In this document: positions 1 to 64,000 of the stretch, piece after piece
Numbering within the stretch: position 1 is the stretch's first letter
Layout: each line of letters opens with the position of its first letter
Origin: a virus
Taxonomy: Duplodnaviria; Caudoviricetes
DNA: 64,000 bases
Virus record (IMG/VR): IMGVR_UViG_2654588150_000002
Coordinates: 418-64,417 of that record
Direction: 5' to 3' (one strand)
The notes under the pieces: model-generated
What the model was told of the DNA's origin: nothing
Databases searched by the model: none
The model's input: the letters and a program-made list of their open reading frames with translations, nothing else
Translations under genes and position numbers: made by a program

Positions 1-359
1 GACATTTGCAGCCCCTTGCGCGCTGCGTCGCGCTGCTGGCGCACGAAGCCAGGGAGGGTGATATCCGGCGCGGACGGCTTCACCACGCCGATAAGCTCGC
101 GCAAGTGGTCCGCCTTAATCATCACCTGGCATGCGAGGCTTTCCGGGTGATCGTTGCCGTCGTGCTGCCAGTACCAAACCTCGCCTTTCTCCTCGGCCTG
201 ACGGCGGGCCAGCTCGGCGCGCAGCTCGGCGTTCTCGGGCTCGATAGCGCGCAGCACTTGGACGGCACGCACGAGCGTTTCAAGGTCGATCTTGCCCGGC
301 TTCTTCTCGCCGTTCGCGACAGCGAGGTATTCGGCTTCGAGGTTATCTGCGATGGACAT
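1..359 (-). CDS. Phage hypothetical protein, runs off the left edge (MSIADNLEAEYLAVANGEKK...)
   Basis: Manually translated; ATG at 359, open to position 1, directly downstream of the stop at 361. Confidence 0.7.
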   Translation of the reverse strand, partial: MSIADNLEAEYLAVANGEKKPGKIDLETLVRAVQVLRAIEPENAELRAELARRQAEEKGEVWYWQHDGNDHPESLACQVMIKADHLRELIGVVKPSAPDITLPGFVRQQRDAARKGLQM

Positions 360-360
360 A

Positions 361-939
361 TCAGGCTCCAAGAGTTTCAAGGTAACGGCGGAACAGCGTC
401 GACGGCGTTTGCCCGAGCGCTTCCTGAATGGCGGCCAGCTCGCGGGCGAGCACAACATGCGGATCGGGGAGCTTCGTCCAAACGTCGGGCTCGGGCGTGT
501 TCGTCGCTTCCATCGCCTCGCGCGCAGCGTCGACGCTCACAGACATTCCCAACTCATTGCCAAGCGACGAAGCGAGCACTTCGAGACTCGACACGCTGGC
601 GATATTGACCTTTTTGACCAATTCGCACAGGAGGTAGAACTCTTTGGGCGTCAACTGCTGCGCTGCGGGCGTGGTGTTCTTCGGCATTTCTTCTTCCTCG
701 ATTGCGGGCGCCACGCCGGGCGCCGGATTGTTTCGTGCAAAGCGCTTGATGCGCGCGTGTTCGTTCAAGTCGCCGCGCGGGTCAGCACGCGACGACGTTG
801 AAAGCTGGAAAGTGCCAACAACGCTGTTCGGGGCTTTCGCCTCGATCGCGACACGATTGTTTTTCATGCCGGTCGAGACGATTTCGAGGCCCGCATCGAG
901 CACCATGTCGCGTAGGAGCTTCATGCGGGACTGGCTCAC
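361..939 (-). CDS. Phage hypothetical protein
   Basis: GTG at 939 overlaps the upstream TGA (GTGA coupling); GC3-rich codons. Confidence 0.7.
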   Translation of the reverse strand: MSQSRMKLLRDMVLDAGLEIVSTGMKNNRVAIEAKAPNSVVGTFQLSTSSRADPRGDLNEHARIKRFARNNPAPGVAPAIEEEEMPKNTTPAAQQLTPKEFYLLCELVKKVNIASVSSLEVLASSLGNELGMSVSVDAAREAMEATNTPEPDVWTKLPDPHVVLARELAAIQEALGQTPSTLFRRYLETLGA

Positions 940-2351
940 GCGGGGCGCTCCTCGGCGGCGCGCTCGGCGACGCAATCGCACTGTTCCATGTTCGGATGGT
1001 GTCCATCCGCTTCGCTCGTCGGGCCTTCCACGACGTACCAGCCGGAACCGTTGCAGACCGTGCAGCGCGCGGCGTGGCGACGCTCCAGCTCCGCGATAAT
1101 CAGCGCGCCGGCCTTTTCGAGGTTGCGCTCGGGCGTGCTCGGCTTCCACCAGCTCGCTTCCCACGGCCACGTACCCGGCACCATCGAGCGCGGATGATTC
1201 TGGCCTTTCGTCGAGGAGACAGCGTAGGCCGCGCCAGCGAACGCAAGGTCGAACTTCACGAACTGCGCGTCGCGCTCGGGCGAGAAGCCTTCGACCGTGA
1301 TTTGGCGATGCCGCTCGGCGAGGATCGCGCGCACGGCGGGCGAGATGTGCGGCACGAGTGCATGCAACTCGGAGATTTCATGCTTGAGGCGGCGCTTCGA
1401 GGGCTCGCCGTTCTTCGGCAGCTCGACCGTTCGCCATTCGTCCGTACCCGTGAGGGCGCCACGCGCGCGCAGCTCGATCCAACGCAGGCGGCGCGATTGC
1501 TCGCGGCTACGCTGTGCCGTGCGCTCGATATGGCCGAGTGCATCGCGAAGCGGGCGCAACTGGTTGAAGTGTTCGACGGCGATAGCATTCCGGGCCTGAT
1601 CGGACACGTAGGCGCCGTAGACGCGGCTCAACGAGTCGCGGCTGATGCGGACGAGCGGAAAATGCTCAGACATAGAAAGCACGTTGGAGCACTCCATCAC
1701 GGCGCCGCGCAATTCATCTGGCACCTGTGCGGCTTTGCGCTCCTCCTCGCGGTGCGCGCTTACTTCGCGGATGCGCTTGGCGAGCGCGAGGCCGAACCCG
1801 TACCCGAGCGAGGCAACGCCGTTGCGGTACGTTTCGCCCGGCCGATCCATGAATGCGCGGATCGTCGCGACCGTTTCATCGTCGAGCTTCGCCGGCTGTG
1901 CGTGCCGGTCGATGTTGCGCGTACCCTCTGCGACCTTGCGATTGAAGTCATAGATGCGCTCGCGAACGTGCCTCATGCGCTCGCTGAGAACTTCGCGAGC
2001 GTGCGCGTGCTCGTCGGAGTCAACCTCCTCGCCGTCGTCAATCTTCATGTCCAGCTCGGCGAGCACGTTCACGCCGTCGATAAGGCTCTCGGCCGCAGTC
2101 ACGAGGTATCCGCCCCACTCGATAGCGCGCGAGCGCTCCATGCTCACCTGTAGCGAGAGGGCGGACGTTTCCGCGTCCGTTTTCGCGATGCCGTATTGCA
2201 TGGCGGCCACGAGCGCAATCTGCATGCGCGCCACGATTTGCGCCGTGCGCTCTGGCGGGACCATCTGGCAATGGGTGTACAGCTCGCGCGCCGCTTCGAG
2301 CGCGGCGTGATCCATCCACTCGGGCGGCGTGGCGTTTTCCGGCTTATTCAT
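936..2351 (-). CDS. Phage protein with conserved C-terminal AERxRQ...WPW...WWKP...GALIIAELER domain
   Basis: 471 aa ORF with GGAG RBS; C-terminal motif is a widespread phage domain of unknown function. Confidence 0.8.
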   Translation of the reverse strand: MNKPENATPPEWMDHAALEAARELYTHCQMVPPERTAQIVARMQIALVAAMQYGIAKTDAETSALSLQVSMERSRAIEWGGYLVTAAESLIDGVNVLAELDMKIDDGEEVDSDEHAHAREVLSERMRHVRERIYDFNRKVAEGTRNIDRHAQPAKLDDETVATIRAFMDRPGETYRNGVASLGYGFGLALAKRIREVSAHREEERKAAQVPDELRGAVMECSNVLSMSEHFPLVRISRDSLSRVYGAYVSDQARNAIAVEHFNQLRPLRDALGHIERTAQRSREQSRRLRWIELRARGALTGTDEWRTVELPKNGEPSKRRLKHEISELHALVPHISPAVRAILAERHRQITVEGFSPERDAQFVKFDLAFAGAAYAVSSTKGQNHPRSMVPGTWPWEASWWKPSTPERNLEKAGALIIAELERRHAARCTVCNGSGWYVVEGPTSEADGHHPNMEQCDCVAERAAEERPA

Positions 2352-2386
2352 TACTCTCTCCTTGGCATGGTCTTACAAAACAATCA

Positions 2387-2423
2387 TGGTATGATTATCG
2401 AACCACAATAGGCGTGATGTCAA
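2387..2423 (-). promoter_or_regulatory. Leftward sigma70 promoter (TTGACA-18-GATAAT) overlapped by a 20-nt operator variant
   Basis: -35 at 2423-2418, -10 at 2399-2394; TGGTATGATTATCGAAACCA at 2387-2406. Confidence 0.65.
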
Positions 2424-2440
2424 GCCAATGGCGCCGTTGA

Positions 2441-2932
2441 TTACCTTGTTTGCTTCATGATTTTCAGACGGCGCGCTAACTCCTCCTGCGCGAGGTCTGT
2501 CCGCATACCGGCCAGCGCGAGCGCGGGAATATCGCCGAGGAAGTCGCAGACCTCCTCGACGTGCTCGGACAGGGCGCGTATCTCGTCGCCGTTGGCCGTG
2601 TAGATGCCGCGCTCGGTATGCCGCTGCATGATGAGCACGAGCGCGGCCGCTATCTTGTAGACGGCCGGCTGAAACTCGGGATGGTCAAACTCCTGACAGA
2701 ACCGGAGCCCGAGCTGCACGAAGTCATTGAACTGGCAGAGCTGGTCATAGCCGAACGTGCCGGCTTTCAGGGCGCCGATACCGGCCAGGAGTTTGATTTT
2801 CGTCGTGACGATGCTGTCCGCGCTCTCGGCGGGCATCGCGTCAGACATCATGATTGACTTGTGGAGTCGCGGGATAGACCGGGCTTTCGCCCGGTTGCCC
2901 TTTGCTGCTGCCCTACGCTCTGCGCGATTCAT
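2441..2932 (-). CDS. Phage hypothetical protein
   Basis: 163 aa ORF coupled to recT stop (ATGA overlap). Confidence 0.75.
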   Translation of the reverse strand: MNRAERRAAAKGNRAKARSIPRLHKSIMMSDAMPAESADSIVTTKIKLLAGIGALKAGTFGYDQLCQFNDFVQLGLRFCQEFDHPEFQPAVYKIAAALVLIMQRHTERGIYTANGDEIRALSEHVEEVCDFLGDIPALALAGMRTDLAQEELARRLKIMKQTR

Positions 2933-3882
2933 GCTGCTTCACTCTCCCAAGGTACGTCGGGCAGGCCGCCGGCCGCGGCATGGGCCGGTTCCGCCTGCCG
3001 GGCGCGGTTGATGATGCCGGCCATGCGCGAGGGGCGGGCGGCTTCCTGCGCCGGGCGCTCGTCGGTAAGTACGGGCGCGGCGCCGCCGTTCTTCTGCGGA
3101 TCGGCCGGCGGCGGCGCATTGTTCTCTACGGCGGGCGGCGTATCGTCGCGGAAGTTGTAACCCTGCGCTTCGTTGTCGTTCGCAATCACGCGTTCGAGCG
3201 CTTCCGGCGCGTTCGGCATGAGCTTCGCGGCGCGCTTGATAACGGCCTTAATGCCCATTTGGTCGTACCACTTTGTCCACGGGCTGTTCTTGCCGTCGCC
3301 CGTCTTGGACGCGAGGCGCGTCTTTTCGATATCGCGGCGCGGCATTACCTCGCGGTGCTTCGAGCCGTCGCGGAACGTCACGATGACGTAGGCGGCAATC
3401 ACCGGACCGGGCTCGTCCTCGCCGAGGTAGGGCTCGTGCTCGATCGCGGGCGCGTCGCCGCGCCGGAAGTGGAATACGTCCTTGTCGTACACGGCGGCCG
3501 CGTCGATATCGACGATATCCGCCGAGCTGCGCATAATCTTGAGAATGCCGCGCACCATCGGCAGGTATTGCACGGTCGGAACCCACACCTCGACGTTGCG
3601 ATTGCCCTGCTTTTCGGTCTGCTTGGTGTTGTAGACGTTGAACACGGCTTCGCGGCCGTCCGGCAATAGACCATCCTGTGCGGCCTTCATGCACGAGATA
3701 AACAGGCTCTTGCGATCGGCATAGAGCAAATCCTCGTTCACCTGAACGGCCGTCAACGTCGTGCGGATGAAGCGGTCTACGTCGATGCCCGGCGGCAGCG
3801 CGACGGCAACCTGTTCGCGCATACCCTCGATCGACGCTTTGAACGCCTTAAATGGACTGAGCTGTTGCTGTTGGTCTGACAT
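2929..3882 (-). CDS. recT: RecT-family single-strand annealing recombinase
   Basis: KAAQDGLLPDGREA, QYLPMVRGILK and W..WYDQMGIKAVIKR motifs; GGAG RBS before MSDQQQ. Confidence 0.9.
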   Translation of the reverse strand: MSDQQQQLSPFKAFKASIEGMREQVAVALPPGIDVDRFIRTTLTAVQVNEDLLYADRKSLFISCMKAAQDGLLPDGREAVFNVYNTKQTEKQGNRNVEVWVPTVQYLPMVRGILKIMRSSADIVDIDAAAVYDKDVFHFRRGDAPAIEHEPYLGEDEPGPVIAAYVIVTFRDGSKHREVMPRRDIEKTRLASKTGDGKNSPWTKWYDQMGIKAVIKRAAKLMPNAPEALERVIANDNEAQGYNFRDDTPPAVENNAPPPADPQKNGGAAPVLTDERPAQEAARPSRMAGIINRARQAEPAHAAAGGLPDVPWESEAA

Positions 3883-3935
3883 GGTGTGCTCCTGTGTGGC
3901 GCCGCATCGCATGGTATGGTGCGGCGCCGTGCGTT

Positions 3936-4964
3936 TTAGGCGGCCTTCTTTTCGGTGATGCGCACGTTGCGGTAGGGCGGCACCGTCGCCTCGATCGACG
4001 CGGCCGGCACCTTGGTAATCGTGATCGTCACGCGCTCGCCGGCCTCGCGGTTGTACGCGCGAATCGACTCCTTGTTCGTGCCCGCGCTGATGCTGAAACC
4101 GGCCGCCTTCACCGTCTTGGCGGCTTCGATGATGGTCAGCAGCTCGGCGCGCGCGCCGGCCTTACGAGCCTCTGCGGCCTTCACGGCGACGCCGGCTGCC
4201 GTGTATTCCTTGCACAGCTCGTAGACGCGCGGGTTGCTCGTGAGGTCGAGCGCGCTTCCATCGTTCTCCAGGTGGAGCTTGCTGATAGTCTTGGCGTCCT
4301 CGACGTAGTGCGGTTCCGGCGACACGCCCGCGTCGATGCGATCCCAAAAGCGCTGTACGCGCGTGCGGATCATTTCGCCAATTTCGAGGTCGCGCTCACG
4401 GATCAGCGGCTTCGGCGTGTTGCCGCCGACGAGCGGCGCGATAAGCGACCAGTTCATGTCGGCGACTTCGAGCTGGTGCTGCACCTGAATCTCAATGTGC
4501 GGCGGCGCCTCGATTTGCTCGCCATCTTCGAGCCACGTTCGGCGGAATACAAGGCCGTCAACGTTCTTGATTTCCATGATGCCGGGGCCGTGCTTGTCGA
4601 ACATTTCGCGCGCTGCGTTGCGCTCGAAGCCCGGTACGAGCCCGACGATTTTGAAGTCGAACGACGAGCCCATGCGGATTTCCGCGATGCGACCATAGAC
4701 TTTGAACGGCTCGACGATCAGGCCCATGTCCTCTGCGATGCCGGCCGCAATCGCGGCTTCGAGGCGGCGGCCCCACTTCACGCGCTCGTTATCTTTGAAG
4801 TCGCTCGGTAGGCGGCCGGTTTTGACCTGATGCAGTGCGAACTCGGTGAAATACGGCGACGAGTCGAACAGCGCGGCCGCTTCCGTCGAGGTCAAGTCTT
4901 TCTCGCGCATCGCGAGCCATTGTGCTTCGGTTTCAAACGTGAGGGTTTGGCGGGTCAGTTCCAT
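3936..4964 (-). CDS. YqaJ/RecE-like viral recombination exonuclease
   Basis: W..R..DLTSTEAAA, WGRRLE, SFD, EIKN, QVQHQL motifs; adjacent to recT. Confidence 0.88.
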   Translation of the reverse strand: MELTRQTLTFETEAQWLAMREKDLTSTEAAALFDSSPYFTEFALHQVKTGRLPSDFKDNERVKWGRRLEAAIAAGIAEDMGLIVEPFKVYGRIAEIRMGSSFDFKIVGLVPGFERNAAREMFDKHGPGIMEIKNVDGLVFRRTWLEDGEQIEAPPHIEIQVQHQLEVADMNWSLIAPLVGGNTPKPLIRERDLEIGEMIRTRVQRFWDRIDAGVSPEPHYVEDAKTISKLHLENDGSALDLTSNPRVYELCKEYTAAGVAVKAAEARKAGARAELLTIIEAAKTVKAAGFSISAGTNKESIRAYNREAGERVTITITKVPAASIEATVPPYRNVRITEKKAA

Positions 4965-5004
4965 CGTTCTCTCCATTGGCATGTTTTGGTGCGGAATGGT
5001 GCTA

Positions 5005-5080
5005 AAGATAATTCCGCGAATCGCATCCGTCAATAGACGCGCGATTACATTGTGCTGCCAATGGTTCGATTTCGCAACCA
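5005..5080 (-). promoter_or_regulatory. pL-like promoter (TTGACG-17-TATCTT) with upstream 19-bp operator
   Basis: -35 at 5033-5028, -10 at 5010-5005; operator TGGTTCGATTTCGCAACCA at 5062-5080. Confidence 0.65.
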
Positions 5081-5090
5081 GAATTTGAGG

Positions 5091-5672
5091 CTAGAACCGC
5101 GCAAACATCAGAGGAGAAGCCCAATCTAGTTGCACATTGTTCGCTGTGTGGGGGCCGGATAGGTTGTAGGTTCCTTCCGTATAGCCCCGCTTGACCGCCG
5201 CGACCACTATCGAACCACCTACCACGCTCGCTATACAGAAGCGTCCTATTGCGTCCGGCGCGACGGTATCGCGCGGCACGTAGAAGCAAACCCACGCGTC
5301 CATCCACGATAGAGGAGTGTCCGCTGTTCGGAACTGGATCGCGGCCGCGTTCTCAGGCAGGGCTAACGGCGAATCTGTTCGATCATATCCGCCGGTAGTC
5401 ACAGTCCCATCGCCGCCCACAAACCCTGTAACCGTCACCCGCTTGCCCGCCGCCGGTCTGGAATCAATACCGGCCGCTAGCGCGATGTCATGCAAAGGCA
5501 CACCAAAAACGTCTGATAGGGCGGCCGCCTCGTCTAACTGCATACGCCTCTGCCCGCTCAGTGTGAGCGAGAGCTGAGAGTGATTCATTTCCATTCTCTT
5601 GGCTAGGCCGCGCATGGATAACTTCCGCGCGGCCATTAGATCAAGGAAATATTGCTTGTTGACGGTTGACAT
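5091..5672 (-). CDS. Immunity repressor (Xre HTH plus degenerate S24-like C-domain)
   Basis: N-terminal HTH (SMRGLAKRMEMNHSQLSLTLSGQR), C-terminal VKR; divergent from a small HTH gene. Confidence 0.8.
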   Translation of the reverse strand: MSTVNKQYFLDLMAARKLSMRGLAKRMEMNHSQLSLTLSGQRRMQLDEAAALSDVFGVPLHDIALAAGIDSRPAAGKRVTVTGFVGGDGTVTTGGYDRTDSPLALPENAAAIQFRTADTPLSWMDAWVCFYVPRDTVAPDAIGRFCIASVVGGSIVVAAVKRGYTEGTYNLSGPHTANNVQLDWASPLMFARF

Positions 5673-5731
5673 GGCTGACCTCCCCTATTTATCTATTGAC
5701 CGGATTCTATGGCATACGTAAGGCAACGAGG

Positions 5732-5760
5732 TTGACATGATGGTTCGATAAGCGCACCAT
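5732..5760 (+). promoter_or_regulatory. pR-like promoter overlapped by 19-bp operator
   Basis: TTGACA 5732-5737, 17-nt spacer, weak -10 CACCAT; operator TGGTTCGATAAGCGCACCA 5741-5759. Confidence 0.65.
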
Positions 5761-5799
5761 GTCGATACCGAAACTATCGACTTATGTGGGGTAACGAAC

Positions 5800-6153
5800 A
5801 TGACTGTGCGTATCGAGTCGGAAATTACGCCCGACGTGGCCCGCCAACTGCGCAGCAATGCCGGTCTGACGCAGCGCGAATTTTGGGGCAGCGTGGGCAG
5901 CAATCAGGCATCGGGCCATTGGTTCGAGATGGGTAAGCGCAAGGCCATCCCGAAGCCGATCCGCATTTTGATTTTCCTGCGCTACGTCGCGAAGTTCGAA
6001 ATTGCGGCGGATGAGCCGAACAAGGCCGATGCGCTCGTGCGTATCGGCAATGAAATCTCGGCGAAGATGGAAGCGCAGCGCGCCGAGGAAGCGGCGAAGG
6101 AAGCGACGGCCAAGGCGAAAGAGGCCGCGCGCCGCGTTCGCCAAATGGCCTAG
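5800..6153 (+). CDS. Cro-like HTH regulator
   Basis: LRSNAGLTQREFWGSVGSNQASGHWFEMG HTH; divergent from the repressor. Confidence 0.8.
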   Translation: MTVRIESEITPDVARQLRSNAGLTQREFWGSVGSNQASGHWFEMGKRKAIPKPIRILIFLRYVAKFEIAADEPNKADALVRIGNEISAKMEAQRAEEAAKEATAKAKEAARRVRQMA

Positions 6154-6193
6154 TAGCAATCATTTAACGTAGTCACATTAAGGAGAGTGAATC

Positions 6194-6580
6194 ATGGCAG
6201 GCCCGAAACCGTTTAACGACACGCTGGTCCAGCTTCGCTTTGGCGAGCTGCACGACGAATTGACCGAGGCCATGAATGAAATGGTCAAGAAGGTCGACGC
6301 CTCGCAGAAGTCCGGCAAGATCGTGCTCACGCTGGCATTCAAGGCAGGGAAGGGCGGACAGCTTGAAATCGCCGACGACCTCAAGATCACGTTGCCGAAG
6401 ATCGAAAAGGCCACGTCGATCCTGTTTGCGACGCCGGAAGGCAACCTGCAACGCCAAGACCCGCGCCAAAAGACGTTCGAGGGTATCCGCAGCGTGGATC
6501 AGGAAGCCGAAGCGATGCGCGCAGTTCGCACGGGCACCGATGACGCAGCGCCGGCACCGCTCGCAGTTCGCGGCGCGTAA
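6194..6580 (+). CDS. Conserved phage protein (usual upstream partner of DUF2303)
   Basis: KSGKIVLTL...FATPEGNLQRQDPRQ motif; AGGAG RBS. Confidence 0.8.
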   Translation: MAGPKPFNDTLVQLRFGELHDELTEAMNEMVKKVDASQKSGKIVLTLAFKAGKGGQLEIADDLKITLPKIEKATSILFATPEGNLQRQDPRQKTFEGIRSVDQEAEAMRAVRTGTDDAAPAPLAVRGA

Positions 6581-6610
6581 TAGCACCGCACCATACCGCA
6601 CCATCCCATC

Positions 6611-7462
6611 ATGACGTACACCTATACGGAAGCTGAAAAAATGGAAAACCTGAATTTCAAAGAAGCAATGGACGCTGGCGCAGCAATGGTCGAAATCAAG
6701 GAAGTGCTCGGCGTGCCCGTGGCAGTCGTGCCGGACGGCTACGACCTGAAAACGCTCGAACACCTGTTGAGCCGTGAGCGCCCGACGCGCGCGAAGGGCA
6801 CGCACAAGATTCTCGACGCGGAAAGCTTCATCCGCTTTGTGTCGCCCTACGCCGAGCAGGGCCACGCGGTTGACCTGTACTACCACATCGAACCGTCGCC
6901 TATCTTCACGGCCGTGCTCAACGCCGCGCGTCCGGGCACGCCGTCGCACGAGGACCATCAAGCGATCTACGCCGCGCCCATGTCGAAGGAATGGGAGACG
7001 TGGACGCAGGCCGATGGCGTCAAGATGGATCAGGTGAAGTTCGCGCAGTTCATCGAGCGCAACCTCCTCGACATCCATTCGCCGACTGGCGCGGAAATGC
7101 TCGAAGTCGCAACGAGCTTCCAGGCGAAGAAGGGTGTCAACTTTGCGAGCGGCACGAAGCTCGCGAACGGTCAGACGCAGCTCGTCTACGAAGAAACGAT
7201 TCAGGCGAAGGCCGGCGAAAAGGGCACGCTCAACGTGCCGGACGAAATCACCATCGTGATTCCCGTGTTCGACGGCTCGACGGTCGGCGACAAGATCACG
7301 GCGAAGTTCCGCTACCAGATCGACGGCGGCCGCCTGTTCATGTGGTTCGAGCTGGTGCGTGCGCACAAGGTTCTCGAACTGGCAACGGGCGACTTGCTGA
7401 CGAAGATTCAAGAGGGCACGAAGCTCGTCGCGTACAAGGGCACCGCTCCTAGCGCCCGCTAA
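6611..7462 (+). CDS. DUF2303 (YfdQ-like) protein
   Basis: SKEW..W, Q.KFAQFIERN and VPDEITIVIPVF motifs; start may be 6641. Confidence 0.85.
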   Translation: MTYTYTEAEKMENLNFKEAMDAGAAMVEIKEVLGVPVAVVPDGYDLKTLEHLLSRERPTRAKGTHKILDAESFIRFVSPYAEQGHAVDLYYHIEPSPIFTAVLNAARPGTPSHEDHQAIYAAPMSKEWETWTQADGVKMDQVKFAQFIERNLLDIHSPTGAEMLEVATSFQAKKGVNFASGTKLANGQTQLVYEETIQAKAGEKGTLNVPDEITIVIPVFDGSTVGDKITAKFRYQIDGGRLFMWFELVRAHKVLELATGDLLTKIQEGTKLVAYKGTAPSAR

Positions 7463-7649
7463 TCAATAGCACCATACGGCACCATACGATAGCGTGTGGT
7501 GCAAAATCTGCGAGCATTCATCAGGCCGCGCCGGACCTCAGTAACCGGCACCTTTCAGACACAGCTCGATAGACGGCTGACCCGGAGTAGGTTCGCAACC
7601 CTCTGGCCGCACCGAGACAGCGCCCCCTGACGGCGTTCGAGTTGTGCCT

Positions 7650-7820
7650 GAAAGGTTGTGAAGCGAAATCAGTAGCGAACCCGAGCGTGCGCACGCGGAG
7701 GGGAGCGAAACAAAGTAGCTGGCGCAGGCTGCGCAACGAGCTGACTAACTCCCCGTAGGTATCCGGCGACGGGCTCTTTTCAGATCGATGCCGGCGGATC
7801 GTACCCGCCACCTTTCTCCA
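7650..7820 (+). ncRNA. Candidate 171-nt tRNA-like structured RNA
   Basis: Acceptor GAAAGGT/ACCTTTC + T + CCA; T-arm GGCGG-ATCGTAC-CCGCC; nested internal helices; non-coding gap. Confidence 0.55.
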
Positions 7821-7853
7821 ACCACCTGTTAATCCTAGATACGGACAACGACC

Positions 7854-8369
7854 ATGATCCTCACCGGATACTGCCGCATCGGCAATGAGCCCGAACTGCG
7901 CCACACCCAAGGCGACAACTCCACCGCCGTTGTAAATCTCGACCTCGCATTCAACTACGGCCGCCGCGACGACAGCGGCGAACGGCCTACGCAGTGGGTC
8001 CGGGGTTCCCTTTGGGGCCAACGCGCCGAGGCGCTTATCGACTACCTCGTGAAGGGCCAAGGGCTCGACGTGGTTGTCGACGACGTGCATGTCGAGCTGT
8101 ACGACAAGAACAACGGCGAAGTCGGCGCGAACCTGATCGGCCGCATCGTCATGCTGGAGTTCGCTGGCTCGCCGCCGGGCGGCAATCAGCAGCAAGGCAA
8201 CCAGCAGCAGCGCAACGGCAACGGCCGCACGCAGCAGCAAACGCAGGGCAACAACGGCCGCCAGCAGCAACAGCAGCGCGGCAATGGCAACGGCCGCAAC
8301 TCGTACAGCGATGCGAAGAACGGTCGCACGCAGCGCGGCGGCTATGACGATCGGGAGTCGTTCGAATGA
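7854..8369 (+). CDS. ssb: Single-stranded DNA-binding protein
   Basis: GYCRIGNEPELR, TQWVRGSLWGQRAEAL..YLVKG OB fold; Q/G/N-rich tail. Confidence 0.9.
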   Translation: MILTGYCRIGNEPELRHTQGDNSTAVVNLDLAFNYGRRDDSGERPTQWVRGSLWGQRAEALIDYLVKGQGLDVVVDDVHVELYDKNNGEVGANLIGRIVMLEFAGSPPGGNQQQGNQQQRNGNGRTQQQTQGNNGRQQQQQRGNGNGRNSYSDAKNGRTQRGGYDDRESFE

Positions 8370-8836
8370 GCGACGTGCAACCTCTCTTTCACGGCGAGGT
8401 CCAGCTCGCCGCCTGGAGCGAGTCGCACACGGGCGGCGCCAAGATCGTGCTGTGGCTTTCCGATCCCGCTGACCTCGAAGCGTTCCGCGTGATGACCGTT
8501 CGCAAGGGCAACGTCGCCGGGCAGCGCATGGCGTGCGCGCTAGTTGAAATCGGCGATGACGAACAGCCGGTTCAGCCCGTGCAGCAGGCCGCCGAGAACC
8601 CGAAGGGCGGCCCGCTGGCGAAGCTCGCCGGTATGTGGTGCGACAACCCGAAGTTTTGGGAGTGGATTCGCTCCAAGGGCGCGCGCTGCACTGGCCACGA
8701 GGAGGCGGCGCAGATCATCCGCAAAACGTGCAAGATCGGCAGTCGCGCCGAGCTGGACAGCAATCGCGAGGCCGCGAGCGTGTTCAATGAAATGTTTCGC
8801 AAGCCGTTCGGTTACTGGATGAGCGGCGCGCAATGA
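8366..8836 (+). CDS. Phage hypothetical protein
   Basis: Coupled ORF; C-terminal C.I.SRAELD motif common in phage proteins. Confidence 0.75.
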   Translation: MSDVQPLFHGEVQLAAWSESHTGGAKIVLWLSDPADLEAFRVMTVRKGNVAGQRMACALVEIGDDEQPVQPVQQAAENPKGGPLAKLAGMWCDNPKFWEWIRSKGARCTGHEEAAQIIRKTCKIGSRAELDSNREAASVFNEMFRKPFGYWMSGAQ

Positions 8837-9336
8837 AGAAATCCGCACTCGTGCGGAAAACTCCGATGGCGCGAGGCTCGGCCCAGCTCGCGCGATCGGA
8901 GTTCAAGTCACGCACCACCGCGAAGCCGCGCCGCACCGGGCCGCCGAAAGTCAAAGACACGCCGCGCCCGCGCATCGTGTCGACTGCGCTTGAGGAGTTC
9001 CACCGCGGCCGCGTCGCGCAGATCGGCTGCATCGTCTGTATCAACCTGCGCCACGGCCGTAGCCCGGCCGAGCTGCACCACGCGCGCACGTATGCCGGCG
9101 GCGGACAAAAGTCGACCGAGTTTCACGTTCTCCCGATTTGCCCGCTGCACCACCGTCTAGGCGGCTCGGGCGTCGCGCTGCACGCCGGCCGCCTGACGTG
9201 GGCAAAGCTCTACGGCACCGAAGAAGAACTGCTGATTCAAGTCTTGAGCGTGCTCGGCTTTGAAGTCGAGCCCGATGACCTTTGGCGCCCCGACCTTGGA
9301 GCGCTCCTCTATCCCAACGGAATACCCTTCAAATGA
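8833..9336 (+). CDS. Ref-like (recombination enhancement) HNH-type nuclease
   Basis: GCIVC...PAELHH.R...LPICPLHHR.G...LHAG motifs. Confidence 0.78.
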   Translation: MKKSALVRKTPMARGSAQLARSEFKSRTTAKPRRTGPPKVKDTPRPRIVSTALEEFHRGRVAQIGCIVCINLRHGRSPAELHHARTYAGGGQKSTEFHVLPICPLHHRLGGSGVALHAGRLTWAKLYGTEEELLIQVLSVLGFEVEPDDLWRPDLGALLYPNGIPFK

Positions 9337-9857
9337 GCAAACGATACGGCCGGAACCAGAAGCGCCGCGCGCGTGAACGCATTGCCGCGCTGGAGGAGAA
9401 CGGTGTGCGCTTGCGCAACGCCTATGCACGCCGGACGGCAGAGAACGCCGACCTGACGGACCATGTGCAATACGTCGCGAGCGTGCTCGGGCATATGTCG
9501 ATCCTCTCGGGCGAGTCGTTGCATCACACTGACGGCGACGACGGGATGCGGCTCCACGTACACAATCCGCTGTCGTTCCTGCCGGGCTCGCTCGACGAAA
9601 GCGAGGTCGCGATGATGGAGATTATGCGGCTCCTCGACGTCTCGGCCGTGCGCGACATGGCGAAGCGCTCGATTCACGCGATCGTCCACGTTGGGCGAGA
9701 GCAATCGTGCTACGCGATCAGCGAAACCACGCTGCGCAGCATGAGCCGCGAACAGCTCGCGCACTTCCTGACGCGCAAGGTCGCGCCGCTGCTGTGCGAG
9801 GTAATGGCCGAACTGATGCAGAAGAAGCTCGACCATGCGACGGCATCCCGGCTATAA
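9333..9857 (+). CDS. Phage hypothetical protein (MSKRYGRNQKRRARE...)
   Basis: ATGA coupling with the previous stop. Confidence 0.72.
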   Translation: MSKRYGRNQKRRARERIAALEENGVRLRNAYARRTAENADLTDHVQYVASVLGHMSILSGESLHHTDGDDGMRLHVHNPLSFLPGSLDESEVAMMEIMRLLDVSAVRDMAKRSIHAIVHVGREQSCYAISETTLRSMSREQLAHFLTRKVAPLLCEVMAELMQKKLDHATASRL

Positions 9858-10290
9858 GCCGCTCGCGGGCAGGCCCGCGCCGCGCGGTAAGGCGCCGAAC
9901 GCTCAACCCGAGTTCGAATCTCAGGCCGCGCTTTTCTCGTGGGCGCGCATGCCTGCCGTCATGAAGCAATTGCCTGGTATCGAATTGCTCGAAGGGAGCA
10001 TGAACGGCGTGCGCCTCTCGAAAGCGCAGGCCGGCAAGGCGAAGGCCGCCGGCATGCTCACGGGCTCGCACGACGTTCGCTTGCCCGTAGCGCGCGGCCG
10101 CTGGATCGGTCTTTCTATCGAGTTGAAGTACGGAGACAACGTGCCGAGCGACGACCAATTGAAAATCGGGACGTGGCTGGAAAGGGAAGGCTGGAAGGTT
10201 CACTACATATGGGAGTGGACAGAAGCCGTGAAGATCATCACTGAATTCCTGTCCCTCCCGCGCCCGACGATCACGCCTTGCACTGGATGA
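9835..10290 (+). CDS. VRR-NUC family nuclease
   Basis: E...Q, KAAGML.G.HD, IELK and S.DQ motifs. Confidence 0.82.
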   Translation: MRRHPGYKPLAGRPAPRGKAPNAQPEFESQAALFSWARMPAVMKQLPGIELLEGSMNGVRLSKAQAGKAKAAGMLTGSHDVRLPVARGRWIGLSIELKYGDNVPSDDQLKIGTWLEREGWKVHYIWEWTEAVKIITEFLSLPRPTITPCTG

Positions 10291-10528
10291 CCATGTTGCG
10301 CTCGACCAGCGGCCCGTACCCGGTAGGCGTGCTCGACGAGTTCTTGTCGATCACATCGTACTGGCCGCCGCACGACTTGGTAGCGAGCTTGTAGCAAGTC
10401 CCCCACGAATCCGCCGAGCCGTTGCACGAGATGGAATAGCCCGTCTTTCCGTTGCCGGTAGAAATCATGTCCGCCGAGGCGCACGCGCCAAGGGACAAAG
10501 TTGCGATAACAACAATCAGTTTCAGCAT
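10271..10528 (-). CDS. Small Cys-containing lipoprotein moron (possible superinfection exclusion)
   Basis: Signal peptide with lipobox LGAC; antisense to flanking operon; own AT-rich upstream region. Confidence 0.7.
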   Translation of the reverse strand: MLKLIVVIATLSLGACASADMISTGNGKTGYSISCNGSADSWGTCYKLATKSCGGQYDVIDKNSSSTPTGYGPLVERNMVIQCKA

Positions 10529-10673
10529 GGTCTACCCCTTATTGGTTGGTGTTTCGCTAGGCTAACCGAATCTTTGTAAACCTACAAAGAACTTTCCATG
10601 ACATGACAGCATAATAAATGGGGTCGGTTAGAAACTAGCACCATTCCGCATTGTTTGGTGCGATACTGCACAT

Positions 10674-10829
10674 CGCCAAGCGTTGTATCTGTAGTGACCC
10701 TTGCCGAGTGATTATCAAAAGCCTTTATGTAGTAGGTCGGAGTCCCCGTTTCGGCGCGGGACAGCTTGGCGGCTCCCGACCTACGCCATAAAGGCTTTTT
10801 TTCGTCCCTACCTTTTGGAGCCGCCAATG
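10674..10829 (+). ncRNA. c4/P4-CI-like antisense RNA hairpin with flanking target sites
   Basis: Long stem 10717-10742/10773-10799; internal GCTTGGCGGCTCC complementary to 10674-10681 and to the ant RBS 10817-10827. Confidence 0.65.
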
Positions 10830-11603
10830 ACTGCATTGCTCAACATCGCCGAACGCGAGATCGGCCCGGACCTGATTCAAACCGTCAACGCGCGCGAGTT
10901 GCATGCGTTCCTCGAAGTCGGCAAGGACTTTGCGACGTGGATCAACGACCGCATCAAACAATACAATTTCTTTCTGGATCAAGACTTTGCGACTTTTCCC
11001 CAAAACGGGGGAAAAGGTCGACCGACCATTGAATACGCTATCTCGCTCGATATGGCGAAAGAGCTTTCGATGGTCGAGCGCAATGAGAAGGGTCAGCAAG
11101 CGCGCCGCTATTTCATCGCGTGCGAGAAGCGTGCGCTGGCCGCCGAGCAAAAGGCACCGGCACCGCTCACACCGGCTGAAATGTTCCTGCAATCCGCGCA
11201 GGCTCTTGTTCAGGTCGAGCGCTTGCAGGCAGAGCAGGCCGCCGCGCTCGTTCGCCTGGAGGAGCGCATAGACGGCATCGACGCGACGCTGACCGCGTGC
11301 CCGAGCAACGCCGAGCCGATCACCAAGATTCGGGACCGCATCTATAAGCAGTACGGCATCCCGCGCCCGATCATCGACCGCGTGCTGAACGAGATTCCTT
11401 ATCGGCCGCGCCCGGCTGGCGTCGTGCGCAACCACCGCGAGGAGGCGAAAGGCGCCACCTATACCGTGTGGTGGACGAAAGACGTTACCGCGCTGTTCAA
11501 GCGCTTCGTGTCGGAGTGCCAGCGCGCAACGCCCGCGCTCGTCGCGCATCCCGATATTGATCGCCGTTTCCACCTTCAAGCAGAACAAGGAGTGCTCGTA
11601 TGA
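10827..11603 (+). CDS. AntA/AntB-family antirepressor
   Basis: VNARELHAFLEVGKDFATWI.DRI..Y.F and EYAISLDMAKELSMVERNEKG..ARRYFI signature. Confidence 0.92.
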   Translation: MTALLNIAEREIGPDLIQTVNARELHAFLEVGKDFATWINDRIKQYNFFLDQDFATFPQNGGKGRPTIEYAISLDMAKELSMVERNEKGQQARRYFIACEKRALAAEQKAPAPLTPAEMFLQSAQALVQVERLQAEQAAALVRLEERIDGIDATLTACPSNAEPITKIRDRIYKQYGIPRPIIDRVLNEIPYRPRPAGVVRNHREEAKGATYTVWWTKDVTALFKRFVSECQRATPALVAHPDIDRRFHLQAEQGVLV

Positions 11604-12016
11604 ACCATTGGGAAAAACAGGAGGCTGAAAAGGCCACGCTCAAAGAATGGCTGATGAGCCTGAAAGAGGGCGATGAGGTTGCTATCCCTGACCGCTCGCA
11701 CTACCGCCGCGCACCGCTGATTACTGTCGTGCTGAAAGTCACGACGACTCAGCTCGTGGTGAAGGAGCACGCGATGGAAGTGCGCTACAACCGCCACGAC
11801 GGCACGCGGCGCGGCACCGGCCACAACACCCTCAAGCCGGTAACGGACGAGGTTCGCGCGGCCGTGAAGCTCGCAGCAGACCGCGAGTGGCTGCGCGACA
11901 TCACCTATCGCGATGACAAGATCGCTGCTATCCCGCCAGCCGTGCTCGAAGCGATGCGCGCGGCCTACAGCAGTTGCATGGCACTGCACCAAACCAAACA
12001 GCACCAATCGGAGTAG
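11600..12016 (+). CDS. Phage hypothetical protein
   Basis: ATGA-coupled ORF with GGAG RBS. Confidence 0.72.
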   Translation: MNHWEKQEAEKATLKEWLMSLKEGDEVAIPDRSHYRRAPLITVVLKVTTTQLVVKEHAMEVRYNRHDGTRRGTGHNTLKPVTDEVRAAVKLAADREWLRDITYRDDKIAAIPPAVLEAMRAAYSSCMALHQTKQHQSE

Positions 12017-12022
12017 TAAGGC

Positions 12023-12880
12023 ATGAAGGCATCCGAACACCTGTTGAACATCGGGCGCCCGGTAGCGTTCTATCCGGGCCTCGTGAAGTACCTTGGAAGC
12101 GTCAACGCCGTGCTGTTTTTCGGCCAGATTTTCTACTGGCAGGACAAGGCCGCCTCTGACCTTGGCGTCTACAAGTCGGTCGAGGAGATTGAGGATGAGA
12201 CGGGCCTGACGTACCGCGAGCAGCAGACCGCGCGCAAGCAACTCGTGGAGCGTGGCGTGCTGATCGAGACGCATCGCCGCCTGGAGCACCGCATTTACTA
12301 CCGCATCGACGCGGCGAAGATTGATGAACTGATGGACCCGACTCCCCGAAATGCGGAAAGCGCAGATGGGGAACCCGCGAACGACGCTCCCGGTAATTCC
12401 CCAAATGCGGAAAGCGCAGTTGGGGGAGTGCGGAATCCGCAAGCCGTTAACAGTACAGAGACTACTACAGAGACTACTAACAATATTGGGGCACCGGACC
12501 CGAAGCCGAGCGACGAGGAGCAATTCTCCGAAGCATGGGCCGCCTACCCGAAGCGCGCCGGAGGCAACTCGAAAGCCGATGCGTTGAAGGCGTGGAACGC
12601 GCGCCGTAAGGACAAGATCGAGCCCGAACGCATGATCGAGGGCGTGAAGCGCTACGCGAAGTTTTGCGATGCCACCGAAAAGACCGGCACCGAGTACGTC
12701 AAGCAGGCCGCGACGTTCTTCGGGCCGGGCCTGCACTTCGATATGGACTGGACGCCGCCGCCCAAGGTCACGCCCCGCGGCGGCCGCCCCTCGATGAACG
12801 CGATTCAGACCGACCCGGCCGGCGATGACGACGGCGACCTCTTTGATGGCAAACACTTCCGCAAAGGAAAACCGCAATGA
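12023..12880 (+). CDS. Replication initiation protein (lambda O-like)
   Basis: N-terminal wHTH (QIFYWQDK...ETGLTYREQQTARKQL), C-terminal F..AW.AYPKR and YVKQAATFFG; upstream of DnaC-like gene. Confidence 0.85.
   Translation: MKASEHLLNIGRPVAFYPGLVKYLGSVNAVLFFGQIFYWQDKAASDLGVYKSVEEIEDETGLTYREQQTARKQLVERGVLIETHRRLEHRIYYRIDAAKIDELMDPTPRNAESADGEPANDAPGNSPNAESAVGGVRNPQAVNSTETTTETTNNIGAPDPKPSDEEQFSEAWAAYPKRAGGNSKADALKAWNARRKDKIEPERMIEGVKRYAKFCDATEKTGTEYVKQAATFFGPGLHFDMDWTPPPKVTPRGGRPSMNAIQTDPAGDDDGDLFDGKHFRKGKPQ
12349..12487 (+). repeat. Putative replication origin iterons plus AT-rich repeat inside initiator gene
   Basis: AAATGCGGAAAGCGCAG at 12349 and 12403, TGCGGAATCCGCA at 12429, TACAGAGACTAC x2 at 12454-12477. 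Confidence 0.6.
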
Positions 12881-13692
12881 ACCTGCACGACCTGATGGAC
12901 GCCGCCGGCAAGCCGAAGCGCCCGGCAATGACCGTGTTCGAGCGCGACGCGGAATGCACGAAGCACGGCGCGATTGTTGAGCGGGGCATCTCGCTGTTCG
13001 GCGGCGAGGACCGCGTTATCTGGCACGGTTGCGGCAAGTGCAATGCGGAGCTGCGCGACCGCGACGAAGCGACCGAGCGCGCGGCAGAGGAAAAGCGCCG
13101 GCAAGCTCGCATCGAGCAGCGCATTCAGGCCGCCGGCATCCCGAGCGCATTCCGCGATCGGACGCTCGACAACTTCGAGACGGCCACGCCCGAGCAGGAG
13201 CACGCGCTGAACGTCGCACGCGAGTTCGTTGCGAACTTCTACCGCGACCACCTTCCGAACGGCACCGTGCTCGTGTTCGGCGGCAATCCCGGCACGGGCA
13301 AGTCGCACCTTGCGCTCGCGATCCTGCAACAGGTGATGAAGCGCCACACGGGCATGTACCTGGACGCCATGAGCCTGATCCGTCGCGTGCGCGCGACGTG
13401 GCGCCGCGATTCGCCCGACACCGAGGACGACGTGATTACCACGCTCGGCGAGCAGCTCGACCTTCTGGCTATCGACGAGATTGGCGTCCAACGCGGCACC
13501 GAGGACGAGCAGGCAATCATGTTCGACGTGCTGAACCGCCGCTATCGCGAGAACCGGCCGACGATTCTCCTCACGAACCTCGACGGCCCGACGCTTAAAG
13601 AGTTCATGGGGCCGCGCATCATGGACCGCCTGCGCGAGCGCGCCGACTTCGTGCCGTTCAAGTGGGAAAGCTACCGGAAACAGCCGCGCTAA
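12877..13692 (+). CDS. DnaC/IstB-like helicase loader ATPase
   Basis: Walker A GNPGTGKS, Walker B LLAIDEIG, R.RY..RPTI.LTN, DRLR. Confidence 0.9.
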   Translation: MNLHDLMDAAGKPKRPAMTVFERDAECTKHGAIVERGISLFGGEDRVIWHGCGKCNAELRDRDEATERAAEEKRRQARIEQRIQAAGIPSAFRDRTLDNFETATPEQEHALNVAREFVANFYRDHLPNGTVLVFGGNPGTGKSHLALAILQQVMKRHTGMYLDAMSLIRRVRATWRRDSPDTEDDVITTLGEQLDLLAIDEIGVQRGTEDEQAIMFDVLNRRYRENRPTILLTNLDGPTLKEFMGPRIMDRLRERADFVPFKWESYRKQPR

Positions 13693-13701
13693 AAAATTGC
13701 C

Positions 13702-13737
13702 TTGTATTTCGTCGATAGTGGTTAGATAATCGAACCG
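13702..13737 (+). promoter_or_regulatory. Promoter TTGTAT-17-GATAAT overlapped by operator
   Basis: -35 13702-13707, -10 13725-13730; TGGTTAGATAATCGAACCG 13719-13737. Confidence 0.7.
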
Positions 13738-13771
13738 CCGTAACGATCAACTAACCAAGTGGGGGAATGAA

Positions 13772-14125
13772 ATGAAAGAAACGATCAGGGCACTGTTGTT
13801 TGTCGCTGCATGCGTGGCGTTCGTTATCGCCGCTGTCGTGCTGGCAGTCGTGGTGTCGCCCGTCGCTCACGCAGAAACGAAAGCACCGGCTGTTTGCGAA
13901 GCCGGCGCCGCGCTCGCAGAAAGCACTGCACGCCTGCGCGACCACGGCGTATCGCTGGCCGAGGTTCGCGCGCAGATGGTCGACAGCAACGCGCCGGACA
14001 ACGTACTCGACGCAATGCTGACGCTCGCGGATGCCGTCTACAACGAGCCGAAGCTCACGCCGAGGGAAGCGCGCCGCGCGTTCATGCACGGTTGCACGAA
14101 GCCGGCCACGAAGGGGAGTGTCTGA
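13772..14125 (+). CDS. Secreted/periplasmic hypothetical protein
   Basis: Signal peptide ending AHA; two Cys. Confidence 0.7.
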   Translation: MKETIRALLFVAACVAFVIAAVVLAVVVSPVAHAETKAPAVCEAGAALAESTARLRDHGVSLAEVRAQMVDSNAPDNVLDAMLTLADAVYNEPKLTPREARRAFMHGCTKPATKGSV

Positions 14126-14126
14126 C

Positions 14127-14588
14127 ATGCGCAAGCTCATCATCGCCGTTGCAGCGGCACTGATCGTCGCGGCGCCGGCCGCGCGCGCCGAGACAAGCGT
14201 GCTCGTGTTCGGTTTCTCGAAGCACATGACGCACAACTACGCGACCAAATACAACGAGTTCAATTACGGGCTCGGGCTGGAGTTAAACCGCGAGGGCTCC
14301 GGTTGGCTCGTGGGCGGGTTTGCGCTGAAAGACAGCATCGACCAGGTAGGGTGGGCGGCATACGGCGGCTACCGCCTGCGCTATGACTTCGCGCCGAACT
14401 GGCACATCGAGACGACGCTGCGCGCGGGCGTGCTCCGCGACGCCTACTACACGGGACCGGCCGCGCTGCCGTCCATCGGCATCGGCTGGAAGAACGTCAC
14501 CATCGAGGCGACGGTTATCCCGCCGATCAGCATGGGCAACAAGGGCTCAGAAATGACGGCTGTTGTGTGGGCGCGGGTGCGCTTCTGA
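14127..14588 (+). CDS. pagP: PagP-like outer-membrane beta-barrel (lipid A acyltransferase-like)
   Basis: Signal peptide, H...YNE.NYG.G, F..KDS, terminal Phe; a PagP homolog is known in BcepIL02. Confidence 0.7.
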   Translation: MRKLIIAVAAALIVAAPAARAETSVLVFGFSKHMTHNYATKYNEFNYGLGLELNREGSGWLVGGFALKDSIDQVGWAAYGGYRLRYDFAPNWHIETTLRAGVLRDAYYTGPAALPSIGIGWKNVTIEATVIPPISMGNKGSEMTAVVWARVRF

Positions 14589-14590
14589 CC

Positions 14591-14728
14591 ATGCACGCAC
14601 ACAACGACCTTTTGCGCGTAGCGCTGGAGCGCGACGGCTACCAGTACGGCCGCCGAATCCTGACGATCGCGCTCACCATCGCCGCAATCGGCGCACTGAT
14701 CGGCGCCGCCGCGTTCGGAAATCCATAG
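14591..14728 (+). CDS. Small membrane protein (45 aa)
   Basis: Manual translation MHAHNDLLRVALERDGYQYGRRILTIALTIAAIGALIGAAAFGNP. Confidence 0.5.
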   Translation: MHAHNDLLRVALERDGYQYGRRILTIALTIAAIGALIGAAAFGNP

Positions 14729-14770
14729 CCATTTGGCACCATACCAATCCGCACCATAGGAGAAAGCACC

Positions 14771-16315
14771 ATGTCAACCCAACCGATTGACCCGCTGGCA
14801 CCCGAGACGCTTGGCGTCGAGCAGGCGGCCGCCGCGCCGAGCGCAACCATCGTCGATATGGCGACGGGCGAAATCGTCGAGCAAAAGACGGACATCGCCG
14901 AGCTGAAGCCCGAGGAGCGCGCGCTCGTTGTGCTCAAGAGCACGCAGACGGAAACCGACTTGCTGGCGCTGATCGAGCGCACGAAGCCGCTCACGGCAGT
15001 TACGGACAAGGCAACGCGCGAGATGGTTCACCGTGGCGCGATGGACCACAAGAACGCGCGCCTCGCGATCCAACACGCGAGCGACGCCGCGACCGAGGAC
15101 GCGAAGGCGTTCACCAAGGCAGTGAGCAAGGAAAGCAAGCGCCTGATCCAACTCAACACCGAGGAGGAGGCCCGGCTGTTCAAACTGCGCGACGACTACG
15201 ACGACGCCGAGAAAGCGCGCAAGGCCGAGGAGGAGCGCAAGGAGAAAGAGCGCGTCGACGCGATCAAGACCAAGATTCAGGGCATCGAGGACATTCCGCG
15301 CCAGTCCATGAACGACACGGCCGAAGCCATCGCCGCGACGCTCGACGACATGAACGCGTTCGAAGTGACGTTCGAGGACTTCGCCGAGTATCAGGACGAA
15401 GCGCGCGCCGTGCTCTCGACGGCTCTCACGCAGCTCGCCGAGTTGCACACGGCCAAGGTTGCGCAGGAAGCGGCCACGGCAGCGGCAGCGGCAGCAGAAG
15501 CAAAGGTCGCAGAAGCAAAGGCCGCAGCGGAAGCACTGGTCGAGGAGGAGCGCAAGGCAGCAGCAACGCGCGAGGCCGCGCTGCAAGAGCAGATCGCAGC
15601 ATTGCAGGCGCAGCTCGCCGCGGCGGCACCGAAGCCGGCCGCCGCGCCGGTCGAGGAACCGCACTCGCTCGCTGACGCCTATCGCGATGCGAAGCGCGAC
15701 CCGGACGGCCTGAGTCTGGACGGCTGGCGCCTCATCGGCAAGAACCCGGACGGCGACGACGTGTTCGAGGCCGGCGGAATGCGCGCGGTATGGCAGGGCG
15801 CCTACGTCGTGAAGGAAGTAGCGCACATGCCCGAGGGCGCACGCGTTGCGGAGTTCAAGACGATGGACGAGCTGGAGCCGGAAAAGGGCCAACTCGTTCA
15901 CGGCGGCGGCGCAGTGAGCATGGCAGCTCTCGACCAGCCGCGCCAGCAAGCGCTCAACGCAGCGGCCGCCGGCCAGCTCGAAGCGCTCGCGGGCGTAGAC
16001 CTCGCGGCAGGCCCGGACGTTCATGTCGAGCACGTCGTCTACACCGACCCGGAGACGATCGACGATATGTTCGCCGAGTCCACGCGCCCCGGCGCCATCG
16101 TGCGCGTGCCGGCCGCGCCGCTGTCGGAAGTCGCCGCAACGTTCGCGGACGTCTCCGAAGACATGGAGCCGATCGTCGAGCGCGTTTCTATCGAGACGAA
16201 GGAGTACGACCGCCTGCTGTCAGACAGCATGTTCCTGCAATGCCTGCGCAATGCTGGCGTGGACAATTGGGATGGTTACGCGAACGCGCTGGAGGAGTTC
16301 AACAGCGTGGATTGA
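14771..16315 (+). CDS. Coiled-coil phage hypothetical protein
   Basis: 514 aa, AGGAG RBS; C-terminal LRNAGVDNWDGY motif. Confidence 0.8.
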   Translation: MSTQPIDPLAPETLGVEQAAAAPSATIVDMATGEIVEQKTDIAELKPEERALVVLKSTQTETDLLALIERTKPLTAVTDKATREMVHRGAMDHKNARLAIQHASDAATEDAKAFTKAVSKESKRLIQLNTEEEARLFKLRDDYDDAEKARKAEEERKEKERVDAIKTKIQGIEDIPRQSMNDTAEAIAATLDDMNAFEVTFEDFAEYQDEARAVLSTALTQLAELHTAKVAQEAATAAAAAAEAKVAEAKAAAEALVEEERKAAATREAALQEQIAALQAQLAAAAPKPAAAPVEEPHSLADAYRDAKRDPDGLSLDGWRLIGKNPDGDDVFEAGGMRAVWQGAYVVKEVAHMPEGARVAEFKTMDELEPEKGQLVHGGGAVSMAALDQPRQQALNAAAAGQLEALAGVDLAAGPDVHVEHVVYTDPETIDDMFAESTRPGAIVRVPAAPLSEVAATFADVSEDMEPIVERVSIETKEYDRLLSDSMFLQCLRNAGVDNWDGYANALEEFNSVD

Positions 16316-16342
16316 GCTTCGCTACGAGGACGTAGGAAAGGT

Positions 16343-16368
16343 AAGGGGCGCCGAGAGCGCCCCTTTTT
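16343..16368 (+). terminator. Intrinsic terminator
   Basis: AAGGGGCGC-CGAGA-GCGCCCCTT followed by T run. Confidence 0.75.
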
Positions 16369-16740
16369 GTTATGCGAGCCACGCCCGCACATGTGTTTCG
16401 TTGTCGGCATCCCACACGGCCCCGCACATGGAGTTATCCAAAGGGATATCGAATCCCTCGCGCCTGGCACCTTCAAACAGGAAATCGCGCACGCGTGCGT
16501 CGTCCAGATCGAGCGCCCGAGCGTAAGCGGGAGCGGTTGGCATACCAACCATTGCGACGGAAGAAACTAGCCGATCTACCCCGTTCCCCATCGCGCGAAT
16601 CACCACCGCTACTTGTTCTACAGCTTGTTGTGGGCGACCACACATTACTTGATTCCTTCGTATCACGGTTTGATTTTGATACCATGTTTCGACATGCGCT
16701 GCGTATCTTACATTAGCGTAATGAACATTTGAGGTCACAA

Positions 16741-17331
16741 ATGCAAAACGATGCGAAAGGGATGCACGATAAGGCGCTAACTGCGAAGCAACAGATGTTC
16801 GTGCAGGAGTACATCATCGACTTCAACGGCTCGCGCTCGGTCATCGCCGCAGGCTACTCGGACAAGGCTGCGAACGTCATGGCGGCCAAGCTCCTCGCGC
16901 AACCGAAGATTCAGGCCGCACTCGCCAACGCCATGCGACAACGTGCCGCACGCCTGCAGATTACGCAGGACCGCGTTCTTCTGGAGGTCGCGCGCCTCGC
17001 GATGTTCGATATCCGCAAGATGCTGCACCCGGACGGCAGCATGAAGGCCATCGACGAGCTGGACGACGACACGGCCGCCTCGCTGATCGGGCTCGACGTG
17101 TTCGAGGAGTTCGCGGGCGCAGGCGAGGAGCGCGTCCAGATCGGCTGGACGAAGAAGTTCAAGCTCGCCGACAAGAAAGGAGCGCTCGAACTGTTGATGC
17201 GCCACATGGGCATGCTCAACGACAAGCTCAAGCTGCAAGGCGACGCGGCAAACCCGCTCGTGCTGCTGCTGCAACAGATGGGCGCCAGCGGCCTGAAACC
17301 CGTCGCGAACCCGCCCGTCGACGAAGATTAA
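16741..17331 (+). CDS. terS: Terminase small subunit
   Basis: LTAKQQMFVQEYIIDFNG...AAGYS and KLADKKGALELL.RHMGM (Terminase_2-type). Confidence 0.9.
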   Translation: MQNDAKGMHDKALTAKQQMFVQEYIIDFNGSRSVIAAGYSDKAANVMAAKLLAQPKIQAALANAMRQRAARLQITQDRVLLEVARLAMFDIRKMLHPDGSMKAIDELDDDTAASLIGLDVFEEFAGAGEERVQIGWTKKFKLADKKGALELLMRHMGMLNDKLKLQGDAANPLVLLLQQMGASGLKPVANPPVDED

Positions 17332-17338
17332 AATTCGC

Positions 17339-17374
17339 TTGCAACCCAGTGTGTGTGGTGCTCTAATAGAACCA
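17339..17374 (+). promoter_or_regulatory. Promoter TTGCAA-17-TCTAAT overlapped by operator
   Basis: TGGTGCTCTAATAGAACCA 17356-17374. Confidence 0.6.
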
Positions 17375-17409
17375 TGATACGAAAGCAACACCACCGTTAG
17401 GAGCCTGCA

Positions 17410-17553
17410 ATGGATGACTTCGGTAACAGCATCGTCGCTTTCCACCGCCCGAGCATGCGCGGTTTCGCCGCCTACGTGCTCTGCGCCGAAGGCAGCTTCG
17501 CAACCGTGATCGCCAGCGAGCAATACCTCGCGCAAATGGGAGTCGTCGCATGA
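17410..17553 (+). CDS. Small phage hypothetical protein (47 aa)
   Basis: AGGAG RBS; ATGA overlap with next ORF. Confidence 0.6.
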   Translation: MDDFGNSIVAFHRPSMRGFAAYVLCAEGSFATVIASEQYLAQMGVVA

Positions 17554-17762
17554 AGCCCCGCGCCGAGCAGCACTGGCACATCAAGCAGGAGCACGCCGTC
17601 GAGATTGCGCAGAAGGCTGCGAACGTCTACGGCCTGCCGCAGACCGTGTTCCGCACGCCGCAGACGGCAGGGTGGGCCAACACCAACCCCTACGCATCGT
17701 TCCTTCCCTCGCGCGACTGCGAGTTGTTCGTGACGATGCTCCCGCGCAACTACTTCAACTGA
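17550..17762 (+). CDS. Small phage hypothetical protein
   Basis: Coupled ORF, GC3-rich. Confidence 0.65.
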   Translation: MKPRAEQHWHIKQEHAVEIAQKAANVYGLPQTVFRTPQTAGWANTNPYASFLPSRDCELFVTMLPRNYFN

Positions 17763-17769
17763 GCCCGCC

Positions 17770-17871
17770 ATGCAAGTACCGATGTGGGAGGCAGTCATCA
17801 CCGCCGCAATCGTCATCGCTCCGTTCGTCGGCGCGATGGTGTTGCTCGCCAAGCAGGGCATCGCCCGCTAA
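17770..17871 (+). CDS. Small membrane peptide (33 aa)
   Basis: MQVPMWEAVITAAIVIAPFVGAMVLLAKQGIAR fills the gap in the operon. Confidence 0.45.
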   Translation: MQVPMWEAVITAAIVIAPFVGAMVLLAKQGIAR

Positions 17872-17888
17872 CCAAGAGGAGAGAGAAC

Positions 17889-18284
17889 ATGGCAACGAAC
17901 CTGTACGACCAAATGACCGAGCTGTCGCGCTCGACGCTCGCGCAGATGCTTGGCTTCGCCTATGCCGGCGAGAAAGACATGCGCGCCGTAGGGTTCCGCA
18001 TCGCATTGCGCGAAATCCCCGCATTGCCGTCCGACAGCTTCACGATGGGCCAAGCGCTCGACGCATACCTCGCGCACCTGGCCGCCTGCCGCGCAGCCAG
18101 CGCGCCGGCCACGCCGACCGCGTGCGCGTACCACGAGAAGCCGTGCGAGCTTCGGTGCATGGGCCAAGCCGGAGGGGAGTGCGCGCCCGCGGGCGACGCT
18201 CGCATCCGCGACGCGCAAGAGCGCGCCACCGCGCAGATGGACGCCGACTGGAAGCTCCCCGAGACGACGAGGAGCCAAGCGTGA
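17889..18284 (+). CDS. Phage hypothetical protein
   Basis: GAGGAG RBS. Confidence 0.7.
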   Translation: MATNLYDQMTELSRSTLAQMLGFAYAGEKDMRAVGFRIALREIPALPSDSFTMGQALDAYLAHLAACRAASAPATPTACAYHEKPCELRCMGQAGGECAPAGDARIRDAQERATAQMDADWKLPETTRSQA

Positions 18285-18520
18285 AGACCCAAGACCACGC
18301 CCGCGTGCTGTACGCGTACCTCGCGCGCATCACGCCGCAAGACCTCGACGAAATCGTGAAGGCGCGCAAGCACCAGCACTACACCGCGCTCAACGAGGGC
18401 AACCGCAGCCAGCTCGATGCCATGCGCGAAACGATTGACGCCTGCGAGACGGCCATCGACAACCTGATCGACCACGACCGCGCAACGCTACGCGAGATAG
18501 CGCTCAAAGCGGCTTACTGA
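18281..18520 (+). CDS. Phage hypothetical protein
   Basis: GTGA coupling, GGAG RBS. Confidence 0.65.
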   Translation: MKTQDHARVLYAYLARITPQDLDEIVKARKHQHYTALNEGNRSQLDAMRETIDACETAIDNLIDHDRATLREIALKAAY

Positions 18521-18548
18521 CTTATCCACAAGAAAGGACCGGTTCACC

Positions 18549-18950
18549 ATGCTCACCAACACCGAACGCCGCGCGCTGGAACTGGCCCGCGTCCGTATCG
18601 AAGCGAAGCAGCACGTTCACCTGTGCTACGCGCTCAACACCGTAAGCGGCATCATCGACACGCCGGCCATGACGGGCGCATGCAACCGCCTCAAGTGCTT
18701 CATCATGCGCAGGCTCGCACCGCACGCCACGCTCGACGACTGGATCGGCGAGCACCATCCCGATCGCGTGCCGCAGTACAACGACGATCGCCGGCAGGCG
18801 CGCATCGACTGGATCAACTGGATGCTCGACGAGACGCCCGCACGCACGCCTACCGTGACCGTGCGCGCAATCCCGCGTATCGAGACGCTTGTGAGCGCAC
18901 GCCGCATCAGCGTGCCCGTACCGCGCGACCGTAGGCCCACGTTCGTATGA
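18549..18950 (+). CDS. Phage hypothetical protein
   Basis: AAGGA RBS; ARIDWINWML motif. Confidence 0.7.
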   Translation: MLTNTERRALELARVRIEAKQHVHLCYALNTVSGIIDTPAMTGACNRLKCFIMRRLAPHATLDDWIGEHHPDRVPQYNDDRRQARIDWINWMLDETPARTPTVTVRAIPRIETLVSARRISVPVPRDRRPTFV

Positions 18951-19222
18951 GCAAGGTCGAGCGCAAGTGCGAGTGGTGTGCGAAGCCGTTCACCGCTCGC
19001 TCGGCGGACGTAAAGCGCGGATGGGCTCGCTTCTGCGGCAAGAGTTGCAAGGCGAGTCACCAAGAGGCATTCAACAGAAGCAGGAACATGGGAGGCAAGA
19101 AGGCCGTAAAGCGTCAGACGCGGCACGATCGCCTCGACGATGAACGCAGCGAGCGCGAACTGTTCGAGGAGCGGCACCAGCAGGCGCTATACGAATCGAG
19201 TAGCTGCCACGGGCAGGACTGA
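18947..19222 (+). CDS. Small zinc-ribbon protein
   Basis: CEWC..PF...FCGKSC. Confidence 0.7.
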   Translation: MSKVERKCEWCAKPFTARSADVKRGWARFCGKSCKASHQEAFNRSRNMGGKKAVKRQTRHDRLDDERSERELFEERHQQALYESSSCHGQD

Positions 19223-19296
19223 GCGGCAGGTAACAAAAGGTAATTGGTGCGGCACCATACCAAACGGTGCGACAACGTTCAATGTAGTTATCCACA

Positions 19297-19572
19297 ATGG
19301 AGAAGGTAATGCAAGGATCGGCACGCAGGATCGCAATCGCAGGCATGGGCGCAATGGGCGCAATGGCGGCAGGCTTGGGCAGCTTGGCGCGCGGCGCATT
19401 GGGCACGGTCAACGGAGTGACCATCCATCCGCCTGCGCGCATCAACGAGGACGGCATCCCGGTTCACGAGCGCACGCCGCGCACGAGCGGCAAGAGCATT
19501 AGCGTCGCGCAGGGCAAGCGCAACGCCGTGAAGGCCAAGAACCGGGCTCGCAACCGGAGGGCGCACAAGTGA
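19297..19572 (+). CDS. Basic phage hypothetical protein
   Basis: ORF with K/R-rich C-terminus; start may be 19309. Confidence 0.6.
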   Translation: MEKVMQGSARRIAIAGMGAMGAMAAGLGSLARGALGTVNGVTIHPPARINEDGIPVHERTPRTSGKSISVAQGKRNAVKAKNRARNRRAHK

Positions 19573-19694
19573 ACTACGACGACTGGATCACGAGCGGCCT
19601 GGACGAATGGCTCGGCGAGGTTCGCCCGCTGACTCCCGAGGAGCGCGAGGAGCGGCAGCGCGACGAGCATGAACGCCGCCACATTGACGACTAA
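19569..19694 (+). CDS. Small acidic phage peptide
   Basis: GGAGG RBS, GTGA coupling. Confidence 0.5.
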   Translation: MNYDDWITSGLDEWLGEVRPLTPEEREERQRDEHERRHIDD

Positions 19695-19787
19695 TGAGAA
19701 CGAAGGCCCGCCACGCGCGGGCTTTTGAGCTTTATCTACTCATCGCTTGCGGGTCTGAAAGCAAGAATCCGCTCAAAGGACTGGACC

Positions 19788-19910
19788 ATGAAGAAGATTC
19801 TTATTGCAATCGGCATTATCGTTGGCTCGCTCTACATCGCGGGCGCGTTCGGCATCGGCGTGTTCGAGCTGCACTACGGCGCCAAGAGCATGTGCGAGGC
19901 CCGGCCGTGA
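19788..19910 (+). CDS. Small membrane protein
   Basis: MKKILIAIGIIVGSLYIAGAFGIG; AAGGA RBS. Confidence 0.55.
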   Translation: MKKILIAIGIIVGSLYIAGAFGIGVFELHYGAKSMCEARP

Positions 19911-20251
19911 CCGTCTATGTCGACGATATGTTCCAGTTCGAGCTTGGGCGACTCGGCCGCATGAAGATGTCGCACATGATTGCGGACACAACCGAGGAGT
20001 TGACGGCGGCCGCATACGAGATAGGCATGCAGCCCGGCTGGATCCAGAAGCGCGGCACGCATGGCGAGCACTTCGACGTATCGAAGGGCAAGCGCGACCT
20101 CGCCATCGCTAACGGCGCCGTGCCGATCACGTTGCGCCAGTGCTCGGCCATGTGCATGCGCAGGAAGGTCGAGGGCCAGCTCGGCACGCCCGAGGAGGCC
20201 GAAGCGTGGCGCGACGCCTACGCAACAGCACGACGGGCCGCAATGGTTTGA
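19907..20251 (+). CDS. DUF4031 protein
   Basis: TVYVDD...MSHMIADT.EEL...HFDV signature. Confidence 0.85.
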   Translation: MTVYVDDMFQFELGRLGRMKMSHMIADTTEELTAAAYEIGMQPGWIQKRGTHGEHFDVSKGKRDLAIANGAVPITLRQCSAMCMRRKVEGQLGTPEEAEAWRDAYATARRAAMV

Positions 20252-20283
20252 CAGGCGAACCAGCCGGATCGACAATCGCACCA
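20244..20283 (+). promoter_or_regulatory. Promoter TTGACA-17-GACAAT with tandem operators
   Basis: Operators 20244-20262 and 20265-20283 cover -35 (20248-20253) and -10 (20271-20276). Confidence 0.7.
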
Positions 20284-20309
20284 GTTTGTCAACCGGCAAG
20301 GAGCCCGTC

Positions 20310-20642
20310 ATGTCCGTCCAGATCGACGAAGATACCCAAGTTGTGACCCTGTTGGACCGAGCCGCCGCCGCACTTGCCGGCGACTGGTTCGCTTTGCCGC
20401 GCTCGCGCCCGCGCCGCGCCATTCAGGCCGTGGTGAGTGGCAACGGCGCCGTTACCGCTTCCGTAGTGATCGAGGGGAGCAACGACGCCGCTAACGCGTT
20501 GCCGCTCGGCACGATCGACCTTACGGGCGCCTCGCCGCAGACGGACGGCTTTCTGTCCGATGCAGAGTGGGCATTCGTGCGCGCCCGCGTCGTAAGCGTC
20601 ACTGGCACTGGCGCAGTCGTGTCCGTGACGATGGGGATTTAA
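20310..20642 (+). CDS. Phage hypothetical beta-rich protein
   Basis: AAGGAG RBS; VIEGSND...W.FVRARV motif. Confidence 0.72.
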   Translation: MSVQIDEDTQVVTLLDRAAAALAGDWFALPRSRPRRAIQAVVSGNGAVTASVVIEGSNDAANALPLGTIDLTGASPQTDGFLSDAEWAFVRARVVSVTGTGAVVSVTMGI

Positions 20643-20645
20643 CCC

Positions 20646-21902
20646 ATGACCACGACCCTCTCCAAACTCGCCAAGCGCGCAGTCGAAGGCGGCAGCGCTC
20701 CGCCGCCGGCCAGCAACAAGACGCTGCGCAACATCGCGACGCGCTGCCGGCATAACTACCAGGCCTACGCCACGGTGTCTCGCGCGTTCCGTAGCAAGAC
20801 GTGGCACATGAACCTTGGCGACGACATCATCGCGAGCGAAGGCGTCCAGTTGAAGTACGGCAACTGGTACGCAAACAACGTGCAGGAATACAGCGGCGCG
20901 GCGAACGTGACGTACTACGCCAGCATCGAGTACCCCATCGGCCAGTTCACCATCGTCAACTGGGGCGGGGCACAGTTCTCGCCATCAGTCGCGCCAGGTG
21001 CGAACGTCACTTCGGATGCGGTCAAGATCGCGATTCCGAAGGGTGAAGTGTTCTTCGTGCATACCATCTCGGTGTATGACTCGGCCATCACCATCCCGAT
21101 CGCGGCGAGCGCCGTGGCAGCGCTGCCCGAATCGTCGTATGCGTGGACGGATGCACAGTGGACGTCACTGACCACGGACCCGCGTGCATTCCTCACGGGC
21201 ACGGCCAATACTGGCGGCGCAGCAGCGGGCACGTCCATCCAGTACCCGCTCGCGGTGCTCGGCCAGTCGAGCGTGCCGAGCGTCATCATCTACGGTGACA
21301 GCCGCGCATCGGGCCGCAGTGACGGCGTGGCCGCCAACACCAAGGCCGATTTCGGCTTTTGGGGCTTGGGCGAGATTGCCCGCTCTATCGGGCGCGGCCG
21401 TCCGTACTGCAACGTTGGCTGCGAGACGGACACGATCCAGAACTTCAACCTCTCGAAAGCGCTGCGCGTGGCCCTTGCGGTCGATCACCAGTACGTCCAC
21501 TTCGAGTACGGCATCAACGACCTGACGGCGGGCCGCACGGCAGCAGTCATCCAAGCGGCACTGACCAGCGCGTACAACCTGCCCGACTTCGCAACGAAGA
21601 AGGTCAGCCAGTCCACCATCCCGCCCGTCACGACCTCGACGGACTTGTGGGTAACGACGGCCAACCAGACCGTAGTGGCATCCAACCCGCAGCGCGTCTT
21701 GCTCAACGACTGGTTTCGCACCAAGCCGGCGCCGCTGTGGAAGTATTTCGAGGTTGCCGACGTGATGGAGAGCGCGCGCAACAGCGGTATTTGGGCCGCT
21801 CCGGGTGGTGCGGCACTGACGGGAGACGGCACGCACGAGGCGCCGATCGCGTACCAGATGATCCAGCAGTCCGGCAACATCGACCCCGCCGTTTTCGTCT
21901 AG
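20646..21902 (+). CDS. SGNH/GDSL-family esterase with N-terminal beta domain
   Basis: GDS (YGDSR), GxND (YGINDL), DxxH (DGTH). Confidence 0.8.
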   Translation: MTTTLSKLAKRAVEGGSAPPPASNKTLRNIATRCRHNYQAYATVSRAFRSKTWHMNLGDDIIASEGVQLKYGNWYANNVQEYSGAANVTYYASIEYPIGQFTIVNWGGAQFSPSVAPGANVTSDAVKIAIPKGEVFFVHTISVYDSAITIPIAASAVAALPESSYAWTDAQWTSLTTDPRAFLTGTANTGGAAAGTSIQYPLAVLGQSSVPSVIIYGDSRASGRSDGVAANTKADFGFWGLGEIARSIGRGRPYCNVGCETDTIQNFNLSKALRVALAVDHQYVHFEYGINDLTAGRTAAVIQAALTSAYNLPDFATKKVSQSTIPPVTTSTDLWVTTANQTVVASNPQRVLLNDWFRTKPAPLWKYFEVADVMESARNSGIWAAPGGAALTGDGTHEAPIAYQMIQQSGNIDPAVFV

Positions 21903-21904
21903 GC

Positions 21905-23479
21905 ATGACCGAGTACGCACTCCCGACCGACCCGGCCGAGCTGGCCGCCAAACTGGCTGATCCCATGTGGCGGCTGTGCTCGGGCGCGTTGTACAAAATC
22001 CTCATCAAGGGCGACGACGAGGATGACGACGGGCTAGTGCTGCCGTTCAAGCCGAACCGCGCGCAGAAGCGACTCATGCGCCGGCTATGGCATCGCAACC
22101 TGATCCTGAAAGCGCGTCAGCTCGGGTTCACCACGCTCATTTGCATCATGTGGCTGGACCACGCGCTATTCAATCCGAACAGTCGGTGCGGCATCATCGC
22201 GCAGGACCGCGAGGCGGCCGAAGTCATCTTTCGCGACAAGGTGAAGTTCGCATACGACAACATGCCGAACGCGCTGAAAGAGGCGATGCCGCTCATTACG
22301 TGCAACAAGTCGGAAATCGTGTTCAAGAACAACAGTTCGGTGCGCGTCGCGACGTCGATGCGCTCGGGCACGATTCACCGCCTGCACATCTCTGAGTTCG
22401 GGAAGATTTGCGCAAAGCACCCGGACAAGGCGGCCGAAGTCGTCACGGGCTCGATACCCGCCGTGCCAAAGAGCGGCATTCTCGTGATCGAGTCCACCGC
22501 GGAGGGCCGCGAAGGCGAGTTCTACGAAATCTCGAAGCGCGCCGAGGCATTGATGCAGGAAGGGCGGCCGCTCACGCCGCGCGACTACCGTTTCCACTTC
22601 TATCCGTGGTGGCAGGCGCCTGAGTACGTGCTCGACGCGAAGCACGTCCGCATCACGCCGAAGGACGAGGAGTATTTCGCCCGCGTCGAGGCGCGCATGA
22701 AGATCGTGCTCGGACGCGAGCAGCGCGCATGGTACGTCGCCACGCGCGACGCCGACTTTGCAGGCAACGAGGAACGTATGTGGCAAGAATACCCGTCCGA
22801 CCCGGACGAACCGTTCAAGGTATCGACCGAGGGCACGTACTACGCGCAGCAGATCGCGACCGCGCGCACGCAGGGCAGGTTCAAGCAGCTCATTCCCGTA
22901 CTGCCCGGCATCCCGTGCTACACGTTTTGGGACATCGGCAACAGCGACGGCACCGCGATTTGGGTATTGCAGCACCTGGACAGCGAGTGGCGCGGCATCC
23001 GGTTCAAGGAAGGTTGGGGCGAGCCCTACGCGCACTACGCGAAGTGGTTGCAGGACACGGGCCTGATCTTCGGCGAGCACTTCCTACCGCACGACGCGGA
23101 CCACGTTCGGCAGGGCGAGACGACGAACAAGAGCCCGAAGCAAATGCTCGAAGGGCTCATGCCCGGCCATCGGTTCACGATCGTCCCGCGCATCGAGGAC
23201 GTGAATTGGGGCATCCAGCAGACGCGCGACGTGTTCCCGCTCCTTTGGTTCGACGACACGCACACGAGCGAGGGCGTCGTCCACCTGGAGAACTACCGGA
23301 AGAAGTGGAGCGCGCAGCAGCAGCGCTGGATGACTGAGCCCGACAAAGCCGGCGGCCATTCCGAAGCGGCCGATGCACTTCGTCAGTTCGCCCAAGCATA
23401 TACTGGCGGCCTTATCAACGTTCGTCGCAATACCACGACGAAGAAAACCGCGCGCAAACGTAGCTGGCGCACAACTTGA
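21905..23479 (+). CDS. terL: Terminase large subunit
   Basis: LKARQLGFTT, LHISE, ESTAEG, WDIG, SEAADALR motifs. Confidence 0.93.
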   Translation: MTEYALPTDPAELAAKLADPMWRLCSGALYKILIKGDDEDDDGLVLPFKPNRAQKRLMRRLWHRNLILKARQLGFTTLICIMWLDHALFNPNSRCGIIAQDREAAEVIFRDKVKFAYDNMPNALKEAMPLITCNKSEIVFKNNSSVRVATSMRSGTIHRLHISEFGKICAKHPDKAAEVVTGSIPAVPKSGILVIESTAEGREGEFYEISKRAEALMQEGRPLTPRDYRFHFYPWWQAPEYVLDAKHVRITPKDEEYFARVEARMKIVLGREQRAWYVATRDADFAGNEERMWQEYPSDPDEPFKVSTEGTYYAQQIATARTQGRFKQLIPVLPGIPCYTFWDIGNSDGTAIWVLQHLDSEWRGIRFKEGWGEPYAHYAKWLQDTGLIFGEHFLPHDADHVRQGETTNKSPKQMLEGLMPGHRFTIVPRIEDVNWGIQQTRDVFPLLWFDDTHTSEGVVHLENYRKKWSAQQQRWMTEPDKAGGHSEAADALRQFAQAYTGGLINVRRNTTTKKTARKRSWRTT

Positions 23480-23491
23480 GGAGAGAGAACC

Positions 23492-23938
23492 ATGCTTGAA
23501 CGTGCCCGCCCCATGATCGACCTTACCCGCCATGCGTTTGTCCGCCAGCTCGGCGACTTCACGCTGTTCGGAACGTGGGTCTACGATGCAGACCTCGACG
23601 ACGACGAGCCCGCGCTCGTTCTCATTCCGACGTATCGCACCATGCGGCACGGTATCAGACCGTGCGTTATCGCACTATCAGCCGCGTTTCGCTACACTGA
23701 CCCGCGACACCTGGCCGCCGTCTCGCTGGAGTTCGCCAAGGCGCTCGGCTTCGAGGACACGCTGATGTCGAGCGCGAACAAGATCGGCGAAATCATCCAC
23801 TCGCACTTGCTCGACCTCATCAAGATGCCCGAGAACCCGACCGAGGCACTCGTAGGCGCGACGGCGAACGTCGATTTTGGCGACGGCCGCAAACGCACTG
23901 TCGAGATTCTTGACCACGTACCGCAGGCACAAGCCTGA
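23492..23938 (+). CDS. Conserved phage protein between terL and portal
   Basis: GAGGAG RBS, synteny. Confidence 0.75.
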   Translation: MLERARPMIDLTRHAFVRQLGDFTLFGTWVYDADLDDDEPALVLIPTYRTMRHGIRPCVIALSAAFRYTDPRHLAAVSLEFAKALGFEDTLMSSANKIGEIIHSHLLDLIKMPENPTEALVGATANVDFGDGRKRTVEILDHVPQAQA

Positions 23939-23954
23939 ACCATAGGAGCCGACC

Positions 23955-26270
23955 GTGTTCGACCTGAACGACGACGACGCTACGCGCGTCACCCCCGCAC
24001 GCACCGACGAGGGCGACACTCCGGCGGACACGGCGGCCGCGCTCGCGGCAAGCGTGAAGCCGAACGACCTCGACGGCGAGAAGGCTCGCGGCCTGCAAGC
24101 GCGCCTCGTCTCCTACTACCGGCAAGAGCTGTCGCGGCAGGAAGGTAATCGCGCAGAGATGGCAGTAGATGAGGACTACTATGACAATATCCAGTGGACC
24201 GAGGAAGAACTGGAGGAGTTGCGCGAGCGCGGACAGGCCGCCACGGTCTACAACGTCATTGCGCAGTCGATCAACTGGATCATCGGCAGCGAGAAGCGCG
24301 GACGCTCTGACTTCAAGGTATTGCCGCGCCGCAAGGACGGCGGCCGTGCGGCCGAGCTGAAAACGTCGCTCCTCAAGTACCTGTCGGACGTGAACCACCT
24401 GCCGTTCTCCCGCTCGCAGGCATTCGAGGAGACGGTGAAGGCCGGTATCTCGTGGCTGGAAACGCAGATTCAGCACGAGGACGACGGCGAGCCGATCTAC
24501 GCCGGCTCCGAGAGCTGGCGCAACATCATTTGGGACTCGACCTATCGCCGGCTCGACCTCGAAGATTGCCGCTACATCTTCCGCGTGAAGTGGGTAGACC
24601 TCGACGTCGCTATTGCGCTGTTCCCCGAGCGTAAGGCGCAGCTCGAACGCGCCGCGATGGACAACTACGATACGTGGGGCGCCGATGACCTCGACGGCGA
24701 CGACGCGATGGACAGCATCGAGTACGAGCGCGAGATTGCCGGCGGCGTGCGCGATGCGGCCACCGTCTACGTGCGCAAGCGCGTGCGCCTGATCGAAGCG
24801 TGGTTCCGCATGCCCGAGCGCGTTCAAAAGCTGCGCGGCTCGCGCTCCGACTTCCGCGGCGAAGTGTTCGACCCGAACGACGAGCGCCACCTTGTCGAGC
24901 TGCAAACCGGCCGCGCAACGCTCGCCGTCGCGCCGATGATGCGCATGTACTGCGCGATCATGACGACGGCCGACATGCTGGTGTACGGCGCGAGCCCGTA
25001 CCGGCACAACCGCTATCCGTTCACCCCGATTTGGGGCTATCGCCGCTCGCGCGACGGCATGCCCTACGGCGTGATCCGCGCCATGCGTGGCATGCAAGAC
25101 GACGTGAACAAGCGGCTCTCGAAGGCGCTCTACATTCTGTCGACCAACAAGGTCATCATGGATGAAGGCGCGGTAGACGATATCGAGAAGTTCCGCACCG
25201 AGGTTGCACGCCCGGATGCCGTGATCGAGAAGAAGCCCGGCAAGTCGCTCGAAATCAACGTGGACCGCGACCTCGAACCGGCGCACTTGGAGCTTGCCTC
25301 GCGCTCCATGAACATGATTCAGCAGGTAGGCGGTGTGACCGATGAAATGCTCGGCCGCACGACCAACGCTGTATCTGGCGTCGCGGTGCAGGCCCGGCAA
25401 GAGCAAGGCTCCATCGCCACGAACAAGCTGTTCGATAACCTGCGCCTCGCGTTCCAGCAGCACGGCGAGAAGGAACTGAGCCTGATCGAGCAGTACATGA
25501 CGGACGAAAAGCAGTTCCGCATCACGAACATGCGCGGTGCGCCTGAGTACGTGCAGATGAATGACGGCCTGCCCGAGAACGACATCACGCGCAGCAAGGC
25601 GGACTTCATCATCGACGAAGCCGAGTGGCGCGCGACCATGCGCCAGGCGGCCGTATCCGAGCTGATGGAATTGCTCACGAAGATGCCGCCGGAAATCAGC
25701 ATCACCATGCTCGACTTGCTGGTCGAGAACATGGACATTCCGAACCGCGACGAGCTGGTGAAGCGCATCCGCGCCGTGAACGGCCAGAAAGACCCGGACC
25801 AAACGGAACCGACGCCGGAAGATATGGCGCGCGAGCAGGCGAAGCAGCAAGAGACGCAGTATCAGACCGCGATGGCGATGGCAGCTCTCGACGAGGCACA
25901 GGCCAAGGCCGCAAAGACCAAGGCAGACGCCTCGCGAGCAGCAGCGGAGGCAATCAAGGCGCAGGCCGGAACCGACATCATCGTGAAGCAAGGCATCCGC
26001 GAGGGTGTTTTGGCAATCAAAGACGCAACGGATGCTGCTACGGCCGTCGCGTTTATGCCAGAATTGGCGGGCTTGGCGGATGGCATCCTGCGCGAGGCCG
26101 GCTGGACCGACCCGAACACGCCTTCCGCTGATGCACCGCAAGACATTCCGTACCGTCCGACAACCATCGTCCAGAATGGTTTGGGCGATCCGGCCGCAGC
26201 AGCAGCACCCGCGCCGTCCGGCGCACCTATCGCACCACACAATGCGATACCAAACCAACCCATGCAATAG
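23955..26270 (+). CDS. Portal protein (P22-like)
   Basis: DYYD..QW, GMPYGVIR...QDDVNKR, SGVAVQARQEQG motifs. Confidence 0.92.
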   Translation: MFDLNDDDATRVTPARTDEGDTPADTAAALAASVKPNDLDGEKARGLQARLVSYYRQELSRQEGNRAEMAVDEDYYDNIQWTEEELEELRERGQAATVYNVIAQSINWIIGSEKRGRSDFKVLPRRKDGGRAAELKTSLLKYLSDVNHLPFSRSQAFEETVKAGISWLETQIQHEDDGEPIYAGSESWRNIIWDSTYRRLDLEDCRYIFRVKWVDLDVAIALFPERKAQLERAAMDNYDTWGADDLDGDDAMDSIEYEREIAGGVRDAATVYVRKRVRLIEAWFRMPERVQKLRGSRSDFRGEVFDPNDERHLVELQTGRATLAVAPMMRMYCAIMTTADMLVYGASPYRHNRYPFTPIWGYRRSRDGMPYGVIRAMRGMQDDVNKRLSKALYILSTNKVIMDEGAVDDIEKFRTEVARPDAVIEKKPGKSLEINVDRDLEPAHLELASRSMNMIQQVGGVTDEMLGRTTNAVSGVAVQARQEQGSIATNKLFDNLRLAFQQHGEKELSLIEQYMTDEKQFRITNMRGAPEYVQMNDGLPENDITRSKADFIIDEAEWRATMRQAAVSELMELLTKMPPEISITMLDLLVENMDIPNRDELVKRIRAVNGQKDPDQTEPTPEDMAREQAKQQETQYQTAMAMAALDEAQAKAAKTKADASRAAAEAIKAQAGTDIIVKQGIREGVLAIKDATDAATAVAFMPELAGLADGILREAGWTDPNTPSADAPQDIPYRPTTIVQNGLGDPAAAAAPAPSGAPIAPHNAIPNQPMQ

Positions 26271-26278
26271 AGGATGAA

Positions 26279-27250
26279 ATGAGCTATTCGAAAGAAGATT
26301 TGGAAGGGCTGACTGAGGCCGAGATTGAAGCCCTGAAAGAGGACGACGGCGCAGACGACAAGACCACGCTCGGCGACTCGCTGAACGAGGACGGAACGCC
26401 GAAGGTTGCCGCCGCCGACGAAGGGCAGACCGAAACGACCGGCAAGACGGACGACGATGCAGCGGCCGCCGCAGCAGCAGCGGAAGCAGCGGGCAAGACG
26501 GAATCGACTAACACGCCCGCCGTCGAGGCCGCCAAGGTCGACGAGAAGCCCGTTGTTGCCGAACCCGCGAAGCCGCTCCCGTTGCTGGTCGCAGAAGCGC
26601 CGGCCAACGCTGACGCCGACCTGAAAGCGATCAGCGAGAAGAAGGGCACGTTGCTCGAACAGTTCGACAACGGCGACATCACGGCAAAGGAGTATCAGAG
26701 CCAGCTCGACACGCTGAACCGTGAAGAACGCACGATCGAGCGGGCCGTCGAGAAGGCGCAGACGGCCTCCGAGATGAACCAGCAGCAGGAAAAGAACTCG
26801 TGGCTCGGCCAGGTGAATGACTTCACCACCACCGCGCACCCGGAATACCGCACGAGCAAATCGCGCTGGATGGCGCTCGACACGTTTGTTAAGGAAATCG
26901 CAGGCGACCCGGCTAACGCCAACCTGTCCGGCGGCGAAATCCTCTCGAAGGCGCATGCGATGGTCGAGGCGGACCTTGGCATCGCCACGGCGAAGAAAGA
27001 CCCGGCGCCCGAGCTGGACCCGAAGACGGGCAAGCCCAAGGTGGACGATGCCGCCGGCAAGCCGTTGAAGGGCGCGAAGATCAACCCGCCGCAGACCCTC
27101 GCCAAGGTTCCGGCCGCCGATCAGAACGAGCAGATCGACAACCGTTGGGCCGCGCTCGACCGCCTCGCAGAGACGGACCCGGAAGCGCAGGAGGAAGCGC
27201 TGTTCAAAATGAGCGCCGCCGATCGCGACGCCTACCTCGCATCGCGCTAA
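26279..27250 (+). CDS. Putative scaffolding protein
   Basis: Acidic coiled-coil protein between portal and capsid. Confidence 0.65.
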   Translation: MSYSKEDLEGLTEAEIEALKEDDGADDKTTLGDSLNEDGTPKVAAADEGQTETTGKTDDDAAAAAAAAEAAGKTESTNTPAVEAAKVDEKPVVAEPAKPLPLLVAEAPANADADLKAISEKKGTLLEQFDNGDITAKEYQSQLDTLNREERTIERAVEKAQTASEMNQQQEKNSWLGQVNDFTTTAHPEYRTSKSRWMALDTFVKEIAGDPANANLSGGEILSKAHAMVEADLGIATAKKDPAPELDPKTGKPKVDDAAGKPLKGAKINPPQTLAKVPAADQNEQIDNRWAALDRLAETDPEAQEEALFKMSAADRDAYLASR

Positions 27251-27259
27251 GGAGCCGCC

Positions 27260-27727
27260 ATGAAGTTCGTCGCGAATCCTGTGAGCGTCGAGGCTCACCA
27301 AATCCAAGCCGTCCACTCGATGCTGTCGGATGGCTCCCTGCCTATCACGTTGGAAAACGGCGAGCACGTTCCGCCGCTCCCGCCTGAAATGATCGCGCGC
27401 TACATTCCTGTGCCCGGCGATTACCTCGTGACGCAGGAGCATGGCTATCAGTACGTCAACCCGCGTGAAGCGTTCGAGCGCAAGTACGCGCCCGAGGGCT
27501 CGCGCGTGCGCTTCACGGCCAGCGACGATATCGCCAACTTCCTCGCCGACGTGAAATGCCGCGTGCGCAACGTGGGCGAGCCTGTTGAGGCGTGCGTGGT
27601 GGTGTACGGCACGTACGGCGGCAAGTTCTTCGTTGAAAGCACCGAATCGGGCGTTACCGCGCTCGGCCTGCTGGACATCGGCAATCGCACCATGCTCGAC
27701 GCGATTGTCCGGCCGCTGGAGGGATGA
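27260..27727 (+). CDS. Phage hypothetical protein
   Basis: PVPGDYLV...GYQYVNPREAFERKY motif. Confidence 0.72.
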   Translation: MKFVANPVSVEAHQIQAVHSMLSDGSLPITLENGEHVPPLPPEMIARYIPVPGDYLVTQEHGYQYVNPREAFERKYAPEGSRVRFTASDDIANFLADVKCRVRNVGEPVEACVVVYGTYGGKFFVESTESGVTALGLLDIGNRTMLDAIVRPLEG

Positions 27728-27936
27728 CCGTGGAGCGCACTCTCACTCCCGAGCAACAGGCCGACGTGCGCGAGCACGCCGACCTGACCGAGCACCTTGC
27801 CCGCATCGACGCAACGATTCAGGGCAATGCGTTCTACCGGCTCGACGACGAAGGCAAGAAGATTGTCCGCAATCAGATGATCGAATTGACCGAGCGCCGC
27901 GCCGAACTCGGCAAGCGAATCGCGCAGTTCAACTAA
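27724..27936 (+). CDS. crAss001_48-like small coiled-coil protein
   Basis: QQ.V.E..DL...L..I...F..L...Q...LGKRIAQF pattern. Confidence 0.6.
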   Translation: MTVERTLTPEQQADVREHADLTEHLARIDATIQGNAFYRLDDEGKKIVRNQMIELTERRAELGKRIAQFN

Positions 27937-27951
27937 GGTAATGAGGATCGA

Positions 27952-28143
27952 ATGCTGAAACTTGATATGAAGCCGGGCGAGAGCGTGAAGATTGGCGATG
28001 CCGTCATCACGCTTGAGGACAAAAGCGGCAAGGTCGCGCGGCTCTCCATTCAAGCCGACAAGTCGATCCCCATTGAGCGCGTGAACCAGTCGACGCCCGC
28101 CAGCATCGCCGCAAAGGTCGGGCTGTCGGGCGAGCCTGCCTAA
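27952..28143 (+). CDS. csrA: CsrA/RsmA-like protein
   Basis: ML.L..KPGESVKIGD...ARLSI.A.K.IPI.R aligns by eye with CsrA; known in Bcep22-like phages. Confidence 0.7.
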   Translation: MLKLDMKPGESVKIGDAVITLEDKSGKVARLSIQADKSIPIERVNQSTPASIAAKVGLSGEPA

Positions 28144-28145
28144 AG

Positions 28146-28197
28146 TTATCCACAGGTGCGGTTGCAAAATCGCACCACTTATTCGATAATCGCGCCA
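28146..28197 (+). promoter_or_regulatory. Capsid promoter TTGCAA-17-GATAAT with tandem operators and adjacent DnaA box
   Basis: TTATCCACA 28146-28154; operators 28159-28177 and 28179-28197 (degenerate). Confidence 0.7.
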
Positions 28198-28252
28198 ACT
28201 GCGGCGCAGGACGTGCCAAGGTGAATGTGACCAACTTTCATCGAGGCTACTC

Positions 28253-29347
28253 ATGTCCAGCACCGTTATCCCCTTCGGCGACCCGAAAGCTATCAAGCGC
28301 TGGTCCGCCGACCTCGCGGTAGACGTCCGCAAGAAGTCGTACTTCGAGCAACGTTTCATCGGCACGTCCGAGAACAGCGTGATCCAGCGTAAGACCGAGC
28401 TGGAAAGCGACTCGGGCGACCAAATCACGTTCGACCTCTCCATCCACTTGCGCGGCAAGCCGACGTACGGCGATGCACGCGTGGAAGGCAAGGAAGAAAA
28501 CCTGCGCTTCTACAGCGACCAAGTGAAGATCGACCAGGTTCGCCACGCCGTTTCGGCCGGCGGCCGCATGTCGCGTAAGCGCACGGTCCACAACATTCGC
28601 CGCATCGCCCGCGATCGTCTCGGCGACTACTTCTACAAGTTCACCGACGAACTGCTGTTCATCTACCTGTCGGGCGCGCGCGGTATCAACCTCGACTTCG
28701 TGGAAACGACCGACTTCTCGGGCTACGCAGGCAACCCGCTCGACGCGCCGGACGCGGACCACTTGCTTTACGGTGGCTCGGCAACGAGCAAGGCATCGCT
28801 CGCCGCAACCGACATCATGGCCCCGCTGGTCATCGAAAAGGCTGTCGAAAAGGCCGGCATGATGCAGGCCGAAAACCCGGCCGTGGCGAACATGGTCCCG
28901 GTTTCGATCGACGGTGCTGACCACTACGTCTGCGTGATGTCCGAGTACCAAGCAACGGATATGCGGACGGCTGCGGGCGGTTCGTGGATCGACTTCCAGA
29001 AGGCGGCAGCAGCGGCAGAAGGGCGTAACAGCCCGATCTTCCGCGGCGGCCTCGGCATGATTAACGATGTCGTGCTGCACAAGCACCGCAACGCGATCCG
29101 CTTCGCCGACTACGGCGCGGGCGCGAACGTGCTCGCCGCTCGTGCGCTGTTCATGGGCCGCCAGGCTGGCGTTATCGCCTACGGCACGGCGAACGGCCTG
29201 CGCTTCGATTGGGAAGAAACCGTGAAGGACTACGGTAACGAGCCCGCAATCTCGGCAGGCTTCATCGCCGGCATGAAGAAGTCGCGCTTCAACAACATGG
29301 ACTTCGGCGTTATCTCCATCGACACGGCCGCGAAGAAGCACAGCTAA
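28253..29347 (+). CDS. Major capsid protein (N4-gp56/DUF4043 family)
   Basis: GDQITFDL, EGKEENLRFY, IDQVRHAV and NSPIFRGGLG motifs. Confidence 0.92.
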   Translation: MSSTVIPFGDPKAIKRWSADLAVDVRKKSYFEQRFIGTSENSVIQRKTELESDSGDQITFDLSIHLRGKPTYGDARVEGKEENLRFYSDQVKIDQVRHAVSAGGRMSRKRTVHNIRRIARDRLGDYFYKFTDELLFIYLSGARGINLDFVETTDFSGYAGNPLDAPDADHLLYGGSATSKASLAATDIMAPLVIEKAVEKAGMMQAENPAVANMVPVSIDGADHYVCVMSEYQATDMRTAAGGSWIDFQKAAAAAEGRNSPIFRGGLGMINDVVLHKHRNAIRFADYGAGANVLAARALFMGRQAGVIAYGTANGLRFDWEETVKDYGNEPAISAGFIAGMKKSRFNNMDFGVISIDTAAKKHS

Positions 29348-29415
29348 TCGCGAGCAGGACGAAGCCGCCTACGGGCGGTTTCACCTTATCCACACAGACC
29401 TAAGAGGCAAACATC

Positions 29416-29883
29416 ATGACCATTCTGCAAAGTCTTTGGGCGACCGGCCAGCGTATGACGCCGATTGGCGATTGCGCGGGCGATGTCGTATCGCAAGTGT
29501 TCGAGTTCGTGCTGCCGGCAACGGCGCTCCAAGTGGGCGACATCATCGAGCTTGGCCCGCTGCTGGCCGACAACTCGGTGCGCGACGCCATCCTGATTTC
29601 CGATGACCTCGACTCGGGCGGCGCCCCGGCAATCGCGTTCGACGTGGGCATCATGTCGGGCGAAGTGGGTGACGCGGTGAGCGCGCGCACTTGCGGCAAT
29701 GAGCTGTTCGCCGCTTCGAACGTCGGCCAGGCCGGGGGCGTGGTTCGCGCGAGCGCAGTGAGCGCCTTCACGATCGCGTCGACGAGCAATCACCGTTCGA
29801 TCGGCGCGAAGGTTACGACCGCGCCGCAAACGCAAGTCGCTGGCGCGAAGCTGCGCTTGCTGCTGACCTACGCGGCTGTTTAA
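29416..29883 (+). CDS. Virion protein (possible capsid decoration)
   Basis: Immediately after MCP; GDIIELG.L motif. Confidence 0.65.
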   Translation: MTILQSLWATGQRMTPIGDCAGDVVSQVFEFVLPATALQVGDIIELGPLLADNSVRDAILISDDLDSGGAPAIAFDVGIMSGEVGDAVSARTCGNELFAASNVGQAGGVVRASAVSAFTIASTSNHRSIGAKVTTAPQTQVAGAKLRLLLTYAAV

Positions 29884-29899
29884 GCGGCCGTGTGTTCAC

Positions 29900-29930
29900 G
29901 CCCCTGCGTCGCGAGACGTGGGGGCTTTTG
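29900..29930 (+). terminator. Intrinsic terminator
   Basis: GCCCCTGCGTC/GACGTGGGGGC hairpin plus TTTT. Confidence 0.6.
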
Positions 29931-29955
29931 TCCATCCATGCCAAGGAAATGGGAA

Positions 29956-30687
29956 ATGAAGATCGAATGCACGTTGCAACGTAAGGGCGGCACCGTCGTA
30001 GAGTTGGGCGGCAAGACGTACCACTTCAAGCCGACCGACGACGACCCGCGCCATGTCGCGGAAGTCGAGAACGAGGCGCACATCGAGCGCTTCCTGTCCA
30101 TCCGCGAGGCGTATCGCCTGCCGCGCAAGCCGGGCGCCGAAGCCGTCGAGGAGACGCTCGAACCGATCAAGTCGACCGCACCGACGCCCGCGCCCGCCGC
30201 ACCGCCGGCCGTGACGCTCGAACCGGGCCAATTCCTCAAGACGAGCGGCGCGACGTTCCCGCCGAGCTTCGATATCGGTGGCACGACGTACACCCTCGAC
30301 GAAATCACGCACCATGCGTTCGGCGAGTCGGGCCTGACGGTCGAGGACTGGAACGGCCTCGACGAGGAGCACCGCTCCACGAAGATCGAGATTGTTCTCG
30401 ACGCGTTGGAAGCGGGCGAAATCGCTGTCGCGAAGCTGCCGCCCAAGGCGCCCGAACTGCCGAACGAAACCGCACAAGACGATGCGAAACAGGATGGTGC
30501 AGCACCGCTGTTCAAGGGCGAGCAGGGTGACAGCCCGCAAAACGGTCTGCCGGCGCCGGACAGCGACGCGGAAAAGACCGAGCGCGCCGTGCTGGATGCC
30601 GTCTACAAGGAGCGTTTCGGCAAGCTGCCGCCGTCCAACATGAAGATTGAAACGCTGCGCGCGAAGCTCGCGGGCGGGCAGGAGTAA
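29956..30687 (+). CDS. Phage hypothetical protein
   Basis: 243 aa ORF; YKERFGKLP C-terminal motif. Confidence 0.72.
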   Translation: MKIECTLQRKGGTVVELGGKTYHFKPTDDDPRHVAEVENEAHIERFLSIREAYRLPRKPGAEAVEETLEPIKSTAPTPAPAAPPAVTLEPGQFLKTSGATFPPSFDIGGTTYTLDEITHHAFGESGLTVEDWNGLDEEHRSTKIEIVLDALEAGEIAVAKLPPKAPELPNETAQDDAKQDGAAPLFKGEQGDSPQNGLPAPDSDAEKTERAVLDAVYKERFGKLPPSNMKIETLRAKLAGGQE

Positions 30688-30690
30688 GCC

Positions 30691-31338
30691 ATGCCCATTC
30701 TGGCCGCCGACCTCATCACGCGCGCGGGCGAAATCCTCCTCGACGAGGAGCATCTCCGCTGGAAGGTTCCCGAGCTGTTGAACTGGATCAACGATGCAGC
30801 TCGGGAAACGATCGTGCATCGGCCGGCGTCCGGTTCTATCTCTGCCGCGCTGGTTCTCGGCGCCGGCACGCTGCAAGCGCTCCCGGCTAATGCCGTCGAG
30901 CTGCTGGACGTAGTGCGTAACCTTGGGGCCGATGGCACTACGCCGGGCCGCTCCATTCGTCGCGTCGATCGCCAACTCCTCGACGATCAAGACCCGGACT
31001 GGCACAGCGCACGCGCGAAGAACGTCATCAAGCACTACACGTTCGACGAGCGCGCGCCGTCGACCTTCTACGTCTATCCGCCGGCCGTAGCAGGTACGAA
31101 GGTCGAGGCGATGTATTCGCGCCTGCCGCCTGACGTGGCGGCCGAGGGCGACTCGCTGGACATGAGCCCGGAGTACATCAACGCGCTTGTCTCCTACATC
31201 GTGTTCCGCGCCATGTCGAAGGACAGCGAATACGCGAACGGGCAAACCGCCGCGCTGCACTACCAGGCATTCCTTGGCCTCGTGGGCGACCAAGCGGCGC
31301 AGGCGACGGCCAACTCTCCTAACGCGGTGAGTCAATGA
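30691..31338 (+). CDS. Head-tail adaptor-like virion protein (DUF6682-like)
   Basis: RW...ELL.WINDA, FYVYPP, YIVFRAMSKDSE motifs. Confidence 0.75.
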   Translation: MPILAADLITRAGEILLDEEHLRWKVPELLNWINDAARETIVHRPASGSISAALVLGAGTLQALPANAVELLDVVRNLGADGTTPGRSIRRVDRQLLDDQDPDWHSARAKNVIKHYTFDERAPSTFYVYPPAVAGTKVEAMYSRLPPDVAAEGDSLDMSPEYINALVSYIVFRAMSKDSEYANGQTAALHYQAFLGLVGDQAAQATANSPNAVSQ

Positions 31339-31973
31339 GCACGGTAGACCTCGATATCTTCCTGACGAAGATTCTCCCGTATGCGCCGGGCTGTCCCGAG
31401 CCTACGGCGTTTGAGCACATTCGCGCCGCGGCGACGGACTTCCTCGAAACGACGCGGCTTTGGCGCTTCGACGACTCGTTTGACCTTGGCGACGATCCGA
31501 ACATTCTGTGCGCGCCGGGCGACAGCGTGATTCACGAGATTGAGCGCTGCGACTTCAACGGCCAGAAGCTCGACCCGGCCTCGCTGGATTGGCTGGATGA
31601 CCGCTACCCGCAGTGGCGCAGCGACGAGAACCTTTGGACGGGCCAGCCGCGATGGTTCACGCAGACGTGCCCTAACACGATCCGCGTTGTGCCGTCGCCG
31701 ATCACCGACGACAAGCTCGTGAAGGTGTGGCTGCGCCTCAAGCCGGCGCCGGACGCAGAGACGTTGCCCGAGTTCCTTTACCGCGAGCACGGCACGACGA
31801 TCGCATGGGGCGCGCTCGGTGCAATCCTCATGCTGCCGAAGCAATCCTTTACCGATCAGAACATGGCTGTGTATTTCAGCGGCAAGTTCGACCAGGCACT
31901 CGGCCGCAAGTCGAGGCTGCAATCCGCCGGGCAGCAGCGCGCGCCGGTTCGCACGAAAGGTAATTTTTTTTGA
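31335..31973 (+). CDS. Virion structural protein
   Basis: PYAPGCPEP...LP.FL...IA.GAL pattern; synteny. Confidence 0.7.
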   Translation: MSTVDLDIFLTKILPYAPGCPEPTAFEHIRAAATDFLETTRLWRFDDSFDLGDDPNILCAPGDSVIHEIERCDFNGQKLDPASLDWLDDRYPQWRSDENLWTGQPRWFTQTCPNTIRVVPSPITDDKLVKVWLRLKPAPDAETLPEFLYREHGTTIAWGALGAILMLPKQSFTDQNMAVYFSGKFDQALGRKSRLQSAGQQRAPVRTKGNFF

Positions 31974-31994
31974 TTCTCTTTTAGGAGTGCTGAT

Positions 31995-32414
31995 ATGTCG
32001 GCCGCATCGAACTACACCGAGAACAACGTAATCAACTCGCTCTTGCGCGGCGCGGCCTTCCCCGTATCGCCTGGCGTCTACCTGTCGCTGCACACGGCAG
32101 ACCCGAACGACGTTGGCGCAGCCGAAGTTGCTCCGGCGAGCTGGCCGTCCTACGTGCGTCGCGACTCGACTGTCGGCGACACGCTGGCGAACGCTTGGAC
32201 GCCGCCGGCCGATGGCGTGACCTCGAACGCGAAACAGGTGCTTTACCCGTCGCAGAACGGCGCGTCGTCGATCACCCTCACGCACTTTGGTCTGTGGGAC
32301 GCGGCGAACGGCGGCAACTTCCTGGCCGGCGCAGCGCTCTACGCGCCGCGCACGCTGAACCCCGGCGACGTGTTCGTGTTTGACGTTGCCTCGCTGACGG
32401 TGCGCATGCTCTAA
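31995..32414 (+). CDS. Virion/tail protein
   Basis: SNY.EN..., YLSLHTADP, THFGLWDAA.GGNFL motifs. Confidence 0.75.
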   Translation: MSAASNYTENNVINSLLRGAAFPVSPGVYLSLHTADPNDVGAAEVAPASWPSYVRRDSTVGDTLANAWTPPADGVTSNAKQVLYPSQNGASSITLTHFGLWDAANGGNFLAGAALYAPRTLNPGDVFVFDVASLTVRML

Positions 32415-32417
32415 CCG

Positions 32418-33497
32418 ATGAACGTCTACGCGCTCAACGAAACCCCGATCAACGGGTGGGCGACGCTCTACGGCGGTGGTAACGCCGTAGAGCAGCTCAC
32501 CCTTTCCGGGGTGAGCGCGAACGTCGTCATGGGCGGCGGCAGCGCGGACCTGAACCTTAGCCCGGCCGGGAATGGCACGCGCTGGACGTTCGGGGCATCG
32601 CAGGCGGACCTCGCCCTGAATGAGAGCGGCAACGGCACTCGCCGGACGATCGGCACTGGCGACGCGTCAAACGTGCTCGTGGTGAACGGCGACGGGACCA
32701 CGACTAGATCGCTCGGCGGCATGGCGACGCTTTTGCTGTCGTGGATTGTCGGCAAGGGTGGCGTGATTGTTCACGGCTCGGGCGAGGCGGCGCTCGCGTT
32801 GATGATCGACGCGAACGGCCGAGCTGCGATAGGGCGCCACGGAAGCGGCGACATGCGCATGGTGCTGTCGCTAGACGGTCGAGGCATCCTCCCGCCCGTT
32901 GTGCATGCCGGCGGAAAGATCGAGGAATGGCTGTACCTGACCGGCTACCCGAACATGATAGCGCATGCTGGCGGCGCGGCAGACATGCGCATGCTCGCGG
33001 CCGGCGATTCTCACGCGGGGCACAGGGTATTCGCGAGCGGCGAAATCGTGCTCGGGTTCGAGTTGGGCTGCAACTGGACGAGCAAGTACCGCGAGGTATA
33101 TGGCAGCAGCTCGATTGTCTTTGGATTCAGCCTCGAAGCCCGCGATGCGCGCGTCGCCATGCTCCCGTCGACCTTCTATGCGGCGCCGAAATCGCGCGGC
33201 GCACGCGTCGAGCGCGAGATTCGCTTGGTGCGTGTCGATCGCGCCAGCGGCGCTTTGCACGTCAAGGCCGAAACTCCTCTGCTTGTGCCCAAGGAGAACC
33301 GCTCGATGAGCATGCCTAACGAGCCGCGTGAGCCGGGGAGTATGGACTTGCTCCGCTATGCAGATGGAACGCCAGCGTTCGACTTGATGGCGGACTCCAC
33401 CAAGAACGGAGAACCGAGCACCGTTTCGGCAATCGACACGCTGGAGCCGACCGTAACGGACGAAATGCCGAACAATTCCTGGGCACCAACGCCATGA
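32418..33497 (+). CDS. Gly-rich beta-repeat virion protein
   Basis: N-terminal [11 protein letters not shown]; possible fused extension from 33342. Confidence 0.7.
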
Positions 33498-34405
33498 GCA
33501 CGTCATCCCTTAAAAGCCGTGTCGACACGTTCGACCGCATCGTAACCGACGCGGACACGTGGGCGCGCGGTGACATGGCAACCTCGATCGACTTCGGCGG
33601 CGGCCCGGTTCGTTCGCCGGCAAAGCTGATTGCCGACCTGAATCAGTCGATCAATCAATCGGCGAGCGGCGTGCTGGCGCAGGCGACGGCGCAGGCGGCC
33701 AACGCAGCGGCAAGCGCCCAACTGGCGCAGGAGGCGGCCGGGGCGCCGGGCGACAAGGGGCCGCCGGGCGACAAGGGCGCACCGGGCGATAAAGGGGCGC
33801 CCGGCGACAAGGGAGCACCCGGAGACAACGGCTTGCCCGGCGACAACGGCTTGCCCGGCAATGATGGATTACCCGGCGATAAGGGCGCACCCGGCGATAA
33901 GGGAGCGCCCGGCGATAAGGGCTTGCCTGGAGACAACGGCTTGCCCGGCAGCGATGGATTACCCGGCGACAAAGGCGCACCCGGAGACAAAGGCGCACCG
34001 GGCGACAAAGGCTCACCAGGAGACAAAGGGCCGCCCGGCGATAAAGGCCCGGCAGGCGACCCGGCCCAACTGACCTACGACGTTGCGTTTTTCATCGAAG
34101 GCACAACGACGGCATCGGAAACCGTATTCAAGTTTGTGGCGCCGCGCGCCTTCACTCTGCCGGCGAACCTGACGGGCAGCGTAGCAAAGTCGGGCGTTGC
34201 CGCGACCGCAGCAACGACGATCACGATCAAGCGCAACGGTACGGTCATCGGCTCGATCAACTTCGCGACTGGAGCGACCGTAGGCACGTTCACGTTCGCG
34301 GCGGGCGTCACGTTCGACGCGGGCGACATCATGGACATCATCGCGGCAGCGACGCCAGATTCGACGCTGGCGGACATCGCAATCACGTTTGCGGGGACGC
34401 GCTGA
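33494..34405 (+). CDS. Collagen-like fibre protein
   Basis: Central (G-X-Y)n region of [12 protein letters not shown] units. Confidence 0.85.
33740..34062 (+). repeat. 18-bp tandem repeats encoding collagen hexapeptides
   Basis: Repeated GGCGAYAARGGNGCRCC and GGNGACAACGGCTTGCCC units. Confidence 0.85.
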
Positions 34406-35208
34406 TGGTTCAAAAGGTGATCGAGCTTACGTCGGGTTCGAGTTGGCCGACGCCTCCTGACTGGCCGGGAGTAGCCGACCTGATTGAGACGTTCTCCGCA
34501 AGCGCGGGCGGCAGCTCGTTCAACTTCTCGTCGAACGGATCAGTCGGCGGCGGCGGCGGCGCGTATTCGGCGAGTGCCAACGTCGCGCTGCCCGCCGGCA
34601 CCTATCCGTATCAGCTCGGCGCCTCGGGCACTGGCGAAACCGGCTCGAAAGCGGCCACGGCTGGCGGCGATACGTTCTTTGGCGCCGCGACGCTGGCTGC
34701 ATCCCTGGTCGGTGCAAAAGGCGGTGCGATCGGCACAAAGACGGCAGGCGGCATCGGCGGGCAGGCATCGGCCGGTATCGGACAGACGCGCTACAGCGGC
34801 GGCAACGGCGGTGCGTCGAACTCGTCAAACGCGGGCGGCGGCGGCGGCGGGGCGGCCGGACCCAACGGCAACGGCAGCAACGGCGCGGCGGGCGCGGCTG
34901 GACCCTCGAATGGGGGCGCGGGCGGCGCATCGGCCAAAGGCATCGCAGGGGGCGCGGGTGGTACGTCGGCCTCGAAGGTAGGGCAAGCCGGGGCGGCGGA
35001 CGATGATGGCGGCTCGGGCGGCGGTGGCGGCCACGGCACCGCTGGTAACGGGGGCGCGGGCGGGTTCCCCGGCGGCGGTGGTGGTGGCGGTGGTTCAGAC
35101 GCCGCCTCAACGCTCGGCGGTTCGGGCGCAGGCAGCAAAATCCGTATCAAGTACACGGTTAGCAGCGTAACAACGAGGAAGCGGCGCCTCGTAGTCGTCA
35201 TGAATTAG
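34405..35208 (+). CDS. Glycine-rich tail-associated protein
   Basis: GGGGGAY and GGGGGG tracts typical of polyglycine fibre domains. Confidence 0.75.
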   Translation: MVQKVIELTSGSSWPTPPDWPGVADLIETFSASAGGSSFNFSSNGSVGGGGGAYSASANVALPAGTYPYQLGASGTGETGSKAATAGGDTFFGAATLAASLVGAKGGAIGTKTAGGIGGQASAGIGQTRYSGGNGGASNSSNAGGGGGGAAGPNGNGSNGAAGAAGPSNGGAGGASAKGIAGGAGGTSASKVGQAGAADDDGGSGGGGGHGTAGNGGAGGFPGGGGGGGGSDAASTLGGSGAGSKIRIKYTVSSVTTRKRRLVVVMN

Positions 35209-35247
35209 TGCCGTACAATGCGATAGCGCACCATACGAGAGAACACC

Positions 35248-35526
35248 ATGTTAGGACTGTTCATGAAACGGCCGTCCGATCAGCTCGATTACGACATCGA
35301 CTTTTCGCGCTGGTTGCCGGAGGGCGACACGATCATTTCCGCGACTGCGGAAGTGCTGAATGCCGACAGCATGGTGAGCGCCGTGCAAGTCGTGCCGCAG
35401 GCGTCCTCTGTGAAGGTTTGGTTGATAGATGGCGTGAGCGGTAAGACGGCGAATGTTCTCGTGACTGCGACGACGGAGCAGAACCGCGTCAAGCAGGTTG
35501 AATTTCAGGTTCGAGTGAGGGACTAA
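35248..35526 (+). CDS. Fibre-tail adaptor-like virion protein
   Basis: K.P.D.LDYDIDFSRWL, VKVWL..G motifs. Confidence 0.78.
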   Translation: MLGLFMKRPSDQLDYDIDFSRWLPEGDTIISATAEVLNADSMVSAVQVVPQASSVKVWLIDGVSGKTANVLVTATTEQNRVKQVEFQVRVRD

Positions 35527-35528
35527 AA

Positions 35529-36452
35529 ATGGCACTGAAACTTGCAAACAACGCGGCCAGCAAGTTCGCGATCGGTATCAGCACGACCGATACCCTCATC
35601 GCGGTAACGCCGGGCGATGGCGCCAAGTTCCCGGCGCTCGGAGCTGGCGACTGGTTCCCGCTTACGTGCGTGAAGTCGGACGGCTCGTTCGAAGTCATGC
35701 GGGGCACGGCGCGCGCAACCGATCAGATCACGGTCACGCGTGCGCAGGAAGGTACGGCGCCGCTCACGTTCGTACCGGGCGAGCGCGTCGAGCTGCGCAT
35801 TACGTCCGCCGGCTTCGGCGCGTACCTGCAAGCGGGCGACCTCGCGACCGCAGGCGCGGCCGCTGGATTCCTCATAAAAACGGGAGCGGGAGGCACGGAC
35901 TCGCTCTACATGCCGATCAGCGGTGACGGCCCGAGGGTGAATGCGACGACCACGGGCACGGAAAGATCATTGCTCGTGCAGAACAATACCGGCTCGGGCG
36001 ATGGCAACGTCGCGGCACTCGGCTTCCTCTGCCAGGGGGCATACGGCATCAAGCTCTACCTGCGCGCGGATGGATATTTCGGCCTTGGCGGATGGAGCAC
36101 GACCGCGTGGAAGTGGTACGTCTCCAATGTAGGCGACATGGTTGCAAGCGGAAACGTGGCGGCCTACTCCGACGAGCGCTTGAAAACCAACTGGCGCGAG
36201 TTCGACGACGACTTTATCGAGCGGTTTGCCGAAGTGAAGCACGGCATCTACGACCGCCTCGACATTGATGGCGTTACGCAAGTCGGCGTGTCCGCGCAAT
36301 CGCTGCAAGACGTGATGAAGCACGCGGTAATCGAGGACAAGGACGGCGTGCTCACCGTGGCATACGGCAACGCTGCGCTCGCGGCCGCGATCCGGCTGTC
36401 GCGCCGCGTCATCGCACTGGAGCGCAAGCTCTCGGAGAAAGGAGTCCTCTAA
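35529..36452 (+). CDS. Tail fibre with C-terminal S74 intramolecular chaperone
   Basis: N-terminal anchor (LANNA...VTRAQEGT); SDERLKTN, GVSAQ, VAYG motifs. Confidence 0.85.
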   Translation: MALKLANNAASKFAIGISTTDTLIAVTPGDGAKFPALGAGDWFPLTCVKSDGSFEVMRGTARATDQITVTRAQEGTAPLTFVPGERVELRITSAGFGAYLQAGDLATAGAAAGFLIKTGAGGTDSLYMPISGDGPRVNATTTGTERSLLVQNNTGSGDGNVAALGFLCQGAYGIKLYLRADGYFGLGGWSTTAWKWYVSNVGDMVASGNVAAYSDERLKTNWREFDDDFIERFAEVKHGIYDRLDIDGVTQVGVSAQSLQDVMKHAVIEDKDGVLTVAYGNAALAAAIRLSRRVIALERKLSEKGVL

Positions 36453-36970
36453 TGGCGCTGCCCGGTTCCGGCATCATCTATATGTCGCAAGTCAACAGCG
36501 AGCTTGGGCGTCCTGCGACTCAGACGCTCTGGCTCGCTGATGCTGAATTGCGCAATACCATCGCGGACGTTGGGAGCGGCGCCCTGTCGATGGCGAACTG
36601 TCGCGGCAAGACGTACCACGCCACGCAAAACGCGGTTATTCCCTACAGCTACGTCGGGCAGGCGAATTTTCAGGGCGGCCAAGCGTTTCGTGGCGCGTCG
36701 CCCGCATACGTGGAGCGGGTCACTGACTCTAACCCGGACAGCGGCCAGATTTACGGCTGGTGGCTTCGCATCTATTTCAATCAGAACCCGAACCACGGCG
36801 GGAATCTTTGGGTGCTTAACAACAGCACCGGCATTGCTTACACGTTGAACAAGGCGGCCGGAAATATGTGGCAAGTCTACGTTGGCAACCCTGGCAGCGG
36901 CGTGCCGGACAACTGGATTCCGACTGTTCCGGCCGGCAACGTCTACAACTACTCGATCTACGCGGTGTGA
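36452..36970 (+). CDS. Tail fibre-associated protein
   Basis: MALP.SG.I.MSQVN.ELG N-terminus typical downstream of S74 fibres. Confidence 0.7.
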   Translation: MALPGSGIIYMSQVNSELGRPATQTLWLADAELRNTIADVGSGALSMANCRGKTYHATQNAVIPYSYVGQANFQGGQAFRGASPAYVERVTDSNPDSGQIYGWWLRIYFNQNPNHGGNLWVLNNSTGIAYTLNKAAGNMWQVYVGNPGSGVPDNWIPTVPAGNVYNYSIYAV

Positions 36971-37153
36971 GGTTACAATGTGCCTGCGCCGCTCGGGGTT
37001 TCCTCTCTCCCTCTCCTTACTCCGGCGGCGCCCGCGAATCAATCGAACCCTCGCGCCTCGCGCGGGGGATTCGCGGCTCTCGAAGCCTCCCGCCATGTCG
37101 AATAGCACCATGCCGCACGCTACAATGCGGCGCAGTGCGATACAGGAGGCGTA

Positions 37154-38902
37154 ATGGCTATCCTCAAGCTGATCGGTTTCACGGGCGAGGTTCCTCGCCT
37201 CATTCCTCGCCTGCTGCCCGACGCGGCTGCGCAGAGCGCCATGAACGCACGCCTCGACTCGGGCGGGCTCTCGCCTTACCGCAAGCTCAAATTCGCGCAG
37301 GCGATTCAGGGCATTCCCGCCGGCGAGGTAGAGACGATCTATCGCAACGGCGAGACGTGGCTCGCGTGGGATAAGCAAGTCTACGCGGCGCCCGGCCCGG
37401 TTGCGGCCGATCGGCTCTATGTGTTTGGCGACGGCGCACCGAAGATGATCGTCGACGGAGTGACGTACCCGCTCGCCGTGCCGATGCCAACGGCCGCGCC
37501 TACGTTGTCCGCGACGGGCGCGGGGACGGGCGACATATTCGCACGCGTCTACGTCTATACGTTCGTGACCGCGTTCGGCGAGGAGTCGGAACCGAGCCCG
37601 GCATCCGCCTCGATCAACTGGCAGGCCGGGCAGACGATCACGCTCGCGGGCATGCAGGCGGCGCCCGCCGGCCGAAACATCGTGTCGCAGCGAATCTACC
37701 GCTCGCAAACGAGTATCAGCGGCACGGACCTCTATTTCATCGCGGAGCGGGCGGCATCCAGCGCGAATTTTGTGGATAACTTGCCGCTCAATTCGCAGAA
37801 CGAGCCTATCCCGTCGCTCAACTGGAACGCACCGCCTGATGACCTGACGGGCCTTATCTCGCTGCCGAACGGGATGATGGTCGCGTTTCGCAAGAAAGAG
37901 CTTTGGTTTTGCGAGCCGTATCGCCCGCACGCGTGGCCCCAGGCGTATGTGCTGACGATGGACTTCGACATCGTTGCGCTCGGCGCCTACGGTACGACCA
38001 TCGTTGTCGCGACGTCCGGCCAGCCGTACATCGTTGCAGGCGTATCGCCCGATACGATGTCTCAGGAGAAGCTCGAACTGAACCTGCCGTGCGTGAACCC
38101 GCGCGGCATGGTCGACTTGGGCTATGCGATTGCCTACCCGTCGAATGATGGGCTCGTGGTCGCGTCGAGCGCTGGCGCGCGCGTGGTGACTGACCAGCTC
38201 ATGACGCGCGACCAGTGGCTACGCACGGCGCCCGCGCGATTCGTCGCCGGCCAGTATTACGGCCGCTACTTCGCGAGCTACGCGTATGCGGAGCCGAACG
38301 GCAACGTGCGCGAGGGCTCTTTCGTTATCGACCTCACGGGGCAGGACGCAACCATGCACCGTGTCGCGTTCCGCGCTGATGCGACGTGGTATGACGTGCA
38401 AACCGGCCAGCTCTATGTCTGCATGGGAACCTCGATTTACGAGTTCGATTCACTCGAAGCGGAAAACGAGATTCTTGTGTGGCGCTCCAAGCTGTTCGTG
38501 AACCCGAAGCCGACCAACTTCGGCGCGATCCTCGTCGAGGCGGACCTCACGCTGACGCCCGAGGAGGAGGCCGCGATTCAGGCCGCGATCGACGCAGCAA
38601 TCGCCTACAACGCGAGCATCTTCGACCTTCCAAGTATCGGCGGCGAAATCAACGGCGGCGCGCTCGATGCGTATGCGCTCAACGGCGACATCCTCCAACG
38701 CGTGACCGCGCACGAACAGCGCTTTGTAGCCGTGGCCGTCTACGCGGACGACAAGCTCGTAGCGACGGTAAGCAAGCTGAACGAAATGGCCCGACTCCCC
38801 GGGGGCTTCCTCGCGCAGAAGTGGGAGGTCGAAATCACCGCGAATGGCGACGTGTCGCAAGTGACCCTCGCGGGCACGGGCGCCGAACTGGCAGGAGTCT
38901 GA
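37154..38902 (+). CDS. Tail tube/head-closure (stabilisation) protein
   Basis: F.GE.PRL.PRLLP...AQ, YVYTFVT..GEES.PSP, EPYRPHAWP motifs. Confidence 0.8.
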   Translation: MAILKLIGFTGEVPRLIPRLLPDAAAQSAMNARLDSGGLSPYRKLKFAQAIQGIPAGEVETIYRNGETWLAWDKQVYAAPGPVAADRLYVFGDGAPKMIVDGVTYPLAVPMPTAAPTLSATGAGTGDIFARVYVYTFVTAFGEESEPSPASASINWQAGQTITLAGMQAAPAGRNIVSQRIYRSQTSISGTDLYFIAERAASSANFVDNLPLNSQNEPIPSLNWNAPPDDLTGLISLPNGMMVAFRKKELWFCEPYRPHAWPQAYVLTMDFDIVALGAYGTTIVVATSGQPYIVAGVSPDTMSQEKLELNLPCVNPRGMVDLGYAIAYPSNDGLVVASSAGARVVTDQLMTRDQWLRTAPARFVAGQYYGRYFASYAYAEPNGNVREGSFVIDLTGQDATMHRVAFRADATWYDVQTGQLYVCMGTSIYEFDSLEAENEILVWRSKLFVNPKPTNFGAILVEADLTLTPEEEAAIQAAIDAAIAYNASIFDLPSIGGEINGGALDAYALNGDILQRVTAHEQRFVAVAVYADDKLVATVSKLNEMARLPGGFLAQKWEVEITANGDVSQVTLAGTGAELAGV

Positions 38903-38903
38903 T

Positions 38904-39278
38904 ATGGCACGCGGCGACATCAATTCATCGCAAATCGGCGGCACCAATCGCGGCGACGCGGTAGGCAATCGCGCGCTCGAAGTAACGATTGTGCGCGTGC
39001 TCAATTCGAAGTTCGGCCTGTCTGAGCGCGCGGTGCAGCAAATTCAGGAGTTGGCGGGCCTGCGTGGCATCGCCGACGACGGTACGCGGCCGAACATGGC
39101 CGTGAAGCGCGGCGACTTCGGCCCGCTGCTGCGTGTGCCGGCGCCGAGTTCGAAGGCGGCGGCCGGCGCGACGCCCACGGCGGCCGAGTACAACGCGCTG
39201 CGCGACGACGTGCTTGCGCTGTTCGAAGCGTTCGGCCTGATCGCACAAGCCGTCGCGCAGACGGGCAGTGGACAGTAG
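38904..39278 (+). CDS. Virion hypothetical protein
   Basis: PTAAEYNAL.DD motif; synteny. Confidence 0.7.
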   Translation: MARGDINSSQIGGTNRGDAVGNRALEVTIVRVLNSKFGLSERAVQQIQELAGLRGIADDGTRPNMAVKRGDFGPLLRVPAPSSKAAAGATPTAAEYNALRDDVLALFEAFGLIAQAVAQTGSGQ

Positions 39279-39309
39279 AATGGTGCGAATTTCTAACCAC
39301 TTCTCGACC

Positions 39310-39738
39310 ATGTTCAAGCTGATCTACGAGCAAGACGAGCGTTTCCTGACGTGGGCGGCCGCGCGCATTGGCGTGGATCGTTTCCGCGACGACGCGCGCA
39401 CCATCGCCTACGAGAAGGATGGCGAGCTGCTTGCCGTGATCGTGTTCGATGGGTTCTCGGGCAGCGACATGAACATGCACGTCGCGAGCGACGGCACGCG
39501 GCAATGGCTCACGCGTGAACTGCTGACGGCCGCGTTCGCGTATCCCTTCATCCAGTGCGGCGTGCGCCGCGTCACAGGGCTCGTGCCCGCCAAGAATGCC
39601 GCCGCGCTGAAATTCGACCAGCATCTCGGGTTCCGGCGCGAAGGCTATCACCCGTGCGCTGCCAGAAACGGCGGCGACCTCATCTCGCTCGGCATGCTTC
39701 GCGAGCACTGCCGCTTTCTTCCGCAGGGGACCGCATGA
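39310..39738 (+). CDS. GNAT-family acetyltransferase
   Basis: YPF.QCG.RRVTGLV...N.AALKF..HLGF.REG; operator 39281-39299 upstream. Confidence 0.85.
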   Translation: MFKLIYEQDERFLTWAAARIGVDRFRDDARTIAYEKDGELLAVIVFDGFSGSDMNMHVASDGTRQWLTRELLTAAFAYPFIQCGVRRVTGLVPAKNAAALKFDQHLGFRREGYHPCAARNGGDLISLGMLREHCRFLPQGTA

Positions 39739-40652
39739 ACATCGCACGCCAGCTCTCTAATCTCGGCATCCCCGATCTTCACGAGGATGCTTTCCAGCCG
39801 CGCGGCGGCCGCATGCGCGTCTACGGAAAGGGCGGCGGCTCGGCGCCGGCACCCGACCCGGCTGTTGGGCAGGCCGCGCTCCAAAACGTCCAGCTCGGCA
39901 AGGATTGGCTCGCGTTCGCGAATGACCAGTTCAAACAAGGCAACATTCGGCAAGCCGACCTCGACTCGCTGACGAAGCAAGTCACCGAGTCGCAGCTCGC
40001 CGCGCAGAACACGTCGAATCAGTGGGCGCAAGAGGACCGCAGCCGCTACAAGCAGGTATTCCAGCCGTTGCAGGACAGCTATATCCAGCAGGCGAAGGAA
40101 TACGGCACGCAGGAAAAGCAGGATCAGATGGCGGCCACGGCCGTCGCCGACACGCAGCAGGCCGCACGCCAGGCGCGCGAGGCGAATACCCGCTCGATGG
40201 CGAGCATGGGCATCAACCCGAACAGCGGCCGTTTTGAAGGTATCTCGCGCGGGCAGGAAGTGCTCGACTCGCTTAACAATGCGGGCGCGGCAAACAACGC
40301 ACGCACCGCGGCGAAAGACAAGTCGCTCGCGCTGACCGCTGACGCGATCAACATGGGTAACGGCATGGCGTCGCAGGCGGCCGGCGCGCTCGGGCTCGGC
40401 CTGAACGCCGGCAACTCGGCGACGGGCAACGCGGGCGCAGCGAACGCGAACTTCCGCGCGAATCAGGGAGTCATGCAATCCGGGTTCCAAGGCGCGATCG
40501 GCGCAAACAACAGCGCTGGCAGCATGCTAAACCAGCAATACGGAACTCAGGTGCAGGCGTACTCGGCACAGCAGCAGGCGCAGGGCGCAAGCTCGGGCGG
40601 CATGATGAGTGGAATCGGCGCAATTGCCGGCGCCGGTATTATGGTGTTCTAA
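39735..40652 (+). CDS. Internal virion (ejection) protein
   Basis: GKGGGSAP near N-terminus, Q/A/N-rich helices, Gly-rich hydrophobic C-terminus. Confidence 0.7.
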   Translation: MNIARQLSNLGIPDLHEDAFQPRGGRMRVYGKGGGSAPAPDPAVGQAALQNVQLGKDWLAFANDQFKQGNIRQADLDSLTKQVTESQLAAQNTSNQWAQEDRSRYKQVFQPLQDSYIQQAKEYGTQEKQDQMAATAVADTQQAARQAREANTRSMASMGINPNSGRFEGISRGQEVLDSLNNAGAANNARTAAKDKSLALTADAINMGNGMASQAAGALGLGLNAGNSATGNAGAANANFRANQGVMQSGFQGAIGANNSAGSMLNQQYGTQVQAYSAQQQAQGASSGGMMSGIGAIAGAGIMVF

Positions 40653-40662
40653 GGAGAGAGAG

Positions 40663-41385
40663 ATGCACGATGTAATTAATAAGCATGACAAAATAGCATT
40701 GCAGTTTTCCGGCGGCAAGGATTCGCTCGCGCTGCTGTACCTGATGCGCGAGCACTGGCCGAAGCTGACCGTCTACTGGACGGACACGGGCGATGCGTTT
40801 CCCGAGACGCGCGAGCTTGTGGATAAGGTTGAGGCGATGGTTCCCAATCTCGTGCGCGTCAACGGCAATCAGCCGGAAGTCATCCGCGTGTACGGCATCC
40901 CGAGCGACATCGTGCCGGCGGCCAATACGCCTATCGGCATCGCGTCGCGCGGCTACGGCGTGCTGATGCAGGATCGTTACTCGTGCTGTATGCGCTCGCT
41001 CATGTTCCCGATGCAGGAGCGCATGATGGCGGACGGCATTACGCTCGTGATTCGCGGGCAGAAGAACAGCGATAAGCTGCGCTCGCCGATCAAGAGCGGG
41101 CACGTCGAGGACGGCATTGAATACCTGTTCCCGCTTGAGGATTGGGACGACTCGGACGTGTTCAATTACCTCACCGAGGAGGAGGTCGAGCATCCGCGCT
41201 TCTACGACCACATGAGCGCGTCGCCGGACTGCATGACGTGCTCTGCGTATTGGGAAGATGGGCGCGGCGCCTACCTCAAGCAGTTCCACCCGGAGGCGTA
41301 TCAGGAGTATCAGAGCCGCCTCAACGCGATCAGCGACGCGACTCAGGACGCGATTGCGCATTTCAACGTGGAGATTGGCGAGTGA
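40663..41385 (+). CDS. PAPS-reductase-like (PP-loop) protein
   Basis: FSGGKDS, DTG..FPET, CC, P..DW, CxxC; known in Bcep22-like phages. Confidence 0.85.
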   Translation: MHDVINKHDKIALQFSGGKDSLALLYLMREHWPKLTVYWTDTGDAFPETRELVDKVEAMVPNLVRVNGNQPEVIRVYGIPSDIVPAANTPIGIASRGYGVLMQDRYSCCMRSLMFPMQERMMADGITLVIRGQKNSDKLRSPIKSGHVEDGIEYLFPLEDWDDSDVFNYLTEEEVEHPRFYDHMSASPDCMTCSAYWEDGRGAYLKQFHPEAYQEYQSRLNAISDATQDAIAHFNVEIGE

Positions 41386-42053
41386 AAGCGCCTATCGACC
41401 TTCACGCGCTCGAACAGGCGACCAGTCTCGCGCTCGCGGACGGGCATTTCCTGTTCCACACGCACCGGCTGTCGCCGAGTGACAAGGCGATTGCATGGGC
41501 GCTGCGCGCAGCGATGAATCCGCCGAAAGGCGCGATCGTGCTCGATGCCGGTTGCGGCATTGGCGAGCTGTCGCGCCTGATGTCTGAGGATCGGCCGGAC
41601 CTCTCTTTCATCCTCGCGAACATTAGCGAGTTCCAGCTCGGCATGTGCCCGTGCGGCCCGCAGTTCAAATGGCTGCACGCGGATTGCCTCGACTTGCCGA
41701 TTGTCGACGAGCACGTCGACGCCGTTATGTTCGTGTCGGCACTCACGCAGATGGACGCGAAATTCGTGCTGCACGAGGCGGCGCGCGTGACGAAGCCCGG
41801 CGGCATCGTGTTTCTGGCCGAGATGGTGCGCGAGTACGGCGACATCGACGAGTTCGAGGCAGTTACGACGGCGCGCGTCCACACGTCCGACGAGCTGGAG
41901 GGGTTCGCCGCGGCGGCCGGGCTCAAGCTCGACTTTGGATGCGCGATCCACGACACCGACGATTCGCACTTTCGCAAGCTGCTGCGCGAGGTAGACCGCG
42001 AATCACTGCTGGACCCGATCCGGTTCGCAATCATGCGGTTCATCAAGGAGTAG
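41382..42053 (+). CDS. Class I SAM-dependent methyltransferase
   Basis: VLDAGCGIG, AD..DLP, EAARVTKPGG. Confidence 0.88.
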   Translation: MKAPIDLHALEQATSLALADGHFLFHTHRLSPSDKAIAWALRAAMNPPKGAIVLDAGCGIGELSRLMSEDRPDLSFILANISEFQLGMCPCGPQFKWLHADCLDLPIVDEHVDAVMFVSALTQMDAKFVLHEAARVTKPGGIVFLAEMVREYGDIDEFEAVTTARVHTSDELEGFAAAAGLKLDFGCAIHDTDDSHFRKLLREVDRESLLDPIRFAIMRFIKE

Positions 42054-42056
42054 GAC

Positions 42057-43619
42057 ATGGCTATCAACGGTGTTGGTATCGGCGCGTTCATGCAGGGCAT
42101 TGCGCAAGGCATGCAGCTCGGCAGGGCGTACAACCAGGCGAAATCCGAGTACGACGACAAGGAAGTGACCAAGAATGCGATGGCGGACGCCAACGCTTCG
42201 CGTCAATCGCAGCTCGAAGCGGAAAGCGCGCGCCTGATGGGTATTGGCAATCAGCCGAATGCGCAGGCGTCGCCGCAGGCTCCTCTCTCGCCGCCCGATG
42301 CGAACGGCGTACAGACGGCGCCCGTCGACACGAGCATGCCGCAGGCCACCCAGATTCCCGCCGATGCAGGCGCGCAGGCGACGCCGCCGACCGTTGGCGG
42401 CCCGATCGCGAAGGCCGCGACCATGCCGCCCGCACCGCCGTCCGGCCCGGTTGCGCCGCCCACGTCGCTCGCACCGGGCGAGACGAACATGAACGAGCCG
42501 GCGCCCCCGCGCAGCGCTGCCGCCGAAAAGATGGCACAGGCGCCCGCCGCTGCCGGCGGACTCGCGCCGACCATCGTACCGCCGACGAAGGAAGAAGCTC
42601 TGGCACAGGCGCAAAAGACCGTGCCGAGCGTCATGAAGATTTTCCGCGAGCAGGGTGTGCCGAAGATCGCAGAGGCGTATCTCGCGAATGGCGACGCCGC
42701 AAAGGCGCAAGCCTGGACGGATTGGGCCGAAAAGGAGGACACGCAGCAGCACATGAAAACGTGGGCGAAGGCATGGCGCGCGGCGCAAATGGGCGATGTA
42801 GAGGGCGCGGCAGACCATATCTTTGACCTCTACAAGGGCTACAGCGACGGCGTGACGCCCATGTCCAAGGAAGTCGTGAAGGACAACGACGGCAACGTAA
42901 CCGGCTTCAACGTAAAGCTCAAGGTCGACGGCTCGGGCGAGGAGCGCTCGACGTTCATCGGTAGGGACCAATTGCTCGAAATGGGTGTTAGCTCGCTGGC
43001 GCCGCCGCAGATGTTCGAGATGGAGTACAAGAACAAGCAATTGAAGGACAAGCAGGCCGCCGAGGCTGCGCTCGAAGCGGGCAAGGCCAAGACGAAACTC
43101 GCGAGCGACCTTGTGCTGGAAAAGGTCAAGCAGGGCGGCCGCGTCGCGCTGGAAGATGCGCAGCAGGGCAACCGCGTTGCTCTGGCGGGTATCAACTCCG
43201 ACAACAACATCAAGCGCGACAACAACCGCGCCACGAACGACCGCACAACCAACTCCGAGAAGGTCACGAACGAGATTTCCGCGAAGGCGGAAGCGTTGCA
43301 GGCGGCCGGCTACTCGCAGGACTTCATCCGCAATGCTCTCCCGAGTTTGCTTGGCGCGGGCGAGTACAAGCGCGCTACGTCGCCGGAAGAAGCGAAGCGC
43401 CTGATGTTCTCCGAACGCATGAAGTCTGATCCGACGTTCGCGTCGATGGAGCCGAGCAAGCAACGCGAGGTAATCGACGGCGATATGAACCTCGTTTACG
43501 GCGGAAAGGAAGGTAATCAGACCGGAAAGGCAAGCAACCCGTTTGCTGGTGGTGTTGGCGCCGCACCGGGCCAGCGTCCGATGTACGACACGAAAACCGG
43601 CAAAGTCGTGATGCGATAG
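42057..43619 (+). CDS. Internal virion (ejection) protein
   Basis: G.GAF.QG..QG N-terminus, Pro/Ala-rich region, upstream of the giant protein. Confidence 0.7.
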
Positions 43620-43628
43620 GGTTCCTTG

Positions 43629-43667
43629 TGGTTTGGTAATCGCACCAGTTCGTATAGAATCGAACCG
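43629..43667 (+). promoter_or_regulatory. Promoter (TAGAAT -10) with operator upstream of the giant gene
   Basis: TGGTTTGGTAATCGCACCA 43629-43647; TAGAAT 43655-43660. Confidence 0.6.
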
Positions 43668-43695
43668 CTGCGCAGTGCCAAACCCGAGGAAACCC

Positions 43696-46600
43696 ATGCC
43701 GAAGAATCTCTTTCTCCAGACGCCGAGCGCTGGCGACATCGAACAAGTATTTGACGATAGCGCCGCACAGATCATGCGCTCTCTGCCGGAGTTCCCCGGC
43801 ACCGCTCCTTCCGCACAACCCGCCGCGCCGACCAACGCGGCGCCCGATCCCTCGCAAGCACCCGCGCCGGCCATGCCGGCGCCTGCCATTTCTACCGGCG
43901 GCCGCGCCGCTCCCACTCGTGATGACCTGATCCGCCGCGCTCAAGAGCTTGGCGTCGATCCGAACCTCGCGCTGTCTGTCAACGGCATCGAATCGAAAGG
44001 CAACTGGAACAGCAAGGATTCGCCGAAGGGCGCTGTCGGCGGTATGCAGGTTATGCCCGCCACGTATCAGCAAATGATGGGCACCGATCAGGGCATGCGC
44101 GATCCGTGGAACAACATGGAGGCGGGCCTGCGTTATCTCGCCTACGGCAAGAAAGTGCTCGGCACCGATGATCCGAGGCTCCTCGCCGCTGGATACCAGG
44201 CCGGCTACGGCAATAAGGACGTTCGTGCAGGCAAGCTGCCGACGAACGTTTCGGACGGCAACCTGACGCCCGCGCAATACGCTGAACGTGTTGCCGGCGG
44301 CGCCGCGCCGGCTGCTGGTGCGCCGAGTGCCGCGCCGACGTCGGGCAAGTCGCGCCTTGCTGCCGTGCTCGGACTCGGCTCGCAGGACGCAACAACCGAG
44401 GGCGGCCGCTATCGCGAGCTTACGCCGGAAGAAGCCGAGCAGTTTGCGAAGCAAGGCGCCCTCGACGCTGCTAATAAGGATGAGCCGGGCCGCTTCCGCG
44501 CGCTCACGCCTGACGAACTGGCGAACATGCCGGCGAATGCGCTGACCGATGGCGCGGAGAAGAAGGACGGCAAAGGCTGGTGGTCGCGCAACCTTGGCTA
44601 TCTCGGCACGGACGCGAAGGTAGGCTGGAACAACCTGCTTTCGTCGCTCGACGGCATCAAGCAGGCAGAGCACGGCGACATGCTTGACGTGTTCACGAAG
44701 AAGTACACGCAACAGCAGATCGACGCGGACCCGAATCTCCAGAAGGAATACGCCGAGCGCGCGGCCAGCTATGCGCGCGTTACTAACGACATCAAGGCTC
44801 GCGGCGAGGAAACCGCCAAGCTCAGTAAGGACAATCGCCCGGCGACGCAAGAGTTTCTTGCTACCGGCCAAGCCGATGACGCTGGCTGGAACTGGAAAAC
44901 GCTCAAGGCGATCGGTAGCGCCGTGGTGAAAGACCCGGTTGGCGTTGTCGCCGACCTTGGCGTCCAGTCTGCCCCGCAAATGGTCGCGATGATGGCGGCC
45001 GCAGTGCTCGCGCGTTTTGGTGGTGGCGGTGTGACCGGCGCGGCACTCGCGGGCGGCGCTACGTCCGGCTACCTGCAATTCGGCTCCGACTATTCGGACC
45101 TGCGCCAGCAAGGCATGTCACACGAAGAAGCGTTCAAGACGGCGGCCGCGAAGGCTTCTGTCGTTGGTGCGCTCGATGGCGTGTCGATGGGCTCGGCCGG
45201 GCACGCGCTCGATGCTGTGCTCGCCAAGAGCGGCGCGAACAAGGCGCTTTCTGTCGTGAAGAAGGCCGGCACCATTGCCGGCGAGACGGCGAAGCAAGGC
45301 GCACTCGGCATGGCAGGCGAAGCCGGCGGCTCGATTGCATCCGGCCGCGCACCGAACCCGACCGATGTTGTCGCCGAAGGGCTCGGCGAAATCGCAGGCG
45401 CACCGTTCGAGGCAATCAGCACGCACGGCGGCAAGCCCGCCACGGCACCGCAACCCGCCACGGCACCGCAACCCGCTGCACCGACTGGCCCGATTGGCCG
45501 TGCGCAGCAGGCCGCGCAGAATGGCATCAACACGCCTCCCGCCGGCCCGGCACCTACGGCGCCGTCGCCTGGCGCCGCGCCCGCACCCACGGCAACGTCC
45601 GCCACGCCTGACGCGCAAGGCGTGTCACGCACGGTCACCGGCGACGATGGGCAGGCGTACACCATCACGACCGGCCCCGCCGGTCCTACGGTCACGCGGG
45701 TAGACCCTGAGACGGGCGAGGTCACGACGGAAGCGGAAGCGCCGGCCGCCGCGGCGCCCGCGAAAGAAAATCTCGAAGCCGTTGGCGAAGCCGGTAAGGG
45801 CATCGTCGACGGCATGTACGACCACCTGTGGAGCCGCGTCGAGGCTGGCAAGACCAGCGAGCAAGACGGCTGGAAACCGTCGCCGATCCTGCAAGCCGCG
45901 AAGGTGCTGCGCAATCAGGGCGTCGAGCTGACGCGTGACACGTTCCCCGAGTTCGCGCAAAAGCTCGACAAGGCGATCGAGGGCAAGACGGGCGACGAGT
46001 ATCAGAAGGCGATTCGCGGTGTGCTCACCGAGTACGCGAAGCCGGCCACGGAAACGAAGCCGGCGGCGCCGAAATCTGCCGCGCCCGCCGACGAGCCTCT
46101 ATATAAGAACGCCGTCGACCTCGTGACCGGCACCGGCCGCGCGTCGCTGTCGGAAGTGCAGCGTCACTTGAAGGTAGGCTACAACCGTGCCGCGCGTCTC
46201 CTCGAAGCGATGGAGAAAGACGGCATCGTGTCGCCGGCCAAGCCGGACGGCTCGCGCGAAGTGCTCAAGAAAGGTGAGCCGAAACAGGAGGCGACGCCGG
46301 CCGCCGAGGATGCGCGCGCGCTGACGGAATGGAGCGATCCCGAGCTGCGCGAACGCCTGCGCTATGTAACGCAGCAGGCCAAGACGAACGGCGGATGGAA
46401 CAAGCAACTGACGGCCGAGCGCAAGCGCGTGTCGAGCGAAATCGACCGCCGCAATGCTGGAGAACCGGCGCCGGCCGCTGCACCGGAAAGTGCCAAATCT
46501 GGCACCACGCCCGCGAAGCTCACGCCCGAGCAGATCACGAAGGGCAAGGAGGATGCGCTCTACCCGCGCGTGGTCGAGATGCTGAACGGCCGCGAGGCAA

Positions 46601-49600
46601 TCCGGCCGCAGGACATAATGGCTGCGACCGATGTTGGTTACAACCGCGCCGCGCGTGCGCTCGAAGTCGCCGAAGCAGAAGGCCACGTCGGGCCGCTGCA
46701 AGAGGACGGCACGCGCGCGGTAACGGCCAAGGAGGCAACCGCGAATGGAAGTGGAAGCGATAGCGCTGCTGATGGACGAGCAGATAGCGGACGCGGTGAC
46801 GAACGCGTATCTGAACCCGTACAACCCGAGCCCGCCGCCGATGCCGGCGAATCCCGTGCTGAACGCGCTGCACCTGTACATGCTAAGGGAAATGACGCCG
46901 CCGCTCCTGCACTGAGCAAGGAGCTTGCCGGCGCGAAGCCGCGCTATGCGTTTGGTTCGAAGCAGTTCGACCTCGAATTTGCAAGCGATATCGACCGCGC
47001 TGCGTACATTACCGCACAGAAGAACCCGAGCAAGCGCGACGCCGAGTATGTGAAGTTCGTTGCTGACGCTACGGGCATGACTGAGGCACAGGTGCGCGAG
47101 CACGGCGCCAAGGTACGCGAGAACATCAAGGGCATGGCGCGCGACGCCGAGCCCGGCAAGCTGACCGTTCCGCAAATCCACGGCACGGCCGCCGCCGCTG
47201 GCGCCGCCCCGGCCGCCGGCAAGTGGTTCGGTTCGCAGGAAAAGGCGCAGGCGTTCATCGACAAGAAGGGCTTGAACGAATCGCACGATATCGTACAGAC
47301 CGGCAAGGTGCGGTTTGAGATCAAGCCGAAGGCTGTCACGCAGATTGATACCGCAGCGCACGAAGCCGCGACGAGCCCGCGCAACGACACGCCGGAACCC
47401 ACACAGGCGCAGAAGGAAGCGGGTAACTACAAGAAGGGGCACGTCAACGTTCAAGGTCTCGACATTACGATCGAGAACCCGCAGGGCTCCACGCGCAGCG
47501 GCACGAGCGAGGACGGCACAACCTGGTCGCACAAAATGTCGGACCACTACGGCTACGTCAAGCGCACGATGGGCGCGGACGGCGATCAGGTGGACGTATA
47601 TGTCGGCCCGAACCCGGACGCCGGCCGCGTCTACGTGGTGGATCAGATCGACCAAAAGACGGGCAAGTTCGACGAGCACAAGGTAATGCTCGGCTTCGAC
47701 TCGCAAGAGGCCGCCGTCGCCGCGTACAGCTCGAACTTCGACGCCGGCTGGAAGGTCGGGCCTGTCACGGAAATGTCGATCGACGAGTTCAAGACGTGGC
47801 TGAAAGAGGGCGACACCGCCGCTCCGGCCGCTTCGGCTCCCGAGGTCGACCGTAGCCCGGAAGCGACGCGCGCCGCTGCACTCGACTTCGTGCGCGCCGC
47901 TCGCGAACGCGGTGCGAAGAAGGCCGCCGACGTCATGCCTGGCATCAAGGGCGGCCGGACGTTCCAGACGGGCGCCCCGCTCGTGAAGCCGGGTTTCATC
48001 ATGGTCGACGGGCCGAAGGGCCAGCAGTTCAAAATCGCTGACCTGTGGAAAGAGTCTGAGCTGGACGCGAAGAAAGGCGCCAAGACGCTCGACGCGCTGA
48101 AAGAGCGCGTCACGCGCTTTGCTTCTGGCATGTCGCGCTCGCGTGACTTTGGCGCCGCAGCGCGCGCCGGGCACGGTATCGGCGTGGATATCGGCGAAAT
48201 GTCGGACGCGAGCCTGCGCGAGCTGGCCGCCGCCATCGCGAACGGCGCGCAAGCGTTCGTCGACTCTGGCGCGTTCGGGCTGTTCAAGAAGTCGCTCAAG
48301 GCCGAGGGCGCTGTAAAGGCGATGGACTTCGACGCGATCCTCGCGAAGTACGACACGCTCATGCAGTACATCGGCGAGGCGAACGCGGCAGAGGAAAGTC
48401 TCACGCCGCCGCTGCTGGTTATGCCTGACGTGGTAGGCGACCAAGCCGCATCGCTCGCGCTTATCGAGCAGCACGCGAAATGGATCAAGGCCGAAATGGG
48501 CGGCAACCTCTCGCGCCCGATCATCCCTCTGCAAGCCGGCGAGTTGTCGCTGTCGGAAGCGTTCGACCGCGTAGTGAATGCGCTGGACTCGGATAACTTC
48601 ATTGTCGGCATCCCGTCGAACGCCGCTGCCGTGAGCCCGGAGGAGTTCGTCGACTTCCTGCGCACGAGCAAGCCGAAGGCGATTCACATTCTCGGCGCAC
48701 TGGCAGACCGCACGCTCGGGCCACGCCTCGAACAGATCATTGAAGCCGGCCGCGCCGAAGGTATGGACGTGTCGGCCGATGCGAACGTGCTGCGCTCGCG
48801 CATCCTGACGCCGGGCACGCCGACCGCCGCACGCACCGACAAGATTGAGGGCGAACTGAGCCGCCGCGCCGTCGCTGACGACGTTGCGACGCAAGCCGCC
48901 GTCGAGGGCACGCCGGCCGCCGAGCTGGACGCCAAGGTTGCAGAGCAACGCACCAAGGTCGACGAGCTGCGCGCGAACAAGGGCGACGGCTACGACAAGA
49001 ATCTCGCGATTGCCGAGAGCACGCTGGCCGGCTACGAGAAGGCGCGCGACAACCTCGCGCCGAAGCCCGTCAAGGTGAAGAAGGTAAGCGACGGCATCAC
49101 GGCTATCGTGATTGACCCGAGCGCCGGCCGCACCGCGCCGAAGGCCGGCGAGTCGCAGAGCAAGTGGCAAGCACTGAGCGCCGCCGAGCAGCATGACGTT
49201 GTGGAGCGCGCCGGCTACGCCGACGAGACGGGCAAGCTCACGCCGGAAGGCATGAAGATCGCGGATTCGCATTTCTCCGACATTCCGGCCGCCGCGCGCG
49301 CGAAGATCGTCGATGCGATGGCCGCGAACGATGGTGCGAAGCCGAACGGTACGGACCCGTTTGCAGGCAATAAGATTTTCACGGCTGACAAGGTTGCGGC
49401 CGCACGCGCGCTGCTGAAATCGAAGCTCGGGCAACTGAATAGCGGACTCGATCCTGAAATGGCCGTGGCGGGCATGACCATCGCGGGCGGCTACATCGAA
49501 TCCGGTATGCGCTCGTTCAGCGAGTTCGCCAAGACGATGACGGCTGACCTCGGCGATGCGATCAAGCCCTACCTGCTGTCTTTCTGGAACGGCGCACGCG

Positions 49601-52600
49601 ACTACCCCGGCCTCGACACGAAGGGCATGACGGACCATGCCGAATCGAAGCGCCTGCACGATGAATTGATGGCATCGCAATCCGAATCGACTAGAATCGA
49701 ATCGGCACAACCGCAGCAAGGAACCCAAGATGAACGACTCGCAACTGAGGAATCTCCTGCTGCAAGCGATGCAGGAGTACGCACCGAAGCAAACGGCGCA
49801 GATGAAGGCTCGCGGGCAACTGAGCGAGTATCTGGACAGCCTGACGGGCGAAACGCTGGAAGCGATCAACGGGCCGACGCAGGAGGCAATACTCGGTCTC
49901 GTGACGCAGGGAAGCGAGACGTTCGAGCCGAACCCGCTCAAACGGACGCAGGAAATCAACATGGCGACGAACAGCGCGACGGAAATAGCGCTGGCGCAAG
50001 CGATGGAAACGATTCGGGCGCTAAATCCCGAGTCGGCAATGACTACCGCATCCAACCCGGAGAGCTGAAACGGGAAGGCTCGTGGCGCACCACGGCCGCG
50101 CGCAACGTCGATATCGTCGAGCTGGCGAAGAAGCTCACGGAAGAAGGCCGCGCGCCGACTGCCGAAGAACAGGCGTTGCTCGCCCGCTTCACGGGATGGG
50201 GCGCCAGCGAAATCGCTAACGGCGTCTTCCCCGATAAGTACGGCCGCTATAAGGATTCGACGTGGCAAGCGCTCGGCGAACGCCTGAAAGCCGCGCTCAC
50301 GCCCGAGCAGTACGACACGGCGAAGCGGACCACGCAGTACGCGCACTACACGTCTGAGGGCGTAATCAGCGGCATCTACCGCGCTTTCGAGCGCATGGGC
50401 TTTGCCGGCGGCAAGTTCGTTGAGCCGGGCATGGGCGTGGGCTCGTTCAAGGGCTTGATGCCTTCTGCGATGGCGGCCGCGTCGCACTACACCGGCATCG
50501 AGATGGACCCGGTAACGGGCATGATTGCGAAGCTGTTGTATCCGCAATCGAACATCATCAACGGCGACTTCACCAAGACGGCACTCCCGCGCGACTACTT
50601 CGACGCGGCGATCGGCAACCCGCCGTTCGGCAATATCACGATCAGCAACGATCCTGAATACCGCAAGAACGCGTTTCTGCTGCACGACTATTTCTTTGCC
50701 AAGACGCTCGACCGCGTGAAGCCGGGCGGCATGCTCGTGTTCGTGACGTCCAAGGGCACGATGGACAAGGGCAGCGATCGTGCGCGATCGTACCTGGCTG
50801 ACCGCGCGAACCTGATCGGCGCCATTCGCCTGCCGCAGACCGCGTTCAAGGACAACGCCGGTACCGAGGTTGTTACCGACGTGCTGTTCCTGCAAAAGCG
50901 CGGCCCCGGTATCGAGGACAACGGCGTCCAGTGGCGCGGCACGGCCGAAGTGACCACGCCGCAAGGCCCGGCCACGATCAACGAATACTTCGCGGCGCAT
51001 CCCGAGCAAGTGCTCGGCGCGAACGCGCTCACGGGCTCGATGTACCGCGCGAACGAGTACACGGTCATTCCCGAACCGGGCGTCGACCTCGACGCAGCGT
51101 TCGCGAAGGCTGTCGAGCGCTTGCCCGAGAACGTCTACAAGGCCGGCGCCAAGAACCCGCAAGCGGCCAAGGCACAAGCGCTGCAACGCGACTTCAACCC
51201 GCTGAACAAGAAAGAGGGTGGCGTCTACGTTGGCCCGGACGGCACGCTGATGCAGACCGAGGACGGCTCGGGCGTGCCGCTCGAATCGCGCCGCGGTGCG
51301 GACGGTAAGGAGATCGCGCTCAAGCCGAAGGAAAAGGAGTTTCTGAAATCGTGGGCGAGCCTGCGCGACGCGCTCAAGCAGGCGCAGCTCGACCAGCTCA
51401 CGAACGGCGATTGGGAAAAGTCGCTCGCCGCGCTGAACACTGCATACGATGCGTTCGTGAAGAAGCACGGCAACTTGCTCGACTTCTCGACCATCACGCG
51501 CACCGACGACGAAGGCAACACGACCGAGACGAAGCGCTTCAAGAATGACCCGCTCTTGCGCCTCGACGTGGACGGCCCGCTCGCCTACTCGCTGGAGCAC
51601 ATCACGCAGGCCGGCGACATCGTGAAGGCGCCTGTCCTGTCTGAGCGCGTGCTCGAACAGCCGCGCGAGCCGGAAATTAAGACGACGAACGACGCGCTGT
51701 TCGTGTCGATGAACAATCTCGGCCGCCTCGACCTCGACGACGTTGCGAGGCTCGGCAAGATGACGCGCGACGAGGCTATCGAAGCGCTCGGCACGTCCAT
51801 CTACGAAGACCCGGCGAAGGGCTGGCAGACCAGCGACGAGTACCTTTCTGGCAACGTCGTGCGCAAGCTGAAAGAGGTCGAGGCCGCCGCGCGCACCGAC
51901 AAGCGTTTCAAGCGCAACCTCGATGCGCTGCTGTCTGTTCAGCCGAAGCCGCTCGGCCCGAGCGACATCACGACGAAGCTCGGCCAGAACTGGATTCCGC
52001 CGAAGGACATCGCGCAGTTCGCGACCGAAGCGCTCGGCGAGAAAATCGCCGTGACGTACAACGAGCGCACGGGCCAATGGTCCGCCGATCAATCCGGCTC
52101 GAACATGACGGCCTTCAACGGCCCGCGCATGGACGCCGGCATGATTCTCGAATCGGTGCTGAACAACAAGCAGCTCAAGATCACTTTCCGCGATCAGGAC
52201 GGCAAGACGCACGTTGACGCCGAATCGACGGAAAAGGTCAACGACATCGCGAACAAGATGCGCGCCGCGTTCAGCTCGTGGGTTTGGACGGACCCGGCCC
52301 GCGCTGACCGCCTGGTGAATTACTACAACGAGAATTTCAACAACATCGCGCCGCGCCAGTTCGACGGCTCGCACCTGACGTTGCCGGGCGTGTCGCTGCG
52401 CTTCAACCTGCGCCCGAATCAGAAGCGCGCTATCTGGCGCGCGATCCAGCAAGGCGACACGTACCTCGCGCACGCTGTCGGCGCCGGCAAGACGTTCGAA
52501 ATGATCGCGATTGGCATGGAGGAGCGCCGGCTCGGGCTCTCGAACAAGCCCATGTACGCCGTGCCGAATCACATGCTTGCGCAGTTCGCGCGCGAGTTTC

Positions 52601-55600
52601 TGGAGTTGTACCCGGCCGCTAACATCATGGTCGCAGACGAACAGAACTTCCACACGCACAACCGCCGGAAGTTTGTCGCGCAGGCCGCACTGAACAACCC
52701 GGACGCGATCGTTATCACGCACTCGGCGTTCGGCCGCATCGGCATGTCCGACGAGTACGCGAGCAAGTTCATCTCCGATCAGATCGACGAGTGGCAGGCC
52801 GCGCTCGATGAGACGGACAAGAGCGACCGCATCACGCGCAAGCAGATCGAGCGCCGCATCGAGCAACTGGAGCGCCGCCTCGAAGCACGGCAGGGCAACG
52901 AGAAGAAAGACCGCGTGCTCTCGTTCGAGGAGCTTGGCGTTGACCGCCTACTGGTGGACGAAATCCACGAGTTCCGCAAACTCGACTTCGCGACGAACCA
53001 AGGCAACATCAAGGGTATCGACCCGAACGGTTCGCAGCGCGCGCTCGACCTGTACATGAAAAAGCAGTACCTCGACACGAAGAACCCCGGCCGCGCGCTG
53101 GTGGGTGCATCGGGCACGCCGGTAACGAACACGATGGGCGAGTTGTACACGGTGCAGCGCTTGTTCCAAGCCAAGCAGCTCGAAGAAGATGGCCTGCACA
53201 ACTTCGATGCGTGGTCGAACCAGTACGGCGACATCGTTGCGGGCTTCGAGCAGAACGCGGCCGGCGGCTATGAAATCGTCTCGCGATTCGCGAAGTTCCA
53301 GAACGTGCCCGAACTGATGCGCCGCGTTCGCTCGTTCATGGACATTCTCACGAGCCAGCAACTGTCGCAGTACGTCGAACGCCCGGACGTCAAGACGGGC
53401 GGCCGCGAGGTCAGGGTTACGCCGTCGCCGTTCGGCTACAAGGCATATCAGAAAACGCTCGAATCGCGTATCGCGGCGATCCGCCGCCGCAAGGGTCCGC
53501 CGAAGAAGGGCGAGGACATCATCCTCAAAGTCATTTCGGACGGCCGTTTCTCGGCGATCGACATGCGCTTTGTCGATCCGACCTCGCCGAGCGATCCGAA
53601 CAGCAAGCTGAATCAGATGCTTGCGGCAGTCGCGGCCGATTACCACGCGGCGGCCGACTTCGAATATTCGACCAACGGCAAGGTCGATCCGCTCAAGGGC
53701 GCGTCGCACATCATCTTTACGGACATCGGGCTCGGCGAGCAGTCGGCCGAGACGCGCGGCTTCGACATGAAAGCGTGGATCGAGCACGCCCTCGTCGAGG
53801 CTGGCGTAAAGCGCGAGCACATCGCGTTCATCCGCGACTACAACACGCACGCGAAGAAGGAACGGCTGTTCGCTGCGATGCGCTCGGGCGAAAAGCGCAT
53901 CATGATCGGCGGCAAGGATATGGAAACGGGCGTCAACGTCCAGAAGCGCCTCTACACTGAGGAGCACTTGGACGCGCCGTGGTTCCCGGCATCCGTCGAG
54001 CAGCGCGAGGGCCGCATCGTGCGGCAGGGCAATCAGAACAAGCTCGTCGGCATCCGCGCGTGGGCGACGAAGGGCAGCTACGATGCAACCATGTGGGGCA
54101 TGAATGCGCGCAAGGCCCGCTTTATCGAGCAGGCTTTGACGGGCGATGACAGCGTGCGCTCGCTTGAGGACGTGTCGGAAGCATCCGCGTTCGAAATGGC
54201 GGCCGCGCTGGCATCGGGCGACGAGCGCTACATGAAGCTCGCCGGCCTGCGCTCGGATACCGAACGCCTCGAACGCCTCGCGAGCGCTCACCACGACGAG
54301 CAGAACAAGCTGCGCCGCGACAAGAACTACGCGGAACACAGCATCGAGCACGACCAAAAGCTCACGGACGAACTGAGCGAAGCGCTCAAGAAGGCCAAGC
54401 CGATCCGCGCGGGCGAGTTCGCCGGCACGGTGGGTAACGTCACGATCACTGAACGCTCGGAGTTCGGCCCGGCGCTGTTCAACCGCTTTAAGGAGTTGGC
54501 CGAGAAGGAAACCGACACGGCCGAGCAGATCGGCGAAATCGGCGGGTTCCCGATCATGTACCACGGAACGACGCTGAAAGGCTCTGGCGAGTACACGGCC
54601 GCCGTGACGATCGACATTCCGGGCGACCCGAACCCGCTTATCGCCATGCCGCTCGACCCGGACATGCCGATCGGCGGTATCGCGACGCGCGCGGCGAATC
54701 AGGTGAACAACCTCGAAGGCACGCGCGCACAGCTCGCCGAGCGCATCAAGATTAACGAGAATCGCCTCAAGGCGATCAACGGCCGTATCGGTGCGCCGTT
54801 CCCCGAGCAAGGCATCCTGCTGGAAAAGACGGCCGAGCTTCACTCGCTGCAAGACGAACTGGCGAAGGAAAAGGCGGCCGAGAATGCGCCGGCACCGAGC
54901 GCGGACGCGGCAGCGGCTACCGTCGACATCGAGGGTAAGCCGGCCGAGAAGTTCAGTACGCCGTCCGTCGATACGCGCGGCCCGCTCACGGCTGAAACGC
55001 TCGGCGAAACGCTGCGCGGTGGCGCTTATGGCGACGTCGTGGGCAAGCTGATCGACGCCAATAGTGTGGTGCTGCACGATACCGCACAAACCTTCCCGAG
55101 CAATAACGCCGCCGGCAAGCAGGGCATGACGGGCGCAGACGGCAAGATTCACCTTGCCGCCGACCGCCTCACGCCGCGAAGCGCGGCGGCCGTGCTGCTG
55201 CACGAGGCGTTCCACTCGGGCGTCGAGAAGTTGATCGGCTCCGAAGCGTGGACGGGCCTGCTGTCGCGCCTGAATGCGCTGATGACGCAAGGCCGCCAGT
55301 CGAGCGGCCGCGCACGCCAGTTCTTCGATGCGGCCCGCGCGAGCGTCGAGCAAGCCGGCACGGATGCGTCGATGCGTGCCGAGGAGTTCGGCGCCTACAC
55401 GGTCGAGCACTTCGAGCAAGCGCCGCGCGCCTTCCTGCGTTGGGTGGATGATGCAGTGGGCGCCGTCAAGGCATGGGCTCTGCGCCGATTCGGCCAGCAA
55501 CTCGGCGCCGTGACGCCCGCGCAGCTCCGCGCACTCGCTGTCGCCGCGCTGCGTGACGGCAAGATCGGCACCGACAACGGCCCGAACGGTGGCGAGCGCT

Positions 55601-58377
55601 TCTCGACGCCGCCGGCCGGCACGCCGAGCACGGCGCCGAGCGGCCTGACGCCGCCGGCACCGGGCCGCTTCGAGCGCTTCCAGGCGACGGTGCAGGACAA
55701 CATGAACCGCGTGAAGAAGGTTCAGCAGCGCATCGCCAAGCTGACGGGCGCGGCGCTGCCCAATCACGCGGACTACTACCGCGCTGAGACGAACCGGCCG
55801 GGCCGCATCGCGGCGCGCAAGGAAGATGCGGACCGCAAGATGTTTGAGCCGCTGATGGCTGACCTCGCGGAATCGGGCCACACGCCCGACGAGCTGGCGA
55901 ACCTGCTGCACGCGCAGCACGCCGAGGAGCGGAATAAGCGCGTTGCGCTCATCAACGACAAGATGCCGGACGGCGGCTCGGGCATGACGACGGCTGACGC
56001 TAACTCGATCCTCGCGCAGTACGCGGGCGCGACCGAGCTGCAACGCATCGCGCAGAAGGCGCGCGACATCGCCAAGGCAACGCTCCAGCTCAAGTTCGAC
56101 TACGGCCTGATCGACCAGGACACGCTCGACGCGCTCACGAACGCCTACCAGTATTACGTGCCGCTGAAAGGCGACCTCGAACCCGGCCCGAAGGTCAAGC
56201 GTGCGATGGGTCACAGCTCGCGCGACGAGTACATTCTGGAAAACATCGCGCGCGACTATAACCAAGCCGTGACCGTGGGCGAGAAGAACCTCGCGCGTCA
56301 ATCGCTCCTCGCGCTCGTGGCCGAGAACGATGACCCGAGCCTGTGGACGATCGGCGTTCCGCCGAAGGGCCGCTACGTCGCCGGCCGCGTGTACAACGTG
56401 GTCGACGTTGGGCCGCTCGGCGGCACGACGGGCACGACGGTAGGCTCGTTCACGTCGCAATCTCAGGTGAATGCGTTCCTCGAAGGGCTCGGCGCGCACG
56501 CCCGGCCGAACTACATCGTGCTCGACTCGAACGGCGAGCGCGTGGCCGAGTTCACGAAGCCGCTGCAAGAGAATGAGGTTATGGTCTACGTCCACGGCGA
56601 TCCCGTGCGCATCCAGATTCACGACCTCCCGCTCGCGCGCCAGCTCCGTCCGCTCGACAACGCGCAGATGCACCCGATCCTCGAAGCGATGCGCGGCCTC
56701 AACCGCTACTTCTCGAAGATTTACACCGGCTACAACCCGGCCTTCATCCTGCGCAACGCAATGCGCGACGCGATGACGGGCACGGTCAACATGGTCGGCA
56801 ACGAGGGGGCGGCGACGGCGGCGCGCGCGTGGACGAACTACCCGAAGGCGCTCAAGGCGCTCGCGCAGTGGGCGGCAACGGGCAAGTCGCCTACCGGCCG
56901 CACGGGCACCTACCTGACCGAGTATCGGATGCAGGGCGGAAAGACGGGCGCCTCGTGGATGAGCGACCTCGACGCGCAGGGCAAGAACCTGCAACGTCAC
57001 TTCGACGACGCTTACGGCGCGCGCGGCTACCTGAAAGACGGGAAGAACCTGAAAGCAGCGGGCATCGCCGGCCGGAAGATTGTCGGCGGCATGGCGCACG
57101 TTATCGAGGTCGGCAACCAGGCAACCGAGAACGCGCTGCGCCTGTCGCTGTACATCGCACTGCGCGAGAAGGGAGAGACGCCGGGCCGCGCCGCGGCGGC
57201 CGCCAAGAATGTGACGGTGGACTTCGACCGCAAGGGTTCGATGACGGGCGCGCTCGGCGCCATCTACCTGTTCTTCAACCCGGCTGTGCAGGGTACGGCG
57301 AACGCGCTCAAGACGCTGGCGAAGGGCGAGCACCGCACGCAGGCATTCGTTGCGCTCGGCATGCTCGCGACGCTTGGCTTCCTCCTCGCGGGCTCGGGCA
57401 TGGACGACGACAAGGAGAAATGGCTCGGCACGGACTGGTCGATGCGGACGAAGAACATGCGCCTGACCGTGGGGAGCCACACTATCAGCGTGCCCGTGTC
57501 GCAGGAGTTCGCGCCCGTCTACGCGCTCGGCGTGGGCGCGGCCGAACTGCTGCGCGGCGTGAGCCCGATCAAGACGGCGGCGCGGTTCCTCTCCTCGCTG
57601 ACTGACGCCTACTTCCCGCTGTCGGGCGCCTACAACGCGGACAGCGACAATCACGGGATGGACGCGGCACTCGCAGCCGTGCCGACCGCGCTCAAGCCGG
57701 CGGCCGAGCTGGCGGCGAACCGTAGCGGCTCGTTCGGCAGCAAGATCGTGCCGGAGAACGAGAACAACGTGAACGTGCCCGACAACCTCAAGAAGTACCG
57801 TTCGAGCGAGGGCACGATCGCGGACACGCTCGCGCAAGGGATGGCGAAGGGTGGCGAGTTCGCCGGGTTCAAGCCGTATGAAAACGACATTTCCAAGGTG
57901 AGCCCGGAAACGCTCAAGTACCTGTATCAGACGTTCGGCGGCGGCCTCGCACAGTTCTTCGTCGATACGGCGACGCTCGGCAAGCTGGCCGTGACCGAGC
58001 CCGGCGCGATCCAGCTCAGTGACGTGCCGATCGCGAAAGACCTCGTGAAAACCGACGACGTGAAGCCGATTCGCGGCCGCTACTTCGAGCTTAAAAAGGA
58101 GGTCGACGAGGCGCACGACGAGTTCGCGGCGGCGAAGAAGGCGCACGACCCGGAGGCAATCAAGGAGATTGTGACGCGGCCGGGCCAAGCCGAAATGCTC
58201 GGGCTCGCCCGCATCGTTCAGCGCACCGACAAGGTAGTGAAGGTGCTGCGCGACGAGGAATCGACGATCAAGCAGGACACGAAGCTCACCATCGAGCAAC
58301 GCCGCGCGAAGCTGAAAGAGAACGAGGCAAAGCAGGAAACCATCATGCGCGGCACGATTGGCGTGATCGAGAAGTGA
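43696..58377 (+). CDS. Giant DarB-like polyvalent virion protein (SLT, 2x FtsK-gamma, PPase-like, TGT-like, N6-MTase, SNF2 helicase, LPD38-like), 4893 aa
   Basis: IES/GGMQVMP (SLT); GYNRAAR x2; [18 protein letters not shown]; EPGMGVG and NPPF; [23 protein letters not shown]; GAGGA RBS. Confidence 0.92.
46745..46915 (+). CDS. Nested +1-frame gene (56 aa) inside the giant gene
   Basis: AAGGAGG RBS; GC3 bias switches to this frame over exactly this span. Confidence 0.55.
49730..50068 (+). CDS. Nested +1-frame gene (112 aa), TnpV-like
   Basis: AAGGA RBS 7 nt upstream; GC3 bias in this frame; P..T..M...GQL..YLD and NM..N.A.EI.L pattern. Confidence 0.65.
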
Positions 58378-58390
58378 GGGCGGCCGGGCG

Positions 58391-58690
58391 TTACTTCTTC
58401 GCCCGGTCCTCTGCCTCAATGCGCCGCACGGCCTCTTGCACGCGGCGCAGTTTTTCGACTTCGAGCATTGCGGCCGCGTCTACGACGTCGCGAATAAACG
58501 ACGACTTCGAGTGAATTGCGCGGTTTTCGACGAGGTAATCGAGCTGGATCATGAGCGGTTCAGGGAAGGGCACATTGATCGAGATTTTCCTCTCGGGATT
58601 GCCACGGCTCCACGGCGCTTCCTGCTGCAAAGCCTTGCTAGGCTTAGGGGCGGGTTTTGCGGCAAGCCGGCGGGGTGTGGTATTTGCCAA
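58391..58690 (-). CDS. Ribbon-helix-helix (CopG/ParG-like) protein
   Basis: GGAG plus TTG start; ISINVPFPEPL..QLDYL...SKSSFIRDVV. Confidence 0.65.
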   Translation of the reverse strand: MANTTPRRLAAKPAPKPSKALQQEAPWSRGNPERKISINVPFPEPLMIQLDYLVENRAIHSKSSFIRDVVDAAAMLEVEKLRRVQEAVRRIEAEDRAKK

Positions 58691-58789
58691 TTGGGGCTCC
58701 GTTCTATAGCACCATTCCGCACGGTGCGGAACGGTATGAAAAATAATCGCACTTAATTGCATTAAGTAGTAGCGCTCCGGTCGAATCTG

Positions 58790-58827
58790 TGGTTACGATA
58801 TAAAACCACGGTGATACAATCGCACCG
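58790..58827 (+). promoter_or_regulatory. Lysis promoter region with two abutting operators
   Basis: TGGTTACGATATAAAACCA and CGGTGATACAATCGCACCG; TACAAT 58815-58820. Confidence 0.65.
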
Positions 58828-58854
58828 GTAAAACGCACTCTCGGGGCCAACGGA

Positions 58855-59223
58855 ATGAATGAAGAGATTCGGCAAGCCGCAGACGCGGCTAAAGACCCCG
58901 CCTCATACGACCTCATTACGTATGCGTGGGTAGTCTCGCTCTCTGCGTGGGGTGGCGCCGTTCGATTCATTCGCAAAGTTAAGGCGGGCGAAATGAGCCC
59001 AAAGACGGCGATGAAATCCCTAATCGGCGAAGTTCTCACGTCGGCTTTTGCTGGCGTCGTCACTTTCTACGCGGCACAGGCGACGGGAGTATCGCCTCTC
59101 TGGACCGCTGTGTTGGTCGGCATATCCGGCCACATGGGCGGCCGCGCGATTGAGCTGTTCGAAATCTTCTTCAAGCGTTGGGTGGGGGCGGCGAATGAGG
59201 CCGCCGACAAGGACAAGCCATGA
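58855..59223 (+). CDS. Holin (LydA-like)
   Basis: Three hydrophobic segments; TSAFAG, GISGHMGGRAI. Confidence 0.82.
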   Translation: MNEEIRQAADAAKDPASYDLITYAWVVSLSAWGGAVRFIRKVKAGEMSPKTAMKSLIGEVLTSAFAGVVTFYAAQATGVSPLWTAVLVGISGHMGGRAIELFEIFFKRWVGAANEAADKDKP

Positions 59224-59822
59224 CGGCAAAGCTCACTCTCGACGACTTCAAACGCGCGGCCGCTGACCTTGGCGTGGCCGTCGCGGCTATTCGTGCTGTC
59301 GCGTCCGTCGAGACGCGCGGCTCGGGTTTCCTCGCTGATGGCGTGCGGCCCGTGATCCTGTTCGAGCGCCACGTTATGCGCAAGCAACTGATCGCGAATA
59401 CGGGCTCGCGCTCGCCGTCGATCATCCAGTACGCGAATCCGAACATCGTCAACGCGTCGACGGGCGGATATCAGGGCGGCGCCGCGGAGTGGGACCGTCT
59501 CGCCGAAGCGATCAAGCTCGACCGTCAATCGGCTCTCGAATCGTGCTCGTGGGGCGCGTTTCAGATCATGGGCTACTGGTGGAAGTCGCTCGGCTACGCG
59601 TCCGTCCAGGCGTTTGTGAACGCGATGTATTCGGGCGAGCCCGGCCAGCTCGACGCGTTCGTGCGCTTCGTCAAGGCGAACCCGAACCTGCTGCATGCGC
59701 TGCGCGCGCAAGACTTCGCCGCGTTCGCCAAGGGCTACAACGGCCCGGACTACGCGAAGAACAAGTACGACACCAAGATGGCGGACGCCTTCACCACCTA
59801 CAGCAAGGAGCACGCGGCATGA
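59220..59822 (+). CDS. Endolysin, N-acetylmuramidase (DUF3380)
   Basis: AVASVETRGSGF, ILFERH, SCSWGAFQIMG, YNGP.Y..NKYD. Confidence 0.92.
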   Translation: MTAKLTLDDFKRAAADLGVAVAAIRAVASVETRGSGFLADGVRPVILFERHVMRKQLIANTGSRSPSIIQYANPNIVNASTGGYQGGAAEWDRLAEAIKLDRQSALESCSWGAFQIMGYWWKSLGYASVQAFVNAMYSGEPGQLDAFVRFVKANPNLLHALRAQDFAAFAKGYNGPDYAKNKYDTKMADAFTTYSKEHAA

Positions 59823-60043
59823 ACCTGATCGAACGCATCAAAGCAATCCTGATCGACGACATCGACCGCGCACACAAATTCATCGTGACGTGGATCGCGG
59901 CCGGGCTCGGCTGTGCAGCGACCGCCTACGAACTTCTGCCGACCGTGCGCGACTACCTCGACCCGGCCTGGGTGAAGTGGATCGCGCTCGCGATCCTCGT
60001 CGCGCGCGTCGTCAAGCAGGGCGGGGCGAAGAATGCAAATTAA
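59819..60043 (+). CDS. Small two-TM lysis protein (holin/antiholin-like)
   Basis: Two hydrophobic segments ending ARVVKQ; inside lysis cassette. Confidence 0.65.
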   Translation: MNLIERIKAILIDDIDRAHKFIVTWIAAGLGCAATAYELLPTVRDYLDPAWVKWIALAILVARVVKQGGAKNAN

Positions 60044-60506
60044 AGCGATTGCCGCAATCGTCGCGGCCGCATTGCTGTTCGGCGCCGGCTGGACGGTTCG
60101 CGGCTGGCGCGCGGATGCGGCAATCAGCAATATGACCGCGAGCTATGACCACAAGGCGGCCGACGCGTCAGAAAAGGCACGGCAGACCGAAGGCAAGATG
60201 CGCGATGCCGTCGCGCGAGTGGACCAACTCGAAACGGACCTGAAAAATGCGGAAGCTGAATCTGAAACCCTTCGCCATAGCATTGGCACTGGTGAGCGCC
60301 GGGTGTACGTCCGCGCCTCCTGCCCGGCAAGCGGTGGATTGCCCGCGTCCGCCCCCGCCGCCAGCGTGGACGATGACGCCGGCCTCGCCCAACTTGACCC
60401 TACGGTTGCGGAATCAATGGTTGGAGTCACCGACGACGGCGACGAGCAAATCCGCAAACTGACCGCGCTTCAAACCTACGTGCGAGACGTCTGCATCGCG
60501 CCGTAA
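60033..60506 (+). CDS. Rz-like i-spanin
   Basis: N-terminal TM, coiled coil, RVYVRASCP, L.ALQ.YV...C. Confidence 0.85.
   Translation: MQIKAIAAIVAAALLFGAGWTVRGWRADAAISNMTASYDHKAADASEKARQTEGKMRDAVARVDQLETDLKNAEAESETLRHSIGTGERRVYVRASCPASGGLPASAPAASVDDDAGLAQLDPTVAESMVGVTDDGDEQIRKLTALQTYVRDVCIAP
60247..60462 (+). CDS. Rz1-like o-spanin lipoprotein nested in Rz
   Basis: Lipobox SAGC, CPRPPPPPAW; +1 frame in Rz. Confidence 0.85.
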   Translation: MRKLNLKPFAIALALVSAGCTSAPPARQAVDCPRPPPPPAWTMTPASPNLTLRLRNQWLESPTTATSKSAN

Positions 60507-60539
60507 TAACCAGTCTCCTCCCCCCTTGGCATGGGGTTT

Positions 60540-60566
60540 GGCTCGGCTTCGGCCGGGCCTTTTTTT
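60540..60566 (+). terminator. Intrinsic terminator after lysis genes
   Basis: GGCTCGGC-TTCG-GCCGGGCC-T7. Confidence 0.85.
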
Positions 60567-60636
60567 CGCCTCCCCACGCAGAGCCCCTTCCGTCCGTTGG
60601 TATGATGGTTGCGTGCCAACTACCGGGGAGTCGCAC

Positions 60637-60873
60637 ATGGACGATCACTTCATCGCCGATCAGAAGGTCGGGACATCGATGTACTACGCCGTTTGGGACA
60701 TCAGGCAGGAAAGACTGCACATAGCCCGTGAGGACGGGACCGTGATTCTTGACGACCGATTGGACAAAGCGCATTTCGCTGTTCATAAGGCGCTCGGCCT
60801 CGGCCCCTACGTCACAGCAGCGCCAAGCGAAGCACAGCTTCAAGAGGTCATCCGGTTCTACGTGGGTAAATAG
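60637..60873 (+). CDS. Moron hypothetical protein
   Basis: GGGAG RBS; lower GC. Confidence 0.6.
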   Translation: MDDHFIADQKVGTSMYYAVWDIRQERLHIAREDGTVILDDRLDKAHFAVHKALGLGPYVTAAPSEAQLQEVIRFYVGK

Positions 60874-60876
60874 GGA

Positions 60877-61374
60877 ATGACGGACGTGAGCGAGCCATCA
60901 CCATTAGATCAACTTCTGGATGCCCCCGGAGCGCCGTTCATCAATACGGAGGAGATACTCGCCCAAATAAGTGACGAGTTCGAGAGCGCCAAGAGCGAGG
61001 ACATGCGCGTGATACTTCTCGAACTGTTCAAAACGACCATGGACATAGTGGAGCGCCGGACAGCCACTGAAGACCTAGAGCAATTCAAGACTGCCCGCCG
61101 CCATTTCTACAACCTTCTTCTGACTCGTGAGGCGTTTGTAGGGGAAGAAGACGTTTCTCCTGAAATACTGGATGCGGTGACGCAAAGAGAGGTCGCTGCC
61201 GGGAGAATGGCGCCAGATGATGAGCTTCGCAAACTCGCCCAAGTGGGCGTATTCGCGCTACGCGATTCACACGCCGAGCTTGAGGAAAAGCAACGTGCTG
61301 AGCAGACACCAGCGACTACAGGGGCTGGGGGCGGCTGGCGGCACCGTGTCCGGACTTGGCTGGATCGACGCTAA
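60877..61374 (+). CDS. Moron hypothetical protein (acidic, helical)
   Basis: 165 aa ORF, lower GC, next to att. Confidence 0.65.
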   Translation: MTDVSEPSPLDQLLDAPGAPFINTEEILAQISDEFESAKSEDMRVILLELFKTTMDIVERRTATEDLEQFKTARRHFYNLLLTREAFVGEEDVSPEILDAVTQREVAAGRMAPDDELRKLAQVGVFALRDSHAELEEKQRAEQTPATTGAGGGWRHRVRTWLDRR

Positions 61375-61472
61375 CCGGCACCTATGCTGGCTATGAAGAT
61401 AGGCGGCCAAAAACCCGCTACGCACTCCCCAAGAACTCCCCACGCCATGCTAGAACCCTTATATGTATTGCA

Positions 61473-61497
61473 GGTTCGAGTCCGGTCCCCGGCACCA
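61473..61497 (+). other. attR: 3' fragment of a tRNA (Leu-like)
   Basis: GGTTCGAGTCCGGTCCCCGGCACCA (T-loop to CCA) with no 5' half upstream. Confidence 0.8.
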
Positions 61498-61586
61498 CTA
61501 CACGTCAGGCGGCAAGTTCTATATGCCGACTATGCAGTATCTGACAAAAAAATCTGACGAATAGGTGCGCCGATCCAAGTAGCGCT

Positions 61587-61853
61587 TTATTTTCTGGGAC
61601 CGCCTTCGGGCGATTTTTCATTTGTCTCTACTGGTCCGCAAAATTCTTTGTCGGCGCCATCGGTTGAACCGTCCGATCGCCATGTATCCCACAAAGCCAG
61701 CGGCGAGCGCACCAATGCCGACGACGAATCCCCAAAGGGATTGCAGCCGCGCCCGCAATGATAATGACCACCGCGAGCCATCGCTTCGCTGCTAGCGAGA
61801 ATCAAAACAATGAATGCGACACAGCCGCGTTTCAAACGCGACTGGGTGCTCAC
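61587..61853 (-). CDS. Possible small secreted protein
   Basis: Signal-like segment then ARGGHYHCGRGC; start uncertain. Confidence 0.3.
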   Translation of the reverse strand: MSTQSRLKRGCVAFIVLILASSEAMARGGHYHCGRGCNPFGDSSSALVRSPLALWDTWRSDGSTDGADKEFCGPVETNEKSPEGGPRK

Positions 61854-62222
61854 GGCGCGGCCGGCGTCACATCAGGCTGGCAGCGATTCACCCGTGTGGA
61901 AACCGGCTGCACTGCCGAATAGTGGCTTGCGAGCGCATTGGCACCAAGCGAAAGAGCAAGCCTCGCAGAGTCAACCGCTATCCCGTCTTTCTCCCATCGG
62001 ATTGGCGACGTCGTCCAGCGCTCACAAGCATCGATTGGATGGGAATTGCGCGCATAAAACCCGTCAGGGTAGTGACGAGCTTAGCGGTTGTGACGTCCGA
62101 ATACTCGCGAGGCCGATAGGTTCTGGCGCCCGGTCAACATCGATTGACCGGGCCGCTGCCGCACCTAACATGCGACAGACTCAAGCTGACTTTCGCCGGT
62201 GACTTCCGAATTAGATAGGCCA

Positions 62223-62495
62223 TCAAGGGCGTCGTACGCCGGTCAGTTGCTCGCATTCCATCCGCGCGGCTTCGCGTCGTTCGTCGATAAACATCGCGAG
62301 ATCGGCGACGTGCACGCCCTTGGCCGTCTTCTGCGACTTCTCTATTCGCACCAACGGTAGGGCGATGTCGCCAGTCGCAATCTTCCGCAGCAACTTATCG
62401 ACCTCCAGATGCGGGAAGTAGTCTCGACATACCTCGTCGATCGAGATGATGGCCTTGGCGCCATACTGGGCCATGAGGATGAAGGCGGTGTTCAT
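62223..62495 (-). CDS. Pyocin activator PrtN-family protein
   Basis: MNTAF.LMAQY...V.RDYF.HL...SQK.AKGVH..DLA.FID. Confidence 0.88.
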   Translation of the reverse strand: MNTAFILMAQYGAKAIISIDEVCRDYFPHLEVDKLLRKIATGDIALPLVRIEKSQKTAKGVHVADLAMFIDERREAARMECEQLTGVRRP

Positions 62496-62513
62496 GCGCA
62501 CCTTGCGTGAGAC

Positions 62514-62786
62514 TCAGTGGCCATGACCACCTCCATGTCCGCTGTGTCCGCCGCCCCCACGTCCTCCGCCATGGCCATGCCAATCGTGGTGAAAATCGCC
62601 GTGACCGTGCCGGCGGTCTCATCCACCGCCACCGCCACCCCAAATATTGACGGCTCCGTAGCCAAACGCCGGGACGTACTCTGGTCCATAAGCACCATAT
62701 CCAGAATCGGCGTAGCCGTAGCCCTGGTACGCGACACAGCCTGACAAGACGCCAAACAGTCCGAAGACCGCGATCAACTTAACCAT
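62514..62786 (-). pseudogene. His/Gly-rich lipoprotein with an in-frame TGA
   Basis: GGAGG RBS, lipobox LSGC, TGA at 62621-62619, then in-frame HG-rich tail to TGA at 62516-62514. Confidence 0.6.
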
Positions 62787-62945
62787 GTTTCTGCACCTCC
62801 CTCAATGATGAGATAGGTGGCGAAAGGGCGAAGTTCGAGGTGAATTGTGTCCGCTTATTACCGTGTTGACGGGGCTCTGTGCGTGCTCACGAAACGGCAT
62901 CGTTTGGTGGACGGCGGCAGCGCCAGCACATCGAGAAGATCGTTA

Positions 62946-63389
62946 ATGTTCATCGACCCGACGTTAGCCCTGCTCGCTTGCTTTGCCATGTTCGCCGGCT
63001 GCTCGACGACTGCTCAACAGAACGTCTCAACCGTCGCCACCAACGTCCAGACACAGGTCAAAAAGGCCTGCGGCGTCTGGGGGGGGGCCGTTGCGCTCGA
63101 CGCAATGGTTCTCTACTCGTTCGATCCCAAGGTCGATCTCGCGATCAACAGCGTGAATGCGCTCTGTCAGTCAAACGCGATCGTCGATCCGTCGTCGGTT
63201 CAAACCTTGGCGCAGACGACTATCCCGGCGGCTATCACGGCTCTGGGTTCGGTTACGGGCGTAAATCCGGACATGGTCAAGGCTGTCGGTGGTGCGCTAA
63301 CGCTGGCGAGCATCTTCCTGAACGCAGCGGTCGCCACGTACGTTCCGGCCGTTCCGACTGGCGCTTCGGCTCCTTCTGCGAGCCAATGA
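62946..63389 (+). CDS. Lipoprotein
   Basis: Lipobox FAGC; coupled to the lipase gene. Confidence 0.7.
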   Translation: MFIDPTLALLACFAMFAGCSTTAQQNVSTVATNVQTQVKKACGVWGGAVALDAMVLYSFDPKVDLAINSVNALCQSNAIVDPSSVQTLAQTTIPAAITALGSVTGVNPDMVKAVGGALTLASIFLNAAVATYVPAVPTGASAPSASQ

Positions 63390-64000
63390 TGACGCCGCAC
63401 GACTTCGCGCTGCTGGCGCAGGAAGCGTATGACGCGACGCCCGACATTGGCATCGAGTCGAGCGCTTCCCGAGCTATCGTGCGCCAGACCAGCGCGGGGT
63501 TGTGCGTCGCTTTCCCCGGCACCGACAATGTCGACTGCTGGGGAGCGGACTTAGATCTGCTTCCGGTGTTGCTGCCGGGAGTGGGGCGGGTGCATCGCGG
63601 GTTTCATGACGCATGGCAGGCGATTGCAACGCCTGTGATGGCTGCGATAGGCGATCAGCCTGTGACTCTCGTCGGCCACTCTCTCGGGGCTGCTAGCGCG
63701 ATTCTGGCGGCTGCGTCACTCACTCTCGCCGGTAAGCCGCCCGTCACCGTGTTCGGCTTTGAGCCGCCGCGCGTGAGCCCAGACCTCGGCATCAGGACGC
63801 TACTCGCCGCGATTTCGGTGAATCTGTTCAAAAACGGAAATGACCTTGTGCCCGATGTCCCGCCCGGATGGATTCATGCCGCGCTGCTTACGCACATCGG
63901 GAAACCGGCACTTCCTTGGCCGAATGTGCGAGATCACTCCATCGCGCGAGTGATCGCGGCGCTCTCCGACGAATTGTATAAACCTACCGCGCAATACTGA
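63386..64000 (+). CDS. Lipase class 3 family protein
   Basis: VAFPGT, VHRGF, GHSLG, D.VP, DH motifs. Confidence 0.88.
   Translation: MMTPHDFALLAQEAYDATPDIGIESSASRAIVRQTSAGLCVAFPGTDNVDCWGADLDLLPVLLPGVGRVHRGFHDAWQAIATPVMAAIGDQPVTLVGHSLGAASAILAAASLTLAGKPPVTVFGFEPPRVSPDLGIRTLLAAISVNLFKNGNDLVPDVPPGWIHAALLTHIGKPALPWPNVRDHSIARVIAALSDELYKPTAQY

Follow-up and report, generated by a model that had tools for sequence, protein, structure and literature searches.

A rare, covarying family of predicted structured RNAs in phages and prophages, represented by an element upstream of ssb in a Bcep22-like provirus

The DNA analyzed here, a stretch of 64,000 nucleotides (IMGVR_UViG_2654588150_000002:418-64417; hereafter, the window), is a Bcep22-like (Lessievirus-related) provirus. 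In its early region, a repressor-like gene on the minus strand (5091-5672) is followed by plus-strand early genes through ssb. The element described in this work (7650-7820, plus strand) is located in the 391-nt gap between an ORF of the DUF2303 type (6611-7462, plus strand) and ssb (7854-8369, plus strand), and it is situated 37 nt before the start of ssb. Neither promoter-like nor terminator-like sites were found between positions 7300 and 8000; from the orientation of the repressor-like gene and of the plus-strand early genes, we infer that the element is read with the early rightward transcript. A search of sequencing runs with window positions 6900-8400 yielded no RNA run, and the four metagenome runs compared were DNA contigs. 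Within the same gap, closer to the DUF2303-type ORF, GCACCATACG occurs twice in tandem (7468-7500) and is followed by an inverted GGTGC. In relatives of the Bcep22 type, a tRNA-Ser separates the cro-like gene from the gene that follows it, whereas in the window (5800-6600) this gap is only about 40 nt long and lacks a tRNA. The text available from the JC1 paper, which contains nothing on the DUF2303-ssb gap, records one tRNA-Ser per Bcep22-like phage (PMC9144972). A previous sequence-only reading of the window had noted no ordinary tRNA in it, and neither ARAGORN nor Rfam detects one, the tRNA-Ser being found elsewhere in the relatives.

That reading described the element as a tRNA-like RNA with a 7-bp acceptor, a discriminator T, an encoded CCA and a T-stem hairpin of 5 bp with a 7-nt loop, and direct inspection confirms all of these letters. 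GAAAGGT (7650-7656) pairs at every position with ACCTTTC (7810-7816); the latter is abutted by the hairpin GGCGG-ATCGTAC-CCGCC (7793-7809) and is directly followed by T (7817) and CCA (7818-7820). On its own, this combination of helix and hairpin does not exceed chance expectation. The window contains 6 perfect 7-bp helices that span 50-250 nt and are abutted on the 3' strand by a perfect hairpin of 5 bp with a 7-nt loop, and 200 dinucleotide shuffles contain 7.4 on average; if N-CCA is required as well, the window has one such pattern compared to a mean of 0.07, and 14 of the 200 shuffles contain it at least once. The minimum free energy of the element (-57.6 kcal/mol) is likewise within the range of its shuffles (-59.3 ± 4.2 kcal/mol; z = +0.41), 128 of 200 of which fold as well or better. 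The end helices are judged to be real on the basis of the comparison with homologs described below, where compensatory changes keep them paired.

Searches for known RNA families were negative. ARAGORN with default settings calls no tRNA or tmRNA in the 64-kb window. Under relaxed settings (80% score, introns allowed) it reports a "tRNA-SeC with a 99-nt intron" at exactly 7650-7820, but this call carries no weight because the same setting yields 329 calls in the window. No Rfam 15 family, the comparison that would have removed the novelty of the element, matches the window or 10 loci at the gathering scores. At E-values up to 10, nothing overlaps the element within the interval 7400-7900, where the single match (14 bits, 7443-7465) appears to be due to chance, and at E-values up to 5 no match overlaps the element in three homologous loci. 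Thus, neither ARAGORN nor the Rfam tRNA model reports the element at a usable threshold.

A blastn search of 50,697 phage records with three copies of the element as queries identified only Xanthomonas phage Rb1 (L001), in which the homologous sequence lies in an unannotated gap. The window and Rb1 share two near-repeats, GCGAAA-TC-AGTAG and GCGAAA-CAA-AGTAG, both of which were used as queries for exact-pattern scans. The motif scan of IMG/VR identified two contigs (L003 and L004), which were also the only ones returned by a loosened motif scan of viral contigs; the scan of genome contigs identified Caballeronia (L009), Paraburkholderia (L010) and a metagenome-assembled genome labelled Acidobacteriota (L011); and the scan with the second motif added one more metagenome contig (L012), along with L013, which is identical to L004. 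The homologs therefore comprise seven loci besides the window: the Caballeronia and Paraburkholderia prophages, the metagenome-assembled genome, Rb1, the two IMG/VR contigs and the metagenome contig. In L011, the 5' two-thirds of the element are retained and the 3' end is divergent. The covariance model was built from the 7 full copies. This model scores the 8 loci at 103-191 bits and everything else in 141 kb of these loci at 14 bits or less, and each of the five genomes or records searched contains one strong copy. Applied to 150 family-level and 151 genus-level genomes (18 candidates scored per genome under strict filters, with one genome unscored), it detected no further strong match. Three hits of 20-23 bits lack the conserved motifs and were taken for chance matches; G162 gave a hit of 23.8 bits. 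Among 72,556 plasmid records, there was no match to the element. Given that searches of phage, plasmid, viral-contig and genome sequences yielded so few loci, the family is rare.

The alignment of the homologs supports a common secondary structure. RNAalifold applied to a MAFFT alignment of four sequences predicts 42 pairs, 20 of which show compensatory changes, and, independently of the model fit, recovers the same three helices, P1, P4 and P5. The alignment of 8 sequences was fitted to the covariance model, a procedure that favors the specified structure. In it, standard pairs occupy 91.6% of 262 cells, a share that falls to 29.9-41.9% if partners are displaced by 1-3 columns, and 19 of the 33 pairs have changed on both sides. 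By helix, such double changes affect 7 of 7 pairs in P1, 6 of 10 in P4 and 4 of 5 in P5, and none of 500 shuffles reaches any of the five observed covariation measures. In the seven other aligned sequences, P1 is paired in 45 of 49 cells and the stem of P5 in 35 of 35. The acceptor-like and T-like stems originally noted are thus real helices, and the covariation among homologs that had been suggested as a check on them is indeed present. The supported helices contain about 7 types of G-U pairs compared to about 3 A-C mismatches. The orientation of the element coincides with that of ssb in the window, L009 and L011, with that of the tRNA and tmRNA in Rb1, and with that of a tRNA-Glu and a downstream terminator-like hairpin in L004. 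At the level of sequence comparison, the structure is conserved, covarying and strand-specific.

Other helices proposed from the single sequence fare differently. The mini D-arm (TGA/TCA) is paired in just 12 of 21 cells in the seven other sequences. Among the five nested helices that were thought to replace the anticodon arm, GCGTG/CACGC is retained as the inner part of P3 (31 of 35 cells), whereas CCCG/CGGG (10 of 28), GGGGAG/CTCCCC (18 of 42) and AGCT/AGCT (12 of 28) are lost. The fifth, GCGCAG/CTGCGC, was rejected even though it is paired in 37 of 42 cells: the pairing mostly involves unchanging letters, is broken by changes in L012 and Rb1, leaves a loop of 1 nt and overlaps the base of the covarying P4. 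The fold predicted for the family is a multi-helix junction that consists of P1, a 5' domain in which most letters agree among all copies and a twice-repeated motif surrounds P3, the long arm P4, and P5 stacked on P1. By the evidence of the alignments, the family is one of structured RNAs of phages and prophages, about 165-185 nt long, and the covariation supports the earlier view of the element as a discrete structured non-coding RNA.

All parts of the element are on the plus strand. The closing helix P1 (5' strand, 7650-7656; 3' strand, 7810-7816) is evident from both direct reading and covariation; its letters differ between most copies, and the 5' strand is common to the window and L009 only. 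The strand that joins P1 to the 5' domain (7657-7662) includes T8 and A12 of the element, which are invariant in 7 sequences; the proposed mini D-arm would draw on the bases of this strand. It is followed by the first motif copy, GCGAAA-TC-AGTAG-Y (7663-7676), the P3 hairpin (7680-7702), and the second motif copy, GCGAAA-CAA-AGTAG-Y (7705-7719). Both motif copies are identical in 8 of 8 loci except for the last base, and P3 is a hairpin in every copy, with other letters in L004 and Rb1. The strand leading from the second motif to P4 (7720-7732) contains invariant GG, A and GCTG. The 5' strand of P4 (7733-7743) consists of the GCA.C base and six variable pairs and pairs with 7781-7791, the 3' strand, which ends with invariant GATGC; P4 is recognized from these invariant columns together with covariation. 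The six variable pairs differ in most copies, and the distal arm of P4 (7744-7780) is variable and swappable between copies: the version of the tip in the window is almost identical to that of L010, another is common to L003 and L004, and L009, L012, Rb1 and L011 each have a separate one. The P5 hairpin (7793-7809; the putative T-arm of the earlier reading), paired in 100% of cells, abuts the 3' strand of P1, after which the T and CCA tail (7817-7820) is not a feature of the family.

Altogether, 60 columns are invariant in the 7 full copies; besides both motif copies and the strand after the second motif, they include the base of P4 (GCAAC/GATGC) and most positions of the P5 loop. With only 8 loci, several of which share long identical stretches, part of this invariant core may reflect recent horizontal spread instead of selection. 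The repeated motif is compatible with three pairings, namely a separate hairpin for each copy, the two copies facing each other, or GTAGY of either copy paired with GCTGY, and the lack of variation in the motif copies gives no basis for a choice among them. The sequences G-A-A and A-G-U-A are the two strands of motifs of the loop-E/sarcin-ricin type, and each motif copy contains both. If the copies face each other, P3 could cap the resulting symmetric internal loop, and G-A/A-G juxtapositions would adjoin P3 in most members of the family.

The comparison among copies separates two components of the tRNA resemblance. In all of the 7 full copies, P5 leads into P1 without a spacer; its dimensions are those of a T-arm in 6 of them, the exception being L012 with an extra bulged base. 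In the 7 full copies, the P5 loop is A-U-C-R-U-M-C, closed by a G-C pair. The consensus T-loop has U at position 1 and A at position 5; in the element, U-C-R at positions 2-4 is retained, and positions 1 and 5 are swapped relative to this consensus in all copies. The length of P1 varies widely, from 7 bp in the window and 7 bp with one mismatch in L003 to 8 in L009, 10 in L004, 14 in L010 and about 16 in L012, with 6 + 9 in Rb1. N-CCA after the 7-bp register is present in 1 of the 7 full copies, that of the window, the nearest copy (L009) having TCCC. By this comparison, the stacked P1/P5 end is a trait of the family, and the 7-bp limit and CCA are accidents of the window copy. L004, L012 and Rb1, which otherwise differ, resemble one another in the outer part of the long P1 (5' strand, CCAT.AT; 3' strand, AT.ATGG), and this shared part could be a processing or binding site.

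Close relatives of the window phage lack the element, which behaves as a self-contained cassette. L008 is 98% identical to the window over the DUF2303 C-terminus and lacks about 260 nt, including the element, such that the hairpin at about 7531-7550 is joined to the ssb leader. A 1286-nt contig from a soil run similarly passes from about 7550 to about 7853 via 32 other letters, with the element absent. In the window, two directly repeated copies of CACCTTTC (7549-7556 and 7809-7816), each preceded by a hairpin, delimit this segment of about 260 nt; the upstream copy (plus strand) follows the hairpin at 7531-7548 and forms the left edge of the indel. GAAAGGT at 7650 is able to pair with either copy of CACCTTTC. 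The same indel encompasses a second self-closed RNA-like cassette, module A (7560-7646, plus strand), recognized by its own helices and by a homolog in L011. Module A is closed by a helix of 10 bp and contains a central arm as well as a 5-bp/7-nt hairpin that abuts the 3' strand; in the L011 homolog (5461-5547, minus strand), the closing helix and hairpin are retained with changed letters. No homologs of module A were detected in viral contigs. In the relatives L005-L007, the DUF2303-ssb gap contains other, different modules. Just upstream of ssb, L005-L007, L009 and L011 have GCACCAT...ATGGTGC palindromes, which are related to the repeat at 7468-7500 in the window and look like an operator or another protein-binding site.

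The transcription units in which the element sits produce stable RNAs or early messages. In Rb1, it is part of a tRNA/tmRNA operon within a 2.6-kb unannotated stretch (2200-4835), which apparently also includes a thioredoxin-like ORF region. A tRNA match (2747-2826, 42.5 bits, missed by ARAGORN) precedes the element; a permuted two-piece tmRNA (3160-3465, 103 bits) begins 6 nt past it, with the extended P1 overlapping its first bases; and a tRNA-Phe (3628-3703) follows the tmRNA. Where the Rb1 copy overlaps the beta_tmRNA model, the overlap involves the unpaired 5' flank of the model, with low posterior probability and below the gathering score, and it was dismissed. L004 has a tRNA-Glu on the strand of the element, about 470 nt upstream of it, and neighboring genes there encode RelA/SpoT-like, HD and pyrophosphatase-like proteins. 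The L010 copy belongs to the early region of a prophage, in which an S24 repressor and an Arc-like protein are encoded, and it is flanked on both sides by hairpin-containing direct repeats. In L012, the element is located between guaA and a retron-type reverse transcriptase (1579-2337, plus strand; best PADLOC match RT_IX, E = 8.5e-15), which is encoded on the opposite strand; the reverse transcriptase converges on the element, and its proximity was taken to be coincidental. The presence of guaA and a tRNA nearby suggests a genomic island. In L003, about 1.5 kb of self-closed modules (4400-5900, minus strand) end with a terminator-like hairpin. No recurring partner protein is encoded in the neighborhoods of the loci, and a search of the window for an antisense target found a longest complementarity of 12 nt (3 hits compared to about 1.2 expected).

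The interpretation that we favor, and consider probable, is that these elements are a new family of stable, probably trans-acting phage RNAs, the invariant core of which binds a host factor. Most of the weight of this composite view lies in the claim that this is a real RNA family distinct from tRNA; the binding mechanism taken on its own is tentative and rather less likely than not, given the lack of a recurring partner protein and of a target longer than 12 nt, and the unvarying motif copies. Under the proposed scenario, the element would be transcribed within the early rightward operon, and the closed P1/P5 end would insulate the fold, release or stabilize the RNA, and perhaps guide its excision from long precursors. 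The RNA would then act in trans, with the invariant 5' domain, in which the two motif copies could form a loop-E-like internal loop, providing a surface for a conserved host protein or RNA, and the variable P4 tip either tuning specificity or being neutral. The stacked P1/P5 end resembles a minihelix of acceptor and T-arm, and in this family it would be a closing and stabilizing module as opposed to an aminoacylatable end.

The alternative closest to the original description is that the element is a true tRNA mimic, cut by RNase P at 7650 and exposing its CCA as a decoy or a substrate of tRNA enzymes. The window copy, with exactly 7 bp in P1 followed by T and CCA, matches this view, as do the T-arm size of P5 in 6 of 7 copies, its G-C closing pair, U-C-R at loop positions 2-4 and the direct junction with P1 in all 7; furthermore, module A is built on the same design, family members adjoin tRNA or tmRNA genes, and the RNase P maturation of the C4 RNA of phage P1 and the CI RNA of phage P4 provides a precedent. 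Nevertheless, a single copy of 7 has N-CCA, and P1 runs on unbroken in L004 (10 bp), L010 (14 bp) and L012 (about 16 bp). The D-arm pairs in 12 of 21 cells and an anticodon arm is absent; at loop positions 1 and 5, every copy has A and U in place of U and A; no tRNA, tmRNA or C4 model matches, and the relaxed ARAGORN call is 1 of 329. We therefore consider a tRNA mimic unlikely, and the reading of the element as an enlarged tRNA is not supported, because N-CCA, the 7-bp limit of the acceptor, the D-arm and the supposed replacement of the anticodon arm are not upheld by the homologs.

The element resembles tRNA and the tRNA-like domain of tmRNA in that the closing helix leads straight into a 5-bp/7-nt hairpin, as the acceptor stem does into the T-arm. 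Helix P2 of tmRNA enters one base before the T-arm hairpin, and the long P4 of the element likewise enters one base before P5; in Rb1, moreover, the element adjoins a two-piece tmRNA gene. Unlike tRNA and tmRNA, the family has no fixed 7-bp limit, conserved CCA, D-arm, anticodon arm, G3:U70 or tag reading frame. The inference that the element is not a tmRNA is borne out by its third pair, A-T, and by the absence of an ARAGORN or Rfam tmRNA match.

Several other RNA classes share some of these features. The phage P1 C4 and P4 CI RNAs are small RNAs that are excised from longer transcripts by RNase P, and Rfam includes a C4 family. The element resembles them in being a small structured phage RNA, embedded in a transcript of an early or immunity region, whose closed end could direct processing, but it is about twice as long, folds differently, has no Rfam match and has no complementary target nearby. 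The bacterial Y RNA YrlA consists of a long stem formed by the ends and a domain with a T-arm-like hairpin, both of which have counterparts in the element; membership in YrlA involves a conserved protein-binding sequence in the end stem and a Ro/Rsr gene nearby. In the element, the end stem varies between most copies in its inner 7 bp, its outer part is partly shared in 3 copies, and there is no Rfam match. ROOL and GOLLD, as presented in the accessible part of the source, are structured RNAs of phages and prophages that have no known function and are often found near tRNA islands, with GOLLD often exceeding 800 nt (bioRxiv 10.1101/2024.12.08.627333). Judging by that description, the element of about 170 nt shares their tRNA-island context but is far smaller and is not matched by their own Rfam models. 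The viral csRNA catalog, as described in the available text, lists 10,006 candidates with motifs of 29-151 bases (PMC10690425); a covarying intergenic motif in IMG/VR phage contigs is what the element represents as well, and part of it may be listed there. No description of the element was found in the literature. Compared with the csRNA catalog by description alone, and with the other classes as above, the element appears to represent a new, rare and uncataloged family of phage RNAs.

The invariant core lends itself to a different interpretation, namely that the element is a self-cleaving ribozyme or a ligand-binding aptamer that processes or regulates cassette arrays and precursors of stable RNAs. 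An invariant unpaired core combined with freely varying helices is typical of ribozymes and aptamers, and the element contains about 60 invariant, largely unpaired nucleotides around the junction, with helices that vary freely. A cut at the 3' edge of the element would be needed in Rb1 to free the acceptor piece of the tmRNA, and arrays of other self-closed modules are present in L003, L005 and L006. Since no ribozyme or riboswitch of Rfam 15 matches the element and neither an expression platform nor a downstream gene is conserved, we regard this possibility as quite unlikely. A broader conjecture, to which we also assign a low probability, is that the element is the first observed member of a new functional class of RNA, either a small ribozyme that cuts precursors of stable RNAs or cassettes or a protein-binding scaffold with a swappable P4 tip that confers target specificity, and that unrelated phages infecting soil beta- and gamma-proteobacteria acquire it as a self-contained cassette, along with other modules whose closure likewise resembles a tRNA minihelix.

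The location in the window, 37 nt before the ssb start, and the position upstream of ssb in L009 and L011 could point to a cis-acting ssb leader, for example, one involved in SSB autoregulation as in T4 gene 32; the available text of the csRNA study reports candidate structures upstream of gene 32 in phages, which fits this idea (PMC10690425). Yet ssb is downstream in only 3 of the 8 loci, all from one phage lineage; L008 and the soil contig have this ssb but not the element; and tmRNA, other RNA modules or unrelated sequence are found downstream in Rb1, L003, L004, L010 and L012, which makes a leader function very unlikely. Least likely of all is a recombination site or miniature mobile element acting at the DNA level, with inverted repeats that merely look like RNA helices: the indel of about 260 nt bounded by the CACCTTTC direct repeat with a hairpin before each copy and the hairpin-containing direct repeats on both sides in L010 would fit, but the end helices differ in sequence between most copies, which is covariation and not conservation of terminal repeats, the internal helices P4 and P5 likewise covary and show G-U pairs on just one strand, each of five genomes or records has a single copy, and no transposase or integrase adjoins the element.

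Phage genomes encode many structured RNAs of unknown role. For an RNA of this size, the comparative support for the family described here is unusually clear, with three helices maintained by compensatory changes and about 60 fixed letters. The element is present in unrelated phages of Burkholderia-group and Xanthomonas hosts, among which it is gained and lost as a cassette. Should the invariant core prove to be catalytic or to bind a host factor, the element would be a compact new RNA tool and a lead into the use that phages make of the RNAs of tRNA islands.

The DUF2303-ssb gap of Bcep22-like phages holds RNA-like modules, and at least one deposited genome annotates a minus-strand hypothetical protein there, namely BcepMigl gp12 (L022 3513-3794), an annotation across the gap that may be spurious. 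The module arrays in L003 and in L005-L007 (about 3800-4250) often have closing strands such as GAGGGTG/CACCCTC or TGAAGGT/ACCTTCA, with a GCCGG...CCGGC hairpin ahead of the 3' strand; one module is common to L003 and L006, and a hairpin followed by ACCTTCA occurs in L003, L005-L007 and L009. Downstream of the element in L004 (about 3130-3200, minus strand), there is a stem with a 7-nt loop and a central TCA that has the shape of an anticodon arm, with no ARAGORN call, and it is followed by more hairpins and then by the terminator-like hairpin.

Follow-up and report, generated by a model that had tools for sequence, protein, structure and literature searches.

Does the linker of a giant phage gene conceal a second gene? 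In the phage DNA analysed here (the window, a stretch of 64,000 nucleotides taken as a whole), a 112-residue open reading frame (ORF) lies out of frame inside a gene for a giant DarB-like polyvalent virion protein, just ahead of its methyltransferase module. A preliminary description of the locus had proposed a separately expressed, TnpV-like gene with an internal promoter, acting as a partner of the adjacent methyltransferase-SNF2 module. Our analysis indicates that 49730–50068 is very probably a real protein-coding gene, which is translated on its own from the +1 frame of the giant gene and fills the spacer before the methyltransferase-helicase module.

A second reading frame in the linker of the giant gene

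The giant gene (43697–58377, + strand), delimited from the ORF list, the sequence and Pfam, probably starts at ATG 43697, which is preceded by GAGGAA; its frame is open from 43633. The domain order of the protein is SLT, FtsK-gamma, InPase, linker, Eco57I-type N6-methyltransferase (MTase), SNF2/DEAD helicase and LPD38. The Eco57I match scores 26.7 bits against a Pfam cut-off of 25.3, and the Helicase_C, ResIII, DEAD and SNF2 matches all stay under their Pfam cut-offs. The gene combines an N6-adenine MTase and a SNF2/DEAD helicase within a single large phage protein, the combination by which DarB-like proteins are recognized here. Homologous coding sequences (CDSs) are labelled ‘DarB-like antirestriction protein’ in Bcep22, DC1, JC1 and others, and tblastn with the MTase module retrieved P1 darB and 120 other phage records.

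The nested gene (49730–50068, + strand; product P0001, 112 aa) begins with ATG in the +1 frame relative to the surrounding open frame 43633–58377 (4914 aa), and a Shine-Dalgarno site, AAGGA (49718–49722, + strand), lies 7 nt 5′ of the start. The size of such an ORF is by itself no evidence, because 15 kb of this GC-rich window DNA contain 39 ORFs of at least 80 aa, including an antisense ORF of 2255 aa. The nested ORF rises above chance through the comparative data below together with a flip of codon usage between the frames. Over 49753–50022, GC3 is 0.33–0.47 in the giant frame versus 0.76–0.79 in the +1 frame, the mean of the giant frame over the whole gene being 0.816, and the switch coincides exactly with the extent of the nested ORF.

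Read in the giant frame, the stretch encodes a linker of 104 residues (49729–50040, + strand) of low complexity, rich in D, E, G, R, S and A, with a single L and no I, F, Y, W, M or C. In the short overlap zone that follows (50041–50068, + strand), the nested tail TTASNPES and its stop codon run over the conserved first residues of the MTase-helicase module; translations of the Burkholderia/Ralstonia-type loci and of a metagenome contig (L029) place the nested stop within the opening codons of the module. The ORF with its AAGGA site, the shift of G/C-ending codons to the +1 frame and of A/T-ending codons to the giant frame, and the D/E/G/R/S linker are therefore present much as the preliminary description had claimed.

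Purifying selection on the nested frame

Inside the overlap the most variable codon phase is the third position of the +1 frame (0.194/0.183/0.260), and in the flanks it is the third position of the giant frame (0.364, 0.294). Synonymous differences of the giant frame at identical residues amount to 0.03–0.11 inside the ORF, a fall from 0.215, versus 0.21–0.25 on both sides. This suppression sets in about 35 nt before the ATG, where synonymous variation is already low (0.060 at −35 to −1), and ends at the nested stop codon. Among 457 synonymous windows over the whole giant gene, 11 of the 15 lowest fall at the nested ORF. A second low-synonymous region (47545–47760) was rejected as an alignment artefact caused by non-homologous modules.

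Frame-specific dN/dS, which the preliminary description had put forward as a check, was estimated across homologs in the manner of OLGenie. For the nested frame, dNN/dSN is 0.67 (0.51–0.88) in 11 Burkholderia-type loci and 0.32 (0.14–0.68) in seven Ralstonia-type loci, below 1 in both groups, while the giant-frame dNN/dNS is 1.02 (0.80–1.30) and 0.94, respectively. Across deep lineages with one representative each, the nested value of 0.90 (0.74–1.10) is not significant, being based on uncorrected p-distances that are probably saturated. Substitution patterns in the aligned loci demonstrate purifying selection on the nested frame.

The amino-acid divergence of the giant frame is 0.25–0.34 in the linker versus about 0.13 in the flanks, and is back to 0.14 over 50041–50068. 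That the giant frame is open in one genome is unremarkable (probability 0.04–0.27 when the codons of the small protein are resampled). By these measures the giant frame over the nested ORF stays open and behaves like an unconstrained, neutral, disordered linker.

Conservation of the arrangement across phages

The ORF is intact in 20 of 20 Burkholderia and Ralstonia phage loci (the window and L001–L019, some phages being counted twice, from two collections), where it has an ATG and a Shine-Dalgarno site and is always offset by +1 from the open giant frame. Arithmetic on annotated CDS coordinates gives the identical +1 offset in Bcep22, GP4 and Gerry. The same arrangement recurs in three of three further loci (L026–L028) and in the metagenome contig, that is, in four of four further viral or metagenome loci; the nested protein of the contig is 93% identical to P0081, a protein that exceeds the Pfam TnpV cut-off (29.1 versus 27 bits). 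Start codons in related loci are ATG or GTG, always with a Shine-Dalgarno site at proper spacing, in the versions GAAGGAGG, CAGGAGG, AAGGAG or GGAG. Thus the absence of stop codons in the +1 frame across DarB-like homologs and the retention of the ribosome-binding site in every related locus with the ORF, two points on which the proposal of a hidden gene could have failed, both speak for it.

Ten distant phages were hand-picked from the 121 records with a homologous MTase module. Seven of them have a +1-frame match to the family profile upstream of the module and inside an open giant frame, six within about 130 nt of the module and one, Atu_ph08, about 570 nt upstream; each of the seven starts with ATG behind a Shine-Dalgarno site of the GGAG type and repeats the GC3 flip. 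Two of the ten have no match to the family profile, and the remaining one, Sinorhizobium phage PBC5, is ambiguous. The seven belong to a second subfamily, which was found in 21 phage records and one plasmid record and always lies beneath a giant CDS. In all distinct arrangements examined (11 of 11), the ORF sits upstream of the MTase-helicase module, in 10 of them within about 130 nt, and the neighbour on its upstream side differs, with no assigned domain in the window and a RelA/SpoT-like domain in the metagenome contig. The Ralstonia phages GP4 and Claudette are devoid of about 340 MTase-core residues and keep the nested ORF intact.

A six-frame scan of 5.5 kb around the start of P1 darB found no TnpV-like ORF. 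The family is present in one of 401 sampled bacterial genomes, namely the prophage-bearing centre genome itself. No match was obtained by tblastn of P0001, P0017, P0054 and P0099 against plasmids or of P0054 against phages, and related loci for P0053 and P0066 in viral contigs were none of them confirmed. Pfam TnpV had no match in the two bacterial genomes carrying L009 and L010, and 14 control genomes were equally blank, which makes this search uninformative.

The records examined cover Lessievirus, Gervaisevirus, Cimandefvirus, Pavtokvirus, Lastavirus, Ittyvirus, Namazuvirus, Roslyckyvirus and unclassified phages. Over the nested ORF they annotate only the giant CDS, or orf33 in PBC5, so that standard annotation has missed it throughout these records, as had been predicted. 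With its retention in relatives and the purifying selection on its frame, the hidden +1-frame gene ahead of the methyltransferase module is well supported.

The nested product and its kinship to TnpV

TnpV (PF14198), a name first given in the clostridial transposon Tn4451, denotes a widespread mobile-element family whose function is so far only postulated. Taken singly, P0001 has no match in Pfam even at E ≤ 1, so that the TnpV gathering score (27 bits) is not reached, and its best E-value against PHROG is 0.23. Foldseek against the PDB and BFVD gave no structural match at E ≤ 1e-3, and the best Z of VIA-align wide, 7.1, is within the noise for helical proteins.

Searching 1.84 billion representatives with a profile of 20 sequences retrieved 97 proteins of 85–197 aa at E ≤ 1e-3, and Pfam TnpV matches 19 of the 98 aligned proteins (these 97 and P0001) at E ≤ 0.01. 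When 10 proteins were scanned singly, six matched TnpV and three scored above the cut-off: P0053 (38.1 bits), P0099 (29.9) and P0081 (29.1), whose E-values with the family profile among the 1.84 billion proteins are 1.2e-6, 6.2e-4 and 6.6e-5, respectively. Sub-threshold TnpV matches at E ≤ 1 occur in nine of 20 family members (best 0.0035), and three of seven proteins of the second subfamily score 15.7–20.7 bits. Alignment of the profile with the TnpV-matching proteins by hhalign gave 98.7% with E 2.4e-16 over 91 columns (about positions 24–110 of the TnpV model), a test that is partly circular because the partner set was drawn from the matches of the same profile. In the ESM Atlas, the top cluster has a score of 0.92, and 19% of its members carry TnpV. 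Profile comparisons support the nested protein as a distant relative of TnpV; its family, of proteins with about 100 aa, merges gradually into Pfam TnpV. The likeness to TnpV that had been noticed by eye holds at the level of the family profile, which reaches proteins above the TnpV cut-off, but not for P0001 against Pfam.

For the nested protein, which is acidic, a compact helical fold is predicted. AlphaFold2 on the 20-sequence alignment gave a pLDDT of 89.9 and a pTM of 0.75, with predicted helices at residues 3–17, 19–27, 31–58 and 69–96; the C-terminal tail TTASNPES is predicted to be disordered (pLDDT below 50). The median pI is 4.6, and 81 of the 98 family members have a pI below 5.5. 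Burkholderia-type and Ralstonia-type nested proteins share 36–37% identity, and the helix-forming positions are conserved.

Proposed internal initiation and a candidate internal promoter

How would the nested protein be made? We propose that ribosomes start internally on the late transcript of the giant gene, using the nested gene's own ribosome-binding site, and that an internal promoter may contribute as well in Burkholderia-type phages.

A consensus scan finds a sigma-70-like promoter of the giant gene, TTGGTA-16-TAGAAT (43633–43660, + strand; one found versus 0.1 expected), and a candidate internal site, ATGGCA-17-TAGAAT (49669–49697, + strand; one versus 0.1 expected in shuffles). The 18-mers at 49687–49704 and 43650–43667, whose resemblance had suggested an internal promoter, agree at 15 of 18 positions. 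Both overlap the sigma-70-like sites, and the promoter site of the giant gene contains most of its 18-mer. The 10-mer that they share is by itself not beyond chance (three matches at up to one mismatch versus 2.25 expected). Bcep22-type loci keep a GGTTTGAT...TATAGAATCGAACC block ahead of the giant gene, and Burkholderia-type loci carry a TTGCAA/TTGCGT...TACAAT block at the place equivalent to the candidate internal promoter. However, the same consensus scan finds no internal site in Bcep22, and no obvious one is seen by eye in Ralstonia-type loci. Suppression of synonymous sites is absent at −70 to −36 of the nested ORF. An internal promoter for the nested gene is therefore plausible in the window, but its conservation is not robust.

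Alternative explanations for the open +1 frame

One alternative is programmed ribosomal frameshifting out of the giant frame, which would yield a truncated fusion of the upstream modules with a TnpV-like domain instead of a free protein of 112 aa. The +1 frame is indeed open for 20 codons before the ATG in the window and for 24–30 codons before the start in Bcep22-type and Ralstonia-type loci, and in the deposited record of PBC5 the upstream module is in the frame of the TnpV-like ORF (orf33). However, a stop closes the +1 frame 6–15 nt before the start in L026, Pseudoalteromonas Y7, PEp14, SJM3 and VvAW1, an ATG or GTG with a properly spaced Shine-Dalgarno site is conserved at every locus, and gene callers give free proteins of 85–197 aa. 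In PBC5, the frame change directly follows a block of residues shared with Atu_ph08, beyond which the homology runs on in the other frame, so that a single-base indel, by mutation or sequencing error, may lie behind it. We consider frameshifting quite improbable.

It could also be argued that no nested protein exists, and that an RNA or DNA element, or GC-rich chance, accounts for the suppression and the open frame; long spurious ORFs are, after all, common in GC-rich genomes, as the 39 such ORFs in 15 kb illustrate. This explanation is strongly disfavoured by the codon periodicity of substitutions in the +1 frame, by dNN/dSN below 1 in two groups, by a suppression that runs from about 35 nt before the ATG to the stop codon, by the 36–37% identity between types with helix-forming positions kept, by a confident predicted fold from just 20 sequences and by the significant homology to an independent protein family. 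Hardly credible is the idea that the segment belongs in frame to the giant protein as a domain and is displaced only by indels that compensate each other or by errors of sequencing. The flip in codon usage would also be expected from a local frame error, and P0056 (192 aa) does consist of giant-frame linker followed by the nested-frame C-terminus. The same +1 offset, start and stop nevertheless turn up again in phages that were sequenced independently and belong to at least eight named genera, as well as in several unclassified records, and the exhaustive profile search found no protein longer than 197 aa, hence no giant protein that carries the domain in frame.

Comparison with known systems

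Like the nested family, TnpV proteins are helical, have about 100–110 aa and are borne on mobile elements; the nested gene differs in lying out of frame within a virion-protein gene of proteobacterial podophages. Passages in PMC3158075 describe tnpV genes as free-standing and adjoining large serine recombinase genes in transposons, a setting that the nested gene does not share. The same source describes a role of Tn4451 TnpV in excision as postulated, from similarity to lambda Xis.

Embedded genes are not new to these phages: according to a passage of the JC1 paper (PMC9144972), Lessieviruses have an embedded Rz1 class. The Rz1/Rz spanins of Bcep22-like phages are likewise a case of a complete gene with its own start in another frame of a longer gene. 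Unlike in Rz1/Rz, the host gene here encodes a polyvalent protein some 4,900 residues long, the embedded gene sits in an inter-module linker where the host frame is without detectable amino-acid constraint, and the native codon usage belongs to the embedded gene and not to the host frame. P1 DarB and the polyvalent proteins that Iyer et al. 2017 (PMC5512222) describe in phages and conjugative elements likewise combine an N6-adenine MTase, a SNF2/DEAD helicase and other conflict domains, whereas P1 darB stands alone under a promoter of its own, and the 5.5 kb scanned around its start contain no TnpV-like ORF.

The literature on Bcep22, DarB-like proteins and TnpV contained no description of the nested gene among the matches listed. 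A full-text search returned no paper that pairs polyvalent proteins with TnpV and no relevant paper that joins TnpV with a methyltransferase and a helicase, and the words ‘overlapping’, ‘linker’, ‘alternative frame’ and ‘Bcep22’ are absent from Iyer et al. 2017.

Possible origin and function

We then propose a model for the origin of this arrangement. Judging by its codon usage and by its homology to a family of small proteins that stand on their own, the small gene appears to be the older reading, which suggests that the linker of the giant protein is the overprint and not the reverse. The giant protein would have arisen by a fusion of flanking genes that reads through the small gene in another frame.

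What the nested protein does is a matter for speculation. Our best guess, and a tentative one, is that it serves the MTase-helicase half of the DarB-like protein as an accessory factor (a chaperone, assembly factor or regulator) synthesised in step with the giant protein. The partner role that had been proposed for the MTase-SNF2 module is weakened because GP4 and Claudette keep the ORF without the MTase core. An alternative that we rate about as likely makes the nested protein an independent effector for anti-defence or host takeover, such as an acidic decoy, or else an accessory to recombination, which is merely parked in the giant gene and has no MTase-helicase partner. The family-wide acidity and the persistence of the ORF where the MTase core is deleted would fit such an effector, as would, for recombination, the postulated excision role of TnpV, the tnpV genes beside large serine recombinase genes (PMC3158075) and a serine recombinase predicted for JC1 in a passage of its paper (PMC9144972). 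On the other side, all 11 arrangements place the ORF upstream of the MTase-helicase module while its upstream neighbour varies, and the only one of 401 sampled bacterial genomes with the family is the one that bears the prophage. An acidic protein is moreover a poor candidate for a DNA-binding Xis-like factor, and the nested protein is probably not such a factor.

It is tempting to go further than an accessory factor, and to speculate that the TnpV-like protein is an obligatory, hitherto overlooked third component of an injected DarB-type methyltransferase-helicase machinery, e.g. a chaperone or timer that holds this half packaging-competent or inactive in the producing cell. The out-of-frame placement would then couple its synthesis to the giant protein in cis and in time, and, by extension, the TnpV of transposons and integrative elements would be tied to SNF2/MTase anti-restriction modules and not to excision; we regard this bolder proposal as rather doubtful.

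P1 darB without such an ORF, and the two of ten distant phages without a match, count against the accessory-factor guess.

Significance

Several of the phages examined are studied for therapy or biocontrol, and with the ORF unannotated, their gene lists are without a conserved gene. The locus also offers a clean example of overprinting, in which an older gene appears to survive within the linker of a fusion protein; such survival would explain the length, disorder and odd composition of the linker. For TnpV, it provides a genetic handle: knocking out the start codon of the window by ATG to ACG would only exchange one giant-frame Asp codon, GAT, for another, GAC, and leave the giant protein as it is. 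That the ORF keeps its place ahead of the MTase-helicase module suggests a factor for DarB-like proteins, possibly a missing one that may be needed to understand how these virion proteins are made, packaged or controlled.

A nested reading frame in the giant virion-protein gene

The source virus record (64,417 bases) has the Bcep22-like Burkholderia podophages (Lessievirus) as its closest named relatives, and the Ralstonia podophages of Gervaisevirus and Cimandefvirus as more distant ones. Its giant open frame spans 43633..58377 on the plus strand, with a probable start at ATG 43697 after GAGGAA; a promoter scan places a sigma-70-like site, TTGGTA-16-TAGAAT, at 43633-43660 on the same strand. 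Pfam recognizes SLT, FtsK-gamma, InPase, Eco57I-type N6-methyltransferase and LPD38 domains in the giant protein, while SNF2/DEAD/Helicase_C matches are weak only. Homologues carry the CDS label “DarB-like antirestriction protein”, and the accessible text of the JC1 paper lists one among the identified virion proteins of that phage (PMC9144972).

The nested ORF (49730-50068, plus strand, 112 aa) lies in the +1 frame of this gene, with AAGGA 7 nt upstream of its ATG. Between 49753 and 50022, third-position GC is 0.33-0.47 in the giant frame and 0.76-0.79 in the +1 frame; the gene-wide value of the giant frame is 0.816. Here the giant frame translates into a linker of 104 residues, rich in D/E/G/R/S/A, that lacks aromatic and large hydrophobic side chains. 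All these features, reported in the preliminary description, are present in the window, as are the two 18-mers that it compared as promoter-like, which by our count are identical at 15/18 positions. ORF length by itself means little in such GC-rich DNA, 15 kb of which contain 39 ORFs of 80 aa or longer. Among them is a 2255-aa antisense ORF (46099-52866, minus strand), which, like the further long antisense ORFs across the giant gene, is a typical spurious ORF of GC-rich coding DNA.

Conservation in close relatives

A word-indexed protein search with the nested protein returned seven called proteins of 107-113 aa (55-98% identity). At the DNA level, loci were drawn from viral contigs, two bacterial genomes (Caballeronia and Burkholderia) and GenBank phages. 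The ORF is intact in 20/20 loci, a set that includes some phages twice, from two collections; it always begins with ATG after a strong Shine-Dalgarno site and always lies +1 to an open giant frame, and three more viral contigs have the identical arrangement. The +1 frame proposed as a hidden gene is free of stops and conserved, together with its ribosome-binding site, in these loci. Bcep22-type loci have GAAGGAGG as the Shine-Dalgarno sequence and Ralstonia-type loci have CAGGAGG; the window shares AAGGAA with the Caballeronia prophage L009. Annotated coordinates confirm the +1 offset in Bcep22, GP4 and Gerry. In tblastn searches the nested peptide matched 41 phage records (10 Burkholderia and 31 Ralstonia), and among the matches listed (40) it always lies under the giant CDS only. 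In the Ralstonia phage RPZH6 (L016, 618-639) the annotation divides the giant gene into two overlapping CDSs, ORF73 and ORF72; this break lies ~880 nt before the nested ORF and is likely a frameshift unconnected with it.

Substitution pattern

In ten Burkholderia-type loci, variation over the overlap is 0.194/0.183/0.260 by codon phase, with the maximum at the +1-frame third position, while in the 450-nt flanks the most variable phase is the giant-frame third position (0.364 and 0.294). The deletion in GP4 and Claudette described below leads to odd downstream statistics in the codon-phase comparison. We also aligned the giant gene by codons in nine loci, namely the window, L001-L004, L006-L008 and L009; this set excludes the Ralstonia group and two partial loci, L005 and L010. 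Where the residue is identical, synonymous differences average 0.215 over the gene, and 11 of the 15 lowest among 457 sliding windows fall at 49678-49969. The synonymous rate is 0.21-0.25 upstream, as far as 36 nt before the nested ATG, drops to 0.060 over the 35 nt that directly precede it, is 0.033-0.108 within the ORF and 0.124 in its tail, and is 0.214 just after its stop. Giant-frame amino-acid divergence is raised over the ORF while the synonymous rate falls (0.25-0.34 vs ~0.13 in the flanks). At 47404-47806, residues 1258-1391 of the giant protein, the InPase domain is present in the window and L009; in Bcep22-type phages its place is taken by an unrelated module that has a DGHH motif and by eye reads as ParB-like. 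This module swap within the giant protein gave a spurious low-synonymous signal in the alignment.

Frame-specific rates, for which the preliminary description had called, were estimated by an OLGenie-style classification in our own code (uncorrected p-distances, bootstrap over codons). For the nested frame, dNN/dSN is 0.67 (0.51-0.88; 11 loci) and 0.32 (0.14-0.68; 7 loci), which points to purifying selection; with one locus per deep lineage it is 0.90 (0.74-1.10), which we attribute to saturation. Giant-frame dNN/dNS over the overlap is 1.02 (0.80-1.30) and 0.94 (0.39-2.22). Taken one genome at a time, an open giant frame is not unlikely (probability 0.04-0.27 when the codons of the small protein are resampled), and its openness is required, since there is no stop between the upstream modules and the methyltransferase-helicase.

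The product is a remote relative of TnpV

The nested protein of the window has no Pfam match at E<=1, TnpV (PF14198) included. A profile of 20 nested proteins, searched against 1.84 billion representatives, retrieved 97 proteins at E<=1e-3, all of 85-197 aa, and 19 of the 98 aligned proteins match Pfam TnpV at E<=0.01. Ten family proteins scanned singly gave a TnpV match in six and a score above the 27-bit cut-off in three; within the 20-sequence alignment, nine members match at E<=1. In hhalign, the alignment matched six TnpV-hitting proteins, picked from the profile's own hits, at 98.7% (E 2.4e-16), and an ESM Atlas lead is consistent with the relationship. The by-eye resemblance to TnpV thus stands as a remote, profile-level relationship, not as a direct Pfam match. 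The exhaustive search returned no long protein, so the TnpV-like domain is not known in frame in any giant protein.

AlphaFold2 on the 20-sequence alignment (mean pLDDT 89.9, pTM 0.75) predicts helices at residues 3-17, 19-27, 31-58 and 69-96 and a disordered tail at 105-112; the fold gave no match above noise against solved and predicted viral structures. The family is acidic, with a median pI of 4.6 in the alignment and a pI <5.5 in 81/98 members of the wide set. The disordered tail, TTASNPES, overlaps the conserved first residues of the downstream module. The overlap would therefore comprise two zones, a long one with constraint on the small gene and a passive giant frame, and a short terminal one in which the roles are reversed. 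A C-terminal extension with an SLY[DE]LT motif, past the usual protein end, occurs in L028 (2-373) and in the retrieved proteins P0027, P0032, P0039 and P0040. Another retrieved protein, P0056 (192 aa, representative library), reads as giant-frame linker-like sequence followed by the nested-frame C-terminal helix, which suggests a frame-shifted contig or a variant.

Wider distribution

In a metagenome contig of much lower GC (L029), the nested protein is 93% identical to P0081, a retrieved protein that passes the TnpV cut-off. The ORF in L029 is again +1, with AAGGAG, a GTG start and a stop within the opening codons of the methyltransferase module, and the giant protein differs in its upstream domains, which are ddrB-ParB and RelA/SpoT-like. 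With the methyltransferase module of the window as query (its first 400 residues), tblastn matched 121 phage records. Scanning the frames of ten diverse ones, and of P1, with a wide family profile revealed a +1-frame match upstream of the module in 7/10: Pseudoalteromonas Y7 (E 2.9e-11), Atu_ph08 (6e-7), PEp14 (9e-7), VvAW1 (2e-6), Itty13 (4e-6), SJM3 (5e-6) and POI1126 (4e-5), with E-values that refer to a small search set. The scan gave no match in a fecal phage scaffold, a Bacteroides phage or the P1 darB region. All seven ORFs have ATG, a GGAG-type Shine-Dalgarno site and the GC3 flip seen in the window; six end at most ~130 nt before the module, and that of Atu_ph08 ends ~570 nt upstream. 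Three of the seven proteins match TnpV below threshold. Six of the ORFs form a second subfamily, whose mean identity is 0.45 in the nested frame vs 0.36 when the same bases are read in the giant frame. This subfamily occurs in 21 phage records and also in one plasmid record, each time beneath the giant CDS. Among 401 bacterial genomes sampled across the phylum to which the Caballeronia genome belongs, the nested family was found in one, the centre genome itself.

In the Sinorhizobium phage PBC5 (L038, 560-979), as deposited, the upstream module orf33 is in frame with the TnpV-like ORF and the MTase-helicase is the separate orf23; the other frame continues homology with Atu_ph08. This arrangement is ambiguous: it is either a natural split form or the product of a one-base indel or sequencing error. 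In the Pseudomonas phage Itty13 (L034, MW460249.1), both CDSs annotated across the giant gene oppose the strand of the tblastn match, on which the giant frame is open throughout the 4.1-kb locus; the annotation is probably on the wrong strand of GC-rich DNA.

Expression

Independent initiation is favoured over frameshifting as the route to the nested product, because every locus with the ORF has the start codon and the Shine-Dalgarno site, and a +1-frame stop precedes the start by 6-15 nt in five lineages. The proposed internal promoter is a less secure candidate. A scan of the window places ATGGCA-17-TAGAAT at 49669-49697, and by eye a TTGCAA/TTGCGT...TACAAT block is kept in Burkholderia-type loci despite diverged flanks. 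However, the same scan found no internal site in Bcep22, Ralstonia-type loci and the contig L026 have no obvious block by eye, and the nine-locus alignment has no synonymous suppression beyond -35 of the nested ATG.

Origin, possible function and novelty

In the simplest history, the flanking genes would have been fused by read-through of a pre-existing small gene in another frame. The nested gene would be the older reading, since its frame has genome-typical codon usage, its family consists of small proteins that Pfam recognizes elsewhere, and the giant frame over it shows no amino-acid constraint. We found no unfused relative.

It is tempting to speculate, although the assignment is doubtful, that the nested protein serves the DarB-like half as a chaperone, assembly factor or regulator. 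Such an accessory role is favoured because the methyltransferase-helicase module is the invariant neighbour while the upstream neighbour varies, and because the nested stop falls in the first codons of the module in Burkholderia/Ralstonia-type loci and L029. A methyltransferase-specific role is opposed by GP4 (L020) and Claudette (L024). In a gap located ~75 nt downstream of the nested stop, both lack ~340 MTase-module residues that Gerry and the window have (window residues 26-365, counting from 50029), and their nested ORF is intact. A DNA-binding, Xis-like role has been postulated for TnpV of Tn4451 (PMC3158075, accessible text); the acidity of the nested protein argues against such a factor. 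Elsewhere, tnpV-bearing cargo elements of Streptococcus suis ICEs are reported, in the accessible text, to insert specifically into the snf2 gene (PMC9815147), a second, unexplained association of TnpV with the SNF2 family.

As the preliminary description had anticipated, standard annotation misses the gene: in the phage records examined, the sole feature over the nested ORF is the giant CDS (orf33 in PBC5). The accessible text of the JC1 paper makes no mention of a nested gene (PMC9144972), the relevant terms are absent from the polyvalent-protein paper (PMC5512222), and a wider search of article main texts found no description of it. Embedded phage genes are already known, including Rz1 within Rz in the same Bcep22-like phages (PMC9144972, accessible text). 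What appears to be new is a TnpV-like gene that is conserved in many phage genera and concealed within the linker of their giant DarB-like proteins.
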